From: Clostridiales bacterium
GTDB taxonomy: Bacteria; Bacillota; Clostridia; Lachnospirales; Lachnospiraceae
Assembly (NCBI GenBank): GCA_021204005.1
Contig: JAJQAD010000144.1
Coordinates: forward strand, 1-56,106
DNA: 56,106 nt
Reading direction: 5' to 3'
Shown here: positions 1 to 56,106 of the stretch, piece after piece
How the letters are laid out: every line of letters starts with the position of its first letter
How positions within the stretch are numbered: the first letter of the stretch is position 1
Made by a program: the position numbers and the translations under genes
The notes under the pieces: generated by a model
Databases searched by the model: none
Seen by the model: only the letters and a program-made list of their open reading frames with translations
What the model was told of the DNA's origin: nothing

Positions 1-22
1 GGCTGGGAGATCAACAGTTCCC

Positions 23-50
23 GCATATTTTCCCGCAGACTGCATATGCT
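23..50 (+). promoter_or_regulatory. Putative SigE-type (sporulation mother-cell) promoter
   Basis: GCATATT (23-29), 13 nt, CATATGCT (43-50) resembles the SigE consensus (ATAnn-N13/14-CATACAnT), upstream of the ORF at 82. Confidence 0.45.
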
Positions 51-81
51 TTACAAATAAGACAAAAAGGGGAAATTGCGT

Positions 82-549
82 ATGGGTTCGAAGACAAGGA
101 TCGTAGTCCTTCATATGAAAGAGGTGATATATACCGCCATCTTTATTGTATTAGGCATTGTCCTGGTTTTGCTGCTGGTGTTTATGTTTGGACCGGGCAG
201 GAAAACACAGGACGCGGAAGAAACCGCATTATATAATGCCGGTGTTTATACGTCATCTATTCAGCTGGATGGCCGGACGGTTGATGTGCAGGTGGTGGTG
301 GATGAGGATCATATCAATTCGGTTTCCCTGGTTAATCTGGATGAGACGGTGGCCACGATGTATCCGCTGCTGCAGGATTCCATGGACAGTATCAGCCAGC
401 AGATTTATGAAAGTCAATCGACTGACAGTATTTCCTATACTACAGATAACCAGTATACTGCAACAATTCTGCTGGATGCGGTGGATGCGGCGCTGGATAA
501 GGCGAAAGTGGAAGCGGAAGAATCCGAGGATGAAGCATCCGGAGAGTAA
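82..549 (+). CDS. Hypothetical membrane-anchored protein with possible FMN-binding-like extracellular domain
   Basis: ATG 82 after AAGGGG SD; one N-terminal TM helix (YTAIFIVLGIVLVLLLVFMF); acidic C-domain (YNAGVYTSSI...VQVVVD...I.SV) ending LDAVDAAL. Confidence 0.75.
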   Translation: MGSKTRIVVLHMKEVIYTAIFIVLGIVLVLLLVFMFGPGRKTQDAEETALYNAGVYTSSIQLDGRTVDVQVVVDEDHINSVSLVNLDETVATMYPLLQDSMDSISQQIYESQSTDSISYTTDNQYTATILLDAVDAALDKAKVEAEESEDEASGE

Positions 550-727
550 ACATAAAAAATTACTCGTACGCGATTTTGCATGCGGGCATTTTTTTAGAAA
601 ATTTTATTTGGATTTTTTGACGGAAAAACAAATATCGTTGCTTTGAACGGCTCTATGGTGTCTGCATGTTTCTGATAAAGAACATGGCAGGCACTTTCTT
701 TTTGCCGGAATCTGTTATATAATCATT

Positions 728-745
728 CTGTTAAAAAATTAACAA
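728..745 (+). promoter_or_regulatory. Rex (NADH/NAD+ sensor) operator just downstream of a TATAAT -10 box (718-723)
   Basis: CTGTTAA-AAAA-TTAACAA is one mismatch from the clostridial Rex consensus TTGTTAA-N4-TTAACAA. Confidence 0.75.
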
Positions 746-782
746 AACGAATTATGACGATGGCAAAGAGGGAGTGAAAGAT

Positions 783-2231
783 ATGTTTGCTGATGAGAAC
801 ATGATTCAGATTAAACACGATGTGCTTTATGAGGTGGCGAAGCTGGCCTTTGCAGATGAGCTGGAGGAAAAGCGGGACTGGCTGCCGGAGATGATGATTC
901 CGGGACCCATGCCCAAGTTTCGCTGTTGTATTTATAAAGAGAGAGAGATTATCCGTCAGCGTATCCGTCTGGCGGAGGGGAAGGCTCCGGGGGTGGAGGA
1001 CGACGGGAATATTATCCAGGTGATCAGTGCCGCCTGCGCGGACTGTCCGATTTCCTCTTATACGGTGACGGAGAACTGCCAGAACTGTGTCGGAAAAGCC
1101 TGCATCAGCGCCTGCAAGTTCGGCGCGGTGGAGCGCGGCCGGTATCGTTCCCATATTGACGCTTCCAAGTGCAAGGAGTGCGGCAAATGTGCGCAGGCCT
1201 GCCCGTACAACGCGATTGCTCATCTGATGCGTCCCTGTAAATTCAGCTGTCCGGTGGATGCCATTACATACGATGAGAATGGGATTTCGGTGATTAATAA
1301 GGATAAATGCATTCGCTGCGGCCAGTGTATCCATCGCTGTCCGTTTGCCGCGATCGGATCGAAGACATATATTGTGGATGTGATTCGCGCCTTGAAATCT
1401 GACCGGCCGGTCTACGTGATGGCAGCTCCGGCTACAGAGGGGCAGTTCGGCAAGGATATCACGATGGCGAGCTGGAAAAAGGCGATGGCAGAGATCGGAT
1501 TTGACGGTTTTTATGAGGTCGGTCTCGGCGGTGATATGACGGCGGCTTCTGAGGCGGAAGAGTGGGCGGAGGCCTATAAAAACGGGGAGAAAAAGGTGAC
1601 TTCCTGCTGCCCGGCGTTTGTCAATATGGTGAGAAAACATTATCCGCAGGCGGCGGACCGCATTTCTACCACGGTATCACCTATGTGCGCGGTTTCGCGA
1701 TTGATTAAATCCCGGGTACCGGACGCGGTCACAGTCTTTGTCGGCCCGTGCCTGGCTAAAAAATCTGAGGTGGCGGACCAGCAGATTGAGGGCAATGCGG
1801 ATTACGTGCTCACTTACAGTGAGATGCACGCCATCCGGCGCGCGAAAGGGGTTTCTCTGGATCCGGTGGAAAATACAGAACAGATGGCTTCTGTTTATGG
1901 GAAGCGGTTTGCTTCCTCCGGCGGGGTGACGAACGCCGTACTGCAGAGCCTGGAAGAGATGGACGCAAACACGGAGATCAAGGTATGCCGTGCGAATGGG
2001 GCGGCTGAGTGCAAAAAGGCGCTGCTGCTTTTGAAAGCAGGGCGGCTGCCGGAAGATTTTGTGGAGGGAATGGTCTGCGAGGGCGGCTGTGTCGGCGGAC
2101 CGAGCTCCAGGAAAGACCAGGCGGTCTCCAGAAAAGACAGGGAGGCGCTTTTGAAAGAGGCGGATGGCCGTGGGATTCACGAGAATCTGAGCAATTATCC
2201 GATGGAGCAGTTTTCCATGCACAGGGAGTGA
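783..2231 (+). CDS. Monomeric [FeFe]-hydrogenase with several [4Fe-4S] ferredoxin modules (probably group B)
   Basis: H-cluster motifs TSCCPAF, GPCLAKKSE and EGMVCEGGCVGGP; several CxxCxxCxxxCP motifs; ATG 783 is 8 nt after AGAGGGAG. Confidence 0.9.
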   Translation: MFADENMIQIKHDVLYEVAKLAFADELEEKRDWLPEMMIPGPMPKFRCCIYKEREIIRQRIRLAEGKAPGVEDDGNIIQVISAACADCPISSYTVTENCQNCVGKACISACKFGAVERGRYRSHIDASKCKECGKCAQACPYNAIAHLMRPCKFSCPVDAITYDENGISVINKDKCIRCGQCIHRCPFAAIGSKTYIVDVIRALKSDRPVYVMAAPATEGQFGKDITMASWKKAMAEIGFDGFYEVGLGGDMTAASEAEEWAEAYKNGEKKVTSCCPAFVNMVRKHYPQAADRISTTVSPMCAVSRLIKSRVPDAVTVFVGPCLAKKSEVADQQIEGNADYVLTYSEMHAIRRAKGVSLDPVENTEQMASVYGKRFASSGGVTNAVLQSLEEMDANTEIKVCRANGAAECKKALLLLKAGRLPEDFVEGMVCEGGCVGGPSSRKDQAVSRKDREALLKEADGRGIHENLSNYPMEQFSMHRE

Positions 2232-2344
2232 TTTTCCTGGCGGGTATGAGAGACATTGGAATTGAAAGTGACTGCTGAAGAACAGCCGGTTGGTTCACTT
2301 CTGACATGATAAGTATAGGATGAAGTTTCCCGGTAGAGCGAAAA

Positions 2345-2399
2345 AATAGCGTGACATAACCCATGGCAGAAAATGCTGTAAGGTTTATGTCACGCTATT
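2345..2399. terminator. Long inverted repeat, probable bidirectional terminator between convergent genes
   Basis: AATAGCGTGACATAA (2345-2359) / TTATGTCACGCTATT (2385-2399), flanked by A- and T-runs. Confidence 0.7.
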
Positions 2400-2459
2400 A
2401 TTTTCTCATAGTATCGTCATCCGCCCTGCCTTTGACATGGGAATGTTTGAACTGTGTGC

Positions 2460-2690
2460 CTACAATCCGCTCGTATAGTTTGTGATACCGGAAGTGTTAA
2501 TCGTTATTGTCTCGATATCTACGTTGCTCTGATACAGGCTGTATCCCGAATATCCCAGCCACACTACGATGGCGGCAGCGGCAAGCCCGCCGATTACTTT
2601 TGCCAGCAGTGCGCGCTGCTTTGCCTGTTTCATTTCCTTCTGACGATTCTTTTTATGCTCTTTATAGCGGTCGACTTTTGCCTGACTCAT
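2460..2690 (-). CDS. Small conserved hypothetical membrane protein
   Basis: 76 aa; basic N-terminus (MSQAKVDRYKEHKKNR) then one TM helix; AAGGAG SD on the - strand. Confidence 0.75.
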   Translation of the reverse strand: MSQAKVDRYKEHKKNRQKEMKQAKQRALLAKVIGGLAAAAIVVWLGYSGYSLYQSNVDIETITINTSGITNYTSGL

Positions 2691-2855
2691 CCTGAAAACT
2701 CCTTTTCAAATAAACTGAACAGAGTATAGCACAGAACCGGCGGATTCGTCAAACGGAATGTGGCTACTTTTTGGTAACCACTTTATTTGAAATAAAAAGT
2801 ATGATAGAATTGTTGCAATTAGCATATTTAACACAGAACAGGGCGGAGGAATCAG

Positions 2856-3704
2856 ATGAGTTACGCGGACAAAGTATTTATCGATATGTGTACCGACATT
2901 ATTCAGAATGGGACCAGTACGGAGGGGGAGAAGGTTCGCCCAAAATGGGAGGACGGCAGCAGTGCCTACACGATCAAAAAATTCGGCGTGGTGAACCGCT
3001 ATGACCTTTCCAAAGAGTTCCCGGCCCTGACGCTTCGGCGCACTGCGATTAAGAGCTGCACCGATGAGATGCTCTGGATCTGGCAGCAGAAGTCCAACAA
3101 CATCCATGATCTGCACAGCCATATCTGGGATGAATGGGCGGATAAAAACGGTTCCATCGGAAAAGCATACGGCTATCAGATGAGCGTAAAGCATCAGTAC
3201 AAAGAGGGGATGATGGATCAGGTTGACCGCGTCATTTATGATCTGAAGCACAATCCTTACAGCCGCAGAATCATGACGAATCTTTATGTGCATCAGGATC
3301 TGCATGAGATGAACCTCTATCCCTGCGCCTACAGCATGACGTTTAATGTGACCAAAAAGCGGGGGGAGGATAAGCTGGTCCTGAATGCTATTTTAAACCA
3401 GCGTTCCCAGGATGTTCTGACAGCCAATAACTGGAATGTTTGTCAGTATGCGGTGCTGGTACATATGCTTGCCCAGGTCTGTGATATGCAGGCGGGGGAG
3501 CTGGTGCACGTCATCGCGGATGCGCATATCTATGACCGTCATATTCCCCTGGTGCAGGAGTTGATCACCCGGGAGCCGTATCCGGCGCCGACATTCTGGC
3601 TGAACCCGGATGTGAAGGATTTTTACGAGTTCACGCGGGATGATGTGAAGCTGATCGATTACCGGACCGGACCGCAGATAGAGAACATTCCGGTTGCCGT
3701 GTAG
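2856..3704 (+). CDS. thyA: Thymidylate synthase
   Basis: IWDEWAD, catalytic LYPC, LNQRSQD and HIYDRH motifs; GGAGG SD; extended -10 TGATAGAAT at 2802-2810. Confidence 0.97.
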   Translation: MSYADKVFIDMCTDIIQNGTSTEGEKVRPKWEDGSSAYTIKKFGVVNRYDLSKEFPALTLRRTAIKSCTDEMLWIWQQKSNNIHDLHSHIWDEWADKNGSIGKAYGYQMSVKHQYKEGMMDQVDRVIYDLKHNPYSRRIMTNLYVHQDLHEMNLYPCAYSMTFNVTKKRGEDKLVLNAILNQRSQDVLTANNWNVCQYAVLVHMLAQVCDMQAGELVHVIADAHIYDRHIPLVQELITREPYPAPTFWLNPDVKDFYEFTRDDVKLIDYRTGPQIENIPVAV

Positions 3705-3721
3705 AGAGAAGGAGAATTTCC

Positions 3722-4228
3722 ATGAATTTAATTGCCGCTGTCGATGCCAACTGGGCCATCGGCCTCAAAAATAAACTTTTAGTGCGTATCCCGGAGGATA
3801 TGAAGTTTTTCCGTCAGACTACAACGGGAAAAGTGGTTGTCATGGGGCGGAAGACCCTGGAGAGTTTTCCGAACGGCCGACCGCTGGCTAACCGGGTCAA
3901 CATCGTCCTGACAAGAGACCCGGATTATACAGTGAAAGGTGCGGTTATCGTGCACGACATGGACGAGCTTCACGCGGAGATTGCAAAGTATCCGTCCGAG
4001 GATGTCTATGTCATAGGCGGGGAGAGCATTTACCGCCAACTGGCGGATGAGTGTGATGTGGCGCATATCACTAAGATTAATTATAAGTATGAGGCGGACG
4101 CGTATTTTCCGAATCTGGACGAGAAACCGGAGTGGAGAATTACAGCGGACAGCGAGGAGCAGACATATTTTGATCTGGAATATTATTTTTATAAGTATGA
4201 AAAAACAGAGAATTGTGAGCAGCGATAA
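3722..4228 (+). CDS. folA: Dihydrofolate reductase
   Basis: AIG, DMKFF, VVMGRKT, PLANRVNIVLT, VIGG and DAYFP motifs; directly after thyA. Confidence 0.96.
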   Translation: MNLIAAVDANWAIGLKNKLLVRIPEDMKFFRQTTTGKVVVMGRKTLESFPNGRPLANRVNIVLTRDPDYTVKGAVIVHDMDELHAEIAKYPSEDVYVIGGESIYRQLADECDVAHITKINYKYEADAYFPNLDEKPEWRITADSEEQTYFDLEYYFYKYEKTENCEQR

Positions 4229-4309
4229 ATAAGATGCGTGAGAGGAGATTTTCGCCGGGGATCACAGATGTGCTGACCTGACGAAACAGCGAGGAAGGAC
4301 GATGATGGC

Positions 4310-5260
4310 ATGAGCAATTTCTTATTCAGCGTCAATGTGACGATCCCTATTTTTCTGGTGATGGTCGTAGGGTATTTCTTAAGAAGAATCGGTATTTTAA
4401 ACGAGAATTTTGTCGATGTCTCAAACAAGTTTAATTTTACGGTCACCCTGCCGGTGCTGTTGTATAAGGATCTGGCCAGTGTGGATATACTGGAGGTGTT
4501 TGACCTGAAGTATGTGCTGTTTTGTGCTGTCGCAACCTCCGTCGGATTCTGGGGATCCTGGGCGATCGCAAAGCTGACATTGAAGGATCGGTCGCTTCGG
4601 GGTGCTTTTACGCAGGCGTCGTTCCGCAGCAGTGCGGCGGTCATGGGACTTGCCTTTATCCAGAATATATACGGGGAATCCGCCATGGGGTCGCTGATGA
4701 TCATCGGAGCTGTTCCGCTGTATAATATTTATTCCGTGATCGTTCTTACGTTCGAGGGAGATCATCCGGAAGGCGAGCGTGATACGGGGAAGATTAAACA
4801 ATCCTGCATCAATATCGTAAAGAACCCGATCATCATCGCTATCGTAATCGGTGTTGTCGTGGCGCTGCTGGGCAATCCGCTGCCCACCCTGGTGAACTCT
4901 ACCGTGGAGAATATCGCAAAGATGGCGACGCCGCTGGCTCTGATCGGACTCGGCGCCGGCTTTGAGGGAAGAAAAGCGCTGAAAAAGATTAAGCCGACCC
5001 TGGGGGCCTCGTTTATCAAGCTTATCGCTCAGGCCGCTATTTTCATACCGATTGCCGCTTATCTGGGATTTACGGGAGAAAAGATGGTGGCACTGACAGT
5101 GATGCTGGCGGGTCCGGCTACGCCGAGCTGCTATATCATGGCGAAAAATATGCATAATGACGGAGTGCTTACCGCGAGTATTGTGGTGGCCACGACATTG
5201 CTGTCCTCGGTGACCCTGACGATGTGGATCTTTATATTGCGGACAGTTGGGTGGATATGA
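4310..5260 (+). CDS. AEC (auxin efflux carrier) family transporter
   Basis: About 10 TM helices; PIF..M..GY, NPII, ATPLAL..LG motifs. Confidence 0.88.
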   Translation: MSNFLFSVNVTIPIFLVMVVGYFLRRIGILNENFVDVSNKFNFTVTLPVLLYKDLASVDILEVFDLKYVLFCAVATSVGFWGSWAIAKLTLKDRSLRGAFTQASFRSSAAVMGLAFIQNIYGESAMGSLMIIGAVPLYNIYSVIVLTFEGDHPEGERDTGKIKQSCINIVKNPIIIAIVIGVVVALLGNPLPTLVNSTVENIAKMATPLALIGLGAGFEGRKALKKIKPTLGASFIKLIAQAAIFIPIAAYLGFTGEKMVALTVMLAGPATPSCYIMAKNMHNDGVLTASIVVATTLLSSVTLTMWIFILRTVGWI

Positions 5261-5353
5261 TGCAAACAATGAGGAAAACGCAGAGAAGAAAGAGAACGTA
5301 GAGAAGCATCTGGTTTGCATCAACAGATAAAGTAAAGAGAGGGGAAAAATACC

Positions 5354-7096
5354 ATGGAAATATCAGGAACAAAATTATTTCTGCGTGCCCTGGAGGCGGA
5401 GGGCGTGGAAAAGATTTTTGCATATCCGGGCGGCACGGTGACAGATTTATTTGACGAACTTTACCGCAACAGCGATATTGACGTTGTTCTGCCGCGCCAT
5501 GAACAGGCTCTGGTTCATGAGGCGGAGGGTTATGCCCGGGAGACCGGCAAGACCGGCGTCTGTCTGGTGACCAGCGGGCCGGGCGCCACGAATACGGTGA
5601 CGGCCATTGCGGATGCGTTTCTGGACAGTATTCCCCTGGTCGTTTTTACAGGGCAGGTCGCTCTGGGACTGATCGGAAACGAGGCGTTCCAGGAGGTGGA
5701 TATTGTCGGAATCACGCGGCATATTACAAAATACAGTGTCACGGTCCGGGACAGGAAGGAGCTTGGCAGGATTATAAAAATGGCGTTTCGGATTGCTTCC
5801 ACAGGAAAACCGGGACCGGTGCTGATCGATCTGCCGAAGGATATTCAGACGGCGAACGGACCGGCGGAGTATCCGGCCAGTGTGGATATCAGGGGATACA
5901 GGATTAATGACGGCGTCCATATCGGGCAGCTCAGGAAAGCGACAAAGCTTTTAAAGAGCGCGGGGAGACCCATTATCCTCGCCGGCGGCGGAGTGAATAT
6001 TTCCGGAGCGGGAGAAGAACTCGCCCGCCTGGCGGAGCTGACTCACATACCGGTTATCACCACAGTAATGGGAAAAGGAGCGATTCCGACAGACCATCCT
6101 TATTATATCGGGAGCAGCGGCCTGCATGGAAAATACGCGGCGAATATTGCTATCAGCCAGTGCAATCTGCTTTTTTCCATCGGCACCCGTTTCAATGACA
6201 GGGTGACCGGGGATTTGAGCGAGTTTGCGCCCAAGGCAAAGATCATCCATCTGGATGTGGACGCTGCGGCTATCTCGCGGAATGTGGTGGTTGACGTTCC
6301 GATTGTGGCGGACGCGAAAGTGGCTCTGGCACAGATGGTGGAGTGGATTGAGAACGAGTGGAAAGGTCCGAAAGATACTTCGGACTGGATGAAGCAGATT
6401 AAAAAGTGGGATCAGGAGCATCCGCTGGAAATGCGCCGCAATAAAGGCATGACGCCCCAGATGATCATGGAGGGGTTAAACGAAGTTTATCCCGACGAGG
6501 TGACTTATGTGACGGATGTGGGCCAGCATCAGATGTGGGCCAGCCAGTTTTTACATATTAATGAGAAAAAGAAACTGATCACTTCCGGCGGCCTGGGAAC
6601 GATGGGATTCGGCTTCCCGGCGGCTCTGGGCGCGAAGATGGGTCATCCGGACCGTCCGGTGGTCTGCATCACCGGGGACGGCGGATTTCAGATGAATATG
6701 CAGGAGATGGCGACGGCAATCATACAGGACGCGCCGGTCACAATCTGCCTTCTGAACAATTACTACCTCGGTATGGTGCGGCAGATGCAGCAGCTGTTTT
6801 ACGGAAAAAGGTATTCGGCCACCTGCCTTCGCCGCAGAAAGAGCTGCCCGGCACACTGTAAGGGACCGAATGAAAACTGTCCGCCGTATGTTCCGGATTT
6901 CATGAAATGGGCGGAAAGCTACGGCGCGCACGCCATCCGCGTGGAGCGGGAGGAGGACATCGTCCCGGCGCTGCAGAAAGCCAGAGAGAACACGGATGCG
7001 CCGACACTGATTGAGTTTATGATCGCCACGGAGGAGCTGGTTCTTCCGATGGTGCCGGGCGGAAATCCGATGAACAAGATGATTCTGGAGGGATAG
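5354..7096 (+). CDS. ilvB: Acetolactate synthase large subunit
   Basis: RHEQ, TSGPGATN, FQEVD, DVGQHQMW, SGGLGTMGFG and ThDP motif GDGGFQMN...NN.YLGMVRQ. Confidence 0.95.
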   Translation: MEISGTKLFLRALEAEGVEKIFAYPGGTVTDLFDELYRNSDIDVVLPRHEQALVHEAEGYARETGKTGVCLVTSGPGATNTVTAIADAFLDSIPLVVFTGQVALGLIGNEAFQEVDIVGITRHITKYSVTVRDRKELGRIIKMAFRIASTGKPGPVLIDLPKDIQTANGPAEYPASVDIRGYRINDGVHIGQLRKATKLLKSAGRPIILAGGGVNISGAGEELARLAELTHIPVITTVMGKGAIPTDHPYYIGSSGLHGKYAANIAISQCNLLFSIGTRFNDRVTGDLSEFAPKAKIIHLDVDAAAISRNVVVDVPIVADAKVALAQMVEWIENEWKGPKDTSDWMKQIKKWDQEHPLEMRRNKGMTPQMIMEGLNEVYPDEVTYVTDVGQHQMWASQFLHINEKKKLITSGGLGTMGFGFPAALGAKMGHPDRPVVCITGDGGFQMNMQEMATAIIQDAPVTICLLNNYYLGMVRQMQQLFYGKRYSATCLRRRKSCPAHCKGPNENCPPYVPDFMKWAESYGAHAIRVEREEDIVPALQKARENTDAPTLIEFMIATEELVLPMVPGGNPMNKMILEG

Positions 7097-7200
7097 ATCA
7101 GTATATGAACATAAGTGATGATAACCGGTGATGGCATGAGTGAGAATTACGGTGCCATCCGCTTTCACTGCAGCAGAAGTAGAGAAGGGAGAAAAAGGCC

Positions 7201-7701
7201 ATGATGAAAAACAGATGGATTGCCCTCTATGTGGAAAATCAGGTTGGTGTTCTTGCCAAGATATCCGGACTTTTTGCCGGGAAATCCTACAATCTGGAGA
7301 GCCTGACCGTGGGTACGACGGAGGATGAGAGCGTTTCCCGCATGACGATCCGCAGCACCTGCGACGACCGGACATTTGAGCAGATCAAAAAGCAGTTAAA
7401 CCGTATGGTGGAGGTCATCAAGGTGATGGATCTGACGGACACGCCGATTCACATGAAAGAGGTCATGTTTGCCAAGATAAAAAAATGTTCCGATATGGAC
7501 AAAGCAGAGGCATTCCGCATCGCGGATGTCTTTAAAGTCCACGTGATCGATATCGGAGAAAACAGCGTGCTTTTGGAGTGCATGCTGACGGAACACAGGA
7601 ATAATGAACTGATCAGCCTGTTAAAATCCCGGTTTGCGGCGGTGGAGATCGTCCGCGGCGGTGCGGTGGCGATCGAGTCTATCAGCACTTCCTGCCGGTA
7701 A
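7201..7701 (+). CDS. ilvN: Acetolactate synthase small (regulatory ACT) subunit
   Basis: VENQVGVLAKISGLF...YNLESLTVG...SRMTI...EQIKKQLNR. Confidence 0.93.
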   Translation: MMKNRWIALYVENQVGVLAKISGLFAGKSYNLESLTVGTTEDESVSRMTIRSTCDDRTFEQIKKQLNRMVEVIKVMDLTDTPIHMKEVMFAKIKKCSDMDKAEAFRIADVFKVHVIDIGENSVLLECMLTEHRNNELISLLKSRFAAVEIVRGGAVAIESISTSCR

Positions 7702-7940
7702 AAGCAGCCTGAACGAACATCTATGAACGCAAATTCCTGATCAAAATATTTATTTGTTAAATTAGGTCTGGTAAAATCTAATGTTTTGCGGTAGAGTAAT
7801 AATGTAGTGTTTTTATGAAAGTTCAGTGTATTTTTTCCTGCAAATACGAGAGGATTTGACGGTATGGTCTGGGACAAATTGCAGGATATGAAGCAGGAAT
7901 ATTCAAAAAAGAAAAAATAAAAGGAAAGAAGGACAGCAGA

Positions 7941-8966
7941 ATGGAAAAGAAAAACATCGACTGGGGCAACCTTGATTTCGGATATCGGGAGACCGACAAA
8001 CGATTTGTCTCCATGTACACGAACGGAGCATGGGACGAGGGAAAACTCACGAATGACCCTAATATCACCATGAATGAGTGTGCCGGCGTCCTCCAGTATG
8101 CGCAGACTGTGTTTGAGGGATTGAAAGCTTACGAGACAGTGGATGGGAAAATCGTTCTGTTCCGTCCGGACCTGAACGCGAGCCGTCTGTCTGATTCCGC
8201 GAAGCGGCTGGAAATGCCGGTTTATCCGGAGGATAAATTTGTGGAGGCAGTCAAAGCGACAGTAAAAGCCAATGCGGCCTATGTTCCGCCCTATGGCACA
8301 GGAGCTACATTGTATGTTCGCCCGTATGAGTTTGGTTACAATGCGGTCATTGGTGTAAAGCCGGCGGACGACTATATGTTCCGCGTCTTTACCACGCCGG
8401 TGGGACCGTATTTCAAGGGCGGTGTGAAGCCTTTATACATCAAGATTTCTGATTATGACCGCGCGGCGCCGCATGGCACCGGCAACATCAAGGCCGGATT
8501 AAACTATGCGATGAGCCTGTATCCGATTGTGACGGCTCACGAGGAAGGCTTTTCCGAGAATATGTATCTTGACCCCGGTACCCGGACAAAGGTGGAGGAG
8601 ACCGGCGGAGCAAACTTCCTCTTTGTCACGAAGGAAGGCAAGCTGGTTACTCCGAAGTCAGACAGCATCCTGCCGTCCATCACCCGCCGCTCCCTGATGT
8701 ATGTGGCAGAGCATTATCTGGGCATGGAAGTAGAGCAGAGAGTTGTCTACAAGGAAGAACTGACTGATTTTGTTGAGATCGGACTCTGCGGCACGGCGGC
8801 AGTGATTTCTCCGGTGGGCAAGATCTATGATCACGGCACAGACATCTGCGTGCCCAGCGGTATGGATGAGATGGGACCGGTGTTGGCGAAGCTTCGTGCG
8901 ACGCTGGTGGATATCCAGGATGGCAAGCTGGAAGCGCCGGAGGGCTGGATTCAGGTTGTAGAGTAA
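7941..8966 (+). CDS. ilvE: Branched-chain amino acid aminotransferase
   Basis: LQYAQTVFEGLKAY, PLP lysine in K.GLNY, EETGGANF, ILPSITR, GTAAVISP. Confidence 0.95.
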   Translation: MEKKNIDWGNLDFGYRETDKRFVSMYTNGAWDEGKLTNDPNITMNECAGVLQYAQTVFEGLKAYETVDGKIVLFRPDLNASRLSDSAKRLEMPVYPEDKFVEAVKATVKANAAYVPPYGTGATLYVRPYEFGYNAVIGVKPADDYMFRVFTTPVGPYFKGGVKPLYIKISDYDRAAPHGTGNIKAGLNYAMSLYPIVTAHEEGFSENMYLDPGTRTKVEETGGANFLFVTKEGKLVTPKSDSILPSITRRSLMYVAEHYLGMEVEQRVVYKEELTDFVEIGLCGTAAVISPVGKIYDHGTDICVPSGMDEMGPVLAKLRATLVDIQDGKLEAPEGWIQVVE

Positions 8967-8988
8967 AAAATGAGGAAATAAGTAATTC

Positions 8989-9029
8989 CAAAACGGACAG
9001 GTGCATTACAGAAAAGCCTGTCCGTTTTG
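8989..9029. terminator. Bidirectional intrinsic terminator
   Basis: CAAAACGGACAGG (8989-9001) / CCTGTCCGTTTTG (9017-9029) between convergent genes. Confidence 0.8.
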
Positions 9030-9032
9030 CTG

Positions 9033-9815
9033 TTATAATTCCGGAGAATTCTTCCTCGGACAGGGCATAGCTGCCTTGATTTCCTGATAGCGTGCGGTGA
9101 TCTCATCATAGTTTTCCCGCAAATGAGGGTACAGGCAGTTTGTGCAGTCTTTTGTGCCGGTGGAGAGATAGCGGAAGTTTCCGCCGCACTGGTCGCCCAG
9201 AAGATAAAATGGGCAGTAACAGAACAGACAGTTGAAGTTATCCGGGTCTGCCCCCTTGTGACAGGGAAAATATTCGCAGTCCTTATGGGAAAAAAAGCGG
9301 TAATTTTTTGTTTTTGCAGTTGCGTGACCTGGTTTACTATGCACTGTTTTTATATGATCTGCCCGTGTGATTTCTTTTCTGACGGGGTCTGTCTGATTGC
9401 TGTTTTCCATGGCATGGCGGAACGTTTCCAGCGCCTCTTCACGCAGAGACCGGCTCAGCGCCAGCATAATATCGTAAGACTTCCCGGAAACCGTAAATAG
9501 GAGATGCCCGGCGTTTTCAGAGTCCTCGCGGCTTTCCGCAGATTGTATTTCATCAAGCGGAATATCGTCAATCATCGGTTTGAATACACCTGGCTGACGG
9601 AGGTAAACGCGTCGGTTCGTGAGGACAAAAAGGGTGTCGGGCGCGACATGAATCCGTCTCTTCCCGCCAGTTACGATGGAGAGATTGGTGATTGCAAGGT
9701 ATAAAATGTATTCATCCTGCGGCAGGGATGCTTCCGCAGATTCTATTATCTTTTTTTCTTTGTTAGAAAAAGTCAGGTGGAAGGTTTCCATCACTTTTTG
9801 TGTATCATTCCTCAA
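9033..9815 (-). CDS. Fusion protein: bacterial PH-like domain plus C-terminal cysteine-rich small (zinc-finger-like) domain
   Basis: TTG start 8 nt after AAAGGAG; PH-like LFVLTNRRVYL...IPLDEIQS; Cys-rich FFSHKDCEYFPCH...FNCLFCYCP...CGG...KDCTNC..PH. Confidence 0.7.
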   Translation of the reverse strand: MRNDTQKVMETFHLTFSNKEKKIIESAEASLPQDEYILYLAITNLSIVTGGKRRIHVAPDTLFVLTNRRVYLRQPGVFKPMIDDIPLDEIQSAESREDSENAGHLLFTVSGKSYDIMLALSRSLREEALETFRHAMENSNQTDPVRKEITRADHIKTVHSKPGHATAKTKNYRFFSHKDCEYFPCHKGADPDNFNCLFCYCPFYLLGDQCGGNFRYLSTGTKDCTNCLYPHLRENYDEITARYQEIKAAMPCPRKNSPEL

Positions 9816-10031
9816 GGGGCAGTCTCCTTTAAAAGCTTTTTGTGTTGGGGCAGCCGATGTAGTTAGCAGACGAAAGCGTTTCACAGAGAATGGAATTGGA
9901 TTGCAAACCGGTTTTCAGGCGGCTCAGCTTAGAAACCGTCCTGAAATAATATGCATATCCTGCGCTGGCTAATTACGCAGATCGTAGTCTCTAAAAGCCT
10001 CGCCTTTTACAAATTCCCGTATGGGTTCATC

Positions 10032-10604
10032 TCAGTCGGTTTCCTTACCTTCCCTGTTCTGCGCTTTTTCCCAGAAGTCTACCGGCTCATAGTCGCGGAG
10101 TTCGGCGAGAAAATGGTTTTCTTCCAACGCTGTCTGGATCAAGTCCAGGATATGCTTGTTTTCTGCGATAACCGTGTGGTAGTGAAAACCGGAGGTAATA
10201 TTTTTCAGGGGAGTGGATTTGCCTGAGCGGATGTCTTCCGCGAGATTGCGGATATCCAGTCGGGAGCGGATGTTCATGTCCGCGCGGAGGATACCGTAGG
10301 CTTTGTGGTAGACAAAGACATCGGTCACAATTCCGCCGAGATCTACAATCAGGGCCAGTTCCTTTTCTACCTCTTCGTCGGAATGAAAGACTTTAAAAAC
10401 CCGGGCAGCGGATCTTTGCTGCGGAATCAGATAGCCGGTTCGTGTGGAGAGAATGTCTGTTCCGTTGGCGCGCAGCAGGGCGATGTCCTGTACTATGATC
10501 TGTCGGCTGACATTCAGCTGCTCCGCGAGTTCTTTGCCGGATATCGCGCGTTCACCTGCGCTGAGCAAATGGAGGATTTCCTGTCTTCGTTCGTTCCCGG
10601 TCAT
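10032..10604 (-). CDS. niaR: Niacin-responsive transcriptional repressor (HTH_11 + 3H domain)
   Basis: ISGKELAEQLNVSRQIIVQDIALLR HTH; 3H-domain histidines (H..EE...EL, H..YG, HYHT). Confidence 0.88.
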   Translation of the reverse strand: MTGNERRQEILHLLSAGERAISGKELAEQLNVSRQIIVQDIALLRANGTDILSTRTGYLIPQQRSAARVFKVFHSDEEVEKELALIVDLGGIVTDVFVYHKAYGILRADMNIRSRLDIRNLAEDIRSGKSTPLKNITSGFHYHTVIAENKHILDLIQTALEENHFLAELRDYEPVDFWEKAQNREGKETD

Positions 10605-10877
10605 GTGTGTAATCAACTCCTTACCGTGAATATTGGTTGCTGATTTTGACTTCCTGCAATATCATAGCTTATCTCGCGGACTTGTGCAACAAAATTTATA
10701 ATTATTCGGAACCGGGAAAATTTGTATAAACAGATGCCCCTGTACAAAAAATACAAGGCTTTCGTCGTCATAAATTATATTTGTAATCATTATGGTTTTA
10801 TGATATATCTATTAGAAGGAAAGCTGAAACGAAGCAGAAAAGAAACTATACATACAGTCTTAATGGGGAGGGGCGTT

Positions 10878-13436
10878 ATGACATCAAAGGTGGTTTTATT
10901 TTCGGAATTTATGGAGAGGCAAAGGGAAAAGTATCACATTCCCGATTATGGCCTTTCGAGCAGGGCGGATTTTTATCAGATGGCGATGGCATATTCCGAG
11001 TTGGATCGGTCGACGCCGGTGCAGCCGAATTACTATGTTGCCATGTATTACATTGCGCGGTTTCTGACGACGGAGCTCTCGGAAGAGGCGACGGTTCGTA
11101 TTTTCAGCACTTCAGAGGAAGAGCGTCAGGAGTACGAGGAAGCCTACCGTGTATTTGCTGCGGGCAGGAATTTTTATGAGGCGGATCAGAAGATGGAGCC
11201 GCTGGTGAGGAAAAATCACCTGGAGGCGATTGCGCTGTACCCCATTATTCTCTCGCATCGTCATGGTAATGTTCAGTGGCGGACTTATGACGAGATGGCT
11301 GCCAAATTGTCGGATCCGGTGGCACACGTCCATGTGCCGAGCCTGTTGGCCATGTGTTTTGAGCAGAATCCCAGGGCACTTTGGCGCCTCCTTGACAGAG
11401 TGGACGAAGACGCCGGGCTTACCCGTATCATTCTGAAGTGGCAGGAGCTTATCTATCTTAACCAAATCTCCCGCAATCCTCATGACGGTTATGCGATGAC
11501 AAAGATTGCGAATCTCTATCGCAAGGATGCGTTAAAAGATGAAGCCTGTGAGAGATATTGGAATCTTCAGGCAGTGGAAGCCGGATATGGTCCGGCAGAA
11601 TTTGATGAGGCGATGCGCATCGAGATGCGGGAGTGTCATGAAAACTTTGGCGTTGCTTCGTATGAGCAGATTGATCTGGCGCTTCACTATCTGAGAGATG
11701 CACATTCCTGCGGTATTGCAAGCAGTAAAGAGTGGATTAAAATCATCAAAAAAGAAAGAAAGATGGAGGAGCAGTACCACCGCAACATGGCATCTTGCAG
11801 CAACTCCAACAGCAGGATCGAGGCGCAGATGCAGGAGTACCGGGATAAGCTGGATCGCAGGGAAACCATGCTGAATTTTCTGACAGAAGGGACGCCGTGG
11901 ACCAATAGGGACAGTGAGATTTACGGGTGGATGACGCAGGATTACGACCGGTTTAGCACGGATCTTATGCGGAGCGCGGTCCGCGAACGGCGTGAGGAAG
12001 AGTACCGGCAGAAATTGATGCGGGAATCGGTCGATGATGTGCGAAGTGAGATTGCGCAGCAGGATGCAGCGAGGAGTCTGGATCGGGCGAAACGAAGGCA
12101 GGAGGAGCAAAGACAATTGGATGCGGTTCGGCCGACGCAGGCGAGAGCAATCGCGGTGCCGTCTTCAATCCGGTCATTGCCGGTTGAGCCGGCACTGTTG
12201 GCTGATGAAGAGTTTAAGCTGTTGTATCAGAAGTGCAATGTCTGCCGCCAGGTGAGAGAATTTCAAGAGGCGGAGGTGACGGCGCGGGAAATGGTTCGGC
12301 ACTATCCGGATTCTCATATGGCGCGGTGGATGCATTTTTTGGCGGTGCATGGCATTGTCTTTTGCGGTGGTCTTGAGGTGTTTCGTATCGGGCAGTTGAG
12401 CGAAAAAAGTTATATGGAGGATGAAGACTGCCGTTGGATTGCGCAGCATGCCGGGGCGGAAGTCGGAGCAGGGTATGCATTATATTTTCAGATGTTTGAG
12501 GCGGCCCGGGAAAGATATCTGGAGGCGGGAAAGAAAACGTCAGATACCGAGGTTGTGTTCGTCTATCAAAGGGAGGATGCGGATGGAGATGAGACTTTTG
12601 CCTCCGCCATTATCCGTTCCCTGCAGAAGAAGAGATGGGGCGACACGCATATTTATTCTATTACAGACCGGGATTTTTCATTAGAACCGTATGACGGTGA
12701 GGCGTATACCTATGCGGCATTGAAAAATGCGAAGATTATGGTGCTCGTCGCGGATGTTGAGGATGATCTGTATCATCCGGAGGTTGTGCAGCAGTGGACG
12801 CGCTATCGCAGATGGGCGAAAACAGATTCAGAGAAACAGATCGTCGCCGTGAGCCTGGGCGCACTGAGGCAAAATTTTCAGGGTATAACAGAGAATATCT
12901 ATAATCTTGTCAATGCCGAGGATGTAGATCAGCTGTATCGGGGGATCATGGCCCTGATTGCGCAGCAGTGGATGAAGGCGGGGAATCGGGTTTCTTCTCA
13001 GGCGGCGACTGATTTTGCGGCAGGGCATTGCCCTGTCAATGAAGAACTGGGAACGCGGGTGCTTTCTACATCTTATATAAAGAAAGTGATGACACGGGAA
13101 ATGCACGCGCAGACGGATTATTTTGGTGATGAGGACGGCGACGGTATCATTCATCTGAGCTCTGTCACACATATCTCCTGCGCGGTTGTTTTGCAGCGTG
13201 CAATCGGCACGGCGAAAACGATCCGGATGCAGATGCAGGTATACGATATGCAGGGAGTGCAGATCTGCTGGCTGTATTATGATATCGATGTCAGAGCGGA
13301 CAATGACCGTTTTGCCGCGGGGTGGAATTTCCATGTGGATGTCAACGATTATATAATGAAGCCGGGAATGTATCGCCTGCGGATGTGGATTGATGACGGT
13401 GATTACGCGGAATGCTTTTTTGGAGTGTTGGAATAA
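10878..13436 (+). CDS. Large multidomain protein: helical/Sel1-like region, coiled coil, TPR, degenerate TIR-like domain, C-terminal beta-sandwich
   Basis: ATG 10878 after GGGGAGG; segment VVFVYQRED...YTYAALKNAKIMVLV...VVQQWTRY aligns by eye to clostridial TIR domains; C-terminus PGMYRLRMWIDD. Confidence 0.65.
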   Translation: MTSKVVLFSEFMERQREKYHIPDYGLSSRADFYQMAMAYSELDRSTPVQPNYYVAMYYIARFLTTELSEEATVRIFSTSEEERQEYEEAYRVFAAGRNFYEADQKMEPLVRKNHLEAIALYPIILSHRHGNVQWRTYDEMAAKLSDPVAHVHVPSLLAMCFEQNPRALWRLLDRVDEDAGLTRIILKWQELIYLNQISRNPHDGYAMTKIANLYRKDALKDEACERYWNLQAVEAGYGPAEFDEAMRIEMRECHENFGVASYEQIDLALHYLRDAHSCGIASSKEWIKIIKKERKMEEQYHRNMASCSNSNSRIEAQMQEYRDKLDRRETMLNFLTEGTPWTNRDSEIYGWMTQDYDRFSTDLMRSAVRERREEEYRQKLMRESVDDVRSEIAQQDAARSLDRAKRRQEEQRQLDAVRPTQARAIAVPSSIRSLPVEPALLADEEFKLLYQKCNVCRQVREFQEAEVTAREMVRHYPDSHMARWMHFLAVHGIVFCGGLEVFRIGQLSEKSYMEDEDCRWIAQHAGAEVGAGYALYFQMFEAARERYLEAGKKTSDTEVVFVYQREDADGDETFASAIIRSLQKKRWGDTHIYSITDRDFSLEPYDGEAYTYAALKNAKIMVLVADVEDDLYHPEVVQQWTRYRRWAKTDSEKQIVAVSLGALRQNFQGITENIYNLVNAEDVDQLYRGIMALIAQQWMKAGNRVSSQAATDFAAGHCPVNEELGTRVLSTSYIKKVMTREMHAQTDYFGDEDGDGIIHLSSVTHISCAVVLQRAIGTAKTIRMQMQVYDMQGVQICWLYYDIDVRADNDRFAAGWNFHVDVNDYIMKPGMYRLRMWIDDGDYAECFFGVLE

Positions 13437-13564
13437 GAGGCGAAAAGGGCAGGTGTGGAACACTGAATGAGGGTCTGCTGCATTTTGTGCAAGAGCATAT
13501 ATGGCAGAAAACGGATAGAGGAACAGATGGGCATGTTCGCATGTGAGTGGGGGAGAGTGAAGAA

Positions 13565-14749
13565 ATGACAGATCAGGAAAAGACAATGGAACATACAGCG
13601 TCACAAACAACAACGGACGATTTTATCCGCCTTAAGGCAGCTGCGGAAGGCGGAGATGTCAACGCTATGGAAAAACTGGCTGACAGATACCTGTATGGTG
13701 ATGGTACAGATTGCAACCCGGAGGATGCCGAACTGTGGCTGAGAAAGCTGGATGATTATTGGGGAGAGAAATTTTTAAAAACAGGAGAGATGGAAGCCGG
13801 GGATTCTCAGAGGGTTGTTTTGGGAAATCTGACACTGGCGCTGTGCAACAGGAAGCAGTATGAGGCTGCCCGGGAAGCCAATAAAAAACAGAGACAGGTC
13901 GTAAAATTAATGCGCGCGCATGAGGATACCGATGATGTACGCAGAAAACTGGGATATGTGTATATCCAGTCCGCCCTTGTCAGTGAGATAGAGAAAAAGC
14001 CTGCAGAGGAGATACCGTGGCTGAAGAAAGCGCTCGGCATATTTCTCCCGATTTATCAGAAACACAAAACAAAGTTTTGGATGACCGATGTAAATACCGC
14101 TTATCAGTACCTTAAAGATGCGTGTACAGAGTTGGGCAACAAAGAAGAGGCAATAGACTGGCAGGAGAAATCCATCGCAATCCGAATGGAGACGGATGCG
14201 GCCGAAATGTCAAAATCCGAGCGAATCTCTCTTGCTGCCGACTGTCACAGCTGTGCGTTTGCCTGCAGCAAGACTGACCGGCGGCAGGATGCGATTGATT
14301 ATTATGAGAAGGCGGTTGAGTTGAGGGAGAGAATCCTTGCGGAAAAAGGAGGCTCATCGGCTCTGAGAAAAAACCTGTCGGGCAGCTGTCATAACCTGGC
14401 CGGTCTGTATCGTAAGAAAAAGCAGTGGGAAACGGCGGAAATGTATTATCGACGCGCTATAGAATTGAGGGAGGCGCTTCTTGCGGAGGATGCGACGGAA
14501 GCGGTAAAAAAATCCCTGGCGTACAGCTATCATTTTCTGGGGATGGTTCTTCACTCGGAAGAGCGATTTGAGGATGCAGAGTTGGCTTTCCAAAAAGCAA
14601 TTGGGCTGCGTGAAGACTTGTATTTCCATATGGGGGTGAATTCTGTTCGCGCAGACTTATCCGCCACATATCGCCGAGCTACTCTAAACAGCTGTTCTTT
14701 AAAGTTATTCGGGGAGGCCAGAAGCCGGTTAAAAAATCTCTTGAGCTGA
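13565..14749 (+). CDS. Sel1-like + TPR repeat protein, apparently truncated by a frameshift near 14731-14736
   Basis: AAEGGDVNAMEKLADRYLYGDG (Sel1); repeated YYEKAVELRE / YRRAIELRE / FQKAIGLRE; the repeat pattern continues in another frame to 14889. Confidence 0.8.
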   Translation: MTDQEKTMEHTASQTTTDDFIRLKAAAEGGDVNAMEKLADRYLYGDGTDCNPEDAELWLRKLDDYWGEKFLKTGEMEAGDSQRVVLGNLTLALCNRKQYEAAREANKKQRQVVKLMRAHEDTDDVRRKLGYVYIQSALVSEIEKKPAEEIPWLKKALGIFLPIYQKHKTKFWMTDVNTAYQYLKDACTELGNKEEAIDWQEKSIAIRMETDAAEMSKSERISLAADCHSCAFACSKTDRRQDAIDYYEKAVELRERILAEKGGSSALRKNLSGSCHNLAGLYRKKKQWETAEMYYRRAIELREALLAEDATEAVKKSLAYSYHFLGMVLHSEERFEDAELAFQKAIGLREDLYFHMGVNSVRADLSATYRRATLNSCSLKLFGEARSRLKNLLS

Positions 14750-14928
14750 GGGTGTTGATCTGTGAGGAGGAAAAGACTGAGAGCGCTCAGGAGGATGTGG
14801 AACAAATCTACCGGGATTTTGCGGATCTTTGTACTGCTGAAGGGAACGATGCAGAAGCGCAGGAGTGGATGGAGAAAATATTGCAGTAATAAACAGCAGA
14901 TAAGCTGGTGTGAACAAGGAAAAGATGC

Positions 14929-14957
14929 TTGACTTTTTAGTATGTTCCTTTTATAAT
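14929..14957 (+). promoter_or_regulatory. Near-consensus SigA promoter
   Basis: TTGACT (14929-34), 17 nt, TATAAT (14952-57). Confidence 0.75.
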
Positions 14958-14960
14958 TTG

Positions 14961-15119
14961 AAATTATTCAGAGTCAGGCAAATTTGTAGAAAAACAGTGT
15001 CGGATGCTTGCATTCGTAAGCTGTTTTTTGTGCAAATTTATCTGGCGAGAACGCGACAGCGAGGAAATGTACCCGCAGGGCAGACCCGTAGCATTTTCGA
15101 GCCTGATTCTGAATAATTT
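14961..15119 (+). ncRNA. Highly structured ~160-nt element (candidate ncRNA or MITE/REP-like repeat)
   Basis: 19-bp closing stem AAATTATTCAGAGTCAGGC / GCCTGATTCTGAATAATTT enclosing two further hairpins; starts at the predicted +1 of the SigA promoter. Confidence 0.55.
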
Positions 15120-15147
15120 CTACATCTTGATTTAATGATGATTATAA

Positions 15148-15407
15148 TGAAAAGCATTGACGAAGACAGTACGCTGGCAATGAACGTCACAGCGAGCCGG
15201 GTTGGTGTGAGCCGGTATCAGTATTTCCAACCGAAGATCCCTTCTGAGCTGCAGTTTCGAAATGGTAAAGCAAAGTAGAGACTGACGGATTCCCGCCGTT
15301 ACCAGGGAGCAGTATCCGGCGTCGAAAAAGAGACCGCGTACTTTCGAACAGGTGGTTTTATGATGGCACGTGCCCTCATCCTTTTCGGGTGGGGGCTTTC
15401 TTATTTT
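15148..15407 (+). promoter_or_regulatory. T-box riboswitch (Ile-specific) leader of ileS
   Basis: AGCGAG and GGTGTGA stem-I motifs, specifier GAAG-ATC (15237-39 = Ile), CCGTTA, antiterminator AGG-TGGTTTT-ATGA...TCAT-CCT, terminator GCCCTCATCC/GGGTGGGGGC + U-tract (15372-15407). Confidence 0.88.
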
Positions 15408-15563
15408 AGCGTAGGCAATGAGCAGTGCCGACAGGCAGAAATCATGGATGCGGGGAGTGTGCTCACCGTCAGACATGAGATTTTGGCTGACGATAGGGTG
15501 AAGCCCGGAAAACAAAAAACACGCAGTGTTTTGAGTGGGCACTGCGGAGAAAAGGAGACTGAC

Positions 15564-18500
15564 ATGTACGAAAAAGTTTCAACGAACATGAATTTCGTCG
15601 AACGCGAGAAGAAGACGGAACAGTTCTGGCGAGAGAACGACATTTTCAGAAAAAGCATGAAAAACCGCGAAGGTTGCGAGACCTACACTTTTTACGATGG
15701 ACCGCCGACCGCCAACGGCAAGCCGCATATCGGCCACGTCCTGACCCGCGTGATCAAGGATATGATTCCCCGTTATCAGACAATGAAGGGGAAGATGGTT
15801 CCGCGGAAAGCGGGATGGGATACCCACGGGCTTCCGGTGGAGCTGGAGGTGGAGAAGAAGCTCGGCCTGGACGGTAAAGACCAGATCGAGGAATACGGCA
15901 TCGAGCCGTTTATCCGCCAGTGTAAGGAGTCTGTCTGGAAATATAAGGGCATGTGGGAGGACTTCTCCGGCACGGTCGGATTCTGGGCGGATATGGACGA
16001 TCCGTATGTGACCTATGATGACGATTATATTGAGTCAGAGTGGTGGGCACTGAATGAGATCTGGAAGAAGGGCCTGTTATACAAGGGATTTAAAATTGTG
16101 CCCTACTGCCCCCGGTGCGGCACCCCGCTGTCGACGGCGGAGGTTTCCCAGGGGTATAAGACGGTAAAAGAGCGGTCCGCGATTGTCCGCTTTAAGGTGG
16201 TGGGCGAGGATGCTTACTTCCTGGCATGGACGACAACCCCCTGGACGCTGCCGAGCAACCTGGCGCTCTGCGTGAACCCCGACGATACCTATGTGAAGGT
16301 GAAGGCCGGCGACGGATATACCTATTATATGGCGGAGGCGTTGCTGGATACGGTGCTGGGGCGGTTTGCTGTAAAGGATGATAATAACGGGGACAACAAG
16401 CCTGCAAGTGCTGAGACAGGCAAAAAGGCGACTGCCGAGACAGATACGGAGACGGAAGCGACTAAAATCACAGCAGACAGCGAAATTGCCGCAAAGGGCT
16501 ACATTATCCTCGAGACTTTCCGGGGAAAAGATCTGGAGTACAAAGAATATGAGCCGCTCTTTGCCTGCGCAAAGACAGCCGCTGACAAACAGGGCAAAAA
16601 AGCGTTTTATGTCACCTGCGATTCCTACGTCACCATGTCCGATGGTACCGGCATTGTTCACATTGCCCCTGCTTTCGGTGAGGACGACGCCCAGGTAGGG
16701 CGCAAGTATGACCTTCCGTTTGTGCAGTTTGTGGACGGCAAGGGTCTGATGTCTGAGGAAACTCCCTATGCGGGCGTTTTTGTAAAGAAAGCAGATCCCA
16801 TGGTGATCACAGACCTGGATAAAGAGGGCAAACTGTTCGACGCGCCGAAGTTTGAGCATGAGTATCCGCACTGCTGGCGCTGCGATACACCGCTGATCTA
16901 CTACGCCCGTGAGTCCTGGTATATCAAAGAGACCGCAGTGAAGGACGATCTGATTAAAAACAACAACACGGTAAACTGGATTCCCGAGTCTATCGGGAAA
17001 GGCCGTTTCGGGAACTGGCTGGAAAACATCCAGGACTGGGCTATCTCCCGGAACCGTTACTGGGGCACTCCGTTGAACATCTGGGAGTGCGAGTGCGGGC
17101 ACTTAGAGTCCATCGGCAGCCGCGCGGAGCTTGCAGAGAAGAGCGGCAATCCGGAGGCGGCGAAGGTGGAGCTGCACCGTCCTTATATCGACGAGATCAC
17201 GATCAAGTGCCCCTGCTGCGGCAAGGATATGCACCGTGTGCCGGAAGTGATCGACTGCTGGTTTGACTCCGGAGCGATGCCGTTTGCCCAGCATCACTAT
17301 CCGTTTGAGAACAAAGAGGTGTTTGAGCAGCAGTTCCCGGCGCAGTTTATCTCCGAGGCGGTAGATCAGACAAGAGGATGGTTCCACTCGCTGATGGCAG
17401 AATCCACGCTGCTGTTTAACAAAGCACCCTATGAGAACGTCATTGTCCTGGGACACGTTCAGGATGAGAACGGACAGAAGATGAGCAAGTCCAAGGGCAA
17501 TGCAGTTGACCCGTTCGAGGCGCTGGAGCAGTACGGTGCCGACGCGATCCGCTGGTATTTTTACATCAATTCCGCGCCCTGGCTGCCGAACCGTTTCCAC
17601 GGGAAAGCCGTTCAGGAGGGACAGAGAAAGTTCATGGGAACTCTTTGGAACACCTATGCGTTCTTCGTCCTCTATGCGAACATTGACAATTTTGACGCGA
17701 CAAAATATGAACTGGAATATGAAAAACTGTCTGTCATAGATAAATGGCTGCTGTCCCGCTTGAATTCCACCGTCCGTGCGGTCGACGGGCATCTGGGTGC
17801 TTACCGCATCCCGGAGGCGGCCAGAGAGCTGCAGGCTTTTGTGGAGGACATGAGCAACTGGTACGTGCGCCGCGGCCGCGAGCGCTACTGGGCGAAGGGC
17901 ATGGAGCAGGATAAGATCAACGCCTATATGACGCTGTATACCGCTTTGGTGACGATTGCGAAAGCGGCGGCACCGATGATTCCGTTTATGACCGAGGATA
18001 TTTACCGCAACCTGGTGTGCAGCATCGACGTTTCCGCGCCGGAGAGCGTGCATCTGTGTGATTACCCAGTCTGCGATGAGAGCATGATTGACCCGGAACT
18101 GGAGAAAAATATGGAGCAGGCGCTTTCCATTGTTGTCCTTGGCAGGGCGGCGAGAAATTCCAGTGGGATCAAGAACCGGCAGCCTGTCGGGGAGATGCTG
18201 GTGCAGTCCGCTGCGAAACTGCCGGAATATTTTACGGATATCATTGCAGACGAGCTGAATATTAAAAAAGTCACGTTTAAGGACGATGTCAGCGAGTATA
18301 CCAGCTATGAATTTAAGCCGCAGCTGCGCACGGTCGGACCGAAATACGGCCGGTATCTGGGGCAGATCAAGGCGGCTCTGGCGAGCATCGACGGGCATGA
18401 CGCTTACGTAAAATTAAAGAAAAATGGGTTTATTTCCTTGACAGATATCAGCGAAGATATTATTCTGACAGAGGATGACCTTCTCATTTCTGTAGCACAG

Positions 18501-18830
18501 ACAGAAGGTTTTTCCATTGAAACAGGGAATGACATTACAGTGGTTCTGGATACGCATCTGACGCCGGAACTGATCGAGGAGGGGCTTGTCCGCGAGATCA
18601 TCAGCAAAGTGCAGACGATGCGGAAGGAAGCCGGTTTTGAGGTGATGGATCAGATTACGGTCACCTATCAGGCGGAACAGGAAATCTGTGATGTGTTTGC
18701 AGCTCATCAGGCGGAGATCTGCGGCGATGTTCTGGCGACGGAGATCCGGGCAGGAGAACTGGCCGGTTATCAGAAAGACTGGAATATCAATGGGCACAAA
18801 GTATCATTAGGAGTGGAGAAAAATGAGTAA
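15564..18830 (+). CDS. ileS: Isoleucine--tRNA ligase (type 2, IleRS2)
   Basis: YDGPPTANGKPHIGH, GWDTHGLPVE, WTTTPWTL, DWAISRNRYWG, KMSKS; ATG 15564 after AAGGAG. Confidence 0.97.
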   Translation: MYEKVSTNMNFVEREKKTEQFWRENDIFRKSMKNREGCETYTFYDGPPTANGKPHIGHVLTRVIKDMIPRYQTMKGKMVPRKAGWDTHGLPVELEVEKKLGLDGKDQIEEYGIEPFIRQCKESVWKYKGMWEDFSGTVGFWADMDDPYVTYDDDYIESEWWALNEIWKKGLLYKGFKIVPYCPRCGTPLSTAEVSQGYKTVKERSAIVRFKVVGEDAYFLAWTTTPWTLPSNLALCVNPDDTYVKVKAGDGYTYYMAEALLDTVLGRFAVKDDNNGDNKPASAETGKKATAETDTETEATKITADSEIAAKGYIILETFRGKDLEYKEYEPLFACAKTAADKQGKKAFYVTCDSYVTMSDGTGIVHIAPAFGEDDAQVGRKYDLPFVQFVDGKGLMSEETPYAGVFVKKADPMVITDLDKEGKLFDAPKFEHEYPHCWRCDTPLIYYARESWYIKETAVKDDLIKNNNTVNWIPESIGKGRFGNWLENIQDWAISRNRYWGTPLNIWECECGHLESIGSRAELAEKSGNPEAAKVELHRPYIDEITIKCPCCGKDMHRVPEVIDCWFDSGAMPFAQHHYPFENKEVFEQQFPAQFISEAVDQTRGWFHSLMAESTLLFNKAPYENVIVLGHVQDENGQKMSKSKGNAVDPFEALEQYGADAIRWYFYINSAPWLPNRFHGKAVQEGQRKFMGTLWNTYAFFVLYANIDNFDATKYELEYEKLSVIDKWLLSRLNSTVRAVDGHLGAYRIPEAARELQAFVEDMSNWYVRRGRERYWAKGMEQDKINAYMTLYTALVTIAKAAAPMIPFMTEDIYRNLVCSIDVSAPESVHLCDYPVCDESMIDPELEKNMEQALSIVVLGRAARNSSGIKNRQPVGEMLVQSAAKLPEYFTDIIADELNIKKVTFKDDVSEYTSYEFKPQLRTVGPKYGRYLGQIKAALASIDGHDAYVKLKKNGFISLTDISEDIILTEDDLLISVAQTEGFSIETGNDITVVLDTHLTPELIEEGLVREIISKVQTMRKEAGFEVMDQITVTYQAEQEICDVFAAHQAEICGDVLATEIRAGELAGYQKDWNINGHKVSLGVEKNE

Positions 18831-21291
18831 TATTTTATTTGACAAGGAGCGCTTTAAAGAAGAAGTAAAAGACAATGTCCGGATGCTTTTCCGTAAGAAA
18901 TTATCCGAGGCGACAGACCAGGAGATTTTTCAGGGCGTCTCCTACACGGTAAAAGACGTGATTATCGACCAGTGGCTGGCAACACAGCAGACCTTTGACA
19001 AGGAAGATCCGAAGATGGTCTACTATATGTCCATAGAATTCCTGATGGGACGCGCTCTGGGTAACAACCTGATTAACCTGACCGCTTACAAGCAGGTGCG
19101 GGAGGCTCTTGAGGAGCTGGGCATCAACCTGGACGTCATCGAGGACCAGGAGCCTGATCCGGCACTGGGCAACGGCGGTCTTGGTCGGCTGGCAGCGTGT
19201 TTCATGGATTCGCTGTCTTCTCTGGGCTATGCGGCTTACGGCTGCGGTATCCGCTACCGTTACGGTATGTTTAAGCAGGCGATTGTGAATGGCGCACAGG
19301 TGGAGAAGCCGGACAACTGGTTAAAGAATGGTTATCCCTTTGAACTGCGCCGTCCGGAGCACACGTTTACCGTAAAGTTTGGCGGGTATGTCCGTTCTGA
19401 GGCTCTGCCGAACGGCAACACAAAATACATTCAGGAAAATTATCAGGCAGTGCGCGCGGTGCCTTATGACATGCCCATCGTCGGCTATAAGAATAATGTA
19501 GTCAACACGCTGATGATCTGGGATGCGGAACCAACCAATGAGTTCCAGCTGGATTCCTTTGACAAGGGTGATTACCACAAAGCGGTGGAGCAGGAGAACC
19601 TGGCCCGCAACCTGGTGGAGGTCCTTTATCCGAATGATAACCATATCCAGGGCAAGGAGCTGCGCTTAAAGCAGCAGTATTTCTTCGTTTCCGCTTCTGT
19701 GCAGTGTGCGGTGGCGCGTTATAAGAAGTACCATCCGGACATCAAGAAGATGTACGAGAAAGTAGTTTTCCAGATGAACGACACGCATCCTACCGTTGCG
19801 GTGGCTGAGCTGATGCGTATCCTCATGGATGAGGAGGGACTCGGCTGGGATGAGGCGTGGGATGTCACTACAAAGGTCTGCGCTTACACAAACCATACGA
19901 TCATGTCAGAGGCACTGGAGAAATGGCCGATTGAGATTTTCTCTCGCCTGCTGCCCCGTATTTACCAGATTGTGGAGGAGATCAACCGCCGCTATCTGCT
20001 TCAGATTGATATGAAGTTCCCCGGCGACCAGGCGCGGAAAGACCGGATGGCTATCGTCCACAACGGACAGGTGCGCATGGCATATCTGGCGATCGCGGCA
20101 AGCTTTTCCGTAAACGGTGTGGCACGGCTGCACACGGAGATTCTGAAGAAGCGTGAGTTGAAAGACTTCTACGAGATGTCACCGGAGAAATTCAACAATA
20201 AGACCAACGGTATTACGCAACGGCGTTTCCTTTATCACGGCAATCCGCTGCTGGCAGACTGGGTGACAGATAAGATCGGTTCTGACTGGGTTACCGACTT
20301 AAGCCAGATGAAGAAACTCAGTGTCTATCTTGATGATGAGAAGGCACAGCAGGAGTTTATGAATATCAAGTATAAGAACAAGCTGCGCCTGGCGAAGTAT
20401 ATCCAGGAGCATAACGGGATTGAGGTCGATCCCCGCTCTATCTTTGATGTGCAGGTAAAGCGTCTCCATGAGTATAAGCGTCAGCTGATGAATATCCTTC
20501 ATGTGATGTATCTGTACAACAAGATCAAAGAGCATCCGGAGATGCCTTTCTACCCGCGCACCTTTATTTTCGGCGCAAAAGCGGCGGCTGGTTATGAGAT
20601 TGCAAAGATGACGATCAAGCTGATCAATTCCGTAGCGGATGTGGTCAACAATGATCGCAGCATCAACGGCAAGATCAAAGTCGTCTTCATTGAGGATTAT
20701 AAAGTATCCAACGCGGAGATGATCTTCGCGGCGGCCGATGTTTCTGAGCAGATTTCCACGGCCAGTAAGGAGGCTTCCGGTACCGGCAACATGAAGTTTA
20801 TGCTGAACGGCGCAGTCACCATCGGCACCATGGATGGCGCGAATGTGGAGATGGCTGAGGAACTGGGTGAGGAGAATATTTTCATCTTTGGTATGAGCTC
20901 TGATGAAGTGATGGAGCACGAGCGGCTGCGCGATTACCATCCGATGGATATCTTTAACAGTGACCAGGATATCCATCAGGTCCTGATGCAGCTGATCAAC
21001 GGATTCTATTCTCCGGATCACACAGAGCGGTTCCGGAAGCTGTATAATTCTCTGCTGAACACAGAGAATACCCAGTATGCGGACACCTACTTCTGCCTGA
21101 GAGATTTCCGTTCCTACGCGGAGGCGCAGGAACGCATTGAGGAAGCGTACCGCGATGAGAAGCGGTGGGCGAAGCTGGCGATGACCCAGGTGGCCTGCGT
21201 GGGCAAGTTCTCCTCCGACCGGACGATTCAGGAGTATGTGGATGATATCTGGCATCTGGATAGAATTAAAGTTCAGATGGAAGAGGAGTAG
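18823..21291 (+). CDS. glgP: Glycogen/starch phosphorylase
   Basis: LGNGGLGRLAACF, NDTHP, QVKRLHEYKRQ and PLP motif EASGTGNMKFMLNG; overlaps ileS by 8 bp. Confidence 0.96.
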   Translation: MSNILFDKERFKEEVKDNVRMLFRKKLSEATDQEIFQGVSYTVKDVIIDQWLATQQTFDKEDPKMVYYMSIEFLMGRALGNNLINLTAYKQVREALEELGINLDVIEDQEPDPALGNGGLGRLAACFMDSLSSLGYAAYGCGIRYRYGMFKQAIVNGAQVEKPDNWLKNGYPFELRRPEHTFTVKFGGYVRSEALPNGNTKYIQENYQAVRAVPYDMPIVGYKNNVVNTLMIWDAEPTNEFQLDSFDKGDYHKAVEQENLARNLVEVLYPNDNHIQGKELRLKQQYFFVSASVQCAVARYKKYHPDIKKMYEKVVFQMNDTHPTVAVAELMRILMDEEGLGWDEAWDVTTKVCAYTNHTIMSEALEKWPIEIFSRLLPRIYQIVEEINRRYLLQIDMKFPGDQARKDRMAIVHNGQVRMAYLAIAASFSVNGVARLHTEILKKRELKDFYEMSPEKFNNKTNGITQRRFLYHGNPLLADWVTDKIGSDWVTDLSQMKKLSVYLDDEKAQQEFMNIKYKNKLRLAKYIQEHNGIEVDPRSIFDVQVKRLHEYKRQLMNILHVMYLYNKIKEHPEMPFYPRTFIFGAKAAAGYEIAKMTIKLINSVADVVNNDRSINGKIKVVFIEDYKVSNAEMIFAAADVSEQISTASKEASGTGNMKFMLNGAVTIGTMDGANVEMAEELGEENIFIFGMSSDEVMEHERLRDYHPMDIFNSDQDIHQVLMQLINGFYSPDHTERFRKLYNSLLNTENTQYADTYFCLRDFRSYAEAQERIEEAYRDEKRWAKLAMTQVACVGKFSSDRTIQEYVDDIWHLDRIKVQMEEE

Positions 21292-21365
21292 CGGGAGCGA
21301 AAAAGAAATTAGATTTGATTTAAAATGAAGTAATTTTATTCCGGTTTAGCCGGGGTGGGATGATT

Positions 21366-21390
21366 GGGCGGGAGTGTCTTGCTCCCGCCT
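21366..21390 (+). terminator. GC-rich hairpin after glgP (possible terminator, no clear U-tract)
   Basis: GGGCGGGAG (21366-74) / CTCCCGCCT (21382-90). Confidence 0.5.
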
Positions 21391-21724
21391 GATGAACATA
21401 ACATATCAGGCGTATCAGTTTATTCAATTTATATCATTAGTCATCATCAATATATTTCATCGGTATTAAATTATTTTGCAGTGTTTTATATTCGGTAATA
21501 GGTGGATCTGGAATTCTTATAAAAATTCTTATAGAGATGGAAGCATAGTGGCTTTTGCAATTCGGAAAATTCGGAATTTTCCCTCAGAAGATTCTTATTC
21601 AGAAAGAATTATGAAATATCAATTTTGATTTCCTTGTATAACGCCATAGGCGTAATGTATGGTTGTAGTAGAGTGTAGCGATTAAGGAAACTTTTTGGAT
21701 TTCGCGCAAGAAAGAAGAGAGGTG

Positions 21725-22128
21725 ACTCACAAAAGGAGAGAAAAATCAGATGCAGTGGGTTCGGTTGAGCTGTGAAGTTCCTGTAAGATTAGAAAAACTA
21801 TAAAGTTTGTGGGTAAAGGAAAAGGAGAGTGGTCCGTGAAAGAAGAGAAAATCAGATGCTGTGGGTTCGGTTGAACAATAAAATCCCATAAGATTAGAAA
21901 GATCAGAATGTTTGTGGGTAAAAATAATTGGAAGGAACCCACAAAAGAATATAAAAGCAGAAAAGTGTAGGTTTAAAGAGTGAAAAATAACCCACAAAAT
22001 CATAAAAAATGAAAAAATGTAGGAGTAAAGTATAGGAAATAACCCACAAAATCATAAAATTTGAAAAATAAAGGGATTGCCGGAGAGAATTAACCTACTG
22101 AATTAGATTAATTTTGGCATTAGTGGGT
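21725..22128. repeat. Array A: 8 units of ~52.5 bp, ACCCAC-N23/24-GTGGGT-N17, with variable spacers
   Basis: Right arms start at 21755, 21809, 21861, 21914, 21967, 22019, 22071, 22123; left arms at 21725, 21779, 21832, 21884, 21937, 21990, 22042, 22093. Confidence 0.85.
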
Positions 22129-22273
22129 TACTAAGGAGAAAATCACATAGTGTGGGTGGTAAGATGATTTTACAGTGTAGATGGAATTGTAGCATGGACG
22201 GATTATTAAGGTGGAAATTGTTTTGTGATGAAAACAAAGCATAATTTAATCAGAAGATAAATGGGGGAAGGAT

Positions 22274-23077
22274 ATGGGCAATTTATACAGAGAACTACAA
22301 AAGAAAAAACAGAAATTAGAGATTATAATCAAAGAAGCAGAGGATTATTTACAGGCTGCTCCGGAAGGGCAATTGAGAATCGCCGTAAAAGGAATTCATA
22401 AGCAATATTATTTATGGCGTAGGGAAGAAAAAGAGAGATATCCGAATGGAAAGTATATAAAAAACAGAGAGAAGGAATTGATTGAAAAACTGGCACAGAA
22501 ATCTTATTATCAGAAGATTTTGAAGAAAGCCCGGTACAGACTAAAAAGGATTGACACATTTCTTGATGATTATGAAGAGGATGAGTTGTTGAAAGTATAT
22601 TCACATCTGCACCCGGCACGGAAGGCGTTGATTCAGCCAATTTATCTACCGGATGAATTGTTTGTCCAACGATGGGAGCAGGTTACATATAAGAAAAGAG
22701 AGTTCGCTCCCGGAGATCAGGAAATATATACGGAGAAGGGGGATCGCGTGCTTTCAAAATCTGAAAAAATACTTGCAGATAAATTTTATATGATGGGGAT
22801 TCCGTATCGATATGAATTTCCGCTGGAACTGTCGGGGATTGGTGTAATACATCCTGATTTCATGTTGTTAAATAAAAGAACCAGGAAAGAGTATTATTGG
22901 GAGCATCTGGGGATGATGGATAATCCAGAGTATTGTGTGAATGCTATTCGGCGGATTGAGAATTATGAAAAGAATCATATTTTCCCGGGAGAACAATTGA
23001 TTCTGACCTATGAAACAAAATCGGTTCCCTTAAATATCAAGGTTGTAGAGAGCATCCTGGAGGAATTCCTGTTATGA
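22274..23077 (+). CDS. Uncharacterised protein with a C-terminal PD-(D/E)XK/Vsr-DUF559-like nuclease fold
   Basis: GGGGAAGG SD; N-terminal basic coiled coil; C-terminal SKSEKILAD...GIPYRYE...HPDF...YWEHLGMMD..EY; visibly AT-richer than flanking genes. Confidence 0.7.
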   Translation: MGNLYRELQKKKQKLEIIIKEAEDYLQAAPEGQLRIAVKGIHKQYYLWRREEKERYPNGKYIKNREKELIEKLAQKSYYQKILKKARYRLKRIDTFLDDYEEDELLKVYSHLHPARKALIQPIYLPDELFVQRWEQVTYKKREFAPGDQEIYTEKGDRVLSKSEKILADKFYMMGIPYRYEFPLELSGIGVIHPDFMLLNKRTRKEYYWEHLGMMDNPEYCVNAIRRIENYEKNHIFPGEQLILTYETKSVPLNIKVVESILEEFLL

Positions 23078-23239
23078 TTTTGAAAAAGAAGGTTCCGGTT
23101 ATAAAAAGATGAAAATTTATTCGGGTTTTAGCGAAGCAATTTGGGAAGACGCGGCAAATGCATTGTCCTCTGAATGCGATAAAAAGTAGTGGACAGAGGA
23201 GATGCTCTGAGGTATTTACCCTCTGTGCCTGTCTGTTTC

Positions 23240-23354
23240 CTGCGCTGCCCGTCAACTCCCCGCGTTGCGCTGCCTGTTTATCCTCTGCGCTGCCCGTTAA
23301 CTCCCCGCGTTGCGCTGCCTGTTTATCCTCTGCGCTGCCCGTCAACTCCCCGCG
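23240..23354. repeat. 45-bp tandem repeat (~2.5 copies) just downstream of the CPBP gene
   Basis: CTGCGCTGCCCGTYAACTCCCCGCGTTGCGCTGCCTGTTTATCCT starting at 23240, 23285 and 23330 (partial). Confidence 0.9.
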
Positions 23355-23367
23355 CTGCCTGTCTGTT

Positions 23368-24222
23368 CTATTCTCTGCGCGTCCGCTCTGCCGGTGTGAA
23401 ATCCGTATAAAACAGCCACACCGCGAAGATGGTCAGTGCAAGCCCCGCACCCACGGCGATGTAAAAATTCAGCGCGGTGGTCAGCTCAATCAGTTCGGAG
23501 TACCAGACCCCGATGATATTAAATACAATGTGCACGGGGATGGAATACTTGATTCCGCGTCCCCTGTGGCAGATGAACCCGAGAAACAATCCCATGACAA
23601 AAGCATAGATTCCCTGGATGAAGTTGCCGTGGATCAGACCGAAGAGCAGCGCCTGCCATATGTTGGCTGCCCAGAAGGGAAGCGCGTGTCGGGCATAGCG
23701 GAAGGTGAGTCCGCGGAAAATAAGCTCCTCCACGATGGGAGCCAGGATGACAGAGTAGACGGCCAGCATGGGGGTGACATCGCTGTATCCGGCTGTCTCC
23801 ATCAGGGCATTGTAGGTGTTGAGCCAGTCCGGGCGGAGTGCGGAGGTCACATGGACCACCAGTGTGGTCACGTACTGCAGCCCGATTCCCAGAAACAGAA
23901 TCGCCATGATTGTGTGGAACGAAAACCCGCGCGGATATGCGTTTGATCTCCGGTCACGAAACGGAGAGACAAAGACCCTTCCATACCAGCATCCGAAGAT
24001 GAGAAGCGCCAGGCAGCCGTAAATCAGATTTGAAATCTGGCTGAAAGAAGCATCCGAGGAGGAACTGCTGATCAGATTAAGAATTGTATTCAGATCAAAT
24101 CCGCTTTCGCTGATATTGCGGAGTGCATATACAATCTCCATGGGAATCAGAACAATTACCTGCAGCAAAAGCAGGATCAGACAGGGAATAATACTTTTAA
24201 AAAAACAACCTATTTTACGCAT
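23368..24222 (-). CDS. CPBP (CAAX protease/Abi) family intramembrane metalloprotease
   Basis: EELIFRG, LFGLIH and H..FN motifs; multiple TM helices; ATG 24222 after GAGGAG. Confidence 0.9.
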   Translation of the reverse strand: MRKIGCFFKSIIPCLILLLLQVIVLIPMEIVYALRNISESGFDLNTILNLISSSSSDASFSQISNLIYGCLALLIFGCWYGRVFVSPFRDRRSNAYPRGFSFHTIMAILFLGIGLQYVTTLVVHVTSALRPDWLNTYNALMETAGYSDVTPMLAVYSVILAPIVEELIFRGLTFRYARHALPFWAANIWQALLFGLIHGNFIQGIYAFVMGLFLGFICHRGRGIKYSIPVHIVFNIIGVWYSELIELTTALNFYIAVGAGLALTIFAVWLFYTDFTPAERTRRE

Positions 24223-24290
24223 TAGAAAGCTCCTCGTATAATAGTTGGGGTGAATAGTGACATTGGACAAGTACTTATATTATACACTCA

Positions 24291-24426
24291 ATATATCTAT
24301 GGCCAACGTATATCTATGCTTAATGTATATCTATGGTTAACATATATCTATGGTTAACATATATCTATGGTTAACATATATTTATGGTCAACGTATATTC
24401 ATGGTTAATGTATATCTATAGCCGGC
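24291..24426. repeat. 17-bp tandem repeat x8 in the CPBP promoter region
   Basis: Consensus RTATATCTATGGTTAAC; units start at 24291, 24308, 24325, 24342, 24359, 24376, 24393, 24410. Confidence 0.92.
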
Positions 24427-24716
24427 GCACATGACTATGGTCCTGGCTAGAAAAGTATATCACAGCAGGCGGCGCTGCACAATCAGTACAATTCTTAAAA
24501 TTGTATTCAGAAATCTGAAACATTTTGGAATGTTTTGATGTTTATATGTATTAGCATATGTAAGGTGCGAAAACAACGATGACACTTCAGAGTACTGTTT
24601 TTTGATGGGAATCACTGAAATGAGGTTTTCGGGAAGTGTACGTTGGGACAAGGGAGAAGAGTGCACGGATGCATCAGCGAATCAGAAGGATTGCGATGAA
24701 TATGTGCATGGGAAAA

Positions 24717-24962
24717 GCCTACAAAATTGAATGATTAAAAAAAAGTGGGTTAAAAATGGAGTAAGCAACCTACTAGATTAGAAAAAATCAGAAATCAGTG
24801 GGATGATGTAAAGAAAATAAACCCATAAAACCAGGATTAATGCTAAATTAGGGGGTTGCCATGGCAAATTTTTACCCATACAATTAAGGTGTTTAAAATT
24901 TTTGTGGGACTGACATATAAAAAACAACCTACTATTTCTATATATTCCGGAATAATGTGGGC
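24717..24962. repeat. Array B: 5 units of 53 bp, ACCYAY-N24-GTGGGN-N17 (same family as array A)
   Basis: Right arms at 24745, 24798, 24851, 24904, 24957 (exact 53-bp steps); left arms at 24717, 24768, 24821, 24874, 24927. Confidence 0.85.
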
Positions 24963-25073
24963 TTCATCGTTGAATTTGGTCATAAGAGCAGAGATTTGTT
25001 CGAATTTGATGAATGGATTAGGAATTGTTTGCAATTAGAATTGTAGAATCGGGATTGTTTTCCTCCTTATGAT

Positions 25074-25102
25074 TAGACTTCTTTTCCAGCTTATGGTATA
25101 GT
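25074..25102 (+). promoter_or_regulatory. Putative SigA promoter for dnaE
   Basis: TAGACT, 17 nt, TATAGT with extended TG at 25094-95. Confidence 0.55.
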
Positions 25103-25246
25103 TATTTGGATGAAAAATGCTTATAATGAAGCAATGATGCAAAGCGAATGAGAGTGAATCTGCGGATAAAGTCTGTGCCACAAAGCCTGTGATAGGATGC
25201 TTTCGACGATAAGTCTATGATACAACACCTGTGAAGGAGAGGAAAA

Positions 25247-28200
25247 ATGTCCTTTGTCCATTTGCATGTCCATACGGAGTACAGTCTTCTGGACGGTTCA
25301 AACAAGATAAGTGAATATGTGGAGCGTGTAAAAGAGCTTGGCATGAACGCCGCAGCAATCACGGATCACGGCGTGATGTATGGTGTGATTGATTTTTACC
25401 GCGCGGCGAAGAAAGCGGGTATCCGCCCAATCTTAGGCTGCGAGGTTTATGTGGCGCCGGGATCCCGCTTTGACCGGGAGCAGGGGCGGGGCGAGGACCG
25501 CTATTATCACCTGGTTCTGCTGGCGGAGAACAATACGGGCTACGCGAACCTGATGAAGCTGGTGTCCAAAGGTTTTGTGGATGGCTACTATTATAAACCC
25601 CGTGTGGATATGGAAATCTTAAACCAGTATCACGAGGGTCTCATCGCACTCTCGGCCTGTCTGGCCGGGGAAGTGCAGCGCTTCCTGACCCGCGGCATGT
25701 ACGAGGATGCAAAACGGGCGGCTTACAGGTATGAGGAGTGCTTTGGCAAGGGGAATTTTTTCCTGGAGCTGCAGGACCACGGCATAGCGGAGCAGACGCT
25801 GGTCAACCAGCAGCTGATGCGGATGCACGAGGAGACAGGCATCGATCTGGTGGCGACGAATGACGTTCATTACACGTTCGCGGAGGACGTGGAGCCCCAT
25901 GATATTCTGCTCTGTCTGCAGACCGGGAAAAAGCTCAGCGACGAAGACCGGATGCGCTATGAGGGCGGGCAGTATTATGTGAAATCCGAGGAGGAGATGC
26001 GCCGGTTGTTTGCCTATGTCCCCGAAGCGCTGGATAACACGCAGAAGATTGCGGACCGCTGTGAGGTGGAGATTGAGTTCGGTGTGACGAAGCTGCCGCG
26101 GTTTGACGTGCCAGAGGGGTATACTTCCTGGGAATATTTAAATAAATTGTGCTACGAGGGGCTGGAGCGGCTCTATCCGGCGGATCGGATACCGGAGCTG
26201 AAGCAGAAGCTGGAGTATGAGCTCGGCGTCATTCAGAAGATGGGGTATGTGGACTACTTCCTTATTGTATGGGATTTCATCCGCTATGCCAGGGAGCATG
26301 ATATCATGGTCGGACCCGGCAGGGGAAGCGCGGCGGGCAGTCTGGTGGCCTATTCGCTTGGTATCACAAAGCTGGACCCCATCCGCTACAATCTTCTGTT
26401 TGAGCGGTTTTTAAATCCGGAGCGTGTATCCATGCCTGATATCGACGTGGACTTCTGCTATGAGAGACGGCAGGAAGTCATCGACTATGTTGTGCGAAAA
26501 TACGGGAAAGACCGGGTGGTGCAGATTGTCACGTTCGGTACCCTGGCTGCCCGGAATGTAATCCGTGATGTGGGCCGGGTGATGGATCTGCCCTACGCTG
26601 TCTGCGATAAAATTGCAAAAATGATTCCCAACGAGCTGGGGATTACCATAGATAAAGCGCTGAATATGAATCATGAGCTGCGGGAGCTGTATCAGTCAGA
26701 TCCGGAGGTCGGGAAGCTTATTGACATGGCGAAGCGGCTGGAGGGTCTGCCCCGCCATACATCCATGCATGCGGCGGGGGTCGTCATCAGCCAGAAGTCA
26801 GTGGACGAGTATGTGCCGCTTTCCCGTGGATCCGACGGCTCCATCACAACACAGTTTACCATGACGACGCTGGAGGAGCTGGGGCTGCTGAAGATGGATT
26901 TCCTGGGTCTGCGGACGCTGACCGTGATTCAGGACGCGGTGAGGAACGTGGAGACGACCCACGGAATTAAACTGGATATGGACGCCATTGACTATAATGA
27001 TGCGGCGGTTCTCGCCTCCCTTTCCACCGGGAAATGCGACGGCGTGTTCCAGCTGGAGAGTGCGGGAATGAAAAGCTTCATGAAGGAGTTAAAACCGCAG
27101 AGCCTGGAGGATGTGATCGCCGGGATTTCCCTGTACCGGCCGGGACCGATGGATTTTATCCCGGCATATATCCGCGGGAAAAATAATCCTGAGTCCATCA
27201 CCTATGACTGTCCGCAGCTGGAGCCGATTCTGGCGCCTACTTACGGATGCATTGTCTACCAGGAGCAGGTGATGCAGATTGTCCGCGACCTGGCAGGCTA
27301 TACTCTGGGGCGAAGCGACCTGGTCCGCCGTGCCATGTCAAAGAAAAAAACGGATGTCATGGCCCGGGAGCGTCAGAATTTCGTCTACGGAAACGAGGAG
27401 GAGGGCGTCCCCGGCTGCATTGCCAACGGTATCTCTGAGCATGTAGCGAACAAAATTTTCGATGAGATGACAGATTTTGCCAAGTACGCGTTCAATAAAT
27501 CCCACGCGGCGGCTTATGCGGTGGTCTCCTATCAGACTGCGTATTTAAAATATTACTATCCCGTAGAGTTCATGGCAGCGCTGATGACGTCGGTTATTGA
27601 TAAGTCTTCCAAAGTCTCCGAATACATTCAGGTGTGCCGGCAGATGGGTATTTCCGTGCTTCCGCCGGATATCAACGAAGGGGTGAGCGGTTTTTCCGTT
27701 TCCGGTTCTTCCATCCGTTACGGCCTGTCAGCGATTAAGAGTGTGGGACGGCCGGTCATTGATTCCATCATTGAGGAGCGCAGCGCAGGCGGCCTGTTCC
27801 GTTCCCTGGAGGATTTCATTGAGCGCATGGCGGGGAAAGAGGTGACGCGTCGTGCCATTGAAAACTTCATCAAAGCCGGAGCTTTTGACGGACTCGGCGG
27901 CAACCGGCATCAGTTTATGATGGTTTACAGCTCGATTCTGGATTCCGTCAACCAGGAGCGGAAGCATTCCATGGCTGGTCAGATGTCGCTCTTTGACCTG
28001 GTCGGCGAGGAGGAGAAAGCCCGCTATGAGGTCCGGCTGCCTGAGGTGGACGAGTTCCCGAAGGAGGAGCTTCTTGCCATGGAAAAGGAGGTCCTCGGCA
28101 TCTATGTCAGCGGGCATCCGTTGGAAGAGTATGAGGAAAAATGGCGGAAAAATATCACGCATGTGACAGGCGATTTTCTCCTGGATGAGGAGACCGGCGA

Positions 28201-28717
28201 GGTGCGCGTCCGCGATGGCGAGCAGGCGATGATCGGAGGTATGATCGCGGGGAAGACGATCAAATATACAAAGAAAAACCAGACCATGGCGTTTCTGACC
28301 ATCGAAGATATTTACGGTACCGTTGAGGTGATTGTCTTTCCGCAGAGCTATGAGAAGTATAACCGGATGCTGAACCCGGATGATAAGGTTTTCATCCGCG
28401 GCCGCGTGTCGGTGGAGGAGGATAAGAACGCGAAGCTGATCTGCGAGCAGATCTATTCTTTTGACGATGCGAAGCGGGAACTCTGGATTCAGTTTCCGAC
28501 CATGGAGGCGTACAAATCCATGGAAGCGGAGGTGTTTGCGCTTCTGCGTCAGTCCGATGGCCAGGACCAGGTGGCGTTTTATGTGGCGAATCCGCGTGCT
28601 GTCAGAAAGCTTGGCCCCAATATGGGGGTTTCAGCGGACCGGGAGCTGATTTCGGCGCTGGGTGTAAAACTTGGTGAAAAAAATGTCAAAGTTTTGGAAA
28701 AACGGATTGAAAAATAA
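25247..28717 (+). CDS. dnaE: DNA polymerase III alpha subunit
   Basis: PHP domain FVHLHVHTEYSLLDG, GRGSAAGS, FERFLNPER.SMPDIDVDF, KMDFLGL, YAFNKSHAAAY. Confidence 0.98.
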   Translation: MSFVHLHVHTEYSLLDGSNKISEYVERVKELGMNAAAITDHGVMYGVIDFYRAAKKAGIRPILGCEVYVAPGSRFDREQGRGEDRYYHLVLLAENNTGYANLMKLVSKGFVDGYYYKPRVDMEILNQYHEGLIALSACLAGEVQRFLTRGMYEDAKRAAYRYEECFGKGNFFLELQDHGIAEQTLVNQQLMRMHEETGIDLVATNDVHYTFAEDVEPHDILLCLQTGKKLSDEDRMRYEGGQYYVKSEEEMRRLFAYVPEALDNTQKIADRCEVEIEFGVTKLPRFDVPEGYTSWEYLNKLCYEGLERLYPADRIPELKQKLEYELGVIQKMGYVDYFLIVWDFIRYAREHDIMVGPGRGSAAGSLVAYSLGITKLDPIRYNLLFERFLNPERVSMPDIDVDFCYERRQEVIDYVVRKYGKDRVVQIVTFGTLAARNVIRDVGRVMDLPYAVCDKIAKMIPNELGITIDKALNMNHELRELYQSDPEVGKLIDMAKRLEGLPRHTSMHAAGVVISQKSVDEYVPLSRGSDGSITTQFTMTTLEELGLLKMDFLGLRTLTVIQDAVRNVETTHGIKLDMDAIDYNDAAVLASLSTGKCDGVFQLESAGMKSFMKELKPQSLEDVIAGISLYRPGPMDFIPAYIRGKNNPESITYDCPQLEPILAPTYGCIVYQEQVMQIVRDLAGYTLGRSDLVRRAMSKKKTDVMARERQNFVYGNEEEGVPGCIANGISEHVANKIFDEMTDFAKYAFNKSHAAAYAVVSYQTAYLKYYYPVEFMAALMTSVIDKSSKVSEYIQVCRQMGISVLPPDINEGVSGFSVSGSSIRYGLSAIKSVGRPVIDSIIEERSAGGLFRSLEDFIERMAGKEVTRRAIENFIKAGAFDGLGGNRHQFMMVYSSILDSVNQERKHSMAGQMSLFDLVGEEEKARYEVRLPEVDEFPKEELLAMEKEVLGIYVSGHPLEEYEEKWRKNITHVTGDFLLDEETGEVRVRDGEQAMIGGMIAGKTIKYTKKNQTMAFLTIEDIYGTVEVIVFPQSYEKYNRMLNPDDKVFIRGRVSVEEDKNAKLICEQIYSFDDAKRELWIQFPTMEAYKSMEAEVFALLRQSDGQDQVAFYVANPRAVRKLGPNMGVSADRELISALGVKLGEKNVKVLEKRIEK

Positions 28718-28778
28718 GTGAGAAAGTATTAAACTAGATGCGATAGTGATATAGATAGGAAAGGAAGGATTTTCTGTT

Positions 28779-30026
28779 ATGACAAGAAATGTTATCGTAG
28801 GACAGTCGGGAGGACCGACCGCAGCGATCAATGCAAGCCTTGCGGGAGTTTATCTCACCGCCAAAGAGTGCGGAGCAAAAACCGTATACGGTATGCTTAA
28901 TGGTATCCAGGGTCTGCTGGAGGGAAGATATATTGATCTCTCCGAGCATGTGAAGGATGGACTGGATGCTGAACTGTTAAAGAGAACCCCGTCTTCATTC
29001 CTGGGTTCCTGCCGTTATAAACTGCCGGCAGCCGAGGGCAACGAGGAAGTTTATAAGAAAGTTTTTGCAACCCTGGCCGAACTGGATATTGAGGTATTTA
29101 TTTATATCGGCGGCAATGACTCCATGGATACGATCAATAAGCTGTCCCAGTATGCGCAGAGCATCGGAAGCGAGATCCGCTTTATCGGCTGCCCGAAGAC
29201 TGTGGATAATGATCTGGCTCTGACCGATCACACACCGGGATACGGCAGTGCGGCAAAATATATTGCGATTTCCATGAAAGAGCTGATCCGCGACAGCTTT
29301 ACCATCGACTTTAAGCAGGGTATGTGCACAATCGTAGAGATTATGGGTCGGAACGCCGGATGGCTGACCGGAGCGGCAGCTCTGGCGAAGGATGAGGACT
29401 GCCAGGGACCGGATCTGATTTATCTGCCGGAGATTCCTTTTGATATTGAGGCGTTCAAGGCGAAGGTAAAAGATCTTCTCTCAAAGAAAGTTTCCGTTGT
29501 TGTGGCAGTATCTGAGGGCATTCACACGGCGGACGGCACCTATGTATGTGAGCTCGGCAACAGCGTAGACTTTGTCGACGCGTTCGGACACAAGCAGCTT
29601 TCCGGCACGGCTTCTTATCTGGCCGGATATATTGCAAATGAGTTTGGCTGCAAGACCCGTGCAATCGAGTTTTCCACGCTGCAGCGTGCAGGCTCCCATG
29701 TAGCTTCCCTTACAGATATTTCTGAAGGTTTTGAGGCCGGTAAGGCAGCGATCAAAGCGGCGGACGAGGGCAAGACAGGTCTGATGGTTGTCTTTGAGAG
29801 AACTTCCCAGGATCCGTACAAGTGCGGCACTGCGCTTCGCGATGTGAACAAGATCGCGAACGACGAGAGAGTTGTTCCGAGAGAGTGGGTCAACGAGGAC
29901 GGTGATTATGTAACGGACGAGTTTATCGCTTACGCGAAGCCGCTGATTCAGGGCGAGCTTGCTCCGATTATGGTGAACGGACTTCCGAGACATCTGGCTG
30001 TGCCGGACGGACTGCGGGAGAGATAG
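28779..30026 (+). CDS. pfp: Pyrophosphate-dependent 6-phosphofructokinase
   Basis: GQSGGPTAAIN; GGNDS (Asp) and PKTVDND (Lys) are the PPi-specificity residues; MGRNAGW. Confidence 0.85.
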   Translation: MTRNVIVGQSGGPTAAINASLAGVYLTAKECGAKTVYGMLNGIQGLLEGRYIDLSEHVKDGLDAELLKRTPSSFLGSCRYKLPAAEGNEEVYKKVFATLAELDIEVFIYIGGNDSMDTINKLSQYAQSIGSEIRFIGCPKTVDNDLALTDHTPGYGSAAKYIAISMKELIRDSFTIDFKQGMCTIVEIMGRNAGWLTGAAALAKDEDCQGPDLIYLPEIPFDIEAFKAKVKDLLSKKVSVVVAVSEGIHTADGTYVCELGNSVDFVDAFGHKQLSGTASYLAGYIANEFGCKTRAIEFSTLQRAGSHVASLTDISEGFEAGKAAIKAADEGKTGLMVVFERTSQDPYKCGTALRDVNKIANDERVVPREWVNEDGDYVTDEFIAYAKPLIQGELAPIMVNGLPRHLAVPDGLRER

Positions 30027-30156
30027 AAAAACAGGAGACCATTCAGAACATCAGACCACAGACCGCCCTGGCGGGCTATATGCCGAAATAAGACAGCGCC
30101 ATATGTCTGAGACTGTTCTGAACTGTTATAAATAATATAAAAAGGAGGACTTTATC

Positions 30157-31110
30157 ATGGGATTAGTTACCACAACTGAAATGTTTCAGAAGGCTTACAA
30201 CGGCGGTTATGCCATCGGCGCTTTCAATGTAAACAATATGGAGATCGTGCAGGGCATCACAGAGGCAGCCGGAGAGCTGAACAGCCCTGTTATCCTTCAG
30301 GTTTCCAAGGGAGCCCGCGCATACGCGAACCACACTTACCTGGTGAAGCTGGTAGAGGCTGCCATCATTGAGAACCCGGATATCCCGATCGCTCTGCATC
30401 TGGATCACGGCGACAGCTTTGAGCTTTGCAAGAGCTGCATTGACGGCGGATTTACTTCCGTTATGATCGATGCGTCATCCAAGCCTTTTGATGAGAATAT
30501 TGAGCTGACAAAGAAGGTCGTAGAGTATGCACATGCACACGGTGTAGTTGTCGAGGCTGAGCTCGGCACACTGGCCGGTGTTGAGGATGAGGTATGTGTG
30601 GAAGCCGGCAAAGAGATGTACACCCGTCCGGAAGAAGTGGAAGAGTTCGTATCCCGGACAGGCTGTGATTCCCTGGCTATCGCCATCGGAACCTCCCACG
30701 GCGCATATAAGTTCAAACCCGGCACAAAGCCTCAGCTTCGTTTTGACGTTCTGGAGGAGTGCACCAAGAGGCTTCCCGGATTCCCCATCGTTCTTCACGG
30801 TTCCTCTTCCGTACCGCAGGAGTTCGTTGAGATGGTGAACCAGTACGGCGGAAATATGCCGGGAGCGATCGGTGTTCCGGAAGAGCAGCTGCGTCACGCC
30901 GCTGAGCTCTCCGTCTGCAAGATCAACATCGACTCCGATATCCGTCTTGCCATGACAGGCAACATCCGCAAATACTTCGCGGAGCATCCGGATCACTTTG
31001 ATCCCCGCCAGTATTTAAAGCCGGCTCGTCAGGCAGTCAAGGATATGGTTGCACATAAGATTGTCAATGTTCTCGGCAGTGCAGGAAAAGCTGCGGACAT
31101 GACAAAGTAA
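30157..31110 (+). CDS. fba: Class II fructose-1,6-bisphosphate aldolase
   Basis: YAIGAFN, LHLDHG, VEAELG, AIGTSHG, LHGSS, KINID. Confidence 0.96.
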   Translation: MGLVTTTEMFQKAYNGGYAIGAFNVNNMEIVQGITEAAGELNSPVILQVSKGARAYANHTYLVKLVEAAIIENPDIPIALHLDHGDSFELCKSCIDGGFTSVMIDASSKPFDENIELTKKVVEYAHAHGVVVEAELGTLAGVEDEVCVEAGKEMYTRPEEVEEFVSRTGCDSLAIAIGTSHGAYKFKPGTKPQLRFDVLEECTKRLPGFPIVLHGSSSVPQEFVEMVNQYGGNMPGAIGVPEEQLRHAAELSVCKINIDSDIRLAMTGNIRKYFAEHPDHFDPRQYLKPARQAVKDMVAHKIVNVLGSAGKAADMTK

Positions 31111-31170
31111 ATGAATCTGTAGAAGAGACCCCCGGTGCATTTTGCTGAAATCAATATAACCGGGATATAA

Positions 31171-31207
31171 GCCTCCGCTTTCCCGGAAGAGAGAGCGGAG
31201 GTTTTTT
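31171..31207 (+). terminator. Intrinsic terminator after fba
   Basis: GCCTCCGCTTTC / GAGAGCGGAGGT followed by a T-run. Confidence 0.85.
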
Positions 31208-31270
31208 AAACTGATAGTTTATGTAGAATAGAATTTATATCCCGGGATTTGTTTGTCTGAAATGGTGTGT

Positions 31271-31632
31271 TATACGGATGAAAACATCTTACCAGGCAAA
31301 ATTGTCAGCATGTATATAAAAATATACGGACGAAAAAACAAGAATAGTGAATTAAATCCGTATGAAATGTAAAAGCATACGGACGAGAAAGTAAGAATAG
31401 TGAATCTGGTCCATATGGAATGTAAAAGCATACGGACGAAAAAAGCAGGAATAGTGAATTTGGTCTGTATGGAGTGTAAAAATATACGGACGAAAAAGCA
31501 GAAATAGTGAATTTGGTCTGTATGGAGTGTAAAAGCATACGGACGAAAAAAGCAGGAATAATGAATTCAGTCCGTATAGAGTGTAAAAAGCATACGGACG
31601 AATTTATCGAGAGGACAGGATTGGTACGTATG
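31271..31632. repeat. Array C: 7 units of 52-55 bp, CATACGGAC-N~24-GTCCGTATG-N~11
   Basis: ATACGGA at 31272, 31324, 31377, 31430, 31484, 31537, 31592; inverted TCCGTAT variants at 31305, 31357, 31410, 31464, 31517, 31571, 31625. Confidence 0.92.
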
Positions 31633-31733
31633 GCATGTAAAAAACACATGACAAGTCCGTGGTACATAACGAAAAAACAATGATAACATATTTACTGTAT
31701 ATAGAGGAGAGTCAGCGACAGGAGGATTCAGTT

Positions 31734-32702
31734 ATGGGAAAAGAAGTGCAGACAATCGGCGTACTGACGAGCGGCGGCGATGCGCCGGGCATGAATGCGG
31801 CCATCCGTGCGGTGGTCAGGGAAGCCCTTGCAAAAGGGAAAAAGGTAAAGGGAATTCTACGTGGATACGCGGGATTGCTGGATGAGGATATCATTGATAT
31901 GAATGCCCAGAGCGTTTCCAATATCCTCCAGCGCGGCGGCACGATTCTGGAGACGGCCCGGTGTCTGGAGTTTTGCACGGAGGAAGGGCAGCAACGCGGC
32001 GCGGAGGTCTGCAGGAAGCAGGGCATCGACGGCATTGTGGTCATCGGCGGCGACGGTTCGTTCCGGGGAGCGCAGAAGCTGGCTGCGCACGGTATCAATA
32101 CCATCGGAGTTCCGGGCACGATCGACCTGGACATTGCCTGTACCGATTATACCATCGGCTTTGACACGGCGGTAAATACGGCGATGGATGCCATTGATAA
32201 GATCCGCGATACGGCCTCCTCGCACCAGCGCTGCAGTATCATTGAGGTCATGGGGCGTCACGCGGGTTACATTGCTCTGTGGTGCGGGCTGGCCAACGGT
32301 GCGGAGCAGGTGCTGATCCCGGAAAAATATGACTACGATGAGCAGAAGATTGTGGACGATATCATCGCCAACCGGAAGCGCGGAAAACGGCACTATATCA
32401 TCATCAATGCGGAAGGGATCGGACATTCGACCTCCATGGCGCGGCGGTTTGAGGCGGCTACGGGAATGGAGACCCGGGCGACGATTCTGGGTCACATGCA
32501 GAGAGGCGGCAGCCCGACCTGTAAAGATCGTGTGTACGCTTCCACGATGGGAGCCATGGCGGCGGATCTGCTTTGCGAGGGCAAGAGCAATCGCGTGGTG
32601 GCATACAAGGACGGTCAGTTTGTAGATTTTGATATCGATGAGGCGCTGGTCATGCAGAAGGATTTCTCTGAGTACCAATATGATCTGGCGGGCAGGATAT
32701 AG
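31734..32702 (+). CDS. pfkA: ATP-dependent 6-phosphofructokinase
   Basis: TSGGDAPGMNAAIR, GGDGS, PGTID, MGRHAG, LGHMQRGG; ATG after GGAGG. Confidence 0.96.
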   Translation: MGKEVQTIGVLTSGGDAPGMNAAIRAVVREALAKGKKVKGILRGYAGLLDEDIIDMNAQSVSNILQRGGTILETARCLEFCTEEGQQRGAEVCRKQGIDGIVVIGGDGSFRGAQKLAAHGINTIGVPGTIDLDIACTDYTIGFDTAVNTAMDAIDKIRDTASSHQRCSIIEVMGRHAGYIALWCGLANGAEQVLIPEKYDYDEQKIVDDIIANRKRGKRHYIIINAEGIGHSTSMARRFEAATGMETRATILGHMQRGGSPTCKDRVYASTMGAMAADLLCEGKSNRVVAYKDGQFVDFDIDEALVMQKDFSEYQYDLAGRI

Positions 32703-32770
32703 GTATCATTACAAGATAAGGTTTTTGTCCCTGACAACAGAATAATCCCAGGAAAACAGGTGGTACACAA

Positions 32771-33691
32771 ATGATCACAAGTACCGGCAACGCGCAGGTC
32801 AGAAATATCGTACAATTAAAAAAGAAGGCAAAGGAGCGCAGGAAGCAGATGCTCTATGTGGTGGAGGGTGTGCGGATGTTTTCCGAGGCACCGGCAGATC
32901 AGATTGAGAGTATCTATCTCTCTGCTTCCTTTGCGTCCGATGCGAAAAATATGGATCTGCTGCGCGGGAAACGCTATGAAGTTCTGGCAGATTCTGTGTT
33001 TGAATATGTCTCAGACACCAGGACGCCCCAGGGAATTCTGTGCCTGATGCGGATGCAGCAATATGGGTTGGAAGACATTTTGTTAATTCGTAAGGGAAAA
33101 ATGAATGCCACGCAGAATTTTGGCGGGAAAGAGAATGAATCATACTGTCAGAAAAAGGATGAGACAACTGCTGCATCAGAGAAGAGTAATGGAAGCATCA
33201 CAGATCATGCTTTTGTGAACAGCCGACATCAGGCGGGTCTCTGGCTTATCCTGGAGAATCTGCAGGATCCCGGCAACCTCGGTACGATGTTTCGCACCGG
33301 GGAGGGCGCAGGAATTGCAGGGGTGATCATGGATCGGTCGACAGCGGACATTTATAATCCAAAGACAATCCGTTCCACGATGGGAAGTATTTTCCGTGTA
33401 CCTTTTTATATCACGGATAATCTGCAGGAGACGATACGGCTGGTAAAAGTCCGCGGTATCCGAATTTTTGCCGCGCATCTGGAGGGCAGCAGTGCATATG
33501 ATGCGCAGGATTATACGGGTGATACTGCTTTTCTGATTGGAAATGAAGGCAACGGATTGACGGAGCAGGCGGCTGGTCTTGCTGACCGCAATATCCGCAT
33601 TCCCATGCACGGGCAGGTGGAGTCTCTGAATGCGGCGATGGCGGCGGGGATTCTGATGTATGAGGCGGATCGGCAGAGGCGCAGGGGATGA
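32771..33691 (+). CDS. TrmH/SpoU family RNA methyltransferase with a ~45-aa insertion
   Basis: LQDPGNLGT, IGNEGNG and IPM...ESLNAA SPOUT motifs. Confidence 0.92.
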   Translation: MITSTGNAQVRNIVQLKKKAKERRKQMLYVVEGVRMFSEAPADQIESIYLSASFASDAKNMDLLRGKRYEVLADSVFEYVSDTRTPQGILCLMRMQQYGLEDILLIRKGKMNATQNFGGKENESYCQKKDETTAASEKSNGSITDHAFVNSRHQAGLWLILENLQDPGNLGTMFRTGEGAGIAGVIMDRSTADIYNPKTIRSTMGSIFRVPFYITDNLQETIRLVKVRGIRIFAAHLEGSSAYDAQDYTGDTAFLIGNEGNGLTEQAAGLADRNIRIPMHGQVESLNAAMAAGILMYEADRQRRRG

Positions 33692-33739
33692 CAAGATCAC
33701 CGTGTCATTTGAGATGGAACGGTGCAGGGAGGCAACCGA

Positions 33740-34003
33740 ATGAGGCTTTGGGCGAAAGAGTGGAAAAATAACCGCATGCTGCGGGATATGACGGTCAGCG
33801 ATGACAGTGCGGATACAAGGACGCACAAGATTTTTCATGCCCTGGATGAAGTCTGCTATGCGTTTGACCTGGGAAAACCCATCTGGCTGGACGCGAATAT
33901 CGAGGAATTCAGGCGGCACGCGAAAACCCGGTTTTATCAGGACAGTTTCATTGAGAATATATCGTTTGACTTTCTGGAAATACAGGTGATTGAGGAAGAT
34001 TAG
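33740..34003 (+). CDS. Small conserved hypothetical protein
   Basis: ATG after GGAGG; MRLWAKEWKNNRMLRD...FDLGKPIWL...F.QDSF.E...FDFLEI. Confidence 0.75.
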   Translation: MRLWAKEWKNNRMLRDMTVSDDSADTRTHKIFHALDEVCYAFDLGKPIWLDANIEEFRRHAKTRFYQDSFIENISFDFLEIQVIEED

Positions 34004-34050
34004 TACAGTATATCCCAAAGATTCAACGCAAATGAGCGAAGAGGAGAGAG

Positions 34051-34455
34051 TTGCGCATGTCGGAAAAATCATGTGCTGTAAAAACGATTCAAAAAAAACT
34101 TTCATCCGGCACGAGCATTGAGGTTCGCATGGAACGCGTGGGGAAAGATATGCATCTGCTTCTGACCGGCGGGACAGCCCCTCATATTGGCTGCGTGGTG
34201 ATGAGTGTACCCCGTCCCTCTCTTTCGGGAGACGGGACGGTCAGCGCTACCTCCTCCGTGATCAACGCAATCGGACACAAGGATGAGGAAATCTGCCGGA
34301 TCCTGGCAGAGGCAGTCTGCCGTGCGCATCAGTGCCTTGTGGTGTGTGTCGGCGGATTCCATGAGGATCATTTGCAGGCAGATCAGATCGCGGAGATAAA
34401 GCGGGTGGTGGCGGAGGAACTGATTCCGCAGTTGACGAATTTATATACAACATGA
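34051..34455 (+). CDS. lpdD: LpdD-like prenylated-flavin chaperone
   Basis: G.D..L.LTGG..PHIG...GHKD...V..G.H pattern; adjacent to ubiX. Confidence 0.7.
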   Translation: MRMSEKSCAVKTIQKKLSSGTSIEVRMERVGKDMHLLLTGGTAPHIGCVVMSVPRPSLSGDGTVSATSSVINAIGHKDEEICRILAEAVCRAHQCLVVCVGGFHEDHLQADQIAEIKRVVAEELIPQLTNLYTT

Positions 34456-34577
34456 TAGGACGGCCGTTAGTAATCCATAGTTATCGCAGGATTCCGGTTT
34501 GGAATCAGTCTTGCCTGGAAAAGAATTGATTGCAACGAGGACAGCAGGTAAAATAATCTGTGTGACAGGAGGTAGCT

Positions 34578-35159
34578 ATGAAGAAAAAGCGGATTATTGT
34601 GGCGGCAACCGGAGCCAGCGGATTTCCCATATTAGAGACTGTATTGAAACTGCTCCGTCAGGATGGAAGTATGGAGGTGCATCTGATTGTAAGCGACAGT
34701 GCAAAGCTGACGATGGAGCACGAGATACGTCGTACGGCGGAGGAACTGGGAGGATATGCGGATTTTGTGTATCAGCCGGAGGAAATCTGGGCGGGGCCGG
34801 CCAGCGGCACTTTCCGGACAGAAGGAATGCTGATTGTGCCCTGCAGCATGAAGACAGTAGCGGGGATTCACAGCGGCTATGCGGAAAATCTGATTCTGCG
34901 GGCGGCGGATGTGACGATCAAGGAGCAGCGCACTCTGGTGCTGGCGGCGCGAGAGACACCGTTGTCTGCCATTCATCTTAAGAATCTGTATGAATTGTCG
35001 TTGCTGCCCGGCGTGCGTATTATCCCGCCGATGATGACATTTTACCATCAGCCGGAAAATATGGAAGATATGGTTTATCACACGGCGGCAAAGCTGGTGG
35101 AACCGTTTGGCGTGGAGGTAGAAAATTACTGCCGTTGGACCGGTGGTGAGATTTTCTGA
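34578..35159 (+). CDS. ubiX: UbiX family flavin prenyltransferase
   Basis: ATGASG, ASG, PCSMKT.A, LILRAADVTIKE.R.LVL..RETP, FY..P; own candidate promoter TTGATT-17-TAAAAT (34526-34554). Confidence 0.93.
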   Translation: MKKKRIIVAATGASGFPILETVLKLLRQDGSMEVHLIVSDSAKLTMEHEIRRTAEELGGYADFVYQPEEIWAGPASGTFRTEGMLIVPCSMKTVAGIHSGYAENLILRAADVTIKEQRTLVLAARETPLSAIHLKNLYELSLLPGVRIIPPMMTFYHQPENMEDMVYHTAAKLVEPFGVEVENYCRWTGGEIF

Positions 35160-35240
35160 TTTGGGCTCTCAACGCTATGAAGTGGAACGCAAGCGCTCCA
35201 TTTATGATTTTGAGACTCTCATCATATAATTCCAGAATCG

Positions 35241-35274
35241 GGCTGTTCCCGCGGAGGAGGGGGCGGCTTTTTTT
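35241..35274 (+). terminator. Probable terminator after ubiX
   Basis: GCTGTTCCC / GGGGCGGC stem followed by T7. Confidence 0.55.
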
Positions 35275-35444
35275 CGTGCGGCGACAACGGAAAGTGTGGG
35301 TACGGAGAGGAGAGGAACGGCGGTCAGTGATACATGGAAAAAAAGCTGGAAACTTTTTCCGGAAGCAGGCTGATTCCTTCCCCGGCTGTGACAGCTCCGA
35401 GAATCGATTCCATACGGGCGGTGCGCAGGATATCCGGTCACATA

Positions 35445-36173
35445 TTAGAATTGGTGAATAATTTCATGCAGAATCCGTTTTTCATTTGCTCTGCTGTAAT
35501 CGCTTAATCTCCAGGTTCGGATTCGTTGTTTTACAATTACAGGAATTAAAAATCCGTGTTCTGAAAGTTTTGCACATCGATTAATGATGGTTTTGTTTGT
35601 AACGCCGAGTTGTTTGCTGACTTCAATAGGGGCAAACTCATACATATGGTTTTGCAGCAGGAAAATCAAAAACTGTTTTTCACGTGCGTTTAGCCGGGAG
35701 AGACTTTCGGTCAGTTCCTTTTCCCCGGATGATTCAGAAAGTTCGCATATCTTCTGAGAATACAGTTCCAGCATTCGCAGAAAATAATTCACCCAGATTT
35801 CCGGATGAGGCGGGGTTTCCCGTCCTGAGTAATAGAGCGCGGGCAGTCCCATTTGCAGCGATGCGTAATATTCGTCAGGGTCGTAAGCAAAGTATTCTTC
35901 CAGTGAACCGATTCCGTGAAAACCATATCCGTAATAGTCGAGCATATATCCCGAAACAAGACGGGCTGTCCGGCCGTTTCCGTCTTCAAAAGGATGAATG
36001 GTGACTAATTGATAGTGAACAATGGCAGCGATGATAAGCGGATGATCATCGGTAGTTGTCACATAATCAACTAATTCATCTAACAGGGCGGGAATGTCAG
36101 TGTATTCCGGGGGAATATATTCAGGGACGCCGCTGGCGGAGTCATAGACAGCAAACAGCACCCCCGGAGGCAT
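35445..36173 (-). pseudogene. Fic domain protein with C-terminal HTH, probably 5'-truncated
   Basis: Canonical HPFEDGNGRTAR; reading frame continues upstream (EKIGLRGA) and hits a stop after 11 codons; no strong SD; no (S/T)xxxE(G/N) helix. Confidence 0.65.
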
Positions 36174-36385
36174 GGCACCCCGTAGGCCGATTTTTTCACT
36201 ACTTTTTCACTATTTTTACACTAACGAAAAGTGAAAACTAATTGCCTGTGAAGTCAGTTTCTGTTATTATTGTAATGATATTGGCATGTTCGGAATATTA
36301 TGTCTGAATTGGATTGTGATGTAATCACGATATACAGATTTAAGATGCTGAACAACAAAATTAACAGAAAAAAGGGGAGTTTACT

Positions 36386-38068
36386 ATGTATCAGACAGTA
36401 AAGGGCTGGCTGAAGACCAGTGGCCGCATCTTTGTCAACGAAGAAGGGCAGGAGGTCCTGCTGCGCGGCATGGGTGTCGCAAACTGGCTGAATCCGGAGG
36501 GTTTTTTATTCGGAGGAGCGCCGTTCGGCGGCGTGGTGGGGCGTTTTTCGCGTTCTGCTGAGTTTGACCGGGGACGCACTATGGATCAGTTTATCACGGA
36601 GCTCTGCGGCCCGTCCTATCAGAAAAAATTCTGGAGTGAGTGGGAGAAGCGCTACTTCGCGGAGGAAGATGTCCGGGCGATGAAAGAGCAGGGATTTAAT
36701 TCCGTCCGCCTGCCGCTGGACGCACGCCTGATTCTGAAGGAGGAACCCGGTTATCATTTTAATGAGGAACATCTGGCTATGCTTGATCACTATCTTGATC
36801 TGTGTGAGCAGTACGGGCTTTATGTGATTATGGATCTGCATGCGGCCTGCGCCGGACAGAGCGCAGTTTCCTGTGATGATGGCGTGGATAATCAGCCGCA
36901 CCTGTTCCTGGATGAGGAGGGAGCGGACCGGACCATCCGTTTGTGGGAAGAACTGGCAGCCCGCTGGGCGGACCGCTGGATCGTTGCCGGGTATGATCTC
37001 TTAAATGAGCCGATTGCATTGCCGATGTTTGATTATCTGGTGCCGGAGTTAAAGAAGTTTTATGACCGCCTGGTAACCGCCATTCGCGCGGTGGATCAGC
37101 GGCATATTCTGTTTATCCAGGGAAACCGGTTTGCGGGCCGGCTGGATATTTTTGATCATGATTATGACCCGGAGTATCATAACTGGGCAATCACCACGCA
37201 CTGCTATGAGACCTTCCCGGATCTGGCATTGTTCGGGCCGATACTGGCGAAGCGTGCGGAGTGGAATGTGCCGGTCTGGATGGGAGAGTGCGGCGGCAGC
37301 GACCCGAAAAATCCGGCTGTGGGCAATGCCTGGATGGTGGCGTTTTTTGAGTCGCTGATGGAGTACCATATCAGCTACAATATCTGGTGTGCCAAGGCGC
37401 TGGATGGTGTGGACGCGGCGTATACTTTTTCCTTTGCGGGACCTGACCCGGAGGCCTGGCAACAGGTCGTGGATTATTGCGGAAAGGGCGGTGCCAAGCC
37501 GGGCTATGCGAAGGCGATATCGGTCTTTGATGAACTTCTGGAAAAAATTTGTTATAAAAACTGTATAGAGCAGAAAGACCGTGTGGCGGTTATGCTGCGC
37601 AGACCGGGAATCTGTGTGCCTGCATCTGCATACGATACTGACAGTGAGCACCGCGGCTCGTGGCCTTACGCGCTGTTCTGCGGATTCCGCCGGGAAGACC
37701 GGATGCATCTGATCTATGAGCCGGGATATGTTCCCAACGATCTGGGCGGGTTGGCGATGATGAATCCGAATCCGGTCAAATACGGCGACTGGCCGCACAT
37801 CTGGCTGCAGCTGGATGAAGGCGACGCCGCATCCTATTCGGTTCGCGAGGCGGAAAAAGAAGTTTCGGTGAGATTGCAGATCTGTGGGGCGGCAGGGGCG
37901 AAAATTCGCGTGTCCGCAGACGGAAAAATCCTTTATGAGGGTGGCGTGCCGGCGGGGGAAAAACCGGAGTCACTGGATGTGGGAGTTGCTGGTGCCGGGG
38001 AGCGCGTGGTAGTCATGGTGGAAGCCGTGAGTGGAAGCGTGATATTTAAAGAGATAGAATTTATATAA
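36386..38068 (+). CDS. GH5 glycoside hydrolase with C-terminal beta-sandwich (CBM-like) domain
   Basis: NWLNPEG, GFNSVRLP, DLHAA..GQ, acid/base LLNEP, nucleophile WMGE.G; no signal peptide. Confidence 0.88.
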   Translation: MYQTVKGWLKTSGRIFVNEEGQEVLLRGMGVANWLNPEGFLFGGAPFGGVVGRFSRSAEFDRGRTMDQFITELCGPSYQKKFWSEWEKRYFAEEDVRAMKEQGFNSVRLPLDARLILKEEPGYHFNEEHLAMLDHYLDLCEQYGLYVIMDLHAACAGQSAVSCDDGVDNQPHLFLDEEGADRTIRLWEELAARWADRWIVAGYDLLNEPIALPMFDYLVPELKKFYDRLVTAIRAVDQRHILFIQGNRFAGRLDIFDHDYDPEYHNWAITTHCYETFPDLALFGPILAKRAEWNVPVWMGECGGSDPKNPAVGNAWMVAFFESLMEYHISYNIWCAKALDGVDAAYTFSFAGPDPEAWQQVVDYCGKGGAKPGYAKAISVFDELLEKICYKNCIEQKDRVAVMLRRPGICVPASAYDTDSEHRGSWPYALFCGFRREDRMHLIYEPGYVPNDLGGLAMMNPNPVKYGDWPHIWLQLDEGDAASYSVREAEKEVSVRLQICGAAGAKIRVSADGKILYEGGVPAGEKPESLDVGVAGAGERVVVMVEAVSGSVIFKEIEFI

Positions 38069-38090
38069 TTTTTTTGAGGAGGAGGTCACA

Positions 38091-40529
38091 ATGAAAGCAC
38101 AAAAATGGAACAGCAGCTGGAAATTCTGGCCGGATAAGGGGGCTTTTGCCCTGGTCTGGAACATTCCGGAGATCGCACGGGACATTGATCTGCCCCACGA
38201 TGCGATGCTGGAGACGCCCGCGCGGGCAGACAGCCCCAATGGGGGCAACACTGGCTACCGGGACGGGGATGTTTACACTTATGTGAAAATGCTTTACGCG
38301 CCAGAAGAGTATCGGGAGAAAACCGTGATGCTGAAGTTCGAGGGCGTATATATGAACGCGATGGTTTACGTCAACGAACAGCTTGCGGCGAAGTGTCCTT
38401 ATGGTTACACCGGGTTTTATGTAAAGCTGAATGATCATCTTCGTTATGGCCAGGACAATGAGATCCGGGTGCTGGTAAAAAACAGCGGGATGGCCAACAG
38501 CCGCTGGTATAGCGGAAGCGGAATCTACCGGGATGTCTATCTGCTGGTCTCCGACACTGTGTATCTGGAGCCGGAGGGCGTGCAGGTCACGACCGAATCC
38601 CTCGATGAGAATCTGGCTGTTCTGATGGTACGATCAGAGATAAAAAACCGCAGATACGCAACCGTGCCGCTTCGTCTGGAAACGACGATTCTGGATCCGT
38701 CCGGAGAGACTGCAGCAAAAGATACGGTTTGTCTGACCTTCTTTGAGGGCGGCGCACAGCGGGCGATGCAGCGAATTGCGGTGGCGCAGCCGAAAGCCTG
38801 GTCGGAGGATACGCCGGAACTGTACCGTGCGGTGAGCAGACTTTACGAGGGGGAGAAGCTGCTGGATGAGAGTGAGACGGTGTTCGGTATCCGCACACTG
38901 GAACTGGATGCGAAACGGGGACTTCGCGTGAACGGCACGCCGGTCAATCTGCGCGGTGCCTGCATTCACCATGACAGCGGTCTGCTGGGAGCTGCCACCT
39001 ATGCGGCGGCGGAGTACCGCAGGGTACAGCGGTTAAAAGCAGCCGGATTTAATGCCATCCGCATGTCCCATCACCCGGCGGCACCCGCACTTTTGCGCGC
39101 CTGTGACGCTCTGGGTGTGTACGTGATGGATGAGACGTTTGATATGTGGACGCGGTGCAAGTCGGACAATGACTATGCGCTTTACTTTGATCGGTGGTGG
39201 GAGACGGATGTGGAAGCCATGGTTCGCAAGGATTTCAATCATCCTTCCGTGATCCTCTACTCCGTTGGCAATGAAATTCCGGAGATCGGAACCGACCTGG
39301 GCGCCTCCATCTGCAATCAGATCTGTGAAAAAATCCGCTCCCTGGATAGTGGACGCTTTACCCTGGCCTCCATCAACGGCGTTTTCGCCGCGGGGGACAG
39401 CGTTGGCCGGATTATGGGAGATCTGCAGGAAGAACTGGCGGGTGCCGGTGAAGTGGATGACGACGCCAATGTCAACGACTTTATGTCGATTATGGATGCA
39501 CATATGGATCAGATTGTCTGCCACCGGGCGATTTCAGAGCGCCTGGAAAAGGCCTGTGCGGGCACGGACATCGCCGGTTACAATTATATGACGGCCAGGT
39601 ATGAGCCGGATGGCGAGACATACCCGAACCGCGTCATCGTGGGAAGCGAGACTTATCCGCCGGAGATTGCGCGGAACTGGGGACTGGTCCGGCGGCTGCC
39701 CCATGTGATCGGGGATTTCACCTGGACCGGCTGGGATTATATCGGTGAGGCCGGTGTCGGTGTGGTGGCTTATGCGCCGGGTGAGGGCGGATTCGGGGCG
39801 CAGTTCCCCTGCCAGCTTGCCTACTGCGGCGACATTGATATCACAGGCTTTCGCCGTCCAAACTCCTATTTCCGTGAGGCGGTATTCGGGCTTCGAAAGC
39901 GTCCATACATCACGCTGCAGAACCCTTACCGCTACGGGCAGAAAGACATGAAAACCGTGTGGGTGATCAGTGACAACCATTCTTCCTGGACTTTCCCTGG
40001 CTGTGAGGGCAAGCCGGTGATCGTGGAAGTCTACGCGCCGGGAGACGAGGTGGAGTTGTTTGCAAACGGAGTGTCTCTGGGAAGAAAACCGGCCGGTGAG
40101 GCAGCAGGCTTCCGCACCTTATTTGAGACTGTTTATGAGCCGGGTGCGCTACGGGCAGTGGCTTACGAGAACGGGACAGAGATCGGCAGCATGGATTTAA
40201 AGACTGCGGGAGAGATGGCGGAACTGAAGCTGAAAGCGGAAGAAGTGGCTGCGGAGGATGAGACGCTGATTTATGTGGAAATTGCTGCGGAGGATGCCGA
40301 CGGTATTGTATGCGATGCAGCGGAGCAGACCCTGCAGGCTGATGTGGTGGGCAACGCTGTGATTCTCGGTTTCGGCAGTGGGAATCCTAAGCCGGAATAT
40401 AACTTTATCACGGATCAGACAAAGACATTTTACGGCAGGGCATTGCTGATCCTGAAGCGTACCGGCAGCGGTGCTGTGAATGTGAGTGTGACGGCCGAGG
40501 GCGGGAAGAAGAAGGAGATATCGGTATGA
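38091..40529 (+). CDS. GH2 glycoside hydrolase (beta-galactosidase-like)
   Basis: LPHD, FEGVY, SRWYSGSGIYRDV, GFNAIRMSH.P, NHPSVILYSVGNE, GDFTWTGWDYIGE. Confidence 0.92.
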   Translation: MKAQKWNSSWKFWPDKGAFALVWNIPEIARDIDLPHDAMLETPARADSPNGGNTGYRDGDVYTYVKMLYAPEEYREKTVMLKFEGVYMNAMVYVNEQLAAKCPYGYTGFYVKLNDHLRYGQDNEIRVLVKNSGMANSRWYSGSGIYRDVYLLVSDTVYLEPEGVQVTTESLDENLAVLMVRSEIKNRRYATVPLRLETTILDPSGETAAKDTVCLTFFEGGAQRAMQRIAVAQPKAWSEDTPELYRAVSRLYEGEKLLDESETVFGIRTLELDAKRGLRVNGTPVNLRGACIHHDSGLLGAATYAAAEYRRVQRLKAAGFNAIRMSHHPAAPALLRACDALGVYVMDETFDMWTRCKSDNDYALYFDRWWETDVEAMVRKDFNHPSVILYSVGNEIPEIGTDLGASICNQICEKIRSLDSGRFTLASINGVFAAGDSVGRIMGDLQEELAGAGEVDDDANVNDFMSIMDAHMDQIVCHRAISERLEKACAGTDIAGYNYMTARYEPDGETYPNRVIVGSETYPPEIARNWGLVRRLPHVIGDFTWTGWDYIGEAGVGVVAYAPGEGGFGAQFPCQLAYCGDIDITGFRRPNSYFREAVFGLRKRPYITLQNPYRYGQKDMKTVWVISDNHSSWTFPGCEGKPVIVEVYAPGDEVELFANGVSLGRKPAGEAAGFRTLFETVYEPGALRAVAYENGTEIGSMDLKTAGEMAELKLKAEEVAAEDETLIYVEIAAEDADGIVCDAAEQTLQADVVGNAVILGFGSGNPKPEYNFITDQTKTFYGRALLILKRTGSGAVNVSVTAEGGKKKEISV

Positions 40530-40996
40530 CAAACAGCAAACCAATTGAGTGGATTACGGAAATCGGAGAGGCGTTGGGGCATAAATTTGCGAGACTTTTC
40601 TGTCTGGCGGCGGCGATTGCCCTCATTATTGTTTTTCTGGGGATGCCGTATCTGATTTTCATCATAGCCGGCGTTGTGTTTCTCATTCTCTTCTTTGTGC
40701 TGAATCTGCGCGCGTTTGTGGAGTATGAGTTTACCTGGTTCGCGGAGGAGTTGCGCGTGGTTGCTATCTATAACCAGAGACGCCGCAAAAAGAAAATCGT
40801 TATCCAACTGTCAGATATGCAGTATCTGGTAAAAAAGATCGAGCCGGGGAATGAGACGATTTACTGCTGTGCGCGGCGGGATGAAGGCCATACCTATACA
40901 TTGGCATGCAATCAGGAAGGCCGGAGAGTGAATCTGGTTCTCCAGCCGGATCCCGCGTTCCTGGAGGAACTGCAGCGGAGGCGGCTGGTGCGGTAG
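40526..40996 (+). CDS. Hypothetical membrane protein (two TM helices + soluble domain)
   Basis: ATGA overlap with the GH2 gene; VEYEFT...L.V..IYN...RKK. Confidence 0.7.
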   Translation: MTNSKPIEWITEIGEALGHKFARLFCLAAAIALIIVFLGMPYLIFIIAGVVFLILFFVLNLRAFVEYEFTWFAEELRVVAIYNQRRRKKKIVIQLSDMQYLVKKIEPGNETIYCCARRDEGHTYTLACNQEGRRVNLVLQPDPAFLEELQRRRLVR

Positions 40997-41044
40997 GGCG
41001 TTTATAAATGTTTTTTGCGTAATGGTACATCTTAAGCAGTGCCA

Positions 41045-41932
41045 TCACACAGTTTGAAACAATTCCAGAAATTGATTACAAATGGCAGACACGGGTTGAA
41101 GCGGATTGATAGCCAGATACAGAGTGCGCGGTTTGATCGCGGTCTGGGTCATAATCTGCTTTAGCTCGCCGTCTGCGATTTTTTTGCTTACAAAATTCTC
41201 GGGCAAAATTCCGATGCCGAGATTCTGTTCTACAAGTGGGAGTACGAGTCCGGTGCTTCGCACCGTAAATTCCGGGGTGAATAACACATTGTATTCCAGA
41301 AACCACTGTTCAATATAGTCACGGACGCTGTTCCCTTCTTCTACGGCGATCAGGGGATAGTTAGCCAGATCGGCCTGAGTGTAAGTTCGGCCAAAATCCA
41401 TGGGAAAAGATGGTCCGGCTACAGGAACATCCTGAACGGAACCGATATTTGTAAGCTGAAATTGAAATTCCGGGGGAATCGGAGAGATTAGAAAAGCTGC
41501 TTCGATTTCTCCGGATTGCAGTTTCTGACAGGTATCCCGAATCGTAGAGCCGGCAAAGGAGATGGATATTTTCGGGAATCTCTGCCGAATCTCCGGGAGT
41601 TTCGATGCCAGAAATAAGTGCAGTGATGTCTCCGTGGCTCCAATTTTTAATTCTCCCATCTTTAAATCAGTCATATTGTTTAATTGCCTTTCGCCGGTCT
41701 GTAATTCTGCAAAGGCTTTTTTTACGTGTTCATATAAAACGGTTCCCTCTTTTGTCAGCTCCAGCCCGTGGGAGGATCGGGTAAACAGATTACAACCCAA
41801 TTCAACTTCCAATTTTTTTACCGACTGGCTGACGGCTGGTTGTGTCAGGCAAAGCTGGTCGGCCGCTTTTGTAAAGCTGAGAAAATTTGCTGTCATAAAA
41901 AATGTACGGTAGTATTCCAGATTGCAGATCAT
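41045..41932 (-). CDS. LysR family transcriptional regulator
   Basis: SFTKAADQLCLTQPAVSQSVKKLE.ELG..LF.R...LT.EG; divergent from atuA. Confidence 0.93.
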   Translation of the reverse strand: MICNLEYYRTFFMTANFLSFTKAADQLCLTQPAVSQSVKKLEVELGCNLFTRSSHGLELTKEGTVLYEHVKKAFAELQTGERQLNNMTDLKMGELKIGATETSLHLFLASKLPEIRQRFPKISISFAGSTIRDTCQKLQSGEIEAAFLISPIPPEFQFQLTNIGSVQDVPVAGPSFPMDFGRTYTQADLANYPLIAVEEGNSVRDYIEQWFLEYNVLFTPEFTVRSTGLVLPLVEQNLGIGILPENFVSKKIADGELKQIMTQTAIKPRTLYLAINPLQPVSAICNQFLELFQTV

Positions 41933-41988
41933 GGCATTTTCCTCTGATTGGCAAATGACAGGAAGACGATTTTTCATAAATTCCCGTC

Positions 41989-42053
41989 ATAAATCTAAAT
42001 TATGCATCTATTAAAAACACTAATTTGAATTATACCATAGAGCAAATTATAAT
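41989..42053 (+). promoter_or_regulatory. LysR box plus SigA promoter of the atuA operon
   Basis: ATAA-N7-TTAT (41989-42003, T-N11-A) upstream of TTGAAT (42025-30), 17 nt, TATAAT (42048-53). Confidence 0.65.
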
Positions 42054-42131
42054 ACAAATAAAAAGAGGGGCAAGCGAAGAATTATATTTGATGACTGACG
42101 AATCACACAGGGAGGACAGGAGAGAATCACA

Positions 42132-43481
42132 ATGAAAAAAGTAAGAATCGGTTCCGGTGCCGGGTATGCAGGTGATCGGATTGAACCCGCCATTGATTTG
42201 ATGAAATATGGAAAACTGGATTATATCATTTTTGAATGTCTGGCGGAGCGGACAATTTCCATCGCACAGAAGAAAAAACAGGAGAATCCGAAGCTGGGAT
42301 ATAATGATCTGCTGGAATATCGGTTTGACCGAATTCTGGATGCCTGGAGAGAAAATCCGGTGCGCGTGATCACAAATATGGGGGCAGCAAATCCGAAATC
42401 TGCGGCTGAAAAGTGCCGGGAGATGGCAACGGAAAAAGGGATTGTCGGTTTAAATATTGCGTATGTGACCGGCGATGATGTCACAGACCACTTAGAGGAA
42501 TACCGGGATTGTGTGGCGATAGAAACCGGTCGTCCGCTTTCTGAAATCCATGGAGAAATCCTCTCGGCCAACGGTTATATTGGTGTGGATGGGATTGTAA
42601 AAGCGTTGAAAGCAGGGGCAGATATTGTGATTACCGGACGTGTGGCTGACCCATCTCTGACGCTGGGATCTCTGGTGTATGAATTTGGATGGAGCATGGA
42701 TGATTATACGCACCTCGGTCGGGGCACTCTTGCGGGGCATTTGCTGGAATGTGCCGGTCAGGTAACAGGGGGATATTATGCTGATCCGGGTTACAAGGAT
42801 GTGCCGCGACTCTGGGATCTGGGATTTCCCATTGCTGAGGTGGACGAGGATGGAATCTGTGTGATTTCCAAGCTGGAGACAGCTGGTGGGATGGTAACGG
42901 AGGACACGGTAAAAGAGCAGATTATTTATGAGATACAGGATCCGGAAAATTATTATACACCAGATGTCATTGCTGGTTTTTCTAAAGTTTGTGTGGAACA
43001 GATTGGTAAAGACCAGGTGCGGATCACGGGTATCGATGGCAAGGCTCCAAACGGATATTATAAGACCAGTGTTGGCTATCATGACTGTTATATCGGTGAG
43101 GGGCAGATTAGCTACGGCGGGAGTAATGCTCTGAAAAGGGCACAGTTAGCCAGGAAAGTTCTGGAACATCGGTTTACGATGAAAGAGATGGAACTGGAGG
43201 AAGTGCGGTTTGATTATATCGGAGTGAATTCCCTGTACCGGGATGAGGTATCGAGGGAAATGGCAGTTTTTTCTGGATACCCTGTAGAGGTTCGTCTGCG
43301 TGTGGCGGCCCGCACTCAGGATCGAGAGACGGCTGAACTGATTGGAAATGAGGTGGAGGCGCTTTACACCAACGGTCCCTGCGGCGGCGGCGGAGCGGAG
43401 AAGCGAATTCGCGATATAGTCAGCATCGCTTCGATTCTGATTCCGGTCGACCAGTTTGAAATTCGTGTGGCGTTAGTCTGA
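42132..43481 (+). CDS. Acyclic terpene utilization AtuA family protein (DUF1446)
   Basis: RIGSGAGYAGDR, FECLAERT, GADIVITGRVAD, GHLLEC..QVTGG, GFPIAE, EQIIYEI.DP..Y.TPDV, LYTNGP.GG. Confidence 0.9.
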   Translation: MKKVRIGSGAGYAGDRIEPAIDLMKYGKLDYIIFECLAERTISIAQKKKQENPKLGYNDLLEYRFDRILDAWRENPVRVITNMGAANPKSAAEKCREMATEKGIVGLNIAYVTGDDVTDHLEEYRDCVAIETGRPLSEIHGEILSANGYIGVDGIVKALKAGADIVITGRVADPSLTLGSLVYEFGWSMDDYTHLGRGTLAGHLLECAGQVTGGYYADPGYKDVPRLWDLGFPIAEVDEDGICVISKLETAGGMVTEDTVKEQIIYEIQDPENYYTPDVIAGFSKVCVEQIGKDQVRITGIDGKAPNGYYKTSVGYHDCYIGEGQISYGGSNALKRAQLARKVLEHRFTMKEMELEEVRFDYIGVNSLYRDEVSREMAVFSGYPVEVRLRVAARTQDRETAELIGNEVEALYTNGPCGGGGAEKRIRDIVSIASILIPVDQFEIRVALV

Positions 43482-43568
43482 AAATTGCGGTGTTGTAAGT
43501 AGACGGAAGTAAAATGATAAAAACGAATTATATTTTAGCAAGCTTTGAAAATGACAAAGGAGACTGAG

Positions 43569-43868
43569 ATGAAATTAAAGGAATTTGCCCATTCCCGGAC
43601 TGGAGATAAGGGAAATATATCCGTGATATCGGTGATTGCCTACAAAAAAGAAGACTATCCCCTTTTGCTGGAACGTGTGACGGCTGAAAGAATCAAAGAG
43701 TATTTCTCAGAGATTGTTCACGGGAACGTGACACGTTATGAAATGCACGGTATCTGTGCGCTGAATTTTGTCATGGAGGACGCTCTGGGAGGCGGTGTGA
43801 CACGGTCGTTGGCATTGGATATGCATGGGAAAACGCTGGGGAGTGCGCTGCTGGAAATGGAAATTTAG
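43569..43868 (+). CDS. AtuA-related C-terminal ferredoxin-fold protein
   Basis: AHSRTGDKGN, V.RY, ALNFV...LGGG...SL..D.HGK. Confidence 0.85.
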   Translation: MKLKEFAHSRTGDKGNISVISVIAYKKEDYPLLLERVTAERIKEYFSEIVHGNVTRYEMHGICALNFVMEDALGGGVTRSLALDMHGKTLGSALLEMEI

Positions 43869-44063
43869 AAAGGTGATACAACGGATTCGGATGATAAAAA
43901 TGAGAAATATCCGATAACCTTGTAGATTTTGTAAGGATCGATAAATTAATACCCATGATAGCCCTGCGAAGAAGGAGGGGAGAGGTTGGTTGCAGAGTGA
44001 ATCCAGGCCGCTATATAAATAAAAAATATATGAATGAAAACAAAGAAAAAGGAGAAAAAAGAG

Positions 44064-45737
44064 ATGAAAAAGAGGATACTTGCATTATTATTGTCATCAG
44101 CAATGGTTGTGACAGCCTTGAGTGGATGTGGAGGGGGTACTACTTCCGCAGAGAGCAATGACAGTTCAACCGAGTCAGCAGACACGGAAAGCGAATCGGT
44201 GAATTCAGGTACAGAAAACGAAAGCAGCACGGTGACAATCAGCGTGGACAGCGAAGTTTATTCTGCAGATGAGGTGACTACAGGAGGAACCCTCCGAATC
44301 GGAACAACGAAAAACCCTTCTGTTGTGGGATATACACCGGAAATTACAATCAATTCCCATACTCAGTTTTTGAGATGTGCTTATGAGTCTTTGCTCTATT
44401 ATGATGAGGACGGTAATCTGACAGGGCAGTTGGCGACAGACTGGGAAACAAATGCGGATGACTGTACAATTAGCTTTACGTTGGTGGAAGGGGTACAGTT
44501 TTCTGATGGAACTGACTTTAATGCGGAGGCGGTGAAGTGGAACATAGAGCAGTATCAGGAAGCCGGACGCTCAGAGGTTTCTTATATTGAAAGCATAGAA
44601 GTGACCGGAGATTACAGCGTTCTGATTCATTTGGACTCATGGAATTCTTCTGCATTGGAGTGTATCGGATTCTTTGTATATTATATGTCTCCGTCTGCTT
44701 ATGAGGAAAATGGCGTTGACTGGATGCGTGTCAATTCTGCCGGCACTGGTCCCTTTATTGTTACTGATTTCGAACAGGGTGTGTCTGTAAGTTATGAAAA
44801 GAATGAGAACTATCGGGTAGAGGGGCAGCCATATCTGGATGGCATTGAGTATACAATTTACGCGGATGTCACAACTGTTGAGAATGCCATGCTTGCTAAT
44901 GAAATAGATGTAATAACTAATGGTGGAGATGTGGACATGATTACGCATCTGGCAGAGGAAGATGATATCCTCATGAGTCAGAATGAAAATGGTCGGGGTG
45001 CAGGATCTGTGGGGCTGATTACGAGCAGCGCGGATGAGGATGACCCATTCTATGATGCGCGGGTCAGGCAGGCATTTTGTTATGCAGTCGACTATGATAG
45101 TATTATCGAAGCTTTGAGTTATGGACTTTATGAAGTTACAGATCAGTGGGCAGTTCCTGGTTCTGTAACGTATAATACAGATATGGAAGGATATTCCTAT
45201 GATCCGGAAAAAGCGAAAGCACTTTTGACAGAAGCAGGATACGCGGATGGTTTTGAGACAACCATTTACACAACAAATAACAGATTTTACCAGAACGTAG
45301 TTCAGGCGGTATCAGCGCAATTGGCAGAGGTTGGTATTATAGCAAATGTTGAAATCATAGACAGTGCAACGATGAGTTCACAGATGTCAGATGGATGGAA
45401 TGGTATCACCTGGCACTTTGCATCTATTGATCCGGATCTTGGATTATATATGGCGCGCCATCTGAGTGAGGATGGTTCCTATTATGCAGCTGGTATCCAG
45501 CACCCGCAGGATTGCCTGGATTTGTTGAGCGAGATTCAGAGTGCTACGGATGAGGACAGCAAGGTGGCATTGGAGCGGGAACTGATGGAAAAGGTATACG
45601 GAGAGCAGGCACTGTTTGGAAGAACAATGTATGTAACGCTGAATGTCTATGAGCGTTATGATTATGTAAAGGGTGGGCAGTTCGGTCTTGTACATACGGC
45701 AACCTGGTCACCGGCTACAACATGGATGGATAAATAG
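44064..45737 (+). CDS. ABC transporter substrate-binding lipoprotein (family 5, Opp/Dpp-like)
   Basis: Signal peptide with lipobox LSGC; L..GV.FSDGT.FNAEAV; GTGPF; RVRQA; YDPEKAKALL.EAGY. Confidence 0.92.
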   Translation: MKKRILALLLSSAMVVTALSGCGGGTTSAESNDSSTESADTESESVNSGTENESSTVTISVDSEVYSADEVTTGGTLRIGTTKNPSVVGYTPEITINSHTQFLRCAYESLLYYDEDGNLTGQLATDWETNADDCTISFTLVEGVQFSDGTDFNAEAVKWNIEQYQEAGRSEVSYIESIEVTGDYSVLIHLDSWNSSALECIGFFVYYMSPSAYEENGVDWMRVNSAGTGPFIVTDFEQGVSVSYEKNENYRVEGQPYLDGIEYTIYADVTTVENAMLANEIDVITNGGDVDMITHLAEEDDILMSQNENGRGAGSVGLITSSADEDDPFYDARVRQAFCYAVDYDSIIEALSYGLYEVTDQWAVPGSVTYNTDMEGYSYDPEKAKALLTEAGYADGFETTIYTTNNRFYQNVVQAVSAQLAEVGIIANVEIIDSATMSSQMSDGWNGITWHFASIDPDLGLYMARHLSEDGSYYAAGIQHPQDCLDLLSEIQSATDEDSKVALERELMEKVYGEQALFGRTMYVTLNVYERYDYVKGGQFGLVHTATWSPATTWMDK

Positions 45738-45784
45738 TATCAGGTTTTTGGTTGACGGATAAACGAATAGTTTCTCAGATTTTA

Positions 45785-45813
45785 CGGGGCTGTCATGTTG
45801 TATGACAGCTCCG
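45785..45813 (+). other. Intercistronic stem-loop after the binding-protein gene (mRNA stabiliser/attenuator)
   Basis: CGGGGCTGTCAT / ATGACAGCTCCG. Confidence 0.6.
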
Positions 45814-45838
45814 AGCGGTAAAGGGAAGGAGAACTTCT

Positions 45839-46786
45839 ATGGGAAAATATATATTGAAACGACTGGGACAATCGCTCATTGTCGTCTTTATTGTCACGGT
45901 CATCGTCTTCGGCCTGATGCACATGCTTCCAGGTGATCCGGTGAAGATTTATCTTGGAGATTCAGCTACCGAGGAACAAATAGCGTATTACACGCAGATG
46001 TTTGGGCTGGATAAACCACTGTATGTCCAGTATGCGAAGTGGATTGGCGGTTTGTTTAAGGGAGAGATGGGAACTTCCATTGTTTACCATACAGATGTTT
46101 CCGCTCTGCTCTTAAAACGTGTAAGGTGTACGTTGTCTGTTACTGTGCCGGCATTTGTATTGGCTCTGATTCTGGGTGTAATCCTAGGTGTCGTCACAGC
46201 GACACATAGAGGAAAAAAGCTGGATTCTATCATCACTTCAATTTCCAATGTCGGGATTGCAACTCCCACATTCTGGATTGGTATAATTCTGGTATATATT
46301 CTGGCGTTAAAGCTGAATATGTTGCCAAGTTCCGGATATGTTTTTATGAGTGAAAGTGTTGGTGAGCATATTAAGTCGTTAATTATGCCGGTTTTTGTGT
46401 TGGCGTTGGGTTATCTGGCATCTACCATCCGCCAGACACGATCGTCCATGTTGGAGGTAATATCTCAGGATTACATCAGGACGGCATGGGCTAAAGGTTT
46501 GAGCGAGAAAAAAGTGATTTATAAGCATGCGCTGCGCAACGCGTTGATTCCTATTGTTACTGTGATGGGAAATACTGTGGGCGGTCTGATTGGCGGTACG
46601 GTGATTATTGAAAATCTGTTTAATATCCCGGGAGTCGGTTCTTTGATGCTGACGGCAATCATGAACAAGGACTATATGGTAGCACAGAATATCACATTTC
46701 TCATCGCTGTGGTAGTAGTGGTATGCAATCTGGCGATTGATATCCTGTATGGATATATTGATCCGCGCATCAGGGTTGCAGAGTAG
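45839..46786 (+). CDS. ABC transporter permease (DppB/OppB-like)
   Basis: PGDP, GLDKP, DYIRTAWAKGL, HALRNALIP, IDPRIR. Confidence 0.93.
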   Translation: MGKYILKRLGQSLIVVFIVTVIVFGLMHMLPGDPVKIYLGDSATEEQIAYYTQMFGLDKPLYVQYAKWIGGLFKGEMGTSIVYHTDVSALLLKRVRCTLSVTVPAFVLALILGVILGVVTATHRGKKLDSIITSISNVGIATPTFWIGIILVYILALKLNMLPSSGYVFMSESVGEHIKSLIMPVFVLALGYLASTIRQTRSSMLEVISQDYIRTAWAKGLSEKKVIYKHALRNALIPIVTVMGNTVGGLIGGTVIIENLFNIPGVGSLMLTAIMNKDYMVAQNITFLIAVVVVVCNLAIDILYGYIDPRIRVAE

Positions 46787-46797
46787 GGAGGTGTGAA

Positions 46798-47682
46798 ATG
46801 AAAAAGAAAGAAATGAAGAAAACGCTTACTCCTGCTCAGGAAAATAGAAGACAGTTTCTCAGTACCTTTTTTGCGAGGATTCCGGTCAGAATCGCCTTTG
46901 TAATTTTTATAATTATAATATTTCTCGCGGTTTTTGCTCCTCTTGTAGCGACTTATGACCCGACGCAACAGGATTTGACCAATATGTTTGCCGGAGTGTC
47001 GCGGAAACATATTTTTGGCACTGATGCTTTGGGCAGGGATATCTTTTCTAGAATTGTGTATGGGACCAGAGCTTCTCTTTCTGTAGGAGTCGTGTCTACG
47101 TTGATTGCAGGTTGTCTGGGTATTATGTTGGGATTGATCGCGGGATATATTGGAAAAGTTGTGGATGCGGTGATCATGAGAATTATGGATGCCATGATGT
47201 CTATACCGGTGGTTATCCTGGCGCTGTTTTTAGGTTCCATTTTTGGAAAAGGTCTCGGAAACATCATGTTATGTATTGGAATTGTAATGATGCCGGGATA
47301 TGCCAGACTTACCAGGGGGCAGGTGATGACTGTCAAGCAGCTTGACTATGTGACAGCAGGGAAGATTGGCGGAGCCGGCAGAATGAAGAATGCGATGAAA
47401 CATATTCTGCCTAACATTATGGCACCGAATCTTGTCAGGGCAACGATGAACCTGGGCACGGCAATTCTGACGGAGGCGAGTCTGAGTTACCTGGGTATGG
47501 GGATTAATCCGCCCACACCTTCGTGGGGAGCTATGGTGAGCGATGGTTACCGTTATCTGGGTGAGCATCCGCACATTGCAATTCTGCCTGGAGTATTTAT
47601 TATTGTTACCGTATGGGCATTCAATGTGTGCGGCGATGCGCTGCGTGACGCGACAGACCCACGGTTAAGAGGTACCAGATAG
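46798..47682 (+). CDS. ABC transporter permease (DppC/OppC-like)
   Basis: HIFGTD.LGRDIFSR, HILPN, EASLSYLG.G...P.PSWG, GDALRD..DPR. Confidence 0.93.
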   Translation: MKKKEMKKTLTPAQENRRQFLSTFFARIPVRIAFVIFIIIIFLAVFAPLVATYDPTQQDLTNMFAGVSRKHIFGTDALGRDIFSRIVYGTRASLSVGVVSTLIAGCLGIMLGLIAGYIGKVVDAVIMRIMDAMMSIPVVILALFLGSIFGKGLGNIMLCIGIVMMPGYARLTRGQVMTVKQLDYVTAGKIGGAGRMKNAMKHILPNIMAPNLVRATMNLGTAILTEASLSYLGMGINPPTPSWGAMVSDGYRYLGEHPHIAILPGVFIIVTVWAFNVCGDALRDATDPRLRGTR

Positions 47683-47695
47683 AAAGGATCATGAT

Positions 47696-49729
47696 ATGGA
47701 ACATTTAATAGAGGTAAAAAATTTACATACTCAGTTTGAACAGTCCAAAGGGATTTTAAAAGCGGTAAACGGTGTTTCCTATTATCTTGACCGGGGAGAA
47801 GTCGTAGCTTTTGTAGGGGAAAGCGGGAGTGGAAAATCTGTCACACAATATTCCGGAGTACAGCTGGTTCCCTCGCCTCCGGGGAAAATTACAAAGGGCG
47901 AAGTTCTTTTTGAAGGAACAAATATACTGAATTATGGTTCAAAAAGCAAAGAACTGCAGGACGTAAGGGGTGGAAAGATTGGAATCGTGTTCCAGGAACC
48001 CATGTCAACATTAAATCCAGTTCTCAAAATCGGAACACAATTGACAGAGGGAATTCTGCAACATATGGATATCTCCAGAGAAGAGGCAAAGAAACGAGCG
48101 GTAGAGCTGATGGAAATGGTAGGTATACCGGATCCGGAAAGCCGACTGGATGCTTACCCTCATGAGTTTTCGGGAGGAATGCGTCAGAGAATTGTGATTG
48201 CGATGGCATTATCCTGCAATCCGGATCTTCTGATTGCAGATGAGGCGACCACTGCACTGGATGTTACCACACAGGCACAGATTCTGAATCTGATGCAGGA
48301 TCTGGTGAAAAAAACCAATACGGCGATGGTTCTGGTGACACATAATCTGAGTATTGTGGCGCGATATGCAGACCGGGTATATGTCATGTATGCCGGAGAA
48401 ATTGTGGAGAGCGGTAAGACAGAAGAAATTTTTGCAGATCCTCATCATCCATATACAATTGGGCTGATGAACGCAGTTCCCGGGCTTCATGATCCGAAAG
48501 ACAGAAAACTGATTCCGATTCCGGGGTTTGTAAGCAACCTGGTAAACCGGAAAGATGAATGTGCTTTCATGTCGAGGTGCGCTTATTGTACGAAAGAGTG
48601 TACTCACGCGGCCACGCTGATGCTTCGGGAGGTGCCGGGGCAGCCGGGACATTTTGCGGCCTGTCACAGAGAAGTGACAAAAGGTACAAAAGCGGAGCGC
48701 GTATTTGACATTAATACCAGGGAATATAAGGAAAAAGAGTATCACGGCCTGACGGATAAAGATAAAATCCTGCAAATCAGGGATTTAAAAGTATACTTTC
48801 CGGTCTATAAGGGATTGATAAAAAAGAAAGCAGCGGATATCAAAGCGGTGGATGGAGTTACTTTTGATATTTATAAAGGGGAAACTTTTGGCCTGGTGGG
48901 TGAATCAGGTTGCGGGAAATCCACGGTTGCCAGAACCATTATGAGGTTGAATGAAACTACGGACGGGCAGATTATATTTCGGGGAGCAGATATCACACAC
49001 TTGAATGATGTTAAAATGCGTCCCTACAGAAGAGATATGTCTATGATTTTCCAGGATCCGTACGGTTCACTGGATCCGAGACAGCGGGCTGGCGACATCG
49101 TCATGGAGCCGATGAAGAATTTTAAACTGGATATGACGAGAGAGCAGATGAACCAGAGAGTAGATGAGTTGTTTGAACTGGTTGGCCTGGACACAGCGTA
49201 TAAAGATCGGGTGCCGCATGAGTTTTCCGGCGGACAGAGGCAGCGGTTGGTAATTGCGAGAGCTCTTTCGACTAACCCGGAGTTGCTGGTTTGTGATGAA
49301 GCAATCTCAGCGTTAGATGTCTCTATTCAGGCACAGATTATCAATCTGCTGGAGGAACTTCAGGATAAAATGGGGTTGACATATCTGTTTATCGCGCATG
49401 ATTTGTCGGTGGTGCGTCATATCAGTGACAGGGTGGCGGTTATGTATCTGGGGCAGCTGGTAGAGCTCGCGGGATGGGACGATCTTTATTCGAATCCTCT
49501 GCATCCTTACACAAAATCTTTGCTGGAAGCGGTGCTTGTGCCGGATCCGGAAGTGGAAAAGAAAATAGATAGAAATATCATCAGGGGTGAGGTTCCCAGC
49601 CCTATGAACCGGCCGCAGGGTTGTGCGTTTTCAAGTCGGTGTCCATATGCATCAGAACAATGCCGGAAGAAAATGCCAGAGCTGAAATCAGATGTGGCCG
49701 GACATTTGGTGGCATGCCATCTGGTGTGA
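47696..49729 (+). CDS. Fused double ABC ATPase (DppD-DppF-like)
   Basis: Two Walker A (GESGSGKS, GESGCGKS), two FSGG signatures, two Cys-rich oligo_HPY tails. Confidence 0.93.
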   Translation: MEHLIEVKNLHTQFEQSKGILKAVNGVSYYLDRGEVVAFVGESGSGKSVTQYSGVQLVPSPPGKITKGEVLFEGTNILNYGSKSKELQDVRGGKIGIVFQEPMSTLNPVLKIGTQLTEGILQHMDISREEAKKRAVELMEMVGIPDPESRLDAYPHEFSGGMRQRIVIAMALSCNPDLLIADEATTALDVTTQAQILNLMQDLVKKTNTAMVLVTHNLSIVARYADRVYVMYAGEIVESGKTEEIFADPHHPYTIGLMNAVPGLHDPKDRKLIPIPGFVSNLVNRKDECAFMSRCAYCTKECTHAATLMLREVPGQPGHFAACHREVTKGTKAERVFDINTREYKEKEYHGLTDKDKILQIRDLKVYFPVYKGLIKKKAADIKAVDGVTFDIYKGETFGLVGESGCGKSTVARTIMRLNETTDGQIIFRGADITHLNDVKMRPYRRDMSMIFQDPYGSLDPRQRAGDIVMEPMKNFKLDMTREQMNQRVDELFELVGLDTAYKDRVPHEFSGGQRQRLVIARALSTNPELLVCDEAISALDVSIQAQIINLLEELQDKMGLTYLFIAHDLSVVRHISDRVAVMYLGQLVELAGWDDLYSNPLHPYTKSLLEAVLVPDPEVEKKIDRNIIRGEVPSPMNRPQGCAFSSRCPYASEQCRKKMPELKSDVAGHLVACHLV

Positions 49730-49822
49730 TATTGCCTGTGCAGAGGAATCGAGGATTCATTGTATTAAAAACTTACAGTGCCAGCTCGATATAGATAGAT
49801 TGTTGAGAGAGGATGAGAAGAA

Positions 49823-51604
49823 ATGGATAATTCTTTCGCTAAAATGTTGAAAGCATTGGAGAACGATTATAAGAAACTGGATATGGAGGTTTTATATCCG
49901 GACGTGCTCACGACGGAGGTGATGCTTCCGATGTCCGACGGCGTAAAGCTGAAAACATATATTTATTATGGAAAAGAAATTCCGGAGGGAAGCAGCCTTC
50001 CTGTAATTCTGCAGCGTTCGCCCTATGCCCATTCTATGGATATTTACCAGGCGCATGGTAAAAACCTGGCGCAAAGAGGCTTTGTATACATTCTTCAATT
50101 TTGCCGGGGAACTGGACAATCCGAGGGTGAGTGGGAGCCGAATGTTAACGAACGGCAGGACGGTCTTGATACATTAAGCTGGCTGCAGAATGAACCCTGG
50201 GTGAAAAATATCGGATACTGGGGAGACTCTTATCTTGCGTCGACAGGCTGGTGTATGGCGGACGCTGTGCCGTCGAAAGTAAAGGGGATGTATCTCGGCG
50301 TGTATGGCACAGATCGTTTTACGTCTGTATACTCAAAAGGAATGTTCCGGCACGATGTGCTGACCTCCTGGGCGATGGGAAATGCCGGGTATCCGGTTGA
50401 CAGTGACTATCTGGAGAGCTGCCGGTTTATGCCGCATTATAAAGTAGATGAGTGTCTGTGGGGCAGGAAGCTTCCATGGTATCGGCAGTGGATTACCGCG
50501 CCGCGGGAGGATGATGCGTACTGGCAGCAGGGATTCTGGAAGATGCTGAGAGAAATCCCGTCTAAAGTAAGAATTCCGTTGCTGATTACGGACGCCTGGT
50601 ATGATCATCACCTGGGAAGCGCTCTCAAATCCTACGAGACGTTGAGTCGGGAGGCGAAGAAAAATACGACTCTGATTGTCGGATGCTGGAACCATTATTC
50701 AGAGAATTGTATTGAGTGGGATGAGCCGCAGAATCTTCAGAACAGAGAAGTGCCGATTATGATAAAGTGGTTCCGTACTTTACTGATGGAAGACAGGATT
50801 CCTGAGAGTGAAGTTCGGAGCTATATCATCGGTGCGGATGAGTGGAAAGAGTATCCGGAATGGCCGATGCCGGTAAAAAGCCGGAAAAAATTTTATTTCA
50901 ATGCGGGAGAAAGAGCAGATTCCGGGAAAAAACTTACACTTTCAGAATCTCCGGCAGAGCCTCTTTCCAAGGCGGAATATATCTATGACCCGAAGAATCC
51001 CGTGCCGTCCCTCGGGGCCGAATCCATGCTAAAATCAATAAATAAGGTCGGAAGCATGTATCAGCCGGAACCGGGATTCCGGAAGGATGTATTGTCGTTT
51101 ATCTCCGAACCGCTGGAAGAGGAGTTTACCATCGCCGGGAAGATGCGGGTATATCTGCAGGTGTCGACAGACTGTGATGATACGGCCTTTACGGCCAAGG
51201 TGATGGAAGTCAGGGGAGACGGGAAATCCGTGAATATCCGCTCATCGATCACGACGATCGCAGCGGATTATCCGGATAAAAGATATGTATCAGATAAAAA
51301 ATCGGTGCTTGATGAGGAAGCAGAAAATTCCAGGAAAGTGATGGAGCACAGGGAAGATACGTATACTCCGGGAGAAATCGCGGAAGTTTGTGTGGAAATG
51401 TGGGATATCGCCTGGAAACTGCAAAAAGGATCCCGGATTCGGGTAGATATCTCATCCTCTGATTTCCCGCAGTATTCGGTTCATTCGAATTATGCGGGTA
51501 TCTGGTCCAGGCAGGAGAAGACCCGGGTGGCACATCAGGTGATTTATTGCGGCGGAGGGTACGCTTCCCGGCTGGAAATTCCAGTGCTGGATGAAAGGTC
51601 CTAA
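49823..51604 (+). CDS. CocE/NonD family serine hydrolase
   Basis: M.DGVKL, RSPY, RGTGQSEG, nucleophile GDSYLA, WYD, G.W.H, YDP.NPVP, RVDISSSDFP. Confidence 0.9.
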   Translation: MDNSFAKMLKALENDYKKLDMEVLYPDVLTTEVMLPMSDGVKLKTYIYYGKEIPEGSSLPVILQRSPYAHSMDIYQAHGKNLAQRGFVYILQFCRGTGQSEGEWEPNVNERQDGLDTLSWLQNEPWVKNIGYWGDSYLASTGWCMADAVPSKVKGMYLGVYGTDRFTSVYSKGMFRHDVLTSWAMGNAGYPVDSDYLESCRFMPHYKVDECLWGRKLPWYRQWITAPREDDAYWQQGFWKMLREIPSKVRIPLLITDAWYDHHLGSALKSYETLSREAKKNTTLIVGCWNHYSENCIEWDEPQNLQNREVPIMIKWFRTLLMEDRIPESEVRSYIIGADEWKEYPEWPMPVKSRKKFYFNAGERADSGKKLTLSESPAEPLSKAEYIYDPKNPVPSLGAESMLKSINKVGSMYQPEPGFRKDVLSFISEPLEEEFTIAGKMRVYLQVSTDCDDTAFTAKVMEVRGDGKSVNIRSSITTIAADYPDKRYVSDKKSVLDEEAENSRKVMEHREDTYTPGEIAEVCVEMWDIAWKLQKGSRIRVDISSSDFPQYSVHSNYAGIWSRQEKTRVAHQVIYCGGGYASRLEIPVLDERS

Positions 51605-51819
51605 CCCGGATAAACCGGAATAGAAGTTTTGCTATTTTTCGCAAGATTTTCTTTTTCCACGAAATATACTCTTGCATAAAGGTTCCTGTTTTTTTATACT
51701 GAGTATTAAGTGAATGGAGCAGATTTGGAAACAGATGGCAGGCTGTCTTTTTAAATTATAAAAAGTAATGCAGCACGAGACTGCCCATACAGGAAAATTA
51801 ATGATATGGAGGGGTAACG

Positions 51820-54420
51820 ATGAAGCTGAAGAAACGAGGGTACGTCGGGACGACGTCAAGGGATGTAACGGAACGGGAAGTAAAGAATGCGGCGCTGGCG
51901 CGGCGGGCGGCCGCGGAGGGTTTTGTGCTTTTGAAAAATGAGGGCAATCTGCTTCCGCTGAAGAAAGGCAGTAAAATCGGTCTGTACGGCGCCGGTGCAG
52001 TGAAAACGATCAAGGGTGGAACAGGATCCGGTGACGTGAACAATCGAACTAACGTCAGCATCCGTGAAGGTCTGACCGGTGGCGGATTTGAGGTGACGGA
52101 GCCAAGCCGGAACTGGATGGATGCTTATGAGAACTGCTATGAGCAGGCACGTCAGGACTGGAAAACTGAGATTTTACGGAAAGTGAATGAGGATTTTGGC
52201 GGAAACTTTTTTGCAGGGTATTCTTCAACGCCTTTCCTTGTGCCGTGCGGCGACCCTATTGATGCGGCAGCTGCGCAGGCGGACGGCGCGGATATTGCAA
52301 TCTTTGTCCTGGCGCGTATCGCGGGGGAGAATGCGGACCGTAAGGATGCACCGGGAGATTACTATGTGACAGAGGAAGAGAAAGCACTGATCGGTCAGGT
52401 CTGTGCCTGCTATAAAAAAGTGATTCTTGTCGTCAACACAGGCGGACTGGTGGATCTGGCTTTTACTGACGAAATGAGCAATATCGCGGCCATTATTCAG
52501 TTTATGCAGGCAGGGCAGGAAGGCGGCAATGCGCTGGCGGATGTGCTGAGCGGCGATGTCACTCCGTCCGGCAAGATGACAGACACCTGGGCGCTGGATT
52601 ACAGCGATTATCCCAATGCATCGACTTTCAGCTTTAAGAGCGGCGATGTTTATAAGGAAGAGTACAAAGAGGGAATCTATGTGGGATACCGGTATTTTGA
52701 TACCTTTGATGTGCCGGTGCACTATTGCTTCGGATACGGCCTGTCCTACACGGAGTTTCAGATTGAGATCGGCGCGGTTTCCCTGTGCGGAATCGGGACC
52801 GAACAGCCGATGGTGCAGGCGGAGCTTTCCGTGAAAAATGTGGGGGATACCTACGCCGGAAAGGAAGTGGTACAGATCTATGCATCCTGCCCGCAGGGGT
52901 CGCTGCCAAAAGAGTACCGGCGTCTGGCGGCATTCGCGAAGACGGATCTGCTGCAGCCGGGGGAGACACAGCAGATGAAAGTCTCTTTCCCTCTTTATCA
53001 GCTGGCTTCTTATTTTGAGACGGAAGCGGCGTGGATGCTGGAAAAAGGAACTTACGGAATCTGGGCAGGCAATTCCCTGGAAAACGCAGTGCTGGCCGGG
53101 ACAATTACACTGGATGAGACGGCGCGTCTGGTGCAGTGCGGACATATCTGCAAACCGCAGGAGACGATTGACGAGATGCAGCCGGATGCAGAAAAAATGC
53201 GTGCAAAGGAGGAGGCGTGGCTGGCCGAAGCTGCGGAGCAGAATCTGCCTGATGTAAAACTGGCTGCTGCTGACTTAAAAACAGATGAGATCCTTTATTC
53301 GGAGCCGGTTGCGCATTATCCCGGTAAGGCCGGAGAGATCGTGGACAGCCTTTCTGTGGAGCAGCTGATCGCGTTGGCTACGGGGGATCCGGGCAAAGAC
53401 CAGGAAGGAACGGCGCTCGGTTCCGCAGGACAGACGGTTCCGGGAGCGGCGGCGGAGACGGCGACCGCGGCGGAAGCGGATCCCTGGAATGTGGCGAGTA
53501 TTGTCCTGGCGGACGGCCCGGCCGGCCTGCGGCTGCGCCAGACCTATGAGGTCCGGGAGGACGGAAGTATTGATGCGGGAGATTTCCTGGCAGGTTTTGA
53601 AAACGGATTTTTCGCGGAGCCGAGGGACGCGGCGGGTACGGTTTATTATCAGTATTGCACGGCGATTCCGGTGGGGACGCTGCTGGCACAGACCTGGGAT
53701 ACGGAGCTGGTCAGAAAAGTGGGCGAGATGATCGCCGGGGAGATGAATGAGTTTGAGGTTTCTCTCTGGCTGGCACCGGGTATGAATATCCATCGGAATC
53801 CGCTCTGCGGCCGGAATTTCGAGTATTTCTCCGAGGACCCGCTGGTGTCGGGTATTATGGCATCTGCGATGACCCTGGGCGTGCAGAAGGTGCCGGGCTG
53901 CGGTACCACAATCAAACATTTTTGCTGCAACAACCAGGAGGACAACCGGATGGGTTCCGATTCCGTACTGTCTGAGCGCGCGCTTCGTGAAATCTATCTG
54001 AAAGGGTTTGAGATCGCAGTGAAAAATGCCCAGCCTATGTCCATCATGACTTCCTACAATATGGTAAACGGCGTCCATGCTGCGAACTGCTATGATATCT
54101 GCACGAAAGCGGCGCGGGATGAGTGGGGATTTGCCGGGGCGATTATGACAGACTGGACGACCTCCACCAATTCCACGGCGGGAGAGTGTTCTGCGGCGGG
54201 CTGCATGAAGGCGGGCAACGATATGGTAATGCCGGGTGACCTGCGTGACCATGAAAGTATCCGGAAAGCACTGACGGACGGAAGCCTGGATATGCAGGAG
54301 CTGAAGCGTTGCATTTACCATACGGTCCGGCTGATTCTGCAGACCAACCAGTATGAGGATGCGGTGAGCTACACGGAGCAGTTTGCGGGGCTGGATTCCT
54401 GGCTGACAATAGAAAAATAA
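51820..54420 (+). CDS. GH3 beta-glucosidase with inverted domain order
   Basis: N-terminal VLLKN, EGIYVGYRYFD, FGYGLSYT; C-terminal barrel DGPAGLR, HRNPLCGRNFEYFSEDP, KHF, nucleophile IMTDW. Confidence 0.92.
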   Translation: MKLKKRGYVGTTSRDVTEREVKNAALARRAAAEGFVLLKNEGNLLPLKKGSKIGLYGAGAVKTIKGGTGSGDVNNRTNVSIREGLTGGGFEVTEPSRNWMDAYENCYEQARQDWKTEILRKVNEDFGGNFFAGYSSTPFLVPCGDPIDAAAAQADGADIAIFVLARIAGENADRKDAPGDYYVTEEEKALIGQVCACYKKVILVVNTGGLVDLAFTDEMSNIAAIIQFMQAGQEGGNALADVLSGDVTPSGKMTDTWALDYSDYPNASTFSFKSGDVYKEEYKEGIYVGYRYFDTFDVPVHYCFGYGLSYTEFQIEIGAVSLCGIGTEQPMVQAELSVKNVGDTYAGKEVVQIYASCPQGSLPKEYRRLAAFAKTDLLQPGETQQMKVSFPLYQLASYFETEAAWMLEKGTYGIWAGNSLENAVLAGTITLDETARLVQCGHICKPQETIDEMQPDAEKMRAKEEAWLAEAAEQNLPDVKLAAADLKTDEILYSEPVAHYPGKAGEIVDSLSVEQLIALATGDPGKDQEGTALGSAGQTVPGAAAETATAAEADPWNVASIVLADGPAGLRLRQTYEVREDGSIDAGDFLAGFENGFFAEPRDAAGTVYYQYCTAIPVGTLLAQTWDTELVRKVGEMIAGEMNEFEVSLWLAPGMNIHRNPLCGRNFEYFSEDPLVSGIMASAMTLGVQKVPGCGTTIKHFCCNNQEDNRMGSDSVLSERALREIYLKGFEIAVKNAQPMSIMTSYNMVNGVHAANCYDICTKAARDEWGFAGAIMTDWTTSTNSTAGECSAAGCMKAGNDMVMPGDLRDHESIRKALTDGSLDMQELKRCIYHTVRLILQTNQYEDAVSYTEQFAGLDSWLTIEK

Positions 54421-54465
54421 ATGTGAGTTATTTGTGAAATTGACAATATATCCCTCCGATTAGTA

Positions 54466-54494
54466 TTGACATTCTATTACGAAACTATTACGAT
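54466..54494 (+). promoter_or_regulatory. SigA promoter with internal direct repeat
   Basis: TTGACA (54466-71), 17 nt, TACGAT (54489-94); CTATTACGA at 54474 and 54485. Confidence 0.65.
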
Positions 54495-54566
54495 GTTTTA
54501 ATAAATACAGATGTAATAAAATGCTTTGTCGGCAGCGTTTTGCCGGGGCATGTGTCGGAGGAAAAA

Positions 54567-55535
54567 ATGGGTTACCCGGATTTTGTGTGCATGGGCTTTC
54601 AGAAATGCGGCACCACGACTTTATATGAATTGCTGCATCAGCACCCCCAGATTGCTCTTTGCCGGGATGTGAAAGAGCCGATGTACTACCGGGTTCCCTT
54701 TATCAGTGTGATCGGTTTTGGAAAATTTTATTACCGGAGGCGGTATTTCGGGCATCTGAAAAAGGATGACCCGAGACTGCGCGGTGAGGTGAACGCCGGT
54801 CTCACATTCAACGGCTGTGCGGCAAAGCTTAAGCGGAATCTGTCGCCGGATACGAAGATGATTTTTATGCTCCGCAATCCCGTGGAGCGCAGTTATTCCG
54901 CATATAAATACTTTCTCGCCAGAGGATTCCTGCCGCCGGAAGTGATGGAGGATGATGTGCGCCTGGGGCATGCGGCGGGGTTTGACCGCTACGTACACTC
55001 GGTGTTGGACGATTCCGAATCGCGGAGCCGGATTATGAAAAAACGCCTGAAATATCTGGTTTTGTCCCAGAGCAATTATGCGGCGTGTGTGGAGGAGTAC
55101 CTGCCTTTTTTTGACCGGAACAATATGAAGTTTGTCATCTTTGAGGAATTTGTCCGGGATCAGCATCAGTCCTGCCGGGATCTTTATTGCTTCCTTGGTG
55201 TGGAGGACGCGGAGGATATTTCCTATGGTCTGGTAGTAAACAGCGGAAATGAGAGAGCGGTTTCTGCCGGGCGCGCGCGCAGGCTGATGATAATGAAAGG
55301 CGTTCATTATGCCCTGTACGATTTCATGGCTATGAACTGCTGGGCGCCGCGGCTGTATCGCTGTTTTCGCAGATCGTATGAGAAAATCAGGGTTCGCTCT
55401 CTGGTTCCGGATACGGATCACAGCAGGATTTTGCCGGAGACCCGTACATACCTGCAGGCGTATTTCGCGGAGGATGTCCGGCGGATGGAAGAAATCACGG
55501 GGCGGGAACTAAAAAAAATCTGGAAGTGGGAATGA
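54567..55535 (+). CDS. PAPS-dependent sulfotransferase family protein
   Basis: 5'-PSB loop GFQKCGTTTL, L.QHP, KEP, 3'-PB motif LRNPVERSYSAY; ATG after GGAGG. Confidence 0.88.
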   Translation: MGYPDFVCMGFQKCGTTTLYELLHQHPQIALCRDVKEPMYYRVPFISVIGFGKFYYRRRYFGHLKKDDPRLRGEVNAGLTFNGCAAKLKRNLSPDTKMIFMLRNPVERSYSAYKYFLARGFLPPEVMEDDVRLGHAAGFDRYVHSVLDDSESRSRIMKKRLKYLVLSQSNYAACVEEYLPFFDRNNMKFVIFEEFVRDQHQSCRDLYCFLGVEDAEDISYGLVVNSGNERAVSAGRARRLMIMKGVHYALYDFMAMNCWAPRLYRCFRRSYEKIRVRSLVPDTDHSRILPETRTYLQAYFAEDVRRMEEITGRELKKIWKWE

Positions 55536-55600
55536 AACAAAAGAGTTCTATGGTAACCTGTTTACAGCGTACAATATAGGGGAGAAAGAAGGGATAGAAA

Positions 55601-55756
55601 ATGTTAGTGTTTGTATTGTTTGTTGCGGCAGGTGTTGTATTAATTATCACAGTTCTGGCTCGGCTTCTGATGCGTGCGGCGCTTCTTGGAATTGTACTGA
55701 CGAACCAGACGTTGGACAGTCTGGAGACAGATGAGAGTATAGCGATGGATATCTGA
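55601..55756 (+). CDS. Small (51 aa) hydrophobic protein missing from the ORF track
   Basis: MLVFVLFVAAGVVLIITVLARLLMRAALLGIVLTNQTLDSLETDESIAMDI; purine-rich SD; followed by a terminator. Confidence 0.55.
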   Translation: MLVFVLFVAAGVVLIITVLARLLMRAALLGIVLTNQTLDSLETDESIAMDI

Positions 55757-55775
55757 ATATAACATGTCGGCATCT

Positions 55776-55807
55776 GGCCGCTCCGATTTTCGGGGCGGCC
55801 TCTTTTC
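55776..55807 (+). terminator. Intrinsic terminator
   Basis: GGCCGCTCCG / CGGGGCGGCC followed by TCTTTT. Confidence 0.8.
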
Positions 55808-55942
55808 GTTATGCGTAATTATGATGTGTTATTTCCGTGAAACCTCTTGCTATCTGGGAGGGAAAGGTATATCATATACGATGTAGTTTTAAAAACCATG
55901 TCATATAAAGAATGAAACTTTAAAGAGAGAAGGAAAATACCA

Positions 55943-56056
55943 ATGAGAGAGATTATTTTCAGCACAGAGACCGGCTCTGACACGCCGCGTGAGATAGCGG
56001 AGAAATATGGGATTCGAATTGCTCCCATGCATCTTGTCATGGGAGATGTTGATTAT
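55943..56056 (+). CDS. 5' exon (38 codons) of a DegV/FakB family protein
   Basis: MREIIFSTETGSDTPREIAEKYGIRIAPMHLVMGDVDY resembles the DegV N-terminus; AAGGA SD; similarity stops at 56056. Confidence 0.65.
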
Positions 56057-56106
56057 GTGCGCCTGGCGGCGCACGTTTCTAACCGGTGAAAGTCCGGAAT
56101 CCGCCC
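56057..56106 (+). mobile_element. 5' end of a group II intron (cut off by the window edge)
   Basis: Begins GTGCG (the GUGYG 5' splice consensus), followed by a CCGGTGAAAGTCCGG hairpin typical of intron domain I. Confidence 0.7.

What the first reader, a model, noticed from the sequence alone, without database searches (positions are those of the whole stretch)
21725..24962. Candidate new system: 53-bp dual-arm variable-spacer arrays bracketing an orphan PD-(D/E)XK-like nuclease
Seen in sequence: array A (8 units) ends about 145 bp upstream of the AT-rich 267-aa gene at 22274. Array B (5 units) lies about 1.6 kb downstream, beyond the CPBP gene. Both follow ACCCAC-N24-GTGGGT-N17. The spacers differ between units (AAAAGGAGAGAAAAATCAGATGCA, AAAAGAATATAAAAGCAGAAAAGT, TGAATTAGATTAATTTTGGCATTA), yet arm identity and spacer lengths are held to within about 1-2 nt. 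Ordinary VNTR decay would not be expected to preserve only the arms and the spacing. A ~330-bp AT-rich ORF-free stretch precedes array A like a leader. Inference: the neighbouring nuclease-fold protein binds, processes or propagates the arrays. They could be a transcribed source of ~53-nt small RNAs (a two-repeat, two-spacer layout loosely like TIGR, with different size, motifs and protein), a phased DNA-binding platform, or the cis part of a selfish element. There are no cas genes, Nop-domain gene or integrase in the window.
Basis: partly seen in the sequence, partly recalled or inferred. Interest (0 to 1): 0.88.

Follow-up and report, generated by a model that had tools for sequence, protein, structure and literature searches.

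The report
Helix-phased DNA repeats with matching nuclease
A large unnamed family of nuclease-like genes in gut bacteria sits just behind tandem DNA repeats spaced in whole turns of the double helix, each gene version with its own short repeat motif that is often also scattered through the genome, which points to a likely selfish system in which the protein is predicted to clamp double-stranded DNA as a dimer and would spread its own binding sites.

Summary
Arrays A and B are two of about 22 ACCCAC-N24-GTGGGT arrays in this genome; a second class (ACGGAC-N24-GTCCGT, 17 arrays) has the same geometry. All those scored are intergenic. Homologues carry a tandem array directly upstream (51 of 73, then 32 of 47; controls 2-4 of about 60). 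The roughly 36-bp inverted-arm cassette recurs, the arm sequence differs per gene, and 75 of 78 periods lie within 2 bp of a multiple of 10.5 bp (best fit 10.58). The arm tracks the protein's N-terminal beta-sheet: an N-terminal swap between near relatives comes with an arm switch, and residue 37 covaries with arm base 3 (Ser to G in 11 of 13). The C-terminal domain is restriction-endonuclease-like with conserved acidic residues, and a homodimer model passes its controls. Arrays are gained, lost and replaced at gene junctions, with no target duplication seen. Best reading: a RAYT/REP-like nuclease-repeat system that works on phased double-stranded DNA. An RNA-guide reading is not supported, and 'bracketing' and 'leader' are not conserved. 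Binding, cutting and spreading are inferred, not shown.

The parts
21725..22128 (+). Array A: 8 phased cassettes ACCCAC-N23/24-GTGGGT with 16-18-bp linkers (period 52-54); purine-rich strand is the gene's sense strand; the cognate upstream array
   Evidence: upstream position conserved in the family
22274..23077 (+). 267-aa protein: helix 2-28, beta-sheet 33-62, helix 67-99, restriction-endonuclease-like domain about 150-265 (E164, D195, E210-H211-x-G213)
   Evidence: homodimer model
22370..22459 (+). Coding stretch of the beta-sheet (residues 33-62), the inferred arm-reading module; residue 37 covaries with arm bases 3-4
24715..24962 (+). Array B: 5 cassettes of the same class, period 53; a dispersed copy, absent at the orthologous position in L001 and L002
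31326..31629 (+). Array C: second class, ACGGAC-N24-GTCCGT, period 53, between two sugar-metabolism genes; the cognate paralogue is not in this 93%-complete assembly
   Evidence: class lies upstream of paralogues L072 and L039
21390..21724 (.). AT-rich ORF-free stretch (32% GC); probable promoter region but not a conserved leader

Best explanation
The gene and the arrays form a linked nuclease-repeat pair in which the protein is predicted to bind its own arrays as double-stranded DNA and likely spreads them by nicking or cutting there. Shown: gene-array linkage, a recurring cassette of about 36 bp with two inverted 6-bp arms 30 bp apart, periods at multiples of 10.5 bp, gene-specific arms dispersed through the host genome, arm-to-beta-sheet covariation, and gain, loss and class replacement of arrays at gene junctions. 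Predicted: an elongated homodimer joined through its long helices, with a beta-sheet at each tip reading one arm (residue 37 facing bases 3-4) and a nuclease domain beside it. Inferred: neighbouring dimers must lie on one face of the helix, which fixes the linker at 17 + n x 10.5 bp; nicks or cuts at cassettes are repaired by recombination with other arrays, which amplifies units in tandem and copies arrays to new intergenic sites without a target duplication; the upstream array represses the gene and is exchanged together with the 5' coding end when specificity changes.
For: Linkage: 51 of 73 upstream flanks periodic against 10 of 75 downstream and 3/58, 4/63, 3/56, 2/59 distal; second set 32 of 47, one locus counted twice; strict dyad test 59 of 120 against 1 of 67. 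Phasing: 75 of 78 within 2 bp of n x 10.5 (38% expected), best fit 10.58. dsDNA readout: both arms tolerate the same substitutions; C.A mismatches 37 against G.U 17 and 11 against 13. Specificity: the window protein is 92-94% identical to L001, L002 and P0002 in residues 121-267 but 50% in 31-66, and 75% there to L003, which has the same arm. G011 has 16 sites of the other class and 3 of this one; G000 has 1 and 20. Residue 37 ranks 2nd and 1st of 236 columns for arm bases 3 and 4: Ser to G 11/13, Ala to C 4/4, Ile/Val to A 6/7; partial Mantel 0.18, 0 of 999 permutations; independent pairs 5 concordant, 0 discordant, 2 not contrasting. Host-specific dispersal in 3 of 4 patterns tested (17, 34 and 13 sites against at most 2, 5 and 1 in 14 other genomes). 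Mobility: of 11 orthologous junctions aligned, 7 empty, 2 remnant, 2 other class; one empty state shared by three more genomes; a distant array 76-80% identical over about 500 nt to the gene's own array. Enzyme: E164 and D195 in 112 of 113, E210 in 113 of 113; TnsA, Bax1 and I-Bth0305I at Z 8.4. Dimer: score 0.63, best control 0.00; mark reached by 20 of 30 solved pairs and 1 of 23 single chains; runs agree in at least 94% of contacts; pLDDT 89.
Against: No binding, cutting or movement was measured. In this genome spacers of different arrays are barely more alike than shuffles (0.38 against 0.33; 0.35 against 0.29), and likewise in G049, so recent copying is not visible there. In G042 one array multiplied inside an unrelated inverted-repeat module, so passive carriage occurs. 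In G044 the array is found only at the gene. The commonest class in this assembly has no cognate gene in it. With a 1.5-bp tolerance the second set gives only 16 of 32. Several families have asymmetric arms (L001, L019, L034). The residue-37 rule missed 4 of 13 held-out loci with 3 more ambiguous, and 17 of 59 loci were dropped for lack of a register. The N-terminal swap and the upstream array are physically linked, so local covariation alone could be hitchhiking. The window's own array fails the strict test. Fold matches are middling (no Foldseek E<=0.001 in the PDB) and the canonical lysine is replaced by EHxG.
Confidence: 0.62

Rival explanations
1. Binding platform without self-propagation: the arrays are host-selected or addiction-type sinks that hold a toxic nuclease or repress its gene, and the nuclease acts on phage, incoming DNA or the host when released.
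For: Strong upstream bias. The same nuclease domain ends the candidate defence protein PDC-S68 (E 3.5e-23) and RecD-like helicases. Up to 8 or more diverged paralogues per genome. Ssn modulates transformation (PMC11893778).
Against: Does not explain dozens of dispersed copies that come and go at operon junctions or array-to-array copying. No full-length PADLOC match. No positional bias against background: 22 of 29 co-oriented against 478 of 668.
Confidence: 0.22
2. RNA system: the arrays are transcribed into about 53-nt guide RNAs (TIGR-like) or antitoxin RNAs (type III toxin-antitoxin-like).
For: Tandem array upstream of a nuclease gene, as in type III systems (TenpI 39-57 nt; PMC3401426). 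Purine-rich strand equals the sense strand in 19 of 22. Array A folds better than shuffles (z -4.8).
Against: Periods follow the DNA helical repeat. Spacers match nothing in the own genome, phages or plasmids above chance and arise by local duplication. Arm changes break pairing on the sense strand. No terminator between array and gene. No Rfam, Nop or ToxN-type match. The purine bias equals background (415 of 478).
Confidence: 0.07
3. The protein recognises extruded single-stranded or cruciform hairpins, as RAYT and Ssn do.
For: Inverted arms; the architecture parallels REPIN-RAYT and NTS-Ssn.
Against: Only 6-7 pairable bases around a 24-nt unpaired spacer; fixed 30-bp arm distance and helical phasing are not needed for hairpins; mismatching substitutions are common.
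Confidence: 0.07
4. Ordinary intergenic tandem repeats lying next to an unrelated gene.
For: Other VNTRs flank the gene (45-bp and 17-bp); units do duplicate locally.
Against: 59 of 120 against 1 of 67; quantised periods; arm-residue covariation.
Confidence: 0.02

Closest known systems
REPIN-RAYT (PMC3116915 and 10.1101/2021.07.10.451892; passages read)
   Same: Each nuclease gene has its own repeat class beside it and dispersed copies elsewhere; paralogues in a genome are distinct; inverted doublets; tandem clusters; absent from plasmids and phages searched.
   Different: Restriction-endonuclease-like fold, not an HUH tyrosine transposase; 6-bp non-palindromic arms with an unpaired 24-bp spacer, not hairpin REPs; period fixed in helical turns; the gene itself occupies different sites among relatives.
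Ssn GIY-YIG nucleases with NTS/SRM repeats (PMC11893778; abstract and sections 7, 12 read)
   Same: Repeat-flanked nuclease gene, many dispersed copies, co-evolving enzyme-repeat pairs.
   Different: Ssn is a small single-domain monomer that cuts hairpin ssDNA; this protein has a separate predicted reading module, is predicted to dimerise, and its sites look like phased dsDNA.
BOX elements and ISStso1 of Streptococcus pneumoniae (PMC3184786; passages read)
   Same: Dispersed tandem modular intergenic repeats in Bacillota thought to be moved by a separate enzyme.
   Different: No conserved terminal modules here; no match to that transposase family in Pfam or NCBIfam.
Type III toxin-antitoxin systems (PMC3401426; passages read)
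   Same: Tandem repeats of 31-62 nt upstream of a nuclease gene; present in Lachnospiraceae.
   Different: No terminator before the gene, no toxin-family match, dispersed gene-less arrays, helical phasing.
TIGR-Tas (PMC12045711; passages read)
   Same: Two alternating short repeats with two spacers beside a gene; locus-specific repeats.
   Different: No Nop domain, no box C/D motifs, unit 42-115 bp in 10.5-bp steps, spacers without targets, chromosomal not viral.
TnsA, Bax1 and I-Bth0305I nuclease domains; C-terminal nuclease of RecD-like helicases and PDC-S68
   Same: Fold and acidic residues of residues 150-265.
   Different: Stand-alone gene with a helical-hairpin and beta-sheet N-terminus and cognate arrays; no TnsB or helicase partner.

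Membership tests
REPIN-RAYT | HUH/Y1 tyrosine transposase (RAYT) | tested here: not met
   No Pfam or NCBIfam Y1 match; the model has a restriction-endonuclease-like domain
REPIN-RAYT | 20-60-bp palindromic REPs forming hairpin doublets | tested here: not met
   Complementarity confined to 6-7 arm bases, spacer unpaired
REPIN-RAYT | Cognate repeat next to the gene and dispersed in intergenic DNA | tested here: met
   one exception
Ssn-NTS/SRM | Single-domain GIY-YIG nuclease | tested here: not met
Ssn-NTS/SRM | Sequence-specific ssDNA cleavage | not testable with these tools
   needs an assay
TIGR-Tas | Nop-domain protein | tested here: not met
   No Pfam Nop match in 113 homologues; C-terminal domain matches nucleases
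TIGR-Tas | Arrays processed into 36-nt guide RNAs | not testable with these tools
   no expression data could be examined
TIGR-Tas / CRISPR | Spacers that match foreign or self targets | tested here: not met
   short AT-rich spacers limit the power
Type III toxin-antitoxin | ToxN/CptN/TenpN toxin | tested here: not met
Type III toxin-antitoxin | Terminator between array and toxin gene | tested here: not met
   0 terminator-like sites in 21280-22290
PD-(D/E)XK superfamily | Alpha/beta restriction-endonuclease core with conserved acidic residues | tested here: met
   Z 8.4 to TnsA (115 aligned, rmsd 3.3), Bax1 (99, 3.0), I-Bth0305I (90, 3.0); E164, D195, E210 conserved
PD-(D/E)XK superfamily | Canonical lysine of (D/E)XK | tested here: not met
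   E210-H211-x-G213 in 113 of 113; lysine-free variants such as Vsr-like enzymes are known (recalled)
MITE / classical IS | Conserved terminal inverted repeats and target-site duplication | tested here: inconclusive
   None seen at 7 empty sites, but genomes differ by 6-10%, which could erode short duplications

The most novel reading that the evidence does not exclude
A new class of self-propagating element: a dimeric 'molecular-ruler' nuclease that reads two 6-bp arms three helical turns apart through a small swappable beta-sheet with a simple residue-to-base code, builds and copies helically phased arrays of its own sites without transposon ends, and remodels operon junctions; dozens of natural orthogonal specificities, up to 8 or more per genome.
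Probability: 0.45. Interest if true: 0.92.

Novelty: new variant of a known kind. Interest (0 to 1): 0.82.

Why it matters
It would be a third, independently evolved nuclease-repeat partnership beside RAYT-REP and Ssn-NTS, and the first that appears to work on phased double-stranded sites. It accounts for a common unannotated repeat and a large unnamed gene family (3,279 clusters; 24 of 50 genomes of this family) in gut and rumen bacteria. Because each gene carries its own site list upstream, the protein-DNA code and the long-open question of how bacterial intergenic repeats spread become directly testable. A 267-aa enzyme reading 12 or more bases over 36 bp through a swappable hairpin could be a compact rare-cutter or binding scaffold.

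Tried and rejected
Family libraries: no significant Pfam, NCBIfam or PHROG family; no solved relative by sequence; PADLOC matches only the nuclease domain; DUF6788 is a lead only. Rfam: one sub-threshold snoRNA hit. No RNA or DNA run was listed for the region; this is a blank, not evidence. Viral contigs: no homologue; 13 pattern matches, none in a phased array. Plasmids: only helicase-fused domains. Spacer targets: none above shuffles. Single-sequence fold of the nuclease domain failed (pLDDT 47) and was not used; the N-terminal sheet was not folded alone, so no structural family is claimed for it; the viral fold search gave only generic nuclease hits. Promoter scan at chance level (5 against 3.7). 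The first arm-extraction script gave a mixed picture and one script failed. Literature searches that found no description of this system; the library lacks most subscription papers and supplements were not read. Nine of the 20 regions fetched were not aligned.
Full report
OBSERVATION. Both arrays are there. Array A (21725-22128) has 8 cassettes with inner spacer 23-24 and linker 16-18 and ends 145 bp before the 267-aa ORF (22274-23077). Array B (24715-24962) has 5 cassettes and lies beyond the CPBP/Rce1-like gene. Thirteen of 16 arms in A and 9 of 10 in B are within 2 mismatches of consensus; the rest are decayed and were placed by phase. Units duplicate locally (105-bp and 52-bp periods at about 80%).

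THE ARRAYS ARE A GENOME-WIDE FAMILY. In the own assembly (2.62 Mb, 93% complete) arm pairs peak only at spacer 23-24. A phased-unit scan gave 21 ACCCAC arrays on 20 contigs (array B was missed by its threshold) and 17 ACGGAC-N24-GTCCGT arrays on 17 contigs, with steps of 52-54 or multiples. Wrong-spacer controls gave 0, 0, 5 and 0 phased pairs. All lie between genes by a simple ORF caller, with no orientation bias against background; 38 arrays compare with 668 gaps of 150 bp or more. Some arrays at contig ends may be halves of one array. Between consecutive units arms differ at 0.14 and 0.05 per base against 0.40 and 0.38 elsewhere; this is partly circular because units were picked by their arms. 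Only one gene copy is in the assembly.

THE GENE FAMILY CARRIES ARRAYS. Of 80 homologous loci, 51 of 73 with enough flank have a periodic stretch in the 800 bp upstream, against 10 of 75 downstream and 3/58, 4/63, 3/56 and 2/59 in distal, mostly coding windows. A second set gave 32 of 47 upstream (one locus counted twice) and 8 of 47 downstream. A strict test for three or more phased dyads sharing one arm gave 59 of 120 against 1 of 67; the window's own decayed array does not pass it. The family is in 33 of 301 genomes of the order, 24 of 50 of the own family and 8 of 20 of one other family, with up to 8 scored paralogues per genome; paralogues in one genome have different arms. No homologue was found in viral contigs and only helicase-fused domains on plasmids.

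GEOMETRY. Across the family the cassette is about 36 bp (6 + 23-25 + 6, often starting AC or GC) and the linker changes: periods 52-54, 61-65, 73-77, 83-85, with single cases near 42, 94 and 113-115. Seventy-five of 78 lie within 2 bp of a multiple of 10.5 (38% expected) and the best zero-phase fit is 10.58 bp in both sets. At 1.5-bp tolerance the counts are 44 of 47 and 16 of 32. Loci are related and period follows clades, so the effective sample is about seven classes. A step equal to the B-DNA repeat (established knowledge) means every arm lies on one face of the helix. Both arms tolerate the same substitutions, and single changes that break a sense-strand hairpin are as common or commoner than G.U (37 against 17; 11 against 13). 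Some families have two unlike arms.

THE PROTEIN. AlphaFold2 (pLDDT 91.5) gives helix 2-28, a beta-sheet at 33-62, helix 67-99 and an alpha/beta domain at 150-265. That domain resembles Bax1, TnsA and I-Bth0305I (best Foldseek E 0.0016; Z 8.4), the C-terminus of PDC-S68 and of RecD-like helicases. E164 and D195 are kept in 112 of 113 homologues, E210-H211-x-G213 in all 113; the canonical lysine is missing. A two-copy model scored 0.63 against 0.00 for the best of 3 controls (mark reached by 20 of 30 solved pairs and 1 of 23 single chains; contacts agree at 94% or more; pLDDT 89). It supports a dimer and does not show one. Its self-contacts 7-7 and 96-96 put the dyad at the far end of the long helices from the sheet. 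At 1.5 A per residue (recalled) the two sheets would be roughly 90-100 A apart, close to 30 bp; this is my estimate from the contact list, not a measured distance. Sheet residues 34, 36 and 38 are in the interface, which would leave 35, 37 and 39 free for DNA.

SPECIFICITY. At the same chromosomal site (glgP 97%, dnaE 98% identical) a near relative has a 79% identical protein and an ACCCGAG-type 52-bp array. The window protein is 92-94% identical to L001, L002 and P0002 in residues 121-267 but 50% in 31-66, where it is 75% identical to the more distant L003, which shares its arm. Genome-wide counts follow: G000 20 ACCCAC and 1 ACCCGAG; G011 3 and 16; G003 8 and 3. Among 40 non-redundant loci with a readable register (17 of 59 dropped, 4 near-duplicates removed, 2 added by hand), residue 37 ranks 2nd and 1st of 236 columns for arm bases 3 and 4: Ser to G 11/13, Ala to C 4/4, Ile/Val to A 6/7. 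I saw this residue by eye before the scan. Independent pairs on a tree of the nuclease half: 5 concordant, 0 discordant, 2 not contrasting. Held-out or re-read loci: 9 fit (one a near-duplicate), 4 do not, 3 ambiguous. In a cross test over 15 genomes, three arm pairs were dispersed only in their own host (17, 34, 13 sites) and one was found only at its gene. In the genus, all 5 genomes with 18 or more exact pairs have the gene; the 16 without a match have 0-7.

DYNAMICS. Against genomes 90-94% identical, 11 orthologous junctions were aligned (of 20 fetched): 7 are empty, 2 hold a remnant, 2 hold an array of another class. Two empty sites are tight operon junctions into which 360-615 bp with array and unrelated flanks appear to have been placed; one empty state is shared by three further genomes, which favours gain. 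No target duplication was seen. Other arrays are shared. Array B is absent in L001 and L002; the chance that one of 20 arrays lies within 2 kb of the gene is about 3%, so local spread is possible. The gene itself is absent from this junction in G008 and replaced by another passenger in G023. In G045 a distant array is 76-80% identical over about 500 nt to the gene's array with no shared flank, which is direct evidence of copying. Against this, spacers of different arrays in G000 and G049 are near composition level, and in G042 an array travelled inside another inverted-repeat module.

MECHANISM AND RIVALS. I put binding of cognate dsDNA cassettes by the beta-sheet at about 0.9 and the full model, with nuclease-driven spread by recombinational repair, at about 0.62. 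A sink, autoregulation or defence role without self-propagation is the main rival (0.22) and can coexist with it. RNA guides or antitoxins (0.07) are disfavoured by the phasing, by spacers with no targets, by no terminator and no Rfam family; array A does fold better than shuffles (z -4.8), as inverted arms would. Expression was not examined.

COMPARISON. The logic is that of REPIN-RAYT (PMC3116915; 10.1101/2021.07.10.451892; passages) and Ssn-NTS (PMC11893778; abstract, sections 7 and 12), with BOX-ISStso1 (PMC3184786; passages) as a looser parallel. It fails the defining enzyme and repeat-structure tests of each, and those of TIGR-Tas (PMC12045711; passages) and type III toxin-antitoxin systems (PMC3401426; passages). 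Nine literature searches found no description; the library is incomplete and supplements were not read. Earlier scan notes describe analogous GxxExxY nuclease-repeat units, unchecked here; none matched this protein.

VERDICT. Real, family-wide and apparently undescribed: a nuclease-repeat system of known broad kind with a different enzyme, a helical-phasing rule and a visible recognition code. Interest 0.82.

Noticed in passing
window 31326-31629: Second-class 53-bp array (ACGGAC-N24-GTCCGT), the commonest class in this genome; its cognate gene is missing from the assembly; a shorter copy is at the orthologous site in G011.
   Followed up: yes
window 23226-23380 and 24291-24420: A 45-bp GC-rich VNTR behind the gene and a 17-bp AT-rich VNTR in front of the CPBP gene; the latter is absent in L001 and L002.
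   Followed up: partly
L095:5440-5722 and L096:9334-9468: Another dispersed 135-280-bp repeat family with dozens of copies in G003 and G011; MITE-like.
   Followed up: no
L139-L144 (G042): A cognate array embedded in a module bounded by long inverted repeats and present in at least three copies; the module looks like a separate MITE carrying the array.
   Followed up: partly
L089:1450-1860 (G013): The same nuclease domain fused to the end of a 666-codon helicase-like frame; also in plasmid RecD-like helicases and PDC-S68.
   Followed up: partly
L091 (G021): Diverged homologue flanked on both sides by arrays of period 114-115 (11 turns) with several inverted arms per unit.
   Followed up: no
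L001, L019, L027, L031, L032, L034 upstream flanks: Arrays whose two arms are unlike or direct; unexplained for a symmetric homodimer (heterodimers of paralogues are one possibility).
   Followed up: no
L201:450-1530 (G023): The glgP-CPBP junction holds an unrelated, apparently split passenger gene, so the site is an insertion hotspot.
   Followed up: partly
L097 (G000:C181 11179-11479) against L116: The array-bearing insert splits an overlapping stop/start junction and supplies a new stop codon and ribosome-binding site.
   Followed up: partly
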